A DNA stretch of 56,663 nucleotides, counting the filler, from Sphacelaria rigidula (Eukaryota): assembly GCA_964200075.2 (NCBI GenBank). It is 6 parts of 6 records of this genome, joined end to end, with 100 filler letters (N's around TTAATTAATTAA, not from the genome) between each part and the next. Parts side by side here need not be neighbours in the genome. Positions count along the whole stretch, not along the records: positions 37,845 to 47,204 come from CAXNAA020008679.1; 5 more parts are not named here. The stretch is one strand, 5' to 3'. The position numbers and the translations under genes were made by a program. Below the pieces are notes generated by a model. The model searched no databases, was not told where the DNA came from, and saw nothing but the letters and a program-made list of their open reading frames with translations. Of this stretch, positions 1 to 56,663 are shown in pieces (position 1 is the stretch's first letter; every line of letters starts with the position of its first letter).

Positions 1-493
1 GCGAAGCGTAGCCTGACCCCCTGGGGGACTAACCCTACGACATGTAAATCCCTAGCAGTTCGTACATGAGCCCTGACCCAGGTCATGCTAGCATAATAGG
101 AAGCCTCATGCACCGGGTGCATCGTCGAGGGAAGTTGTAGGCCTGCCATGGCCAGTTGAGACCAGGTATCATTCATGTAATTAATTCACTCATATTTGCC
201 CACTCACACATAACACACACATACTGAAACCACCACTGAATCAAAACTAACACACCACTGAATCAAGTGGGGCGGGAAATCGTCCATACAAAACCATACG
301 TCATGATCCCATATCTTCGGCACGCGAGAAGGCGTGTGCCCCCAGTAGATTTGTACTGCAAGCACTAGATCGGGTATACCTCAAATAAAATAACTAGCCT
401 CTTATTCGTCCTTCCCCTGTATGTCATGATCCAATCTTGATATCCATTTCCCTCGTATCCAGGTAGATCCTGGAGCGTACGTATAATCGATTA
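1..493. repeat. Long direct repeat, copy 1 (truncated by contig start)
   Basis: Near-identical to 3207-3699 (offset 3206, only a few substitutions); similarity ends at ...aatcgatta. Confidence 0.95.
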
Positions 494-2721
494 GCCTCCC
501 TGCTTACGGCTCTAGGACTTATAGTTTATCCTGAATACATAGTGCCTCATTCTAAAAACGGGAAAAGTATTTCATATTCTTTCGGACATGAATCCAACAC
601 TATATTATCAAGAACTGAAAAAGAAAACCCGATCCCGTCAGGAAAAAACCTCTCCAGCCACGCACAGACGTCGCAAACTCGTCTACTTTAGCAATCGAAA
701 GCTCAAATCCTGAATATAATCAGTTCTTCGTAACCTATCTATGCTCCATTTCAACAATTGTCTGCGTCAGTCAGCACAACAAAACAAATAGATATATGTG
801 TATCAATCTCAATCATTACCAGTTCCCAAATCTTCCTTGGAACAACCAAAACTCACACATGAATGCACAGTGGACACCCTTTTCATACTCCTCAGTTACC
901 ATGGTGACATTCGAGAAACACACTCAACCTTCCAATCCTCGAATATGTCAAAAACGCACTATTCTCATGGTAAGAAGATGCTGTTGTCTATGTGAAATTC
1001 GATTCAACATACCGTCTACAACACGGTCCACATTAGGCAAGTGTCTACAGTCAACATGTCCAGTGACCGAGATATCATTCCACTGAACAATAAAATGACT
1101 CCTCGAAATAGTATGCAAAATATACACCGCAAAATGAAAATTTGCTGTAGTGGTGGGTGTACCACTTCCCCTCGAGTTCGAGAACAAAATTCAAATTCAA
1201 ATTCAAATCGAATCAAATACTGTTAATCAATAATTTTGATTTACCGGGGGGGAAAGCATGGAAATTTCAAACAGTACATGCTTGCTCAATGTGTTTCCTC
1301 TACATGCTTGGGGAACCATGTAAGCTCTACAAACAGTATAATGCTTACCAAACTATACCCATGAATCCAACATTGATCACGCCAGGGGGTAGGGAAGCAT
1401 GATCAATAAACAATATGTAGAAACAAAGAACAAAAGTCATGTCATCGGTCCGCATTTTCCCACAGTATAGCAAACTGAACGTAGCAAACCGTAATGCAGC
1501 ATGGTATGCAACCGAATCACCTGGAGTACAGGACACGGATGGCAGTTGAATATAAGATATTGCTACGTGAAATCATTCATAACACTTCGCAATTCCGTTT
1601 CTGCTTGCAGTCGGCGCGCTCAACGTGCTTGATCAGCGTCCAATGTCCGACAACACAAAAACAACCGCATCTCATTTCACCAACCAATGTGATCTTGCCC
1701 CCCCGTACTTTACATTACGGTCAGTTGAAGTCCTGGCTGTCAATCCATGCAGTTTGGAACACAAGTCGTCGTCCATACAAGGCAACATGTTGAGTGCTTC
1801 ACTGAACAGTTCTACAGATCGTGCACAGTACAATGCAGTCCAACAGGGTAGAATGGTCGAGTGCCATACCCTACAGATGTATTACGATACAGTGCAGACG
1901 CGAGAATCAACACATGTACTTGCGCGACGTGTTCCGCACTTTCATGACGGTAGATAACACCCCCTACAGTGAAGGGGATCATATCGTTCTGCAGTGGAGA
2001 AGGGAAAAAACAAAAGTCTCAAACAGATGAGAATCAAAGTAGGGCACACATTAAACACTCCAAAACCACACTTGCGCTTCGTCTCATTACAGAGCGATCA
2101 GGACGTGGTGCTGAATGGAAAAGCAAACCAACACGAGTCGAAGAATTTTTGAAAACCAGGTTCTCGATCCAAACAAAAATGATGATTCATGAAATCGAAA
2201 CATCACACCGGCTACTGTATCAACTACCCAACTACGGTAGATGACGGAATATAACACGCCTTCACGACGAAATATGAAATACATCCATACCTTCGGGGCA
2301 TACATGAATGAAAGATACTGCATGGATGGGCAGGGCATAACAGTGATCGAAAAAACAGGGGATAAAAGGGAAGGGGAAGGGCAATGTATCGCAAACAAAA
2401 AACAATTCGACTGTAAGCCTGCAAAATGAATCTTTGACATGTTACGCGTGACCAGACATCAGTTTAGTGTGGCGTTGTATAACACCCCCAGTTAAACAGA
2501 AGAACAAGGGCATATGTCACTCTAGAAGGAAAGAAAATACGCAAACCAACTCGCAAACTAGAATATAATGACTATTTACCGATAACAAAATATTGTTGAA
2601 GTCATCCTACTCTTCGACCCTGGTGGTTCTATCAAGGTTCGATGCTCAATCGAAGGGAAAAAAATTAAAAGGGAAAACGTGCCTTTTTGAGCACTGCGGT
2701 TCGTGTTGAAGTAGAATCTGG

Positions 2722-3038
2722 GAAGCTGATGACGTTATCGTCCTGGACGTGGCTTATTCATTGGCGTTCGGATGCTAGATTTGGTGACCCGCGTGTCGAG
2801 GGATATTACCGTTGCCGATCTTCGGTACCTTACTGCTCCGGTTAGCTCAAAAATACAAAATACAGATGAATACATGCCTTCGGGGCTCCTCCGCCCATCT
2901 GAGATAATAGCTGAGGAGCTGAGATTTTATTGTCCTTGATGTAGCTGCTCACTGGCGTTTGGATGCTAGTGTTAGTGACGCGCGTGTCGGGGGGTGTTTT
3001 CGCTGCCGATCTTGAGTACCGTACTGTCCAGTTAGCTC
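2722..3038. repeat. Diverged duplication of about 125 bp (2722-2848 / 2916-3038)
   Basis: Shared tggcgtt.ggatgctag...gcgtgtcg...gccgatctt...gttagctc. Confidence 0.8.
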
Positions 3039-3206
3039 TTGTGGTGCTGCGATGCTGTCCGTTGATGTTGTGTTCCTTCTTGTTGTCTGCAGCGTATGCG
3101 CGTTTCGATGCCTCGCTGAAAAACCCGTTCTAACTCTCCTTTTGAATACCGTAGAAATATTTTATATCATGTTTGACGTTTTTAAGAAAACCTTGAGGTC
3201 GCCTGA

Positions 3207-3699
3207 GCGAAGCGTAGCCTGACCCCCTGGGGGACTAACCCTACGACATGTAAATCCCTAGCAGTTCGTACATGAGCCCTGACCCAGGTCATGCTAGCAT
3301 AATAGGAAGCCTCATGCACCGGGTGCATCGTCGCGGGAAGTTGTAGGCCTGCCATGGCCAGTTGAGACCAGGTATCATTCATGTAATTAATTCACTCATA
3401 TTTGCCCACTCACACATAACACACACATACTGAAATCACCACTGAATCAAAATCAACACACCACTGAATCAAGTGGGGCGGGAAATCGTTCCTACAAAAC
3501 CATACGTCATGATCCCATATCTTCGGCACGCGAGAAGGCGTGTGCCCCCAGTAGATTTGTACTGCAAGCACTAGATAGGGTATACCTCAAATAAAATAAC
3601 TAGCCTCTTATTCGTCCTTCCCCTGTATGTCATGATCCAATCTTGATATCCATTTCCCTCGTATCCAGGTAGATCCTGGAGCGTACGTAAAATCGATTA
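3207..3699. repeat. Long direct repeat, copy 2
   Basis: Matches 1-493; its right end abuts the remnant of the copia 3' LTR. Confidence 0.95.
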
Positions 3700-3806
3700 T
3701 GCCCCGCATAATGTCCCGCCTGTTCACAGTGAACAAGCCTCCGTATTTTAGCTTGATGCTACTGAACATTGACTCACATATGTTCTGCAACATAAAATTC
3801 TTGACA
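3700..3806 (-). repeat. Copia 3' LTR, U3 end only (interrupted)
   Basis: Begins TGTCAAGAAT right after the PPT; the expected far end (+ strand tgttgaggaatatgg) is not found to the left. Confidence 0.7.
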
Positions 3807-3815
3807 CTCCCCCTC
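3807..3815 (-). promoter_or_regulatory. Polypurine tract (GAGGGGGAG)
   Basis: Purine run directly 5' of TG, downstream of the RNase H region. Confidence 0.8.
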
Positions 3816-4001
3816 AATGAAAGTAACACTCAGGAAAGATAAAGAAATCTGGACGGATGAATATTCTAGGCCTACTTATGCAAAAATGCTTGCATCTCTG
3901 CACATTCACTTCAATGCATTTGAATTCTCAACTCAACACTTTCTACGTTCTCATTTCTTCAAAACACAGTCGTTATCCAACCACACGCTAGAAAGTACGC
4001 A

Positions 4002-5732
4002 TCAGACCAGCTCCCTTGTTCGCGTCCTAATTTTAAGTCCTAAAGGTCTTGATTTCGTGCAGCAGATGCAGGTGACGTTGTTTGCCCACGTATTTCGTCC
4101 CAATGTCGTCGATGTTTTTCTTGGTGTCCACGTGATGAAGGGTGATCCTCCGCTTCTTAATAAGTTCTCGAATAAAGAAGTAGCGTAATTCCACATACTT
4201 GGTCCTTCCACTGTAGGTGCTGTTACCAGCACGTGAAGTGTTGAGGTGTTGTCGATGCGAACCGGAACACTGTGAAATGCCTCGCCGAATCCCAGCTCCA
4301 TCATCATGTCGGAACAGAACACAGTCTCCTTCATTGCTAGCGCTGCCGCCACAAGCTCAACTTCCGTTGTCGACTGAGCAGTTAGACCCTATATTCCGAC
4401 TTTGAAACTCACCGGAGCGTTCGAGAGCATGGCGATATACGAGGACATCGATTTCCCGTCATCCGGGTTGTTCCCCCAGTCCTCCCTTCTTGTATGTGAT
4501 ATCGAAACTAGCACTCCCCGCAAGGTAACGTAGAAGATGTTTCGCAGCACCCATGTGTGCTTTCGATGGTCTTGATATCGCTCTCGCAAGCTGGTTGACA
4601 GCAAACCGGATATCATACCAGGTCACTTGTGCTAGATACAATAACGAGCCGGCGATCGCCTGGTATCGCTGTGTTGCCGCCGGGTTCAGAAGTTGCTCTT
4701 CCGGTTGATTCAATGACAGCTCTGCTCCCGTTCCTGGCGTGCTCAGCGGATTGCAGTCCCCCATGCCGTACTTCTCGAGGACCGATTTGGTGTAGTTTTC
4801 CTGGCTGAGAGTGAGCGTCCCATTCTTCCGGTCTCGGGTAACTCTCATTCCGTGTACAAGTGACACGTCTCCCATGTCCGTCATTTTGAAACGAACCATG
4901 AGCTTTTCCTTGAGCATCTGTAGCACTGCCACGTCCCCTCCAACAAGGAGCACATCGTCCACGTAGAGGGTGAGAAGCGCGACAACATTCCTCTCTCCGA
5001 GAGCGGTGCTGACGGTATCGCCCTGGAGGTATCGGCTTTGATGTCGTCGTTGTCGTCGTTGTCAGTGAAGATGTAGATGCAGGGATCTGAAGCGAGAGAG
5101 GTGAAACCGATTTCCCCCAGAAATTTGTCCATCGTGTTCCACCAATTCAGTGGCGACTGGCGAAGGCCATATAACGATTTCCGGAGCTTCGTCACGAGAG
5201 GAACTCTCGTCACGGGATCGTTCTGCTCATAGCCCGGGGCCATCTTGGCGTAAAGTTCCTCTTCAACGGGCATGTTCAGAAACGCCGTCTGCACGTTCAG
5301 CTGGTAGCTTTCCCAGTCCATCTCCGCGGCCGCTGCAAGCACCATACGGAGGCTCTGTAGCCTACAGACGGGAGCGAAGGTGCCGCCGCAGTCGATGCCC
5401 GCTACTTGTTCCCATCCTTGGACGACCAGTCTTCCCTTGTATGTGTTGTCGGCTTTCACCTTGTACACCCACCGGGATCGGATCGCTTTCATCCCTGCAG
5501 GAATCGCCGTGAAGGGTACAAGCGTGAAGACATTATTGGAACGGAGACTTTCTATTTTTTTGTCTGATGCTGCCTTCCACTGCTTCGCCTCTGGCAGTCG
5601 CATTGCCTCTTGAAAGATGTTCGGCACTATGACCACGTTCTCCCCCTCCGCACAACTTCGAATTTGGGTGTTTGTGGCAGAGTACGCATACTCCAGAAAG
5701 GAAAGTCCATCCTCGTGAGCGATGTCTCGCAT
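4002..5732 (-). pseudogene. pol: Copia reverse transcriptase and RNase H, frameshifted
   Basis: SRWVYKVK, YKGRLVVQGW, LRKSLYGLRQSP, LYVDDVLL, YQAIAGSLLYL, WG(N)NPDDGKSMS motifs split over several ORFs (4881-5732, 4459-4962, 4002-4352). Confidence 0.93.
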
Positions 5733-5821
5733 ATTTGCCCTGGCGTAGAAATTGGCCAGAGTCCCCAGGCGCTTTAGCTCGCGGGCTTGAGCGTTTCTCG
5801 TGCTTGCGCCGGAAATGACGT

Positions 5822-7077
5822 CTATCGGGGCTTGTGGGTTAGCCCACGTGCTGACACGCGAAGAATCGCTGTAGGTGACGGTGTCGTAGCTGGAGGTAAA
5901 CCTTCAGTGACTCCCCCTCCTGGGGAGACTCCAGTAGGGACCTCTCCCGATGAAGATCCGATAACGTCGTTGACGCGGTCCGTCACGTCGCGCAGGTTTC
6001 CAAACAGTTTGATCATACGTTCGTGGTTGTTGGACGAGGATTCAGTAGACATGGTCATGGGGTCGTTGAAAAGGCTGATGCCAAGATTGCGAATGTCCCT
6101 CGCGAAATCATCGTCGGTTTCGTACTTGTTGCAAGAAGTATGATTCCATGGAAGGACATGAGGCGGGGTCTCAATGAAGACTACGTTTCGGCTTTCCACC
6201 ACACGCTTGGTGGCAGGGTTATATATCGGGTAGGACTTGCTGTTTAGGCTATAATCGCACAGTGATCCCTCCCAAGCCTTGTCCGCCATTTTCTTCGTAT
6301 GTATCTCGACATGTACAAAGGCCCGTGAGCCAATGACACGGAGATGAGAGAGATTCGCGTCATTACCGTATAACTTCTTGTATGGTGTCACGATGTCGAG
6401 CGCCGAATGAGGTACACGGGTGAGGAGACATGCCGCAGTGAACATCAATTCGCCCCATAAGAACGGTGGCAGTCCACTGTCCTTGAGCAGACAACGTGTC
6501 ATAGCTGCGAGGATGCCGCCGTCGCGCTCGGAAATCCCAACCTGCTACGGAGTATTCGTAGAGGCGTATTCATGACGAATACCAGTGCTGAGGCAGTAGT
6601 CCTCGAACTCTTGTCCCTTGTGCTCGCCGCCTTTATCTGTACGAAGACGTTGAACTCGTAGCCCCATCGGTATCACCACCGACTTAACAAAGGTCTGGAT
6701 CGTGCTGAGGGCGTCTCTTAGTTTTGGCCAGATAAACTACTCGATACTTGGTATGCTGATCGGTGATTTTAGACACGTAGCTGTAGCTGCAGCAGGTGTA
6801 GTTGGCCCCATGAAGTCGCCGGAGACGAGCTGGAGGGGAGTGTTCACCTTATAGTCCGCAGTTCTCGGGTGTGGTTGTTGTTTTTGCTTTTGCGTAGGGC
6901 GCATACGTCACAGGGTGGTAGCGTTCCATCGAAGCTGATACCAGAGCCTTCCACCTTCGGAAGTACGTTCAGGCTCTTGATGCCGACGCGACCAAGTCCA
7001 CGGTGCCAGAGGTTTGCTCCGGTGCTGACGTGCATAGCCACTCCAGGTTGCTGCTCCGCGTGGCTGCTCAGCTTCAT
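5822..7077 (-). pseudogene. Copia gag-pre-integrase and integrase, disrupted
   Basis: LWHRGLG..CDVC zinc-binding segment; MTRCLLKDSGLPPFLWGE; GSRAFVH..K..KAWEG and SRNVVFIE motifs. Confidence 0.9.
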
Positions 7078-8651
7078 GCGGAACGTGAGAGGTCTTGGTC
7101 ATGGATTGATTGTTCCAGGGGAAGCACGAACAATGAAGTTTCCAGTCGGGGATGATGTTGATCGAAGATGGCAATGATGCCTTGCTTGGTCGCCACTTTC
7201 ACGGAGAACAGATGACGCCCGAGTCCGGGGACGACGAAGCAAGAGAGGGCGACATGGTGCGCCTTCTCTTCTCTGTCGGTCACTGTACCATGAACTGTGG
7301 CAGTTTCAACCGCTTCGACTACATTATGTCCCCCTCTTACGATTTTGAACGGCCGTTCGAGGGCCGTGTACTCACTCGCCCGAGCTAAAGCACCCGACTC
7401 GAGATTGGTGTCCAAGTAGTGATTGGTCGCGCCGCTATCCACCAGCCAGGTTACGGAGTTGGTGTCGTTGGCTGTCCGAGCCGTTGGCACCGCCGCCATG
7501 AAAGCTGCTCCAGTACCCTCATCGAAGGCACAGAAGAGGTCAATCGTGTTTTTTCCAGCATGCTGTGGTGGGGTGGACGCACCGGAGGAAAACACTGGAG
7601 GAGCCGACTCCGTCATCACAGGTTGCAGGGATCCTCCGACTGTTCCGGACGAATTGCTGTATGCAGTCGTCGCCGCGGCAGACGGCGGGATGAACGACCC
7701 GGGGATGCTTACATTGGCGATGTTGGTGCTTCCATTCGTTGCTGCTTTATTTCGTTGTACCTTGAACTCGGCGTCGCTGTGTGTTGTTGTTCTATGATAC
7801 GAGCACCATTTTGATGCTTCTTTACCTCCGTTCTTCTTGCCTGCTTTTCGACGTCTCTGTGTCGGGTTACTCGGTCGTGTCCGACTTCGCTTGTTGTTCG
7901 GGTATTCACGTTGATAGTGCCCAAACCCCTTGCGAATGTGACAATGTATATCAGATGTCGTAGCCTGCATGGCCGCTCCAGGTCCGGCCACGGTTGGTGC
8001 AGTTGACGTACCAAAACTCCGATCATTGTACGCACTGCACATTGCGGTGCAAATGTTGCCGAGGCCGAAGTCGCGCTCGGTGTAGCATTTCGTGCGCACG
8101 AAGTCATACTCGGGGGTTAGCGCCTTGAGGATAATGTCCTCGTAGCGATCGTCGTGCATTTTATCCCCGAGACCCTCCAGACGCAGTCGAATTTCGTCCA
8201 TGTCTTGGAAGAAATTTTCGGGGTCTTCGCCCGGTTTCATCGTGCTGCTAACCAGCTGAGCGTGAACTGCCCACCTAGCCGCTTTGGTGTTGCCGTCGAA
8301 CTTCTCAACCAAGGCCTTCCACGCACCTCGCCCATCGCCGACCCGAAGGTCATCGAGATCTTCATCCTCTGTGTACAAGAACCGCCGGATGGTCGCAGCT
8401 GCAGGCCCGGTCGTTGAAAGGAACAACAGCGAAAAGAGGTCGCTGTTCTTTCGGTTCCATGCGCGCCCTGCTAGTTCGTCGGTAGGCCTTCGTTGACCGT
8501 TGAGAACGGAGAATATCGGCTTGTCAACGATAGAGATAGCTACTCGCAGCTGATCTTTCCATGCAATGAAGGTGTTCTTATCGTTCGAAAATGTCGGTAC
8601 CCGTTTGAATACGGCCGCTATGCGGTCGGAACCGGTGGCGGTGTAACTCAT
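7074..8651 (-). pseudogene. gag: Copia gag-protease (open reading frame of a defective element)
   Basis: About 525-aa frame from ATG 8651 with AWKALVEKF, IILKALTPEY, a decayed zinc knuckle (CHIRKGFGHYQREY) and protease LVDSGATNH. Confidence 0.9.
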
Positions 8652-8665
8652 CGTACAGAGAGCAA

Positions 8666-9063
8666 ATGAACCGCGCAACGCTGTACGCTTCGAGGCTTAT
8701 CAATGCTCGACGCGCAAGTGCGATTTCCCAGACTGTGCTGCCTTCCTGCGCGCACAGGTTTTCACTGTAGCTTGTACAGACTGCAGCTGGTGCAGGTTTC
8801 GTCGTCAGGGATGATGAAGTACGCAACGCTGTACACTTCGAGGCTTATCAACGCTCGACGCGCAAGTGCGCTTTCTCAGACTGTGCCGCCTTACTGCGCG
8901 CACAGGTTTCCACTGTAGCTTGTACAGGCTGCAACTGGTGCAGGTTTTGTCTGCAGGGATGATGAACTGCGCAAGGCTGTATGCTTCGAGGCATATCAGT
9001 GCTCGACGCGCAAGTGCAATTTCCTAGACCGTGCCACCTTCCTGCGCGCACAGGTTTAAACTG
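8666..9063. repeat. 148-bp tandem repeat (about 2.7 copies) in copia 5' UTR
   Basis: cgcaa(c/g)gctgta unit starts at 8674, 8822 and 8970. Confidence 0.9.
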
Positions 9064-9255
9064 CGGCTCGTAGAGCTTGCCGCCTTGACTCTAGATACGT
9101 GGAGTAAAATCCGCGATCATCTCAACTCACTTGTAGTGTCTGTGTTGTCCCAGTTATTCAGCTCCTCTGTGGAACTCTGTAGAACTGGGCGAAGACGTCT
9201 CTCCGGCAAGCCCTTTTTTAGAAGCTCTCGGTATTTGCACCTTGCAGACACTCTA

Positions 9256-9267
9256 GGCTCATAAACC
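9256..9267 (-). promoter_or_regulatory. Primer binding site, half-tRNA-iMet type (GGTTTATGAGCC)
   Basis: Abuts LTR ...CAACA; resembles the GGTTATGGGCCC PBS of copia/Ty5-type (Hemivirus) elements. Confidence 0.65.
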
Positions 9268-9362
9268 TGTTGAGGAATATGGTGGTCATGGAGACCGTTG
9301 TACTCCTCTTGGCAGGTGACTGCAGAGGTTGGCGCAGGCAGCTTTATGCTGACCTCATCTCA
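9268..9362 (-). repeat. Copia 5' LTR, U5 end (truncated by contig end)
   Basis: Ends in CA immediately before the PBS. Confidence 0.7.
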
Positions 9363-9462
9363 NNNNNNNNNNNNNNNNNNNNNNNNNNNNNNNNNNNNNN
9401 NNNNNNTTAATTAATTAANNNNNNNNNNNNNNNNNNNNNNNNNNNNNNNNNNNNNNNNNNNN
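9363..9462. other. Artificial contig linker (N44-TTAATTAATTAA-N44)
   Basis: 100-bp spacer with a six-frame stop cassette; identical spacers recur every 9460-9461 bp. Confidence 0.97.
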
Positions 9463-9699
9463 CCGTCCTTGAACTTTACACGGTGAAAATGACCTCCCGG
9501 GAGGAAAGTAACCAGTACAGCAGCGGGGCACGAAGATAGAAGATACGATCGTGGGACTCCTCGATGGTTTACCATGAAGACGGCCTGGCACAAACGTGTG
9601 GTACTTGTGTCAGAGGTGTTGAACTTGGCTTCAGCTTACGAGCCCGTGTTGGAGGCATTATTTAGTGTCGGCGAGCCAGCAAAAGAACTGAAAAGAGCC

Positions 9700-12600
9700 A
9701 GACCCCAAACGAGTACTAGGATTGGGATATCCTAGTACGTTGAAGATATCCCACCAATACAATTCCAAAGAACAAGCCGGAGATTCTCTCGAAGGAGATC
9801 GAGAGAGTGACGGTAAGGAAGGGCGAATGGAGGAGTAAAATTCACATCTTCGGCCGTTAAATGTAAAGGAAGTGATTGCTCCGAGTTTTTGATAAGCACG
9901 TACTGGCACTGGCTAAACTCCACGGAAGGTGCTTGGGCTCTTCAGGTCCATCCATTGGGTTGTAGCATCGTTTGCACCTAGCTACTGCCACCCTTGAACT
10001 CACGCCTCCGCCCATCTCGTGTGCCTTAGCATCTAACAGTAGTACCGTTTCTCCAACTTATTTACCCTCATCTGTTGACCCAAGACCCACGAACATAATC
10101 TTATACGGTACTGTGCAACAATGAGCCCCTTCCGTCGACAGGGTAGACGACGTTTTCCCGCTTCTGACACGGGCACCGCCGTATGGCCTCCTCCAGAGAG
10201 CCTTCCTCTCTCATCGCAGACAAACGCCTGCTCTCCTGCTTTCCATTTGGGCCTGCGGTTGGCGATTTCGTTAGGCTGTCATTGGCTATCTCGTGTTTGG
10301 AATAGTACGGTCCCGACAAACGCCTGCTCTCCTGCTTTCCATTTGGGCCTACGGTTGGCGATTTCGTTAGGCTGTCATTGGCTATCTCGTGTTTGGAATA
10401 GTACGGTCCCCCTGTCGTACTAGCTTATAGGCTTTCACCCTTTGCTCCTTCATCAGCTGCAAATTCTGCAGTTGGTCTGCTTTCAAACCTTGATGCCTTA
10501 TCCTTCAAGATAGTCATAGACATTCGTGGATATCTGCCGATGTGAATTTTGTCCGGTGCGAGCCCGATTCCCGTGCTTACGCTGTTTCTTGGGCATCGAC
10601 TGCATGCAGCTGCTAGGTAGGATAACATTTGGCAGAGGATATGGTTTACCCTTTCCACCATGCCGTTTTGATCAGAGCTGATGCACCTTTTTACCGTTCC
10701 CATCATTCTCAATATTACTCTACTGATCGCGGAGGTGAACTCCGGACCTCGATCGAACAACAAGTTGTAACAACGTTTTCGTGAGATTGAGAGTAGAGGG
10801 TACGACTGAGAGTAAGAAGCAGTCAATTAGCGAATGAGTCGTTTCAGTTCCGGAATGCCCCTCCACGAGGCTCGATATGCTTCCTGTAGTAGCTTGTCGC
10901 TGAGACCCTTGATATCCCTGAGTAGGATATCGACGTGTAGCTTTGAGCACACGCTAGTGATTGAGGCAAAGAAAAGCACACTCGGGATTAAAAATTGGCT
11001 AGGTTAGAGGAAATAACCGAAGCCACTCTCAATCAGCGATGTATTCTTGATATCACGAAAACGTTGTTCGGTATGAGCATTCCCACCTTGGCAAATAATT
11101 GTTGACGATAACCGGTGCGCACCCTTCCGCCATTTTTTCTTTTCCAATCAGGGCATATGCTTCGGCATGCCTGCTGAGTGAATCCACAACGAGAAAATAT
11201 ATGTGTTTGCCTTGACGGTTCTGGGAAGCGGTCGTAACAGATCGATTCTCATTATTTGTCCAGGTCGGCTAACGAGGGGTAGGGATACTAGCGGCCAGCG
11301 TACAGTTTTCCGGTCTGTTTTTTACTTTGCAGGTGTAGCACCTCCTAATCCAGCGCTTGACGCTTTCATACCAATCCACGGGTACTACCGTTGTAAAAGT
11401 CGCAGCGTCACTCGATCGAATTCGAGTGAGTGAACAAAGTCTCTCCAGACTGAGATTACTCTGTCATTGACCCATCCGGCGAAGCCCATCCAGACTGAAA
11501 CTGCGCGGTCATTGAAAAAAATTGGTTGCACCCCGCTGGCACTGAACGAAGTCCACGTGCACGTCGTCAGAGTTTGAGATGATATACCTACCGTTTTGTC
11601 CTCCTCCCTGCATTCCTGGGGCAACCTCGACAACATATCCGCGTTCGAGTTGTAGCGACCTGGCCTACAGATAATCGCGAAGGTGTAGGCGCTTGAAAAG
11701 TCCAGCCACCGCTGCACGCTTGGTATTCTTCAGCCAAACATTACGTAACGGTTGGTGATCGGTATAAACCTCGAATGACACCCCGTAAAATAGTCGCCGA
11801 TTTTTCCTCACCATCCATATCACAGCGGCCATTTCCATCTCGGTGGTAGTCCAATTTCGTTTGTTGGGCAGAAGAGAGCGACTGAAACAAACAAAACCGT
11901 TGCACAACACCATCCTTCTGCCGTTGCTCCACCGTTCCACGTAACCCATCGATAGACGCATCCGTGGCCATCATGAACGGTCGGTCCCCCGAGACCGCCC
12001 CTTCGTAGTCCGGGTAAGCCAGGACGTCGGGGCTTGCGAATTTTGACGACAGTGACTGAACGCTAGAGGTGTGGTCCTCGGTGGAATTGAATTGGACCCT
12101 CTTTTTGAGCAGCTGATCAAACGAATTTGTGAAAGCCGCCTTCCGCGGTAAAACTTGCGGTAATAGCTAAGACCTCACAACAGAAAACGAAGTTGTGTCA
12201 GGTTGGTAGGTATGGGCATCCGTTTCAACGCCTCAACCTTTTCCGGGTCAGGGGCTGTTTCCTTGGCCGAAATTCGGTGCTCCAAGAACTTGGTGTCCTT
12301 TGCCCTTAGGTGCGCCTTTTTAGGTGTTCAAAGAAATGAGCTAGATTCTCCACGTGTTGCGCGCCATCATTGCTATACGTACAAATGCCATCAATGTACT
12401 AGCGGCATCGCTCCAAACGCTCACGTACCTTAACCATGATGGATTGGAACCAACCTGTGCTGCGGCCACACCCCATGGGCATGACCAGCCGCTCATACTG
12501 CCCAGACTGAGTACTGAGAGCTGTCAAAGGTATCGCGCCCGGGTGGATGGATATATTAAAGTGGCAGGACAAGTTGTTTGCAAGTCTAGAAACGTGAAGA

Positions 12601-14500
12601 AAGTTGCAACCCCCATTTTGTCCAACATCTAGTCGATCTTAGGAATTGGCAAAACAGGAATTACCGTCGCTTCATGAAGCTTTTTGTAGTTGCATGTCAA
12701 GCGAATGCCACCATCCTTTATGCTTACTCCCAAAAGGGCACCACTCAATTTGAATAAGGCTTTGGATGAGGCTGGCAGCTAACATTCGATCCAGCTCGAT
12801 TTGAACTTTTTTTCTGCAACGCGGGGTTGTTGCGATATGGTTATTGCTTTATTGGCCTACTTCCGGGCTTTGGCTTGATTTTACAAGGATCCACGGTGCA
12901 ATTTGCAATGCCCATCTTATTCTTGGAGAATCGGTGGGAGTGTTTGCATAGCACATCAGCCAGCCTTTCAATATTTCTACAATCCAATATTCCTTCTAGA
13001 TAGAACTGAATACTACAAAGATGGGTTGGTAGGCGTGCCCACTACCGCTTGAACGCCACCCTCTGAGCACCATCAAGATGCTTTATCATCTCTTCGGAAG
13101 CATCCGACGAATCTTGTAGCACCGAATACATTTCCGGTGAGGGCAGGTCGTGAACTTTCGAAATTTGTGCCTGCTCGAGCTCAGGTTTCTCGAGAGGGCC
13201 CCTTGCCTTGCCCATAACCACCCCCGGTTCCATCACCACGGCTTCCGAGCTGTACCCTGAGAGCGGGATTTCCGATTCGCCTGAGTCGACAATGATTTCG
13301 GTCAGCGACCAACCTTTTTCAAACCTGACGTAGTAGCCAACGCGTTCGGCCTCGGTACCGCCAGCCTTGACAGGTTTAACGGGCAACCATGAAGGTTCAT
13401 TGGATCGAACCCGCGACTGTTTGCAATTGAAAACATTCCAACATTTTCCCCACCTACACATTCTCGCTCAATGAGTCCGATCGCGTTCTTGAGGGCCTTT
13501 CCGTACGGATCCAGGTTCGGGGTGAAACTCAAGGCCAAAATTGTTTGAGTGTTGGGGACGTCCGTGAATTTCTGCGAGGGAAATTAGGATATACCGTCTC
13601 TACTCATCCAAATATCGAACGACATGGAGTCGTCGCGCACAACGTTGGCATCTACAGCAAGGCAGAGAGTAGCACCAGGTTGGCGACTCTCATGCACACC
13701 CGTTTGTAAAAATAATGTTCAACCTGATTTGCGAGGACGTGGTCGAAGACACCCCATTGAATCTTCACCATGAAATTAGATCAACTTTTCTCCAACTATT
13801 TAGGGTGGCAGCATTTCGGGACAGCATCTACCTCCACACGCTATGTGTCACAAATGTGCAGGCTAGCGTTTGCTTGACTTTTGGCCTGGCAAGCACACGC
13901 GCTATTTGGTGTCATTCTTACGATGCAAACGCCCTTCACCCGGCACTGTGGTTTCTACTTCCTTTAGATACGACCCCCTTCTCCCCCGAGCGACCTACGG
14001 GGTTATCGTCGTGGAGAGTTTACGGGTGCCGTCGTATGATTGGGAGCACGATTGTCAGTAATGGGGTTCAAAGCATATAAATGCCCGTCGCCCAGACAAT
14101 GTCGCAATTGATTGAGCGTTCTGCAAGGATAATGGAGGAAGAGGGTATATCAAATGGAGGAAAACCGTCACACGGTGTACTCGACAGCTCAGGGGGATGT
14201 TACATTAACAGACGTTCCTAACTTTCCCCTGTCACGAGGAAACGTGCTGCCCTGTTCTCGGACTGCCTGCAACGCTCCACCTCATGTAGTTTGTGAAAGA
14301 TCACCGCGTACGCGACGCGTTTCGTGTGGCTTGTTTGGTGCACCGGATAAACTAACACGAGGCTGATGATAGTCAGCTCGATGCGTTTCCGGTCCAATGG
14401 TCGGGTCATTATGAAACAATAACCCACAGCAGAAATTCTTGATCCTACCATCCTGAATAACTACTAGTAGGGGATCCTTGCTAGAAAGCGAAGCCATTGC
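9700..14500 (-). pseudogene. pol: Gypsy pol fragments (PR?, RT, RNase H, integrase)
   Basis: RNase H ATDAS and NWTTTEMEMAAVIW..FEVYTDHQPL..QRW; GRYNSNADMLSRLP; integrase DRGPEFTS..QNGMVERVN; RT remnants (decayed YIDG near 12390); many stops. Confidence 0.88.
10219..10410. repeat. 96-bp tandem duplication inside gypsy pol
   Basis: Two copies (10219, 10315) differing by one base. Confidence 0.95.
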
Positions 14501-15129
14501 GTCGGGCCTGTCCTGCGCCCCGTGGACGGTGGTCAATGAGTTACGTTTACCATGACTAAACGTCCAAGCATGCAGCTTTCCATAATTAAGGTCGCTGCTT
14601 ACAACGAAAAAAAGTCCGGGAGCTGCCTTGCCTCTTAACCTCGTTCCGGTGGCTAAAGAGCACTCCATCATCGTTTACAGCGCCTGACACGGAGGTCTAT
14701 GCTAAAAGCAAAAAACGGTTCTTCGACTTCTCCAGACGTCATATGGAATGATGAGGTCCACCCGTATATGACATTTCAAATATTGTTTTTACATAAACCA
14801 CATAACATAGGTGAATCGCACCTGACCTCTAAATCAGAATCTGTCCCGTGACAAACCGAGTCGGTCGTATACTGGTACCTCTCGCGTTCGAACTCCTCAC
14901 CATACCATGTACGGACTTGCACGTTTGAAAACAAAATGACAATGTAGAACTTGGTATATCGTTCGTGACACCCTCTTTTTGACTCTCACCGCGAGGCTCG
15001 TGTTCTACAAATACGTCGGCCACGACCGTATCGACGCCCCGTCAATGGCGCTTGCGCTCCGAAACGTATCAACGTAACCGCTTATGCCACCAGCGCCAAT
15101 GCGTCATGATTTCCTACTCCGAGTGGTGC

Positions 15130-17360
15130 CCAGTGGCACGGTGGGTGAGACCTGACACATTTCTGAAAGGGTCCGGGTAATCACGAGCTAGCGTGTGATT
15201 TCAGCTATCATAGTTTAAACAAGTAGGACAAAACTACTTCCGAATTTCTAGCCTTTCTTTGTTCCTACCAAAGGACGTTTAAAACGGAGGGTCATTTTGC
15301 GGATCAAGATCCCGCGTACTGCCCTTCGTTTCTCCGATCGCGTAGACATCTCGATACTCATCTCTCCCTCATCTAAATCGTTGTTGTTACTCACAATCAT
15401 AATCCGACCAAAATACTGACTGTTAAGGCGGTGCGCGGAACCTCTGTTTCCGGCAATTACATGGCGTTTAGGTTCAACGGTTCCCGACTGATTTGATGCG
15501 AACATGCTCAAGGCCGGCAACATGTGGACCATGTTCTCGAGTGGCGTTAGACAATCATAGCGCTGCGCAAATAATATCGCGCTATTTCCGGGGTACGTAC
15601 TGGTCATTAATACAAGCTTTGACAGCAGCTTGGACGGCCGGATCGCCTGGCGTCGCATAGCGTACAATACTACGAATATTTGACACCAGCGATTTGATTT
15701 TGGAAAGAAATACCAGAAACGGAGTACCCATATCCACCGTACATTGCGAAAAGAGACCCATGACTCCCTTAGGAGTCACGTTGCTCAAAACAAGACTTAT
15801 CATGATTAGGAAATGATCGAAAGCCTCGGGTGCGGTCTTCCTGACTTCCTCCTGCAACCGAATAGCCCGTTCTGTAGCGCCGTCTACGTACCACTGGTGC
15901 CTATGAAACAGGGCGAGTGGCATGAAGCAAGTATCGTTGGAGATATATCTAAACCGCGCGTCCAATGAATGGGGTCGGTGTCACCGGCAATCACACAAAT
16001 GCTTTTTACCGCGTCTTTCATGACCTTGCAAACGGCCACGAGTTCCCCGATCTCATGGTCGTGAGTAAGTGGGAGGGGTGGAAATTCGGGTAGCAACTCA
16101 GTGCTGAGCTTCGTACGGTGACGTGACTCCCGGAGCGCCGTGACAACATGGGTCCACCCGCGTGTGCACGGTCTCCTGGACTGCCTGCGGCAACATCCAC
16201 AGAACCAGCCTGGTACGTGGCCGATGTAAATTCAAGAGAGGGGGACAAATCTGAATCCACTTCACTACAGACTACGGGCATATCGACAGGCGCCGATTCA
16301 CTCGGCGGAACTTCGACATACCTGCCAGAAGGGCCGTCGCGATGCCGCGTGCACCACTACGCCCACTACGCGAGTGACTATGGCGCCCGTTACCACGACC
16401 ACCCTTGTGCCGGACCGGCCCATCGGAGGGATGGTCATCCTCCGTGCCCTCCTGATCACTGGCGGTACGCTGAAACTCCCTTTCCCTGAGGGATCAGGTC
16501 GAGCTGGTACGAAACCCACCTATCAAGCGTCCAACTCGTCACGCAGGAGTTTGAACAAAGAGGGACGTCCACAAGTTAGTCCGACGTGGAAACATCCGGT
16601 AGGTACGTGCACAGCATTTTATCGTATTCCTCCGGCCTGTGGTCAGGGGAGGCCGAGGCGCTCGACGACGGTCCCACCAAACTTGGGTGTTGCCCATCCA
16701 AAACCGGCCCCATGGAGACGCTGACGTCGTGGTGGCGGACGGCCGAGCTTGACCCAACGTCACACTGCTCGTAGGAGGGACGTTGGTGTTGCTCCAACGC
16801 AGAGGGAGGCAGCGGGGGTAGGTTGCACCCGTGCGGCCAGACCGAATTCCCCAGTGGTCGATTCCCACTGTTTGCGGGCGACGATCAAGAATGCCTCCTT
16901 GCCAGAAAGCGCCCGCTTCAAGCAGAGTACAGACTCCTTTGCCTTGGCGAGCGATGCAAGGATCTCGTCCCCATTCCGTTTTGAGGCAGAGAGCAGCTCA
17001 CTGCCTCCTGTGTTGGCGAGCCTCCTGAGTCCCTTCACCAGCGGTGGTCGGCTGGGGAACAGACGTCACTCTAAGCGCATTGATCCCCGTACCGTTAGGG
17101 GTGTCGGCTGCGCGACCCTCCACGCCAGATTTGCCGAGCTGGAAACAATAGTTGTCATCTGCCACACGAGTCATTTCACGCGATATGGGAGGGGTAGGCG
17201 CGGAAATCGTCTTACGCTGGCGTCGCGTACGCAACGTGTCCACACCAGCGCTGTCGCGCCGACAGTCGAACCTCCACTAGCCGGAGCACCACGACCGTCC
17301 AGCGTGGGGTCCTTGCGTAGTGGTGGAACACTCATCTTGACAGTAGTTTCGGGGATCACT
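15130..17360 (-). pseudogene. gag: Gypsy gag region, fragmented
   Basis: Coding-like fragments (DPAVQAAVKACINDQY) and a decayed zinc knuckle (CLN...H..RD.PDPF near 15170-15230) upstream of pol; the 5' boundary is approximate. Confidence 0.55.
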
Positions 17361-18013
17361 TGACGTTTGGCCGGATCTGACTTGGGAAGAGAGTACTTGT
17401 TTGCAACTTTCCTACTCTCCCTCTCGGAAAAAACGGCAGCATCGACAGCCTGAGTCAGGACCGGGACAATATCCGCAAAACGACCGCGCAGTTTGCAAAC
17501 GGGGTCATCACTACCGGACTAATGCGAAGGCGAGTCATGCGAAGCCAGATCCATGCGCGCGGGATCATGAATAGGCGAGGTGGAACCACGTTCACCGATC
17601 AATCCAGGGCTCAATGCACCTGTATCAAGTACTGCTTCGTCAACACCAACAGGCAGTCACTTGTCTACACCGTACACATGGACTTCAACCTCGGTATGGC
17701 TCGGGACTTGATCAGACACCGGGGGAGCCCCCGCGGACATGTCTGATGGTGAGTCACCCGTGAGCCCCGACAAATCGCGTTTCGACAGGACAGCGTCCGA
17801 CGGTCTACCAGGGGGTGGGGGGCTAGCGGATCTATCCTGAGTCTGGAATCATATCCGCAAAAAATACCAGCAGCAGGCTGATCAGCAGAATTACCCTGAC
17901 CCTAACCCCAATCCTATTGTTTTTGTCACATACAGAATGCGATGTACCTAACCCGAGATGGACGAATCGCAGAACCAGACCCGAACAGCAGAGCTGAACA
18001 GATCCAAGCGCAG

Positions 18014-18025
18014 AAGTCGGTGCCA
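18014..18025 (-). promoter_or_regulatory. Putative gypsy PBS (TGGCACCGACTT)
   Basis: TGG-initiated, 2 nt after the LTR ...GTGTCA end; cognate tRNA not determined. Confidence 0.55.
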
Positions 18026-18027
18026 CC

Positions 18028-18461
18028 TGACACGACCCTAACTGGTCTCGGGTGTTCCTGTAGGTTCAGTGCCTGGGTGCTCGGCAGACAAAGTCGACTT
18101 GGTCGTGGTTGGTGCGTTGGAGGGGTCCCATAAAAGGTTTGAGAATAAAACGGTTGTTTTTAGTAGTGGTGTTCATTAACACGTTCTATGGTACAAACAA
18201 TAGAAATAAGCTGTTGCTGGTCAGTGGAAGGCTGAATGACGGGGGCGTGGGCGTGTGCCGCGTAGTCCATTCAGTTTCCCATCCGGCCTGGCATCCTACC
18301 TCTATGATTATATGCGCTTCTCAACTGGCTATATCTCTCAGTCCCCCATGATTTCTTTTTTACAGCTATTCTACATATTGTTGTCCTATCTTCTATCTAC
18401 GTATCATATTTTGTACATACCGGTGATGTCTTGTCCAGGTTTTTTCTCAATAAATTCCACA
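18028..18461 (-). repeat. Putative gypsy 5' LTR (TGTGGAAT...GTGTCA, 434 bp)
   Basis: TG...CA termini; no second LTR in the contig to confirm the outer boundary. Confidence 0.55.
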
Positions 18462-18479
18462 GGCACCGTAGGTAAGGTA

Positions 18480-18823
18480 GGTACCCGGTGCCGGTATTTG
18501 AGACATCTCATTCCCTGCCGATACCGACCCAATCCAGTATTTGGAGATCTCATACCTGCGATACATGCGATACCAGGGTATTTGGAGATTTCAATACCTG
18601 CTGTACCCGCCCAATCCGGTATTTTGAAATCGCATACCTACGATACCTGCGATACCAGAGTTTTTCGAGATTTCACGACCTACCGTACCCGCCCAATCCG
18701 GTATTTTGATATCTCATACCTACGATACCTGCGGTACTAGGGTATTTCGAGATTTCAATACCTATCGTACCCGCCCAATCCGGTATTTTGAAATCGCATA
18801 CCTACGATACCTACGATACCAGG
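18480..18823. repeat. 82-bp tandem repeat (two ~41-bp GGTAT...ATACC subunits), about 4 copies
   Basis: cccaatccggtattttga recurs at about 18526, 18608, 18690 and 18772; resembles DNA-transposon subterminal repeats. Confidence 0.85.
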
Positions 18824-18923
18824 NNNNNNNNNNNNNNNNNNNNNNNNNNNNNNNNNNNNNNNNNNNNTTAATTAATTAANNNNNNNNNNNNNNNNNNNNN
18901 NNNNNNNNNNNNNNNNNNNNNNN
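18824..18923. other. Artificial contig linker
   Basis: Same N44-TTAATTAATTAA-N44 cassette. Confidence 0.97.
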
Positions 18924-21576
18924 ACGGCATGTATGATCATGAGTACACCCCCCCCCCTCCCCCCACTGCTTCCTCCTGTTCCCTCCCGCTGTGCAGGAAA
19001 TTCTGAATCAACAACCACCCTGCTGGGATAAGCTGCTTGCGGTCAACGACAATGTCTTACAATAAAGGAAACAACTGCTCAAGTCAGTTGCCATTTGCTC
19101 GCCTCTCCATCAACCCATCGCCGACACTCCTCAGCGGTAACGGCAGCACCAACGATCACAATCACTGCGATAGCCATCATGATGCTGATGGTGGTGGTGA
19201 TTGTGGCCAAAATAGCCACTATGATGACGATAAGGAAGAGGGGGGGGATGATCAACAACACCAAAGGGCAAGAGTCCCAGAGGAAGAACGACTTGTACTG
19301 GACGCCCTTTGCTTGGTCATCCTAGCCGGACGGGCACGGTGGAGCACGAACCGGCGATGGACGGAAACCGTGAAGGATCTGCAGCTTGCGATTTTCGAAA
19401 AATGCGCCGAATGCCGACGGATTGTGCCTTTCATCGTCACATTCATGAACCATGCTCCAGAGGAATTGTGGGATGCAGACCGCGAGAAGGCGGCCGAAGG
19501 CAGCAACGGCGCCACCGGCGGTGGTGGTCATGGCCGGGGGGTGGGATTGGAAGAAGGAGTGCGTGGGTCGCAGGGGCGCGGTTCAACGAAGCAAGTGGAA
19601 TCACGATGACGTGTTCCGACCGTGCGCGTGACGACACTGCGATGGGCCTGCGATAGGGATATAGGACCCTCGTCGCAACAGGGGGATGCGGCGACCTCGA
19701 CGGGGGAACAGCGACACTTGTCCGTGCTGCAACATCATGACCTAGAGCACTTGAAGATTTACCGCGAACTCAGCCGAGGGCTTGACGGCCTGCGTTTTAT
19801 GTTGCCGCCGCGGATGAAGCGAGTGGAGCTGACGGGGAACTTCAGCTGCAGTATCGATGGCGTTGAGTGACCCGCGACTCTGGACACGCTGTGTATTGGC
19901 GGATGTTTCCGCTGGAGTGGGAAGGGGACGACCTGGCCCTCGGGTCTTCGGAAGTTGGTCTTGGAGGGGTCTTTATCTCTTTTGCACTCTGAACCTCCCC
20001 TAAACCAGAACATGTTTTTCCCTTCGCTGGAGCGTGTGCCATATATATATCGAACCTTCGATGGTTCTCTAACCCAATCTCTCGATGAAGTATGTCGCAA
20101 AGATGATCAGGGTAGTGGGGTCTTGTGCCCAGGATATTCAGGCTTTCACGGTGGACGCGAGGGGCGGCAAGGAGAGGACCGGGGCGGTCATATATAATCG
20201 TCTACGATTACTTACTCCAGAATGCCTACAATGTTGGCCGCTACTTTGAAATACTATTTTCCAAGTAGTCCAGGCGGTACGTGTGGCAGTGATAAAATCA
20301 AGGCTTTGTGCCGTTACAGCCTTTACCGAAGTATTTCCCCCCCCTATAGATGATTTCAACCATGCACCAGGTTGTCCTGTGTCGCTCTGGCACAACAGCA
20401 ACCCGTCCGTGTTTTTGAAATTGGCAGACGCGACCTAGGGGGAACATTCTCCGTTGACGAGGGCGATTTACGTAGTGCGTGAATACTGGCGGAGCGGAGT
20501 TTTGACACCACGAAAGGAAGCGGACCAAAGATGCATGCACTCGCGAAACAATTCGCGTAGCGAAATCTCCCTCGCACATTTCCTCGTCTAACTCACAAAC
20601 GCCTTGTCGACCGATAACCGATTCATTAACATACCTACCGCACCTAGTGCGGTGGCCACCAGGTCTCGAGGAACTTGTTGCGGGCGAATGGTTTGATGAA
20701 GAGCTAACTGACATGGTGTGGCCTGAAAGCCTGGTGACTCTCAAGTTCGTGCGGTGCTCCAGGTTTCTCCTCGATGGATGCACTTTCCCGCCGGGTCTCA
20801 GGCATCTCACCATAGGCAGGGGGTTCAGCAGGTCTCTCGTCGCAAGGATAAAGTGGCCTGTGGGCCTCCAAGAGCTCGTGTTTCAGGGTGCATTCAATCA
20901 AAATATCGGCGGGTTCGTTGTGCCCCCGGCACTGAAACGCCTAGTTTTCGGAACATATTTCAACGGCTCCGTCGAGTCAGCCAGGTGAGTCCTTCAAAGG
21001 GAGGGGAAAAGAGGTACGCATGACATGCAGAACCCCCATGGTGTATCGACCGTTGATCTCGCGCCCCTCAATTGCTGAGATGGTAGTACACGTGTTTCTC
21101 TTGCTGGCCGGGCTGCCTACCTCTCTTAAATTGCTGAGAGGGCAGTATACGTGTTTCTTTTCCTGGCCGGGCTGCCTAGCGCTAGGATGTCGCCTCATCT
21201 ACCGGGCATCGTTCTTGCGTTGCTACCTGCACCAGACCGATGTTGTCGAAGGTATGTATTGGGCAAGGGCGACCGGGTGAAGCAAAGTGCATAAGCTCAA
21301 GAGTGGGCAGAGTACAACATGTGCGGTTGAATGGAACTTCTTGCACGGGTATATACAATGCTCTAGCATGCCGAGTATGACTTTGAAACGCCGAACCCTA
21401 CTGGCAAACCAATGCTTACTACGTGAAGGTACGCCGACGCATGTACCAGAGGCGTGAGGGTAATTCAGGGCTATCCCCGACGGCGGGTGCACGAAAGCAA
21501 AGTAGTGGTTTGAATCCGGAGAATGACGCCGCGATCGCTGCCCCCCGTCCACCCCACTATAAGTCTACCCCTATTA

Positions 21577-22160
21577 GCCTAGTCCGGCGAAAGCCCGGCG
21601 TGCTCCGTCCCGGTCTTGTAGGGGCGGATCCCCCTATGGGATTGGCGTCGGTTGGCGAGGGCGCTGTAAAACACACCTCTCACCGCGTAAGCTAGGCAAC
21701 CAAGTTACAGACTTTTTTTGCGCGCTTGCGTTTGTTTTGCGGTAACCATTATCGTAATCGAGGTAGATCATGTTGTTCGGGGTGGGGAAACCTCAACTCC
21801 GCGCAGAGGGGATGGTCGTATTACGTGATATTTGGGTGGTGAGACGCTCATGAGACCGTGTATAACTCGTGGCTGTCTCTGGAAGTGGCGATACCACAGA
21901 ATAAAGCAACTCATTGTTGGCAGTCATCCACATGCAAGCTAATCAGTATACGCTTTGGGCCGAACAATCTTGGCAGGATGCAGCTCACCCTTCATGCGAC
22001 TTGCCGAACACACCACGGCGCTTCGCGTTCGGTGATTGATTGCGAGCCTGGTTCGGGGAAAATCGGGCGTGCTCCGTCCCGACGTTGTAGCGATGCGAGA
22101 CCAATGGCCATATGACTATGGCATGCAAGATCATGAGTACACCCCCCTCGTCCACCCCGC
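21577..22160. mobile_element. Dispersed ~580-bp C-tailed repeat, copy 1
   Basis: Homologous to 23083-23665 and 50115-50615; ~50-bp direct repeat gcctggtccggcgaaa... at both ends, then ...gatcatgagtac-poly(C). Confidence 0.85.
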
Positions 22161-23002
22161 TACCCCTTCCCCTAACATCGACGACTCAGGTGGCCGTGCA
22201 CACTCAAACAGCTGGAGTTCGGGAAACGGTTCAACTGGCCCATCCGTGAATGCGTTTTCCCGGATGGGTTGGAGCAGTTGATGTTCGACAACTATTTCGA
22301 CCGAGATATCGATCATGTGGCGCACTGGCCGTTGGGTCTCAAGACTCTGCGCATTGAGAAACGATTCGGCAAGGATCTATCAACGGTTTCTTGGCCTTCA
22401 GGACTTGAAGAAATCATGATCGGAACTGCCCCAGACAGTGTTCTCGACAGGCCGATTGAAAGTGTTCAGTGGCCCGCAGGGCTCAAGACTTTGATCATTC
22501 TAGGAAACTACAACCATCCGGTGGAGGCCGTGGAGTGACCGGAAGGCTTGCAGAGTATCGAATTCGGGCGGCTGGTCAACTAGCCCATCGAGGGAGAAGC
22601 ATGGCCACCGAGAATGAAAAGCCTCAGGTTAGTTCGTCTTGGAGACAATAGGGGGACCACGCGTGCAGATTGTTTCGAGGGGGGTGCAGAGTAGGTTCAA
22701 GTGCTGTGCCAAAGGACAGCGCACACTGTGTGCATGGCCAGAACGTAACTCGATATATGTTTTTGTCCGTCATACTTTCAACCCTAACTGACCCCTCTCC
22801 CTCCAACCCAATGGTGTGAGCTGGACCGCTGGACCATCGGGGCGGGACGACAGTAGGAATTTGGGTGTTGCAAATGAGCGAGGGCGCTTAGCCCTTGTGT
22901 GACTTTGTGTACTTGGCGAAAGCTTGCACTTCCAAGAATATAGAATCTTTGATTCGAGTTGCGACTCCTCTCGTATGCCTTCCCTCCTCCCACCCGCCAT
23001 GC

Positions 23003-23800
23003 TCCGTCTCGAAAGGGATGCGTGGTCAATGGTCAAATGACTAAGGCAAGCAACAAATGAGTACGCCCCCCCCCCACCCGCCAGCCTGGCTCGACGAAAC
23101 CCAACGTGCCCCGTCCCGGCTTTGTAGGGACGGACCCCCTTTGGGGTTGGCGTCAGTTGGCAATGACGCTGTACAACACGCCACTCATGGCGTAAGCCGG
23201 GCAACCAGGTTACTGTTTTGTTATGCGCTTGCGTTTTTTGTGCGGTGAGCATGATGGTGGTCGAGCTAGAACATATTGTGCGTGGTGGAACAACCTCAAT
23301 ACCGCGCAAAGGGGATGATCGTACTGCGTAGTGTTCAAATGGCGAGACACTCATGAGGCAGTGTGTAATCGTGGCTGTCTCTGGAAGTGGCGGTATCAGA
23401 GAATGAAGCAACTCGTCGAAGGCTGTCATCCAAATGCGAGATAAATAGTACGCTCCGGGCCGAACGATCCTAGCAGGATGAAACTCACCCTTCATGGGAC
23501 TCGCCAAACACATCATGGCGCTTCGCGCTCGGCAACTGCTTGCGAGCCTGGTCCGGCGAAAACCCGGCGTGCTACGTCCCGGCTTTGCAGGGATGCGAGG
23601 TCACAGGTCTTATGACTACGGCATGCAAGATCATAAATACGCCCCCCCCCCCCCCCCCCTCCCCGCACGGGTTGTTATACGGTGTAGACTTACTGCAAAG
23701 AGTAACGCAGAAAGTGAAAGGAGGGGGNNNNNNNNNNCACAGGTCTTATGACTACGGCATGCAAGATCATAAATACGCCCCCCCCCGCCCCCCCTTCCCT
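23003..23800. mobile_element. C-tailed repeat copy 2, preceded by an extra tail module; tail duplicated across a 10-N gap
   Basis: Same core as copy 1; tail module also at 23003-23080 and 23738-23800. Confidence 0.85.
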
Positions 23801-26800
23801 GATGGTTTCATCAGATTCGGAAAATATCTCCACAAGAGCATACAGCAAGTGAACTGGCCGGTCTGTCTCGAAGAGCTGATGTTTGGCGAACGTTTCAATT
23901 CAGAGGTAACGTTTATGAAACTGCCACCGGGACCGGAAAACCTCGAGTTCGGCAAGCAGTTCAGGCAACCGATCTCGAAGGTGGCGCGGCCGACAGGTCT
24001 AAAACGAATTAGGCTTCGAGGCGGCAATCGCGCCAGGGAAATCGCACGCCAGGGAAATCGCACGCCAGGTGGCGCATTGGCCGCCTGCGGTCAAGGTCGA
24101 AATCCTGAAGTAAGACTAAAGCGGAAATCATCCAAGAACACGACAGGGTACATATGCGGCAGCTTTTCGGGCGCAGTTTCCTCGAAAGAAATATTCTGGA
24201 CAGCTAGTGCGCGGTGCGAGTGGTAGCATAATGCGTGTGTCGTTCAGCGGAGAAGCTCGCGAGTGTGTTACCCCAGCGCCCCGGAGGTCGGACCGGTACA
24301 GTGAAACGAGGTAGGGGCGGATTTTGTGGGTTCGACCCCCGAAACATGGACAAGGTATACCCCGCCGTTTTTGGCCAGTTTGGGGGTACATGAAAAGTGT
24401 AGTGGGATGCCTGAAACGTCCGAGAAGCTGCCAGGAAAGGGTACATTTTGCCATTTCTGGCCAATTCAGGGTACGTTGGTCAACGGGTTCTGTTCCCGGC
24501 GGATAAACGGCATGTACTCGACCCCGTGTTTCGTCGTCTTTCCGAGACACGTTGCGTTGCTTTCCTTCAAACGTAAACTGCAAGAGGAAAAAAGAACAAC
24601 AGCACGCATGGTGCTTAGCGAAGCGGTAAAGCTGCGGGCATTTCACCGGAGCTGCATTTGTTTATTTGATTCAGAGAGTACATGGCTCACTTTTTTCTTT
24701 TCCCCTGTCTCTGTGACGTAGGAACACGTGTTCCCTGTTCTTTTCGTGGTTGTTCACAACGTTTGTTTCATTTCGGTTTTCGGGTGTTCGTTGGCCGAGC
24801 ATCCCATGTTTTTCTTTCTCCCTCGTTGGAATTTCATCGCGTACCTTCAGTTTCTTCTCGATTTGTCTGTTCCGTGTCCCCACCTTGTTTCAGCCAACCA
24901 CTCCTCGGCGGGATGCTTTATATAGGTCGCTTTGCGTTCCGCGCTCATTTGCATCTTTACTGTAGTAGATTTCTGCATGATACACGCACCTTGAAAGAGC
25001 GGTATCGTTTTGTTTCTCCCGTTTGGTTTTGTCGCTGTTTGCACCACCGGCTACGGGATGTTCGATTTTGTGTTTCCGACTTTGTTTTTTTCCTTATTTT
25101 GTACTTTTCGATAGCTGCGCTTCTCGTTTTCTTGCGGTTTTGTGCAGCACTGCTCTGTTTTTTTTTTTCAACGTACATGTATACATCGGTTCCCTGAGGA
25201 GTCTCCCGCGATCTCTCGGACGTTTCGTTTGTTAGCCATATCGCAACATGTATCCCACATTGTTGTGAGTGCATGCTTGTGATTTTTCCCATAGCCCTCT
25301 CCAGCTAGACTCGTTGTGTTCACAGTTGGTACCGTAGACCCATACGTATCTATGAAACTCCTCGCAGGTCAAGCGCGCTTGCCTGCATCCGTAGAGTTTC
25401 TGAACATACGGGCGCTAGATCTCTAACGCTGGTCCCTTCTCAGCTACAGGTAAGAAGCTCACGTCCAAGGAGATCGGTTTGTTAGAGAATGAGCAGCGAC
25501 CAGAAGGGACGATGCGAAGTATGCATGGAAGCGGGTGTGTTGTGTTCAAAGTATATGCGCCTGTCGTGGCTTGTGTGCAAAATACACCGTGTTCAACTGT
25601 CAACGTGGCAGAAACAATTGGTTCAACTGGTGAACCCAGCTCTAACAAAGAGAGCTCGCAGAGGCTGCACAGTGTGTGTTGGTTAAACACTTGCTTGTGC
25701 AGTAAAAGAAAATGCGGTTTAAACTTGGCACTTCACCTGGCCGAACTCAAATCAAACACAATCGGTCTCTACTCTACAGAAAACTGATGACAAGCTGGTA
25801 GGCTTACTTAAGGTGGGTCGCTTTGGAGAGTGATAGCGTAGAGCTAAGTCAATCTCTCGACAAAACTCTTGGATGCGATAAAACTGTTTATCCAAACTGA
25901 TGATATCTTCGACTCTTCGTATTTGACTCTTCACTATTCTGACAACATGCTTACTTTCTGTGTACGAGCTACGGGCTATGCAGCATTTGAGCTATTCTTT
26001 ATTCTACGAGGAATATTCCAAGGATCGGACAAGGAATGATTCGTCTGGAAATTACTTGGTTTCAGTGTATTGATTCAAATCGTAAGAATCAATCCCTAGG
26101 CTTTGTTTTCAGCGTTGCAACCCAGGTACACGCAGCCCAGAGGCTCAGACACGTGGAATGGCGCAAACGTTGTGTGGATACCCCTTGGACCAGCAGTCAA
26201 CGTTTTTCTCCCTTTTGGGCAATCAGGCCGAAGGAATCGTGGATTTGGTGATTCGAACCAGTGATGATTCGTCCTTACCGTGAAATATGCCACCTCTTCG
26301 GTTACTACTACGATCTTTGTTCTAACGATGAATCGTAACTGGTTTTACCGCTGATCTCGAGTATGTACATTCGGAACTGTTATTTCTTGAATCTCAGCAT
26401 GTTGCATGGCGTTTGCTATGTGTTTTGACTGGATCGTGGCAACGAAAAAAAAGTGATCTGCTCTCCATCTGATTCGAAGTTGAATCTGACACACACAATG
26501 TACAATGCATGCACTCGGTCGACCAACAGTGACCGGTCGATGTGCGTGGTGTTCCGTCGCGACCATCAGAGCTCGTATCGTCATAAGTCAAAAATGTAGT
26601 GATATGTGCACCTCAAATTGGTGTCTCTAGCCGTACCACTTCCTCGCTTCGAAAAAACACCGTGACTGCGCAACTTTTCCTGGCTGCATTATTCTGCACC
26701 TTCTCCAAACTTGCGCAAGGGTGGCGAGTGGTTTGACAACTGGACATATAGACTACCGCCACTCACCCCCCTCTCTGAGTATTTCGACTGCCGATATTTT

Positions 26801-28196
26801 GATATACTGAAAAGGAACAAACGTCCGCGTCGTCGTACATGTACTCAAAATGACTATTTCGCAATCCATCTGAGGGTTGAGCGCACAGGCCACTACTTGA
26901 ACGTCAGTTGTACAGATGTTGGGAGTTTGGGGAAAATATTTGTTGACGGATGGAGTTATAAGTGTTCATGATCGGGCAGCACCTGGGACCGACAGTACCA
27001 ACACCAACTCGTCATAACCTGCGCCAGATACGTGAAGCATTTTGTTCGGTTCCCCGTCTCTGATTTGCTCACCTCTTATCATCCCTGGTGGCTCCCTATC
27101 TGTTTTTTTTTGTCTTTGCCCCCCCCCACCCCGGAACTGAGCCTGGCTCTCTTCTTTTGTCTTTTGTATTCCTTTCTCTACGTTTGTTTTGTTCTTCTGC
27201 TCTTTCATTTTCTTCACTATTCTCTGTTTGGTTTTAGTTTTTGATTACCAGCTGGATTGTTGCAATCAAATACGTAATGCAAGATAGCCATCTCGTCGTG
27301 CCTTTTGTGTTCGCGTTTGTGTTTGTGTTTGTGCTGCTGTTATTGATGTTGCTCTTGTCGCTGCTTCCTTTCGTCTTTCCTCCCTGTGGCTGTTGCTTCT
27401 GCCTTTTTCTGTTCCTTTCCTTCTTTCTTATTCTGCTTTTTTTTTTGCTGCTCCTTACCACGGACGGGCTGGATTGCTGCAATAAGCTAATAATGTGAGA
27501 TAGTCAATCAATCAATCATGGCGTCCACGAAAGAGATCGATATTACCGCACATGATTCTTCGCGCAAACATCGCCACGATCAACACCACACTACTAGCTG
27601 TCACAGCGAGTCGCAGGGCTCCAGTAGTTTCCAGCTGAGGTGCGGGGATTTTCGTAATTGCTTTGTATTTCGCGATCTTCAAAAGTGTTTTTACGTGCCA
27701 CCGCTCATCCAAGTGAACTTTTGATCTCGATGTTTGGAGATCGGGCGATACTAGGCATCCGCTCCACATTCCGAAGCATCACCTCTGTGTTTAATTCCAA
27801 GCGAGTTTTGGGCTGACCGGTTTTCGGGGGTCCTGCCACTACCCAACCCCAGGTTCTGATCCTCGGTGTTTTTTCTCGGTTGAAGCAACCCAAATCATTA
27901 TCATGAATTATATATATATATATATATTGTAATTTGTACGTATTTGTTGCGCTTGAGCAGAAAAATTGTGTTTTTTGGACTATTGACGGCTGATAACACC
28001 CCCTGATGAACGAGGCACTTAAATATCACCCCGACAGCACCAATTGAGGATTGTGTCCTGAGCTCGGCCTGCTTCCTTTTCCGAGTTTTATCAAGTCTAT
28101 GACTTTCGAGTGCTACTAAGGAAGAGAACTACACGAGAAAGTTCAGAAAAGTACCCAAAAACGAAAATTCCTCAACCGAGCTCTGCATCGCACAGG

Positions 28197-28284
28197 AGGG
28201 GGGGGGGGGGGGGGGGGGGTACCCTTTTTTTTCTTGCCTTCAGCCAATTGACCATTGACCCCGCATTCCTTTAGTAGACAGACC
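28197..28284 (-). repeat. Tail module of the C-tailed repeat, reverse orientation
   Basis: Reverse complement reads ggaatgcggggtcaatggtca...ggcaag...gtac-poly(C). Confidence 0.7.
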
Positions 28285-28384
28285 NNNNNNNNNNNNNNNN
28301 NNNNNNNNNNNNNNNNNNNNNNNNNNNNTTAATTAATTAANNNNNNNNNNNNNNNNNNNNNNNNNNNNNNNNNNNNNNNNNNNN
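28285..28384. other. Artificial contig linker
   Basis: Same cassette. Confidence 0.97.
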
Positions 28385-30279
28385 CTTGCTTTAGCGCAGT
28401 GACTAGGTGGTATTTAAAAAAAGCGATCTTTTTTGAGTCGTCACTTATTTAATCCGGATCGAGTCGGTCCACCGAAAATACCGAAAAGCTAGAGCCTGGG
28501 GTCGTCTTTTCGCAGGACCCCGAAGATCGGTCAAGCCCGTAAGTCACTTATGATTGATTGCAGATGATTTTTCTTTCAATATTTATCAAGAGGGTTCAAA
28601 TATCTCCGGATGGGATGCTCATTTTTTTGCATCCAGCAGTCACCGTAATAAGCGGTGGTAAGCAAAACAAATTTGGACAATCTTTGAGAAACTAAGAAAT
28701 TACGGATTCTGCATACTTCTGACGCTGACTACTGTGGTCCACAAACGTTGCCGGGGAAACTTGGGTGGGCAACACCTCGGTCAAGAAGCTTGTGCATTTC
28801 TTATGGTGTGCACGCTGTACAGCAACCATCAAGACAGTAGGAACTCGTACTTCACCCCCCTCAAGGGGATTCAGCGACCACATCAGCGGAATGAGTGTCT
28901 GAAAACCATATGTAGGGTCTGTAAGAATTGTCAAGACACGGTATGTAGTCGCGCAGTCAACTTGCATGGTACGCTGGGCATGAAGGGCAAAACGATTAAG
29001 CAGGGAAACTAAGTCTGCGTACTGCATAAGTAATGACAAGACATTGCACGGAAATATTTGTGGTTGCATGGTATCGAAAACCAACTTTAAAGCAACTGAA
29101 CAAAGTAGTATCCAACTACGGTATCAGGAAGGGAAAAGGTAATAGTCAACTACGGTACAGGGTGCGTCAAGAAGTCAACCTGTTGAATAGCAAACCATAC
29201 AATCGATCACCAGAGTGGGATAAAAATGGAGATCATGTCAAGTGACACCAAGGCAATAACCCTGCCACCAGAATCCTATAAAAAGGTACACGAGATTAGC
29301 TATACCAAGCCAGATTGCTGACACTCCACGCCAGAACATACCGTCGTGAGCAAACCGTTCAGTGTTTCCTGCGTGTCCTCCCCAAAGCAATCACGTTCAG
29401 CGCCGGTCCCCTCATCGGGATGTGACACACCCAAGGCAAGAGTGTAGGTGAAACAAGAGAGGAAGTAATAGAGGGCGCGGTTAGTATGCGTTGAAGTCTT
29501 GGAGTCCGTGAAAATATGGCTCGGTTTTATACCACGTGACGCAGATCGAAATGTCGTGTGCCGGGCGGTAAATTCGACGTTTCGGCCTTGCGAACCAGAT
29601 AAATGAAACGATTACAAGCGGAATCCTGCTCAAGCATGATGAGTATAGGCAGCGCAGCCGACAAGGCCCTGCAGATAGCCTACGCCCCCACGGTAAAAAA
29701 ACAAATATCACGATCACCCAAAAACAAATTACCAAAACATGAAATGAAAAATCGTGCAGCTCTACAGAGCAAGACGACGGCGGCTCAAAATTATAAAACA
29801 CGCAATGCAATCGGGTGGCTCGAGAGAAAGTTATGGTAGACACGACACCCCGAGATGCAGAAAATTTTGGAATGTATGATGAAAGAAAATCAATCAAGAC
29901 CGAAAAAACTGGAAGCTTTACCGCACGTGCATTTCACAAATTCCCATGGCCACAATAGAAATCAAAAATACATTCTGATCATGGTGGGTTCATTGTCCCA
30001 ATTCAATATGCAACAAGACTACCGAAATAACATGGAGACTGCCTTGAACACGATCATTGCTGGTTAGGTACAGCGATGATATTATGGCTGAACAGGTGTA
30101 GGTCAGGCGAAGGTGATACGATGCAGGCGACAATGACAAAACAAAAACAGTGCGATCAGATCGAAGCAAGGCTCAAAAAGAACATGAGGGCGGAAAATAC
30201 GCGTGCACATGACTGCATGCGATGCGATAGCAAGCGAGAAAAGTACAGCCGACAGTAGGCAGTAGAGGCAAAATAACAC

Positions 30280-30401
30280 AACAAGCGGGACAACAACAGC
30301 AAACCAGGGTATCAGAAAGCACGGTGGAAACAGCAGCAGCAGCAGCAGCAGCAGCAGTAATAGTAGACAACAACAACAACAGACAACAGACAAGCGACAA
30401 C

Positions 30402-30457
<56 letters not shown>

Positions 30458-30484
30458 GACAACAACAACAACAACAACAACACC

Positions 30485-30515
<31 letters not shown>

Positions 30516-30690
30516 GACAACAACAACAACAACAACAACAACAACCAACAACACGCAGCAGCGGCGCGGCAGCGACGAAAAACAGCACAGCCATGCGGCG
30601 AGCAGCAGCAACACACAGCGGCGGCACGGCAGCGACAAACAGCAGCACAGAACAACAGCGGAAACCACAACAACAGACAACAACAACGCG
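30280..30690. repeat. Compound (CAG)n/(CAA)n microsatellite
   Basis: Long CAA runs with frame-breaking interruptions. Confidence 0.95.
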
Positions 30691-30995
30691 GCTGCACAGC
30701 TTCCGCAGCTGTCTGGAGCCTGATGTTCCGAAATGCCCCGAAGTAGTTGTAGGCCCTCTGGTTCGTTGAACTCGTCCAATGCTCGTTCGACCGTATTGCC
30801 TTTCATTAAATTATATCGGCTAGGTCATATCGGTTTGAACGTCTGGTTACCTCCGTCACATCGTAGGGCGCGACACTATTGAGAAACTGGTTCTGATCGC
30901 CCGATGATCTGTTTGTGCATGAGTACGGTATAAACATGCAGCGGGCGGAAAGACGAAGCACAGGGCACCCACGGTATAAAACCAGGGAGGAACAA

Positions 30996-32980
30996 AGGGT
31001 ACCACGGGACAAGAACCAACTACATAGCCCATGCTCAACTTCTTATGCTCAACGTACGTATCTTAAGTAGACGACAGAGCGAAAGAGTGCGAAAGGCCGA
31101 AGCAGCGTACCCTCATAGTACGCTCACTGTACATGCTCTTCAAGCATCCCAGTGACACTGAGTCGTGAACTTCAAAAGCACTCTCTACTACATGGTAAAT
31201 AATGTTGCAGGTGAGTTACGCTGAGGGAACTACAATTTGTGAACAGGCACACTATTTACTCTATATAAAAGAAGTGACATTTCACCTCATCCGACCCACA
31301 CGCCAAAAAACCCTCCCCTCCGGAAGTTTGTGGTCGGAGCATGCCAGTTTTGACTCTACACAAGCACGGGTTGGACACCATGTCATGGTACGATACTTAC
31401 GACCTGGGAGGAAGATGCCAGTTCAGTAGGCACCGGGGCTAGCAGGCCCAAACACAGTCTTTAGTATCGAAACCTTTGAGTTCGATATTATCGAGTGCGG
31501 AGTCAACCCACACACAAATGACCACGCGCCATGCCCATGGTCTACGCCGGGGACAAGACCCATATGTTGCGTGCAGTGCGGGCTTACATTGCGTGAAGAC
31601 CAGAGAATCTTCTGAGATAGCAGTCCGTGATGGCGTAGATGCTCTTGTATTATTGGCGTACAGGCTAACTTGTGCTTTGCTAGTTGAGATGCATAATCCA
31701 AAACGCTGTGACACCCGAGCGGAGACAGATCAAATCTACCACAAAATGTAATATGACCTACCAGGTACCAAGCATGACAAAGTATGACACATGGAATCGA
31801 GTCGACTGCAAAATGACCAATAAACCTGTATCATATTTATCCAAATGTCTTCTTTGTATGCAAACGGTCGCCTTGCTCCTTCGTTATGCGGTGGAGAGAG
31901 GGGGGTGGTGGGCGGGTGGTCTGTAGAGGGACAGAGCGCCACAAATACATGTTTTCCCGTGGACAGCTGAGAGCCACAGAAGAATATTTCTCCGTGGGCA
32001 GCTGGTAGCCATTCACCCTTTTTGCAGCTGACTGCCACAAAATAGTACATACCCTGAGAGGTGAGTAGCTCGTACACAACAGAGCCATATCACACTTGAG
32101 ACTCCCGGTATATTTAAAAAGTAATTTACAGAAAACAATACCGGGACTTTCAGTATGACATACCCCCGACGTTCGTGGTTTGTTTGCGGGCTCTGGGACA
32201 CGACATTGTTTGAAGTAAGAGTGATGTCGATTTATTAGCCAGCGTAAAAATCTCACAGCCAAAGGGTCGGGCGACTAATAAATCGGATAACGTTTCCTCA
32301 AAAAGTTACTCCGAAACATCCCGGAATTGTTTCAAGTAAAAGTGATGCCGATTCATCCACCAACGTAACCTCGCAGCCAAAGGATGAGGTGACTAATGAG
32401 TCGGATCACTTTCCCTCCAACAATTACTCCGAGGTATCCCGAAGGGACGACGCAATACTCTCGCCCACGTTTTTTTCTCGGACTGGTTCGAAATGGCTCT
32501 CTTATATATATCCTGCTCGCCAGAATATTGAATGGTTTACTTGTTGAATTACAATTAATGAGAGATTCGTTAGACGGCATGACGTTCAGGACGGGGTAGA
32601 GTATATTATTACTTGAATATTATGGTTCGGTGGAACATATACCCGACATCAACGCGCCCACCCAATGTATACTGGGTAGGTGATATGATGTAATAATATT
32701 TTATGGCAATGGATCTCAAATTCGCGAACTCAAAATCGGGGCCACCGTTTCACGATATCACAGATTTGTCAAATAGTTCTGTACAGTCTCTTCTGCATGA
32801 GAGTGGTACTGTCTGTCTCGCGTACTCTTGAAGCGGAAGAGTAGATTGATTGATTGATTGATCGTCGAACTTTAACTGACCCCCTGGGGTCCAACCGTGG
32901 TCTCATGATAGACATACCCAAGAAAAACGTACGTGGGTGGTGAATAATCCTTCGAGTACGGTGTCGTCCCGTGGTACCCT
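30996..32980. mobile_element. Putative TIR DNA transposon relic (1985 bp)
   Basis: Perfect 15-bp inverted repeat AGGGTACCACGGGAC (30996-31010) / GTCCCGTGGTACCCT (32966-32980); no clean TSD or recognisable transposase. Confidence 0.6.
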
Positions 32981-33229
32981 AGGATAATACGGTCCAGGGA
33001 ACTCCATCATCACAGTTAGGGGTGCGAATCGCTCACAAAACATGTAGGAAATTTCCCCCCAAAGGCGTCCTGGCTCTTCCTGATGGACAAATCAAGCTTG
33101 CCAGTCAGAAGCAAAGGATCCGTCCGATTGGTTCCAAGAGAACCCTGGAAGGCCTGCTGCGCAGATCACACACTCTGCCGCAGGTGCATTGCTCATGGGC
33201 GTACTGATGAAGATACCGACTTTGGGAGT

Positions 33230-34030
33230 GACTACCGACAAAGACAAATGAAAACAGAGAGTACAACAACAGCAGTACAATGCAATACGAAAGCTGTGTG
33301 GTACAGACAGTACAGTGCAGTGTTGTCTCATCTCCCCCCCCCCGCTGCTTTCCTTCCCTTCTTCGATGGGCACCATCAATGATCAGATTACACGAAATCT
33401 TTGAAAAGCGTTGAACCTGTAAGCCTCTACGGCGGGTCACCTGGGTCTTGCATTCATCTTTAAGTAAAAATTATGCCAATGCACAACAGAATACTCTCCC
33501 TGAAGATGACTGTATATGGGTGGACAGACAAGCAAGGCTCGGTACAGCACAGGAGAATGTAGCGCGATGTAGAGCAGTACAGGTCAGGAGAGTGTTATCT
33601 TCTCTCCCGCCCCTCCCTGCGTTCCTTCCCACTGTTCCCATTATCTAAGGCCATTACTATGGATCAGATTACGAAGAACCTTTCGAGAGCGTGAACTCGT
33701 CCTGCCCCTGGCTCTGGAATCAAACCCTTGGACCTTCACGGTGGGCAATCTGTTCCTTACACTCATCTTTCAAGTAAAAATTATGCCAATGCACAACAGA
33801 TGACTAGCCCTGAACGTGGTTATATAGAGATGTACAAAGCCGAACAATGCACGACAGTACAATACAGGGCAGAGTGTTGTCTTCTCTCTCCGTGCGTTCC
33901 TTCCCAGTGCTCCCATTAACTAAGGGTATCGCCATGGACCAGATTGCAAGAAACCTTTGAAGAGTGTGAACTCGTCCTGCCGCCAGCTATGTACGTGAAC
34001 CGGTGGGCCTTCACGGTGGGTAATCTGGGT
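33230..34030. repeat. Diverged ~280-bp tandem repeat, 3 copies
   Basis: ga(t/c)cagatt...gaa.cttt...g(c/t)gtgaac at about 33381, 33662 and 33937; aagtaaaaattatgccaatgcacaacaga twice. Confidence 0.8.
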
Positions 34031-35511
34031 CCCGTTCGTGTTTCGAGTCAAATCATGCCAAGTCAGGATATGTGAACACAACACTGGATCTTCATGGCAG
34101 CGCAGAGATGTGTACAGCCGGCAGGCCACATGTGGAGGTAAAGGTGGACTCTGCATAAGCAGGAAAGAGAAGAGCACAAGACAGTCACCATGGTGTTGTC
34201 TGTTCCAGTACACACCACGCTCCCTTATGTGGGTCCCAAGAGCGGCTGGGTATACAAGCAGCAACGTTTCTCTGTTACTAACTTGTCGGAGTGCATTACA
34301 CACGGATATACTTTAACCGAACCCACAAAGTTACTCCAGCTCAGACCTCTCCTCCCTTCTTGCCTCGACCGTCCCGTCTGCGCCTTCTCTGTTCATTTGC
34401 TCTTGTCGGGGACCGTGGTTTGTTGGGGAGAGTCCATCCATAGGCCGCCTAAATCAGAGACGATCTTGTCGACCACGAGTGCGATTCGAGCGCTGTTTTT
34501 TGCGTTGTGTGCTGCAAATCACGATGCATGTTGTGATGACTTCGCTTTCCGGGAACGTCCCACGCTCGGCACACCACGCGGCAAACAGTATAATTTTGCA
34601 GAGTTTCAGCGAACGCTACAGGAGTTGAGAAGAAAGGGGGTTATCTTGCAGTGTATGTCAGGGGTGTGGACGTGTATGTAGCGCCTGAACAGGGAGGACG
34701 TCGCTTAAACGCACAATTTGCTCGTTCTAATGATGTTGTGTTTAACCAAGTGAAGAAAAAAAACGAGGATGAGTTGTCTATGGTCGATCAAATTCCGTCG
34801 AACGGCCTGACAAAATTCGGAGGCTAACACCCCCCCCCGATTCGCACCCCTAACAGTACATGACAATGTCGTGTGGTGATACATGGTGGCACAGTCGGTA
34901 CTGCGAGAACATTGAGCAAACAGTGCGCGAACATAGTTCAGTAGTGCAGTGCTATGTATCACCCTGCAAGTATAGCGACAACAGACTATGATGGTACAGT
35001 ACGGTTCGTTATGGTGATCCACATGGCAGGGCATTGCAGCATAAGACATCACCATCGCCGCCGGGTACGGCGTTAGTATTTATCCGCTAGTCAGACCCCG
35101 TGCGAAGCTGCTTCAGCAGCTGGTGCGAGCAGACACGCCCTACAATAGACTGTCTTCCGCTGCCATCGCAAAAATATCACACACCTCGAAACCCTACCAT
35201 TGTACGTCAGTGTACGTACGTTACCTCCTCAAAATCGGGGGCACTGGGTGTATTCAGTATGAATACGAGGTTTGTGTTGGCGGATGACGAATTATATGGG
35301 ATGTACTCTGGCGTATGCCGAAGTCGAAATAAGATATAAGGGATCACGTGTCCAAGGCGCAAACGCCGCAGAGTTGGTTCAACCGGGCGAGACTGGTCTC
35401 GTGCAAGAGCACCGAAGAAGCAGACAGTATCACTCGAGACCAGTTGACCAGTCAGCGACACGCCAGCAGTCTCAGTAGTACAGTAGTCCCTGGCACTTGA
35501 TCGATTTTACA

Positions 35512-37518
35512 ATGGACAACACATCAACATCGGGAGCAGCAGCAGCAGCGGGAGGAACAGCTTCGCAAAGCCAAGGCCAACACCCCCACAGCACAGCAGG
35601 AGCTCGAGCAAAGGCAGGAGCAAAAGAGGGAAGGGCCACAGGAAGGGAACCACGCCGAGCCTCGGCACCACAAGCCGGAGGCACGCACAGCAACCCGATC
35701 TCCGTCAACCAGCATGCCCGCCCGCAAGGTAGTGCAGGCCAGTTAAACACTGACGCACCTGCACCCCCCCCACCGCCACTCGGACCTCCACCAAGCCCAA
35801 GCGAGCCATCAGACATTTTAGCTCAAATCCTGCAGGCACAGGCAAAAACGAACATCAACATGGAACAGCAACACCAGCAAAGCCTCCACCGATAGCAGCA
35901 ACAGAGCCAGGCAATCTCGAACCTTCAACAGCAGGTACATCTTCTCCACTACGGACAACCACAACAGAGTGGCGGGGCCGTCCAAGGAGGGGTCGGCCGG
36001 CAGCCGGCGGGCGCCGCAAAGCAACAGCACATGGCGGGGGGAAGAGCAAACGGGGCCTCCCCGCTTGCACCCAGCGCCACACTGCCACCACCCATCGGAG
36101 GGCCACTACCGCATCACCAACTCCAACAGTCGCAGCCACATCACCATCATCAACAGCAGCAACAGCAGCAACAGCATCAACCTCGGCAGCACGAGCAGCA
36201 CCAACAACCGCAGACGCCGCAGCAACAACAGCAACCGCAGCCGGACCAGCACCACGTACAACAACTCCATCAACAGCAAGCACAGCCATACCACCAAGCA
36301 CAGCCGCAATCCCCGATCCACCAACTCCTTCAACTTCTCAGCGGCGGGGGAGGGGGTCAGATCCAACAACTCATGCATGCAATGGGAGCGGCCAACGCCG
36401 CCCCCGCCAGTACGAAGAAAGCCGAAGAAATGCAGGAGAAGCGGGATATCAACAGCTGGCTCTCGGACGAAAACAAGGCACTCTTCCACATCCTCAGGGG
36501 CGGGGTCTCCATTCCCATTCCCATGTCTGACGCAAACTTGAAACTAAAACTCCGCGACGTGGCCGACACCAACCGGGGCATGCTGAGCAATCTCCAGACG
36601 TTGACCGACGTAGACGTCACCAACTTCCACTCCCCGGTGCCGCCTGGCATAAAAAAACCCTACTTTCGCGCTGAGGTCCATGTCACAACATTCACCAAGG
36701 CGCTGACCATCATCATCAACTTCGGCACCACCGACAACGACGGCGGGCGGGATAGGCGAGCCTTCATCACAGTAGAACTGTCGAGGATGGCGTCGGCGCT
36801 GCACGCGTATACGGGGAAAAATTACGCCGCTCTACACAGAGACGAAGCGGCCGTCAAAACCCGCATAATCACTGACTTTAACCACGACATCAACGGGTGG
36901 CTCACAGAATGCAGGGACGCGGGATTGAACCTACGCAAAGAGTCTCCCGCCGCCCCACCCGCCAACAGGCAGGGCCCCGCGGCGCCGGTGCCATCGTTCA
37001 CCCGTGTAAAAACGCTCACCGCCGACGGCCACCCTAGCAGCCTCATCGGTCGCCAACACCCCGGGCTCGCGGTAGCACGCTCACCTGCGCAGCCCGCCCC
37101 CAAGACAGCCGTCAAGCAAAAGGCACTCCCCGACGGGGGTACGAGCAACGCGGTCAAACGTGTCGCTCACCGACCCCCACCGTACCCGCCCCAGTGGCAA
37201 CACCTTACGTCACCGAACACCGATTTCATTACGGAACTGGCGTCATGGGCCCCGCCGGCGGGCGTCTGCTTACGAGCTTGGCAGGGGCTCACATGCCCAC
37301 GGGGGCGCGGCTGCCGCCTCCCAGACCACATCAGCACCCATGAAGCCGTCGGAGGCCCTCCCCTCCAGCCGCCAACGGCGTTACCGATGCCTCCAACAGC
37401 ACCGACGGCGGCGTCGGCAAAACCACCAGCGCCGGCAGCATCGGCGACCGCAGCGAGTACAGTGGCGCGTTTTCCCCACAGCTTCGGCGGGAATGGCGGA
37501 GCTGGGCGGGGCACCTGA
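35512..37518 (+). pseudogene. Gag-like ORF1 of a probable DIRS/Ngaro (tyrosine-recombinase) retrotransposon with one nonsense codon
   Basis: ORFs 35497-35895 and 36031-37518 share a frame, split only by TAG at 35893; low-complexity Q/P/A N-terminus; C-terminal CCCH-like CLRAWQGLTCPRGRGCRLPDH; a second overlapping frame runs to the contig end. RT and YR are not visible. Confidence 0.55.
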
Positions 37519-37744
37519 GGGTGCGGGCTCCGCCAGTCGGCGGGGCCTACCAGTCTTGGGGGAGGAGGAGCACTGGTCACGGACTCAGCGAGGTCGGTGG
37601 GTATCGCCCACGCCCCCCAACCGGGGTCGGTGGCGGCAAGCTTCTTTCACGGTGAGAGCAGAAGTACCAACGCACGTAACAACCCATATGCACGTCACAG
37701 CGGTAGACCGCGTAGTTCCATTCCGCACTTCCCACAACCGAAAA

Positions 37745-37844
37745 NNNNNNNNNNNNNNNNNNNNNNNNNNNNNNNNNNNNNNNNNNNNTTAATTAATTAA
37801 NNNNNNNNNNNNNNNNNNNNNNNNNNNNNNNNNNNNNNNNNNNN
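37745..37844. other. Artificial contig linker
   Basis: Same cassette. Confidence 0.97.
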
Positions 37845-38489
37845 AGTTGAAGTCATGTTCCGCAGTTTCAACTATCTCGAGCTCAGACAGGAGATCATCG
37901 TGGGAAGAGGGTTGGGCACTGTTAGCTTCAGCAGATCGCTTCACGGGCGATGCTGCACACGGGAGAAAGCTGTATGACGTATGACATTCCTCACAGCACA
38001 CGTTACAAGCGTTTGTTGCTGAATAGGCTCATGTATCAACAAGAACAGGGCGAGTTAGTGCAGATTTCTCTAGGTACGGGTCCCACTCTGTGGGCATCGG
38101 TCTTGAAACACACATCCTCGTCTGTTGAGCAATAAATATGCTGTTTGCTGCTACGGGTTCGACACTGCGTACAAACCGCGACGTTACGCCTTCGGTGGTA
38201 CTACCTGCTCACTGCACAGCGGCAGGGTGCAGGGTGACGAAGCTCACCACAGAACGCCACATCCTCAGCCTACCCCTGTGCTGCATTAATTTCGCACTGT
38301 CCTATGTAGTCTGCCACACCATGCACGCAAACGCTTGTATCTGCTGTCCACGTGCACGCGGGATATCATTTTGTACAGCTCTTCGTGTTGTAGCCACAGC
38401 GTTCGTTTGCCCCAGGTTGCGCACGTAGGAGTGAAAGGCCGCCTCTGCTGCTGTCATGGCTGCCTGTATCTGGGGCGAAAATAAAATTG

Positions 38490-39399
38490 TTTGCGCGAAG
38501 GGCGATTATGTCCGAGCGTTCAAGATCAGCACTCCGCAAACACTGAGGGCTCGTCCGGAATCAGCCGAAGAACTTAAACATGAGACATGTCTTGTCTCAC
38601 TGTACTGCAGCACAAACATACTCACTTCTGCCCTCATGTGCTGTAGCCATCACTGTTTTGGGGTGTCTTTTGACCTTGGGAAGATGGTTTGGTCTCCGCT
38701 GAGATTGCTTGATGTGCTGTATTGTTGTGTTCGTCTCTCTGTAACCAAGCTGTAACATATAGTATCAGTCAGGACGCAGTGCTGTCTACACATTTGACTG
38801 TTGAAAATTTCAAATTTCATGTTACCCGGACCCATCACTTGCGCGATACCGAACACTTCTGGGAAAAGGCACGCAACCAGCACCAGTATACACCGCTCGA
38901 CCGACTGGGCCAGACCCCATGCTCCGATGAAAGGAGCGACGCACAGCACAGTGCAGATATACTGCACCGCCAGGGTACTGCTTGCACCCGTCAGCATGAC
39001 CAGCATGACGGCTGCTGCCGTTGGCATCGGCGCCAGCGCTCGCGGCCACGGCAAGACACGGCCCAGGACCCATACATGCGGATACGTTTGTAGCAAATGA
39101 AAGTATTTGCGCGAAGGACTATTATGTCCGAGCGTTCAAGATTAGCACCCTGCAAACACTGAGGGCTCGTCCGAAATCAGCCCAAGACTCCAAACATGAG
39201 ACATGTCTTGTCTCATACTGTACTGCAGCACAAACACACTCGCTTCCGCTCACATGTGCTGTAGCTGTCACTGTTCTGGGGTGTGTTTAGACCTTGCGAA
39301 GACGGTTTGGTCTCCGCTTAGATTGCTTGATGTGCTGTATTGTTGTGTTCGTCTCTCTGTAACCAAGCTGTAACATATAGTATCAGTCAGGACGCTGTG
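38490..39399. repeat. ~290-bp direct duplication (38490-38781 / 39106-39399)
   Basis: tttgcgcgaagg...catatagtatcagtcaggacgc present twice with different sequence between the copies. Confidence 0.92.
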
Positions 39400-39893
39400 A
39401 TTTCGCAACAAGAAAAGTTGATCCATACTGTATACAGTCCATCTTCGGTTTCTCAAAGTAGAAAACAATGCAGAACTGCCGTGTTGTCATGTGTTCAGCG
39501 CAGAACTCTGTTGGCCATATACTACCGCAGAGTTGTCTTGATTTCAGCGTAGAACCCTGTACTCCATGTAATGGGGTCATATTTTGAGCAGTTTTTCGAA
39601 AAATTCTCGTTGTTTTTTAAATGTATTCCGAAAAGAACGCGAATGTTTTCTGTCACAGAAATGTAATGCCAGATCTGGAATAGCCTGAGACAACAACCAG
39701 TTCGAAAATTGGAAACAAACAAGCCAAATAACGCAATTTCCTCACCAGCCGGTGGGGGGGGCGTTTGCCCGCGCCGCGGATTGTTTTCCTGTGATCTAAT
39801 GAAAAACAATCGATGTACTGGCCGCTGGCGCGGCCAGTTGACTCAACTGGACAGAGTAGTCAGTCCACCGCCCTACCAATATTGGTTTTGCAC

Positions 39894-40310
39894 CTAGGAC
39901 CCCAGCATTTCGGCTATTGAGATCCAAATTTTCATTACGTGTAGTAGTTTTCGGAAGCTATCAGTAGGTCAAGAGATGGAACCATACTTGCAAGATTTGG
40001 TGTGGATACGAAGATTTGAAAGCTCCGGGTTTTCATCCCCAATGAAAGATTCATCCCCAATTTGTGAAATCCCATGTTTGTCGTACTTGAGATCGCGGCG
40101 TTATGCACTCAGGAAGCAAGTCGGCTCACGGGACATCACAGCCCCCCGCACACATACAACAACTTGGAAATCTGGTTGCAAATTTTGCTGAAGTAGCGAC
40201 GGCGGACCGGAAAAGCCCCCCAAAAGCCAAAAACACCTTATTGTTGTACGTTTGGGTTTACCGCGACTTAGTATCACGCGCAAACGCAATCAAGTAACTT
40301 GGGGACCTAG
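39894..40310. mobile_element. Possible MITE (11-bp imperfect TIR)
   Basis: ctaggacccca ... tggggacctag, one mismatch; non-coding interior. Confidence 0.35.
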
Positions 40311-40815
40311 CTTGGGTGTGAGGTAAGCGTACGCACGAAACCACAGTCCAATCCTCCGCCTCGTTGTCGATATCTAACCGTTGCGCGATCGGCACAACAC
40401 CATACAGCAACAAGATGGGCACAACAACGACACGAGCAGCGGTTTCTATCCTCCTGATGCTGTGACCTCCTGTACAGGAGTACAGAAACGTCGGTCACGC
40501 TCTGTTGTGGAATGCACTGGAATAATAGTACATTTTGTATGAGCGTGGCCATTTCGAAGTGACGCGTGTACTCTTTATTGATATGAATCGCCCAATTACC
40601 ATCCAATTGTTCGGCATACAGCGGTCGGGGCGGACTTTCCCGGGAAATAGTACCCAAAATCGGCCTCCATTCCGGCCCATAACGGTGACACGGTATCCCC
40701 CAGAAACAATCAAACTGATACTCATCGCCTAGATTTGTACGAATCATGACTTTCACTGAAGATGGATACTCTTGACGAGTGCTATGCTAAAGATACGCCG
40801 GGAAAAAAGCAGGAA

Positions 40816-41006
40816 CCTTTACGTTACACGTTCACATTCAACGCTTCACGTCAAACGTCAAGCCAGGCTAGTACTATGGTGGGGGACGGGGACCACGTGT
40901 TCATAAGTCAAGTCAGATCAGGGCTGCTCACGTGAGTCCCCGCCATGGTAGAAGCCTGGTTGAACTATTTACGTGAAACGTGAAACGTGAACGTGTAGCG
41001 TGTAGG
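40816..41006. mobile_element. Hairpin MITE-like element with ~80-bp imperfect arms
   Basis: acgttacacgttcac...ccaggct..tactatgg is the reverse complement of ccatggta..agcctgg...gtgaacgtgtagcgt. Confidence 0.75.
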
Positions 41007-43489
41007 GCCCCGCGAAAAAGGGCGTGCACGGTCCCTGTCAACAAGTTACGTCTCTCGCGGGCGGAAAAGGACGAAACTTGATCGGAGGAAGCAGACACGA
41101 TTAATTCAAACTTCACGCCCGCCCCATCCTCATCAATCATCACATCATCCCGTGCTGTCACATCAAAACCCGACTCCAACTGCGCTGTCCGGCGTAGCCG
41201 CTTCGTGTTCGTCCCAGTGGTGATGCCACTGCCGCAGCTTCTTTTCATAGCCGCGCCTCTGGAGTCACCATTGCCCGTGCTGCCGCGACTACTGGGTTGC
41301 GCAGTAAGCAGTTGGCCGCTACTTTTCAACCCCTTGAAAACACGCGCAGGCGCGACAGTCGTCCCTATTTCCAATTTCATGCGCGTCTCTGCCCGATCTG
41401 GAGAAACCCAATCTGTTGGGACTGCATCGGGGGGCGGTCCCAGAGCAGTACCCGGTGTTGTCAATTTGTCACCCCGTCGCCTAGTACCAATGGCTCCCGA
41501 GCTGAGAGAAACAGTAGCGTCGCGGTCACCATCGTTCGCGTTGGGGCCAACATCGCTCAGGTGGATTTCTTCATGGACACGTCCTGCTGCATCACACGAC
41601 ATGACCAGCTCGTGTGCAGCATGGGCGCAGATTTTCTCGTGTTCCCGAACCTGGTGAACACAGCGCTGCGACGTGTATTGATGACGCATGCCCGCCTGGA
41701 TGTGCAGGGCGCAGACCTCTGCCTTCGTGCCACCGGTTGCACCGAACGACGGCCGGTTGAAGTAGCCCTCCTGGACGCAACGCTTGTGTTTTGCGTCAAG
41801 CATATCCGCGCGGGCGTGCATGGCGCATAACTTTGTCATCTCGCCACCGGCTGCACAGAACGATGCTTGTTTCGAGCATCCCTCCTGGACGCAACGCTTG
41901 TGTTTTGCCTCAACCATGTCCGTCAGGGCGTGTGTGGCGCAATACTCCGCCTTCCTACTTTGGGCTGCACCGAACGATGGGCATTTGGAGCATCCATCCT
42001 GGACGCAACGCTTGCGTTTCACGTCAACCATGCCCGTCAGGGCGTGTGTGGCGCAATACTCCGCCTTCCTACTATGGGCTGCACCGAACGATGGGCGTTT
42101 GGAGCATCCATCCTTGCCGCAACGCTTGCTTTTCACGTCAACCATGTCAGCCCGGGCGTGTGTGGCGCATAACTCTGCCTTCCCGCCACCGGCTGAACGA
42201 AATGATGGTAGTTTGGAGCAGCCCTCCTTGACGCACTGCTCGCGTCCCGTAGCAACCATGTCCGCCCGGGCGTGTGTGGCGCAGAACACCGCCCTCTTTT
42301 CACCGGGTGTGCCGAACGATGGTTGTTTGGAGCATCCCTCCTTGCCGCACCGCTTTTTTCTCACATTAACCATGCAAGCCCGGGCGTGTGTGGCGCAAAA
42401 CTCTACCTTCCCGCCACCGGCTGCACCGAACGATGATTGTTTCGAGCAGCCCTCATGTTCGCACCGCTTGGCTTTCATGTTAACCATGCCCGCCAGGGCG
42501 TGTGTGGAGCAGAACTTCGCCTTCCTACTATGGGCTACACCGAACAATGGGTATTTGGAGCACCCTTCCTTGCCGCATTGCTTGCTTCTTACGTTAACCA
42601 TGTCAGCCCGGGCGTGTGTGGCGCAAAACTCCGCCTTCCTGCCACCGGCTGCACAGAACGATGCTTGTATCGAGCAGCCCTCATTGCCGCACCGCTCGGC
42701 TTTTGTGTTAACCATGCCCGCCAGGGCGTGTGTGGCACAATACTCCGCCTTCCTACTATGGGCTGTACCGAACGATGGGCGTTTGGAGCATCCATCCTTG
42801 CCGCAACGCTTGCTTCTAACGTTAACCATGCCAGACCGGGCCTGTGTGGCGCAGAACTCTGCCTTCCCTCCATCGGCTGAACCAAACGATGATCGTTTGG
42901 AGCAGCCCTCCTTGACGCACTGCTTGCCTTTTACGTTAACCATGCCAGACCGGGCGTGTGTGGCGCAGAACTCTGCCTTCCTGCCACCGGCTGCACCGAA
43001 CGATGAATGTTTGAAGCATCCCTCCTCGCCGCATTGCTTGTTTTTGACATCAATCATGCCAGACCGGGCGTGTGTGGCGCAGAACTCTGCCTTCCCGCCA
43101 CCGGCTGCACCGTACGATGGTTGTTTGAAGCATCCATCCTCGCCGCACCGCTTGTTTTTGACATCAACCATGCCAGACCGGGCGTGTGTGGCGCAAAACT
43201 CCGCCTTCCCGCCATCGGCTGCACCGAACGACGGGTATTTGGAGCAGCCCTCCTTATTGCACCGCATGCTGGCAACAGTGGCCATACCTGCCGGCGTGTT
43301 TGTGGCGTAGAACTCCGCCCTCTTGCCATGGGCTGCACCGGACGATGGGTAGTTGGAGCAACCCTCCGTGTTGCACTGCATGTCGACATCATTGGCCATG
43401 TCTCCCAGCGTGTTTGTGGCGCAAACCTCCGCCCTCTTGTCACCGGCTGTACCGAACGATGGTGATTTGAAGCAGCCTGCACCACACAA
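40928..43489 (-). CDS. EsV-1-7 cysteine-rich repeat protein (16 x 38 aa)
   Basis: 853-codon open frame; consensus C..EGCSK.PSFG.AGG.KAEFCATHAR.GMV.VK.KR. Track start is TTG, first in-frame ATG is 43399 and there is an in-frame stop at 43556-43558, so an upstream exon is possible. Confidence 0.92.
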   Translation of the reverse strand: MCGAGCFKSPSFGTAGDKRAEVCATNTLGDMANDVDMQCNTEGCSNYPSSGAAHGKRAEFYATNTPAGMATVASMRCNKEGCSKYPSFGAADGGKAEFCATHARSGMVDVKNKRCGEDGCFKQPSYGAAGGGKAEFCATHARSGMIDVKNKQCGEEGCFKHSSFGAAGGRKAEFCATHARSGMVNVKGKQCVKEGCSKRSSFGSADGGKAEFCATQARSGMVNVRSKRCGKDGCSKRPSFGTAHSRKAEYCATHALAGMVNTKAERCGNEGCSIQASFCAAGGRKAEFCATHARADMVNVRSKQCGKEGCSKYPLFGVAHSRKAKFCSTHALAGMVNMKAKRCEHEGCSKQSSFGAAGGGKVEFCATHARACMVNVRKKRCGKEGCSKQPSFGTPGEKRAVFCATHARADMVATGREQCVKEGCSKLPSFRSAGGGKAELCATHARADMVDVKSKRCGKDGCSKRPSFGAAHSRKAEYCATHALTGMVDVKRKRCVQDGCSKCPSFGAAQSRKAEYCATHALTDMVEAKHKRCVQEGCSKQASFCAAGGEMTKLCAMHARADMLDAKHKRCVQEGYFNRPSFGATGGTKAEVCALHIQAGMRHQYTSQRCVHQVREHEKICAHAAHELVMSCDAAGRVHEEIHLSDVGPNANDGDRDATVSLSSGAIGTRRRGDKLTTPGTALGPPPDAVPTDWVSPDRAETRMKLEIGTTVAPARVFKGLKSSGQLLTAQPSSRGSTGNGDSRGAAMKRSCGSGITTGTNTKRLRRTAQLESGFDVTARDDVMIDEDGAGVKFELIVSASSDQVSSFSARERRNLLTGTVHALFRGALHATRSRFTFHVNSSTRLLPWRGLT

Positions 43490-46400
43490 CCAGCATAGAT
43501 AATCATATGTCGTGCCACTGTGTGCTGGAGGTGCAATGTCATGAGGGCATCCGAGTCACCAAAAGACACGTGGCACGTAGGCTAAAGTGGACGACAACCC
43601 AACCGTGGAGTCAGCAGACGAGAAGGATAGCTACTGCAGCGTGGTAGCTACAGGCAGTATAGTGCCTTTTCCATGAGGACCACAGTCCCGTTGCTGCAAC
43701 TGCAGCATGGGCGACTTGACTAGGGGGGGCGTGTTCAACTTTGATCAGGCACAGAAGTCTATACTGTAGGTGGTTCGATGTAAGACCGGGTCGACCCATG
43801 CCGAGTGAGGCGGCCCTATATCGAAAACGGCGTACAATCGAGTCAGGGCCGCTTCGGATAAGGTTGAACCCGCTTCATGGAACCGGCCTCATGTCGGGTT
43901 GACAAGCTGCAAGTGTTGTCCCAGTCGATGGATAATTGAATCACTGCATTAACTTACTTTATTCATGGTGTGGTGTTGCTTCTGGAGTGATACGCACCCC
44001 AGCCTGTGGACCACGCGATGGTGCAGGACTGGCCCCTTCTGATTCAAGGCCAATTTTCGCGAACACAGGGAAAAGGGCCTCACATCAAAAGAGGTGTGAC
44101 ACGGGAATTTGGTGGCGAAAATCTGAAATGGCCTCATTGAAAGCGGCCTCATATCGGGTTGCCTACTATAGTGTCAAGGTCGCTGGTACGATTTGTCCAC
44201 GAATAGGATTCGCTCAAGTCGACGCACCAAGGGTCACTCTGCTTCCGTGCGGCTCGCATCGTGAGTACTACAAGCAGGACAGTTACATGTGAGTGACATC
44301 TGTCTGCCATAAACGATCGACCTCGAAAGTGCATAACAGGTGGGTGATCGTGTGGAGGTGGGCAGCACATGTCGATTCGATCACGCGTCTAGCACTGCAA
44401 TGCACTCTTGGGACACATCACTTCATCCTGTGTGGGTACTGGAGGGATGCTCCACACGAGTTGCGGTGACGGCGAGCACATTGTGTATACTACCGAGAAG
44501 CCATACGGCGCTTACTAGACGCTTGATAACAGGGAGCTGTACTCATATCAGTGGTCCCTGTCACCACCTGTATCCAAGCGCTACAGAGCTCCGAACGAGG
44601 GCAAGTTTGTGGGAAAATAGTCTTCACGAGGTCTAGTGATGATACTCCGTTGCTGCCCCTTTGCATGGAGGGTGGATACGCTGGACTTGTAACGCTTCAG
44701 AAGGGTGGAATGAAATGAGCTGGTAAAATGTTGGGCACGGAAGATTTTTCATACAATGCCAGGATGCGAAAACAAAGACTCTTGGGTATACTTTCAATAG
44801 TTCCTAGCCGAACAAGGGACTTTTTGTACATTGTTCGTAGTCCGCGATGTTTGACAATAGTGGACGACCAACGGGCTGGTTAACAGGTGGTTTTGTAGAC
44901 CGTTTTGGTCTTTGAAAATGTTGATTTTCGGCTCTAGCGCGATGGAAAGTATGATACAAGGAGGGGTTCATAAATTATTCACGCGAGCGATCGGGATCCA
45001 TCAACGCCGCCCCCGATGCTATTTAGTTTAGTGTAGCCCCACCCTCCCTCTGCAATACAGAAGTAGGTTTAACAATTTTCGTAGTAGCGTATTATCCTGA
45101 ATTCGCCAGCGTAGTGTTCTTCCTTTGCATCTGAAAGTCCTAGCGTCGATAGATCTTGGGACAAGAAGCGGGTGGTGTTCACGACACAATCTTCATGTTG
45201 GTGTTTGTCGCAGTGATTCAAAGTAAGGACCTCGTTCATCAGGGGGTGTTATTTACGGTCACTAGTCCAAGAAACACCGTGGCTCTTGTGCAACGACTAG
45301 GTAGAAACTGAAAACAAGAAATTCTCGCATCTTTTTACGAGAAATGTCGGGATTGCTCCAGTCAAGCAAAATTTCCCAAGGGTTGGAATCTGGGGCTGGG
45401 AAGTCGCAGGATTTCCGAGGACCCGTCAGCCCGTAAGCCGTTCAATCGTGTGCAGCGATGACTCTTGTGCGGGATGTGGGCCGGATGCGTTGTATCTCCC
45501 GGTCCAGAGTGGTTGTACGGTAGGGATGCATAGTTCTTTTTCAGGGTCTTGACTCTGGGAGTCTCTCGATGACAAACATCTAGGCCTCAGTGTGCAGCCT
45601 CACAAAACAGGTGGACTGAAAAAAAAAAAACATCGCAGGATCGTACACCTGTCAAACTCTACAATAAATCGTTCATCGGGATGAGCCGCGGCACGCGACA
45701 AAACTATCGAACATCGCCGACCACATAGAAGTACGAAAATCCCCACCAACAGGCGCCCTACGGCACAAGACGTTGGCATGACGCGAGGCAGAGCTTATCT
45801 GCGGGCCATGCAGACGGTGGACGTATGGAGGTGTGGGTCTATCGATACCTCAGCAGCTGTGACTCGTGCGTCCATTCTTCACGTGGTGCACTTGAAAAGG
45901 ACAGAGCTGAGTACACTTGGCATAGGGACTACTCCGGGGTAAACGTTATGACACAAGGACACGCAAATCACAAAATACCTGACCGTGTATTCGCCTCAGG
46001 GAATGAGAATACCCTGGCATGGCACAACTGTTTTGAGAGAGGATTCCGAAAGAATCATGTCTGATGGAAACGCAACCAATCGCCACCTCCCCTGTTTGGG
46101 CTCGGGAGTGACACTCGGGGCTATGAGCTCAGGGCCATGAAATATATCCCGGAAATTGGTACATTCACTCGTCAAGGCCACTGCACGCCGTGGCAAATAA
46201 AATATCTCTCCATACAGAAGTGGAGTCCGGGTTACTTCGCGATTGCTGAGACTGTTGCAGCCGGAAACGGTACGGTGTGCTGAAGAATTTACGTCGTTCC
46301 CAGGAAAAAAAAGACAACAAAAACATCACCGAGTCATTTCACGAGAAATCGACGTCATGACATCATGCGCTCCGCTGCTATAAGCCATACGCACGCAAAA

Positions 46401-47204
46401 CGCTTATGGGCAATGGTCTAGAAAAGGTAAACCTTATGGTATTTTGACCAAGAAAGATACCAAAAATGGACAGAAACGCAAAAACAGCAAGACACACAAT
46501 ATAGGCCGATTTCGCTCCAAAGTTTCCATGCACAGCAATCGAGGGCTCTCGGCACCCGGGCCTTCGAAAAATATACAAAAAAATGTTACTCGCGAGATAT
46601 GGCCATGCGCACAAGGATGTCTTGCCTCCACAAACCACTGCCCCTTTCTACGCCAAATTCAGGCCAGGCATACCTGATGTAGGAATTCTTCTTCAATCGT
46701 ACATTATCTGGGCCACCAGTCTGCTCAAAAAGTACGTATCCTGAGCCATATCTTCCCAGACTGTAACTGATGCGGCACGCTGCGCGCAAGGGAATCCATG
46801 CGCCAACTCCAACCATGGCGTCCACATATTCGGCTCTTTTCTTGCCAATTTGCCGTTCACAAACACCACAACGACCACATGTTACTTACCCTCACGCCAC
46901 AACCACTACAGTATTGGGCGAAAATCAAAAACAGTTGTTTCGGACCAAAATTTGAGCTCTTTTTCATCCTCTCGCACACTGTTGCAACGCCCAGCCCCAG
47001 ATCTAGACGCATGTGCTTGTTGATTGTGGTCTACATGCCATGTTACCGAAGTTTCAGCACATAGCAGCCAAGACAGCGCGCGAACGACCCGTGCCTCCTG
47101 CCCTGAGCATCTCTACAGTCGATACCGGAATGACTGTTCTACGAGCCCTTGACGGTGTCCGATTTGATTTTCGATTCTTTTATTGCATTCGTTGGCGTTT
47201 TTCG

Positions 47205-47304
47205 NNNNNNNNNNNNNNNNNNNNNNNNNNNNNNNNNNNNNNNNNNNNTTAATTAATTAANNNNNNNNNNNNNNNNNNNNNNNNNNNNNNNNNNNNNNNN
47301 NNNN
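47205..47304. other. Artificial contig linker
   Basis: Same cassette. Confidence 0.97.

Positions 47305-56663: not shown

Follow-up and report, generated by a model that had tools for sequence, protein, structure and literature searches.

Sixteen EsV-1-7 modules in one Sphacelaria rigidula gene: hypervariable positions on a conserved Cys3His scaffold and a candidate modular DNA-binding domain

The genome of the brown alga Sphacelaria rigidula carries an intact nuclear gene that encodes 14 to 16 tandem EsV-1-7 modules of the Cys3His type, followed by a lineage-specific tail of about 245 residues. The main observation is that positions 9 and 36 of the module, joined by position 11 in viral relatives, escape within-array homogenisation in algal and nuclease-fused arrays alike. 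The EsV-1-7 family is among the largest gene-family expansions in brown algae and includes the developmental regulator IMMEDIATE UPRIGHT (IMM). We give about an even chance to the reading that the array is a modular DNA-binding domain.

The gene lies on the minus strand of the window, the whole stretch of 56,663 nucleotides that was analysed, as an open frame of 853 codons plus stop (stop-to-stop extent, 40928-43555) in which the array precedes the C-terminal tail (Table 1). A six-frame HMM search with alignment placed sixteen 38-residue modules in exact register at 41666-43489, and Tandem Repeats Finder reported a single array at 41708-43474 (period 114, 15.5 copies, 78% matches, 0% indels, score 1545). 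Over the whole frame, Pfam identified PF19114 (EsV_1_7_cys) in 15 stretches, at an E value of 1e-182 and 592 bits against a cutoff of 25; modules 3-16 alone gave 14 such stretches. These results confirm the 16 collinear 114-bp modules in one open frame described in the original prediction, which had left the strand unstated. As also predicted, most modules keep the C-x4-C-x16-C-x2-H pattern: it is complete in 12 of the 16, with zinc ligands lost in module 1 (L1, N26), module 2 (Y23, N26), module 6 (Q26) and module 16 (Y6). With 97 K+R vs 52 D+E, the array is basic (pI 9.3), and protein identity among its modules ranges from 29 to 84%, with a median of 55%. Judging from sequence, modules 1 and 2 may be untranslated: no in-frame ATG lies upstream of module 1, and in nine of nine array-bearing tail relatives the annotated start corresponds to the Met31 of an incomplete module.

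Table 1. Positions of the EsV-1-7 gene and its parts within the window
Feature	Coordinates	Strand	Basis or remark
Open reading frame	40928..43489	minus	As listed from TTG; EsV-1-7 array plus tail; Pfam E 1e-182
Module 1, degenerate (Leu at ligand position 1, Asn at 26), possibly untranslated	43376..43489	minus	HMM E 1.3e-19
Module 2, degenerate (Tyr at ligand position 23, Asn at 26), possibly untranslated or leader	43262..43375	minus	HMM and alignment
Modules 3-15, thirteen 114-bp units	41780..43261	minus	12 of 13 with full C-x4-C-x16-C-x2-H
Module 6, Gln replacing His	42806..42919	minus	Alignment
Module 16, last and most divergent (Tyr at ligand position 6)	41666..41779	minus	HMM and alignment
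First in-frame ATG, Met31 of module 1, candidate start	43397..43399	minus	Choice of start inferred
ATG at Met31 of module 2, candidate start	43283..43285	minus	M-x7-C register as in tail relatives; inferred
C-terminal tail, 245 residues, no Pfam family	40931..41665	minus	Homologous only to tails of a few relatives
Basic cluster KRLRR in tail	41189..41203	minus	TK[RW]LR[RWM]T in window and three Sphacelaria tails
VKFE, within conserved VK-x-EL-x-VSA-x-S motif close to tail end	41105..41116	minus	Tail alignment
MKLE, second hydrophobic-K-x-E motif	41369..41380	minus	Tail alignment
Stop codon TGA	40928..40930	minus	Sequence
Flank 3' of stop, possible 3' UTR	40104..40927	minus	Same gapless contigs as tail, three runs guessed to be RNA

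The gene is an ordinary member of the large, known EsV-1-7 family and sits in ordinary host DNA. Pfam searches of the 14 largest frames of the window returned only copia-type retrotransposon domains and one FNIP repeat, and on these grounds a provirus reading was rejected. A six-frame HMM search of the window for a second EsV-1-7 gene recovered only the 16 modules, and a search for terminal inverted repeats flanking the gene gave only one 28-nt pair, at 79%, which we take as chance. The best named relatives of the window protein come from Sphacelaria rigidula. Contigs of runs X6-X8, which are only guessed to be RNA, do not cover 43319-45128, where X1 continues; this was not taken as evidence. 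The single joint, 41704 to 43096, occurs in one contig with 22-23 foreign letters; it was rejected as an intron and is read as a repeat mis-join or a paralogue.

The variable residues had been placed at the dipeptide of positions 9 and 10, and all 16 dipeptides as then listed are correct. What survives of a variable pair on a conserved scaffold is position 9, which is hypervariable and holds seven residue types in the window array; position 10 is instead a conserved proline (11/16 modules, 1.2 bits; 75% of 671 family repeats). Nor is variation confined to this site. Eight positions reach at least 1.9 bits of entropy within the array, with position 36 highest (3.0 bits), followed by positions 9 (2.48), 3 (2.35), 33 (2.05), 18 (2.01), 34 (1.97), and 2 and 35 (1.92 each).

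Across 70 homologous arrays, position 9 is the most module-specific of the whole family: it has the highest within-array diversity (0.82) and is among the three most diverse positions in 38, and it differs in 69% of 180 module pairs with at least 75% identity. For the 45 nuclease-bearing homologues with at least four modules, diversity within arrays was compared with diversity between proteins. The ratio reaches 0.95 at positions 9 and 11 and 0.93 at position 36 (lower bootstrap bounds, 0.89-0.92), against 0.86 at position 35 and at most 0.75 at all remaining variable positions. Among 13 brown-algal arrays the highest ratios fall at positions 36 (0.93) and 9 (0.85), and the two most diverse positions of the window array are likewise 36 (0.92) and 9 (0.84); position 11 there is Ser in 15 of the 16 modules. 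Over the 70 arrays, two modules of one protein differ at positions 9 and 36 (and 11 in viral relatives) about as much as modules of unrelated proteins do, and the remaining variable positions are homogenised within arrays. These comparisons suggest that the variable partner of position 9 is linker position 36, with position 11 added in the nuclease-bearing relatives, and not position 10. Between position 36 and the position 9 that follows it in the next module, coupling was weak (z 2.5, p 0.014, among 16 tests) and not robust.

The open frame of the array is maintained, since 0 stop codons were seen over the module tree against the roughly 14.7 expected if it were unconstrained (P about 4e-7). 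Between modules, dN/dS is about 0.83 overall, with 0.46 at family-conserved (scaffold) sites and 1.47 at family-variable sites. Four independent sister-module pairs, which differ by 46 non-synonymous and 13 synonymous changes, gave a pN/pS of 1.02. The set 9/11/36, which was defined on other proteins and then tested on these four pairs, carries 8 non-synonymous differences where the synonymous rate predicts 3.48 (Poisson P 0.026), and the other 35 positions carry 38 where it predicts 41.5; differences between position classes in these pairs, which have little power, were not significant (p 0.24 and 0.47). The overall sister-pair value is indistinguishable from neutral change. Because sister pN/pS is near neutral and pN at position 9 over all module pairs (0.575) is about equal to its own pS (0.563), the hypervariability could reflect a mere absence of constraint on an exposed loop.

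A metal-free AlphaFold model of six modules (pLDDT 87.5) assigns short strands and a three-residue helical turn to each module, and its pTM of 0.46 means that no fixed superstructure is predicted. At three of the five junctions, isolated strand marks fall at position 38 and at position 9 of the following module; in our reading these may pair with each other. If so, one face would hold positions 36, 38, 9 and 11, and the opposite face the conserved K37 and P10, an arrangement that we infer from the secondary-structure string. As a fold query the model is an elongated chain of 228 residues, poorly suited to finding the match of one 38-residue module: compared with PDB folds, it gave a best Foldseek E of 1.6, with none below 1, and VIA-align found no Z of at least 2 among 48,161 chains and none in a second look at 32 chains. 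PDB sequence searches with module profiles gave 0 matches for A1 at E up to 10 and 0 for A2, and those with homologue P0004 and with six modules gave chance rows only (E 0.28 and 1.5, respectively).

The tail is probably disordered, and its relatives are scarce, with 20 matches in 1.84 billion representatives; a protein atlas query with the tail returned no usable match. It is 62% conserved with homologue P0001 and clusters with three Sphacelaria tails only, apart from the large C-terminal cluster. Its KRLRR cluster is a candidate nuclear localisation signal, and VKFE and MKLE may resemble the SUMO consensus. The 16 modules make up the longest array of the tail subfamily, in which the nine other array-bearing members have 3-7.

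A connection to DNA comes from nuclease-fused members of the family. A C-terminal RPD...ExDExxH...IRxNPD domain is present in 86 of 120 homologues, all 86 of them metagenomic, and is absent from 11 of 11 named brown-algal homologues, in each case among the matches listed; the motif pattern was scanned on the 120 homologues alone. These nuclease-bearing relatives belong to the same repeat family as the window array (E down to 1e-103). The AlphaFold model of homologue P0004 (pLDDT 89.4) found its best VIA-align match in the catalytic domain of I-Bth0305I (3r3p_B; Z 8.5, rmsd 3.2, 95/98 residues) and also matched Vsr (1cw0_A; Z 7.8); Foldseek gave no row below E 0.001, and its top rows were mostly restriction-endonuclease-like nucleases, so that a clear ranking came from VIA-align alone. 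The N-terminal region of I-Bth0305I is described as bearing DNA-binding NUMOD motifs (PMC3239194), and phage homing nucleases are reported with repeated CapR-like modules and an EDxHD/Vsr domain, described as likely DNA-binding (PMC12350094). The window protein is without a nuclease, given a tail that has no Pfam family and its only close companions in the Sphacelaria tails. Because it and the 11 named brown-algal homologues lack this domain, its link to DNA is one of association with distant relatives.

Two further observations point the same way. An Ectocarpus Tc1/mariner transposase has gained an N-terminal EsV-1-7 domain (PMC12477816), and the spacing of SBP zinc site 1 is CX4CX16CX2H (10.1101/2021.08.22.457055). 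The Pfam SBP match (PF03110) is itself sub-threshold (18.7-21.1 bits vs a cutoff of 27), covering profile positions 1-38 of 75 with one module in register. Repeat arrays also yield plainly spurious Pfam matches, such as Gallidermin at 1.5e-11, and the sub-threshold names on relatives (Zf_WRKY19, CoV_NSP13_ZBD, Phe_ZIP, PH_NDK7_N, Gallidermin and IL8) were set aside as repeat-inflated noise; ELO (P0018) and the HA domain (P0079) were genuine matches, each a single case. Among the papers searched, no report came up that links EsV-1-7 to a nuclease fusion, SBP or DNA-binding data. With the nuclease and transposase fusions, the SBP spacing and the pI of 9.3, the nucleic-acid binder originally proposed is plausible, but the residue acting with position 9 would be 36 and not 10.

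On this basis we propose that each 38-residue module would fold around one zinc ion, with a Cys1/Cys6 knuckle, a short hairpin, and Cys23/His26 at the helical turn. Conserved Lys/Arg residues at positions 8, 19, 27, 37 and 38 would hold the phosphate backbone, and the contact preference of each module would come from a small exposed patch. Position 36 of the linker before the module and the module's own position 9 (with 11 in viral relatives) would make up this patch, arranged around the conserved Arg38. The tail would supply nuclear import or regulation, so that the protein would serve as a nuclear targeting or regulatory factor. Such logic would be nearer to that of a poly-zinc-finger protein than to that of a TALE. 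The TALE-like array first envisaged is not borne out, the modules being far from near-identity, and we hold a simple TALE-like code to be very unlikely. In its broadest form, which we think quite unlikely, the proposal would place EsV-1-7 arrays next to C2H2 fingers and TALEs, as a third class of natural DNA readers that are modular and re-targetable. On that view a short DNA step would be read by each module through the 36/9/11 patch around Arg38, and Vsr-type nucleases would be aimed by the arrays in giant viruses; in brown algae the arrays, domesticated without a nuclease, would have become an expanding family of nuclear regulators, this 14-16-module protein among them.

The same patch might recognise proteins instead, for example in host-virus conflict, and the array would then be an adaptor or a scaffold for protein-protein interactions. 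Proteins are the ligands of many multi-zinc modules, LIM and PHD among them, the weak Foldseek rows of the six-module model are of a like kind, and the pace of change at positions 9 and 36, roughly double the synonymous rate, fits an arms race equally well. The EsV-1-7 domain has also been tied to giant viruses in print (10.64898/2026.04.27.720984), and the FNIP-repeat frame in the window is another virus-linked repeat. Against this, the commonest partner domain is a Vsr-like DNA-cutting nuclease, in a setting where related homing nucleases bear DNA-binding modules, a transposase fusion exists, the modules have a strong net positive charge, and the ligand spacing is that of SBP zinc site 1; we consider a scaffold role rather unlikely. 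A Cys3His ligand set on a basic surface would suit RNA as well, as in many CCCH-type fingers, with the protein acting post-transcriptionally. Yet the recurrent fusions are to DNA-acting enzymes and the spacing is unlike the C-x8-C-x5-C-x3-H of the classical RNA-binding finger, which leaves RNA binding very improbable.

A different kind of explanation is that the array is a recently over-expanded and functionally relaxed copy, a young open frame in neutral drift with no reading function. The near-neutral values for modules overall and for sister pairs are consistent with it, as are the loss of a zinc ligand in 4 of 16 modules, the lack of an ATG ahead of module 1, an array that exceeds those of the nine other array-bearing members of the tail subfamily two- to fivefold in length, and transcription that is without record. 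A frame in drift is hard to reconcile with the missing stop codons, with 16 copies free of any indel, with the scaffold dN/dS of 0.46 and with a tail conserved in P0001. The two most variable positions, moreover, coincide with those in independent arrays of distant relatives, and we rate relaxation as improbable. Should positions 9, 36 and 11 face DNA, as the modular DNA-binding reading supposes, EsV-1-7 proteins would form a large group of regulators with sequence specificity, and their module might offer a new scaffold for programmable DNA binding; should they not, there would be no reason to keep the idea of a code for any member of the family.

Among known systems, the window protein belongs to the same Pfam family, PF19114, as Ectocarpus IMMEDIATE UPRIGHT, with a score far above threshold. 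The Ectocarpus EsV-1-7 members are all described, in the account of the family, as having no other Pfam domain (10.64898/2026.04.27.720984), and the window protein follows this pattern, with 38-residue Cys3His modules in tandem and nothing further in Pfam. It does not appear to be an orthologue of IMM. Its modules number 16, where IMM has 5, and its tail is different and lineage-restricted. With the metagenomic, giant-virus-like proteins that combine EsV-1-7 and a Vsr/EDxHD-like domain it has in common the repeat family and hypervariable positions 9 and 36, but those proteins have a C-terminal nuclease, extra Cys modules ahead and a third hypervariable position, 11. The phage nucleases with CapR/DUF4379/DUF723-like modules and EDxHD/Vsr domains, and I-Bth0305I, resemble these distant relatives in architecture (PMC12350094, PMC3239194); their modules are about 60 residues long and belong to other Pfam families, to none of which the window protein gave a match with the E limit raised to 10. 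The SBP domain has a zinc site 1 with spacing identical to that of the window modules (12/16), but it occurs as one domain instead of in tandem, its Pfam match here is below the cutoff, and it has a second interlocked site, CX2CX3HX11C, where the window modules have 11 Cys-free linker residues after His26.

TALE repeats are helical and nearly identical, differing at two adjacent residues. The likeness to the window array lies solely in the idea of one variable site per tandem repeat, as the window modules are 29-84% identical and strand-rich in prediction, the second residue of the pair once proposed is a conserved Pro, and the leading variable positions are 27 residues apart, or 11 when counted from position 36 of the module before. 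The C2H2 finger is a module of about 28 residues. The window protein differs in its 38-residue module, its Cys3His ligands with other spacing and its lack of a predicted recognition helix, there being a three-residue helical turn only, and it gave no zf-C2H2 match in Pfam even at E up to 10. Like poly-C2H2 proteins such as KRAB-ZFPs, it has small zinc modules in tandem, a conserved linker, few module-specific positions and a homogenised scaffold, and among its paralogues the number of modules varies on a constant tail. Hypervariable positions on a conserved scaffold are a working likeness to C2H2 arrays, not membership among them.

The open frame described here adds a new member, of unusual length, to the EsV-1-7 family of brown algae. 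Pfam calls it EsV_1_7_cys (PF19114) at E 1e-182 (a score of 592 bits where the cutoff is 25, over 15 stretches), and its best named relatives among the 120 listed homologues are brown-algal (Sphacelaria, Scytosiphon, Pylaiella and Ectocarpus). Tandem Repeats Finder reports a single tandem array at 41708-43474 (period 114, 15.5 copies, 78% matches, 0 indels, score 1545), and an HMM of the window's modules matched exactly the sixteen modules tabulated below and nothing further in the six frames of the window. With residues numbered 1 to 38 from the first cysteine of each module, the C-x4-C-x16-C-x2-H ligand set is intact in 12 of the 16; module 1 has Leu and Asn at ligand positions, module 2 has Tyr and Asn, module 6 carries Gln in place of His, and module 16 has Tyr in place of the second Cys.

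Features of the gene and of its surroundings in the window
Feature	Position	Strand	Remark
Open frame	40928-43489	minus	853 codons from TTG; stop to stop 40928-43555; array inside
Sixteen 38-residue modules	41666-43489	minus	register set from first cysteine
First in-frame ATG, Met31 of module 1	43399-43397	minus	candidate start
Second in-frame ATG, Met31 of module 2	43285-43283	minus	candidate start
C-terminal tail, 245 residues	40931-41665	minus	downstream of array
Basic cluster KRLRR in tail	41189-41203	minus	kept in window and three Sphacelaria tails
Copia-type LTR retrotransposon body	4459-8696	minus	RVT_2, retroviral SH3-like, Retrotran_gag_2 (gag) and Pol beta-barrel domains
FNIP-repeat open frame	23474-24223	plus	PF05725, E 4.5e-07
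Microsatellites (CAG)9 and (ACA)60	30331-30553		frames of >150 codons open in several phases simultaneously
GC-rich stretch (0.587)	35754-37792	plus	CAG/CAA-type repeats; 540-codon open frame, no Pfam match
High-depth stretches	39500-40100 and 40706-40906		summed contig depth 2000-8000 in X1, a DNA-like sequencing run, vs ~28 in gene
CTAACC/CCCTAA-like units	53196-53246		7.5 copies of 6-mer
Two unrelated tandem arrays, non-coding	18528-18823 and 55578-55927		82-84-bp units, 3.6-3.7 copies, 75-87% matches

No in-frame ATG was found upstream of module 1 in the open frame; by analogy with the array-bearing relatives of its tail, the protein probably starts at one of the two Met31 codons (43285 or 43399), which would leave 14 or 15 translated modules and make the two most decayed modules a leader or a relic. 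Contigs from three further sequencing runs, RNA by guess only, are collinear with 40104-42240, with additional pieces up to 43221; they contain no believable joint, so that no intron is seen in this covered part, provided that the runs are RNA. Modules six apart resemble each other unusually closely (42008-42919, modules 6-7 against 12-13; nucleotide identity 89% for 6/12 and 90% for 7/13), and modules 7, 9, 13 and 14 form one clade, a pattern that hints at growth of the array partly by block duplication.

When the 14 largest frames of the window were compared with Pfam, ten had no match; of the remaining four, three carry copia-type retrotransposon domains (at 4.9-8.7 kb) and one an FNIP repeat. 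No sign of an integrated virus was seen. The copia-type element is probably decayed, because it is split over several frames. The high-depth stretches are high-copy repeats on the gene's 3' side, touching the stop-codon region. The 540-codon frame may be a Gln-rich exon; the open frames over the microsatellites were rejected as genes, being low-complexity artefacts. The 6-mer run we take to resemble an interstitial telomere-type repeat. FNIP is the other virus-linked repeat family named alongside EsV-1-7 in the available part of a 2026 brown-algal preprint (10.64898/2026.04.27.720984).

The original prediction proposed that two variable residues after GC(S/F)K (here positions 9 and 10) may form a TALE- or ZFP-like code. 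Its sixteen dipeptides were right in every module, and position 9 is indeed hypervariable (2.48 bits in the array), but 11 of the 16 modules have Pro at position 10. The likeness to TALE repeats was not borne out, as the modules are only 29-84% identical to each other. Among 671 distinct repeats, drawn from the 120 listed homologues with the window-module HMM (796 matches, rows with more than 6 gaps dropped), position 9 ranks third in entropy (3.41 bits), while position 10 is Pro in 75% and ranks 30 of 38. Sixteen positions reach at least 2.85 bits; together with the conserved Pro10, this means that plain variability does not pick out the pair.

A sharper test set variation between proteins apart from variation among the modules of one protein. 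Across 70 homologues with at least 4 modules each (403 modules, rows with more than 2 gaps dropped), within-array diversity is highest at position 9 (0.82), which comes within the top three for diversity in 38 of the 70 arrays. Of 180 module pairs from the same protein with an identity of 75% or more, 69% differ at position 9, 67% at position 36 and 50% at position 11; the next position differs in 33%. In 45 nuclease-bearing homologues the within/between ratio stands at 0.95 for positions 9 and 11 and at 0.93 for position 36 (bootstrap lower bounds 0.89-0.92); position 35 has 0.86, and no other position exceeds 0.75. Positions 36 and 9 also lead in 13 brown-algal arrays (0.93 and 0.85) and in the window's own array (0.92 and 0.84). 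Of the two sites in the original prediction, then, one is genuinely hypervariable, and the neighbour chosen as its partner was the wrong one.

We estimate ~351 substitutions on the module tree; as 4.2% of single-base changes in these codons create a stop, an unconstrained sequence would be expected to have gained ~14.7 stops, and the observed count is zero (P ~4e-7). Nor is there any indel across the sixteen copies. With positions split by family-wide conservation, independently of the window's array, between-module dN/dS is 0.46 at 18 conserved positions, 1.47 at 16 variable positions and 0.83 overall, while four independent sister pairs give an overall pN/pS of 1.02, with neither position class significantly off neutrality. 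Together, these values indicate that purifying selection has acted on the scaffold across the array's lifetime and that recent changes are nearly neutral. At positions 9, 11 and 36, a set defined on the other proteins and then applied to the window's sister pairs, there are 8 non-synonymous differences, where the synonymous rate predicts 3.48 (P 0.026); the remaining 35 positions have 38, where it predicts 41.5.

AlphaFold2 modelling of modules 3-8 from a 78-row alignment (pLDDT 87.5, pTM 0.46) predicts for each module short strands at 12-14, 22 and 31-33, plus one helical turn spanning 24-26; no PDB fold match to this six-module model was found. At 3 of 5 junctions the model marks position 38, and likewise position 9 of the following module, as isolated strands; these may form an antiparallel bridge over the Cys1-Cys6 knuckle. 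Such a bridge would place positions 36, 38, 9 and 11 on one face, with Lys37 and Pro10, both conserved, on the opposite one, an assignment made from the secondary-structure string. Coupling of position 36 with the next module's position 9 is weak and not robust (z 2.5), and is consistent with the bridge.

Many relatives join the repeats to a nuclease. One large family of non-repeat segments, mostly C-terminal, is shared by 96 of the 120 listed homologues, and 86 of the 120 carry the motif RPD...ExDExxH...IRxNPD; R440, P441, D442, D457, E458, H461, R472, R489, N491, P492 and D493 (numbered as in P0004, a nuclease-bearing homologue) are invariant in an 82-sequence alignment. The P0004 model (pLDDT 89.4) aligns best with the homing endonuclease I-Bth0305I's catalytic domain (3r3p_B; Z 8.5, rmsd 3.2, 95/98 residues), followed by Vsr (1cw0_A) with Z 7.8 and, at Z 7.1, by a putative endonuclease (3hrl_A); a Z of ~8 barely exceeds the level that the alignment tool calls common, and the match spans the whole small domain. 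Foldseek's top rows are mostly nucleases of the same broad kind. In the available text on I-Bth0305I, this enzyme defines the EDxHD family, and its N-terminal part carries NUMOD motifs that bind DNA (PMC3239194); a 2025 study, likewise from the text available, describes homing nucleases of phages in which three to five CapR-like modules, taken as DNA-binding, precede an EDxHD/Vsr domain (PMC12350094). The motif occurs in none of 11 named brown-algal homologues. Two other partners are single cases outside the window: a helicase-associated HA domain in the homologue P0079 (E 9.2e-23) and an ELO fatty-acid elongase domain in P0018 (E 1.3e-46), the latter possibly a fusion of gene models.

The window's own tail matched no Pfam family and clusters only with three Sphacelaria rigidula tails (62%, 43% and 37% identity), outside the homologues' large C-terminal cluster. 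An exhaustive search of 1.84 billion representatives found only 20 relatives, one of which, a fragment of 139 residues, matches a stretch of the window's tail exactly. Nine bear arrays of 3 to 7 modules, and all nine start at Met31 of a partial module, eight residues ahead of the first Cys. Two hydrophobic-K-x-E motifs and one acidic patch are kept, like the basic cluster, in the window and the three Sphacelaria tails; we take these motifs to be putative signals for nuclear import and regulation.

At relaxed thresholds, positions 1-38 of the Pfam SBP profile line up in register with a single module (E 0.0023 and 0.00039; 18.7 and 21.1 bits, below the cutoff of 27), a kind of match seen in 10 of 78 array proteins scanned. 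The SBP domain's N-terminal zinc site, CX4CX16CX2H in the available text of 10.1101/2021.08.22.457055, has the same ligand spacing as an EsV-1-7 module, whereas the second SBP zinc site is absent from the modules. Because the repeat arrays also draw clearly spurious Pfam matches with similar or better E-values, this likeness is a lead, short of homology. In the literature searched, no publication names both EsV-1-7 and SBP.

In the available parts of two brown-algal preprints (one 10.64898/2026.04.27.720984), an EMBO J review and a transposable-element paper (PMC12477816), the function of the EsV-1-7 domain is treated as unknown. The best mechanistic reading, to which we give about an even chance, sees a modular array that binds DNA and is basic (pI 9.3); a simple code of one base per module is very improbable. 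Binding of a protein by the array is unlikely, if still worth weighing, and binding of RNA is very improbable. The gene could instead be a relaxed, over-expanded copy; four modules are broken and the recent pN/pS is near-neutral, which tips the balance toward some relaxation, and we consider this account as a whole quite improbable. As a DNA-binding array, each module would offer a small variable patch (positions 36 and 9, with 11 added in viral relatives) beside conserved basic residues, and the attached tail would bring nuclear import or regulation. In its logic, such an array would be similar to a poly-zinc-finger protein and unlike a TALE.
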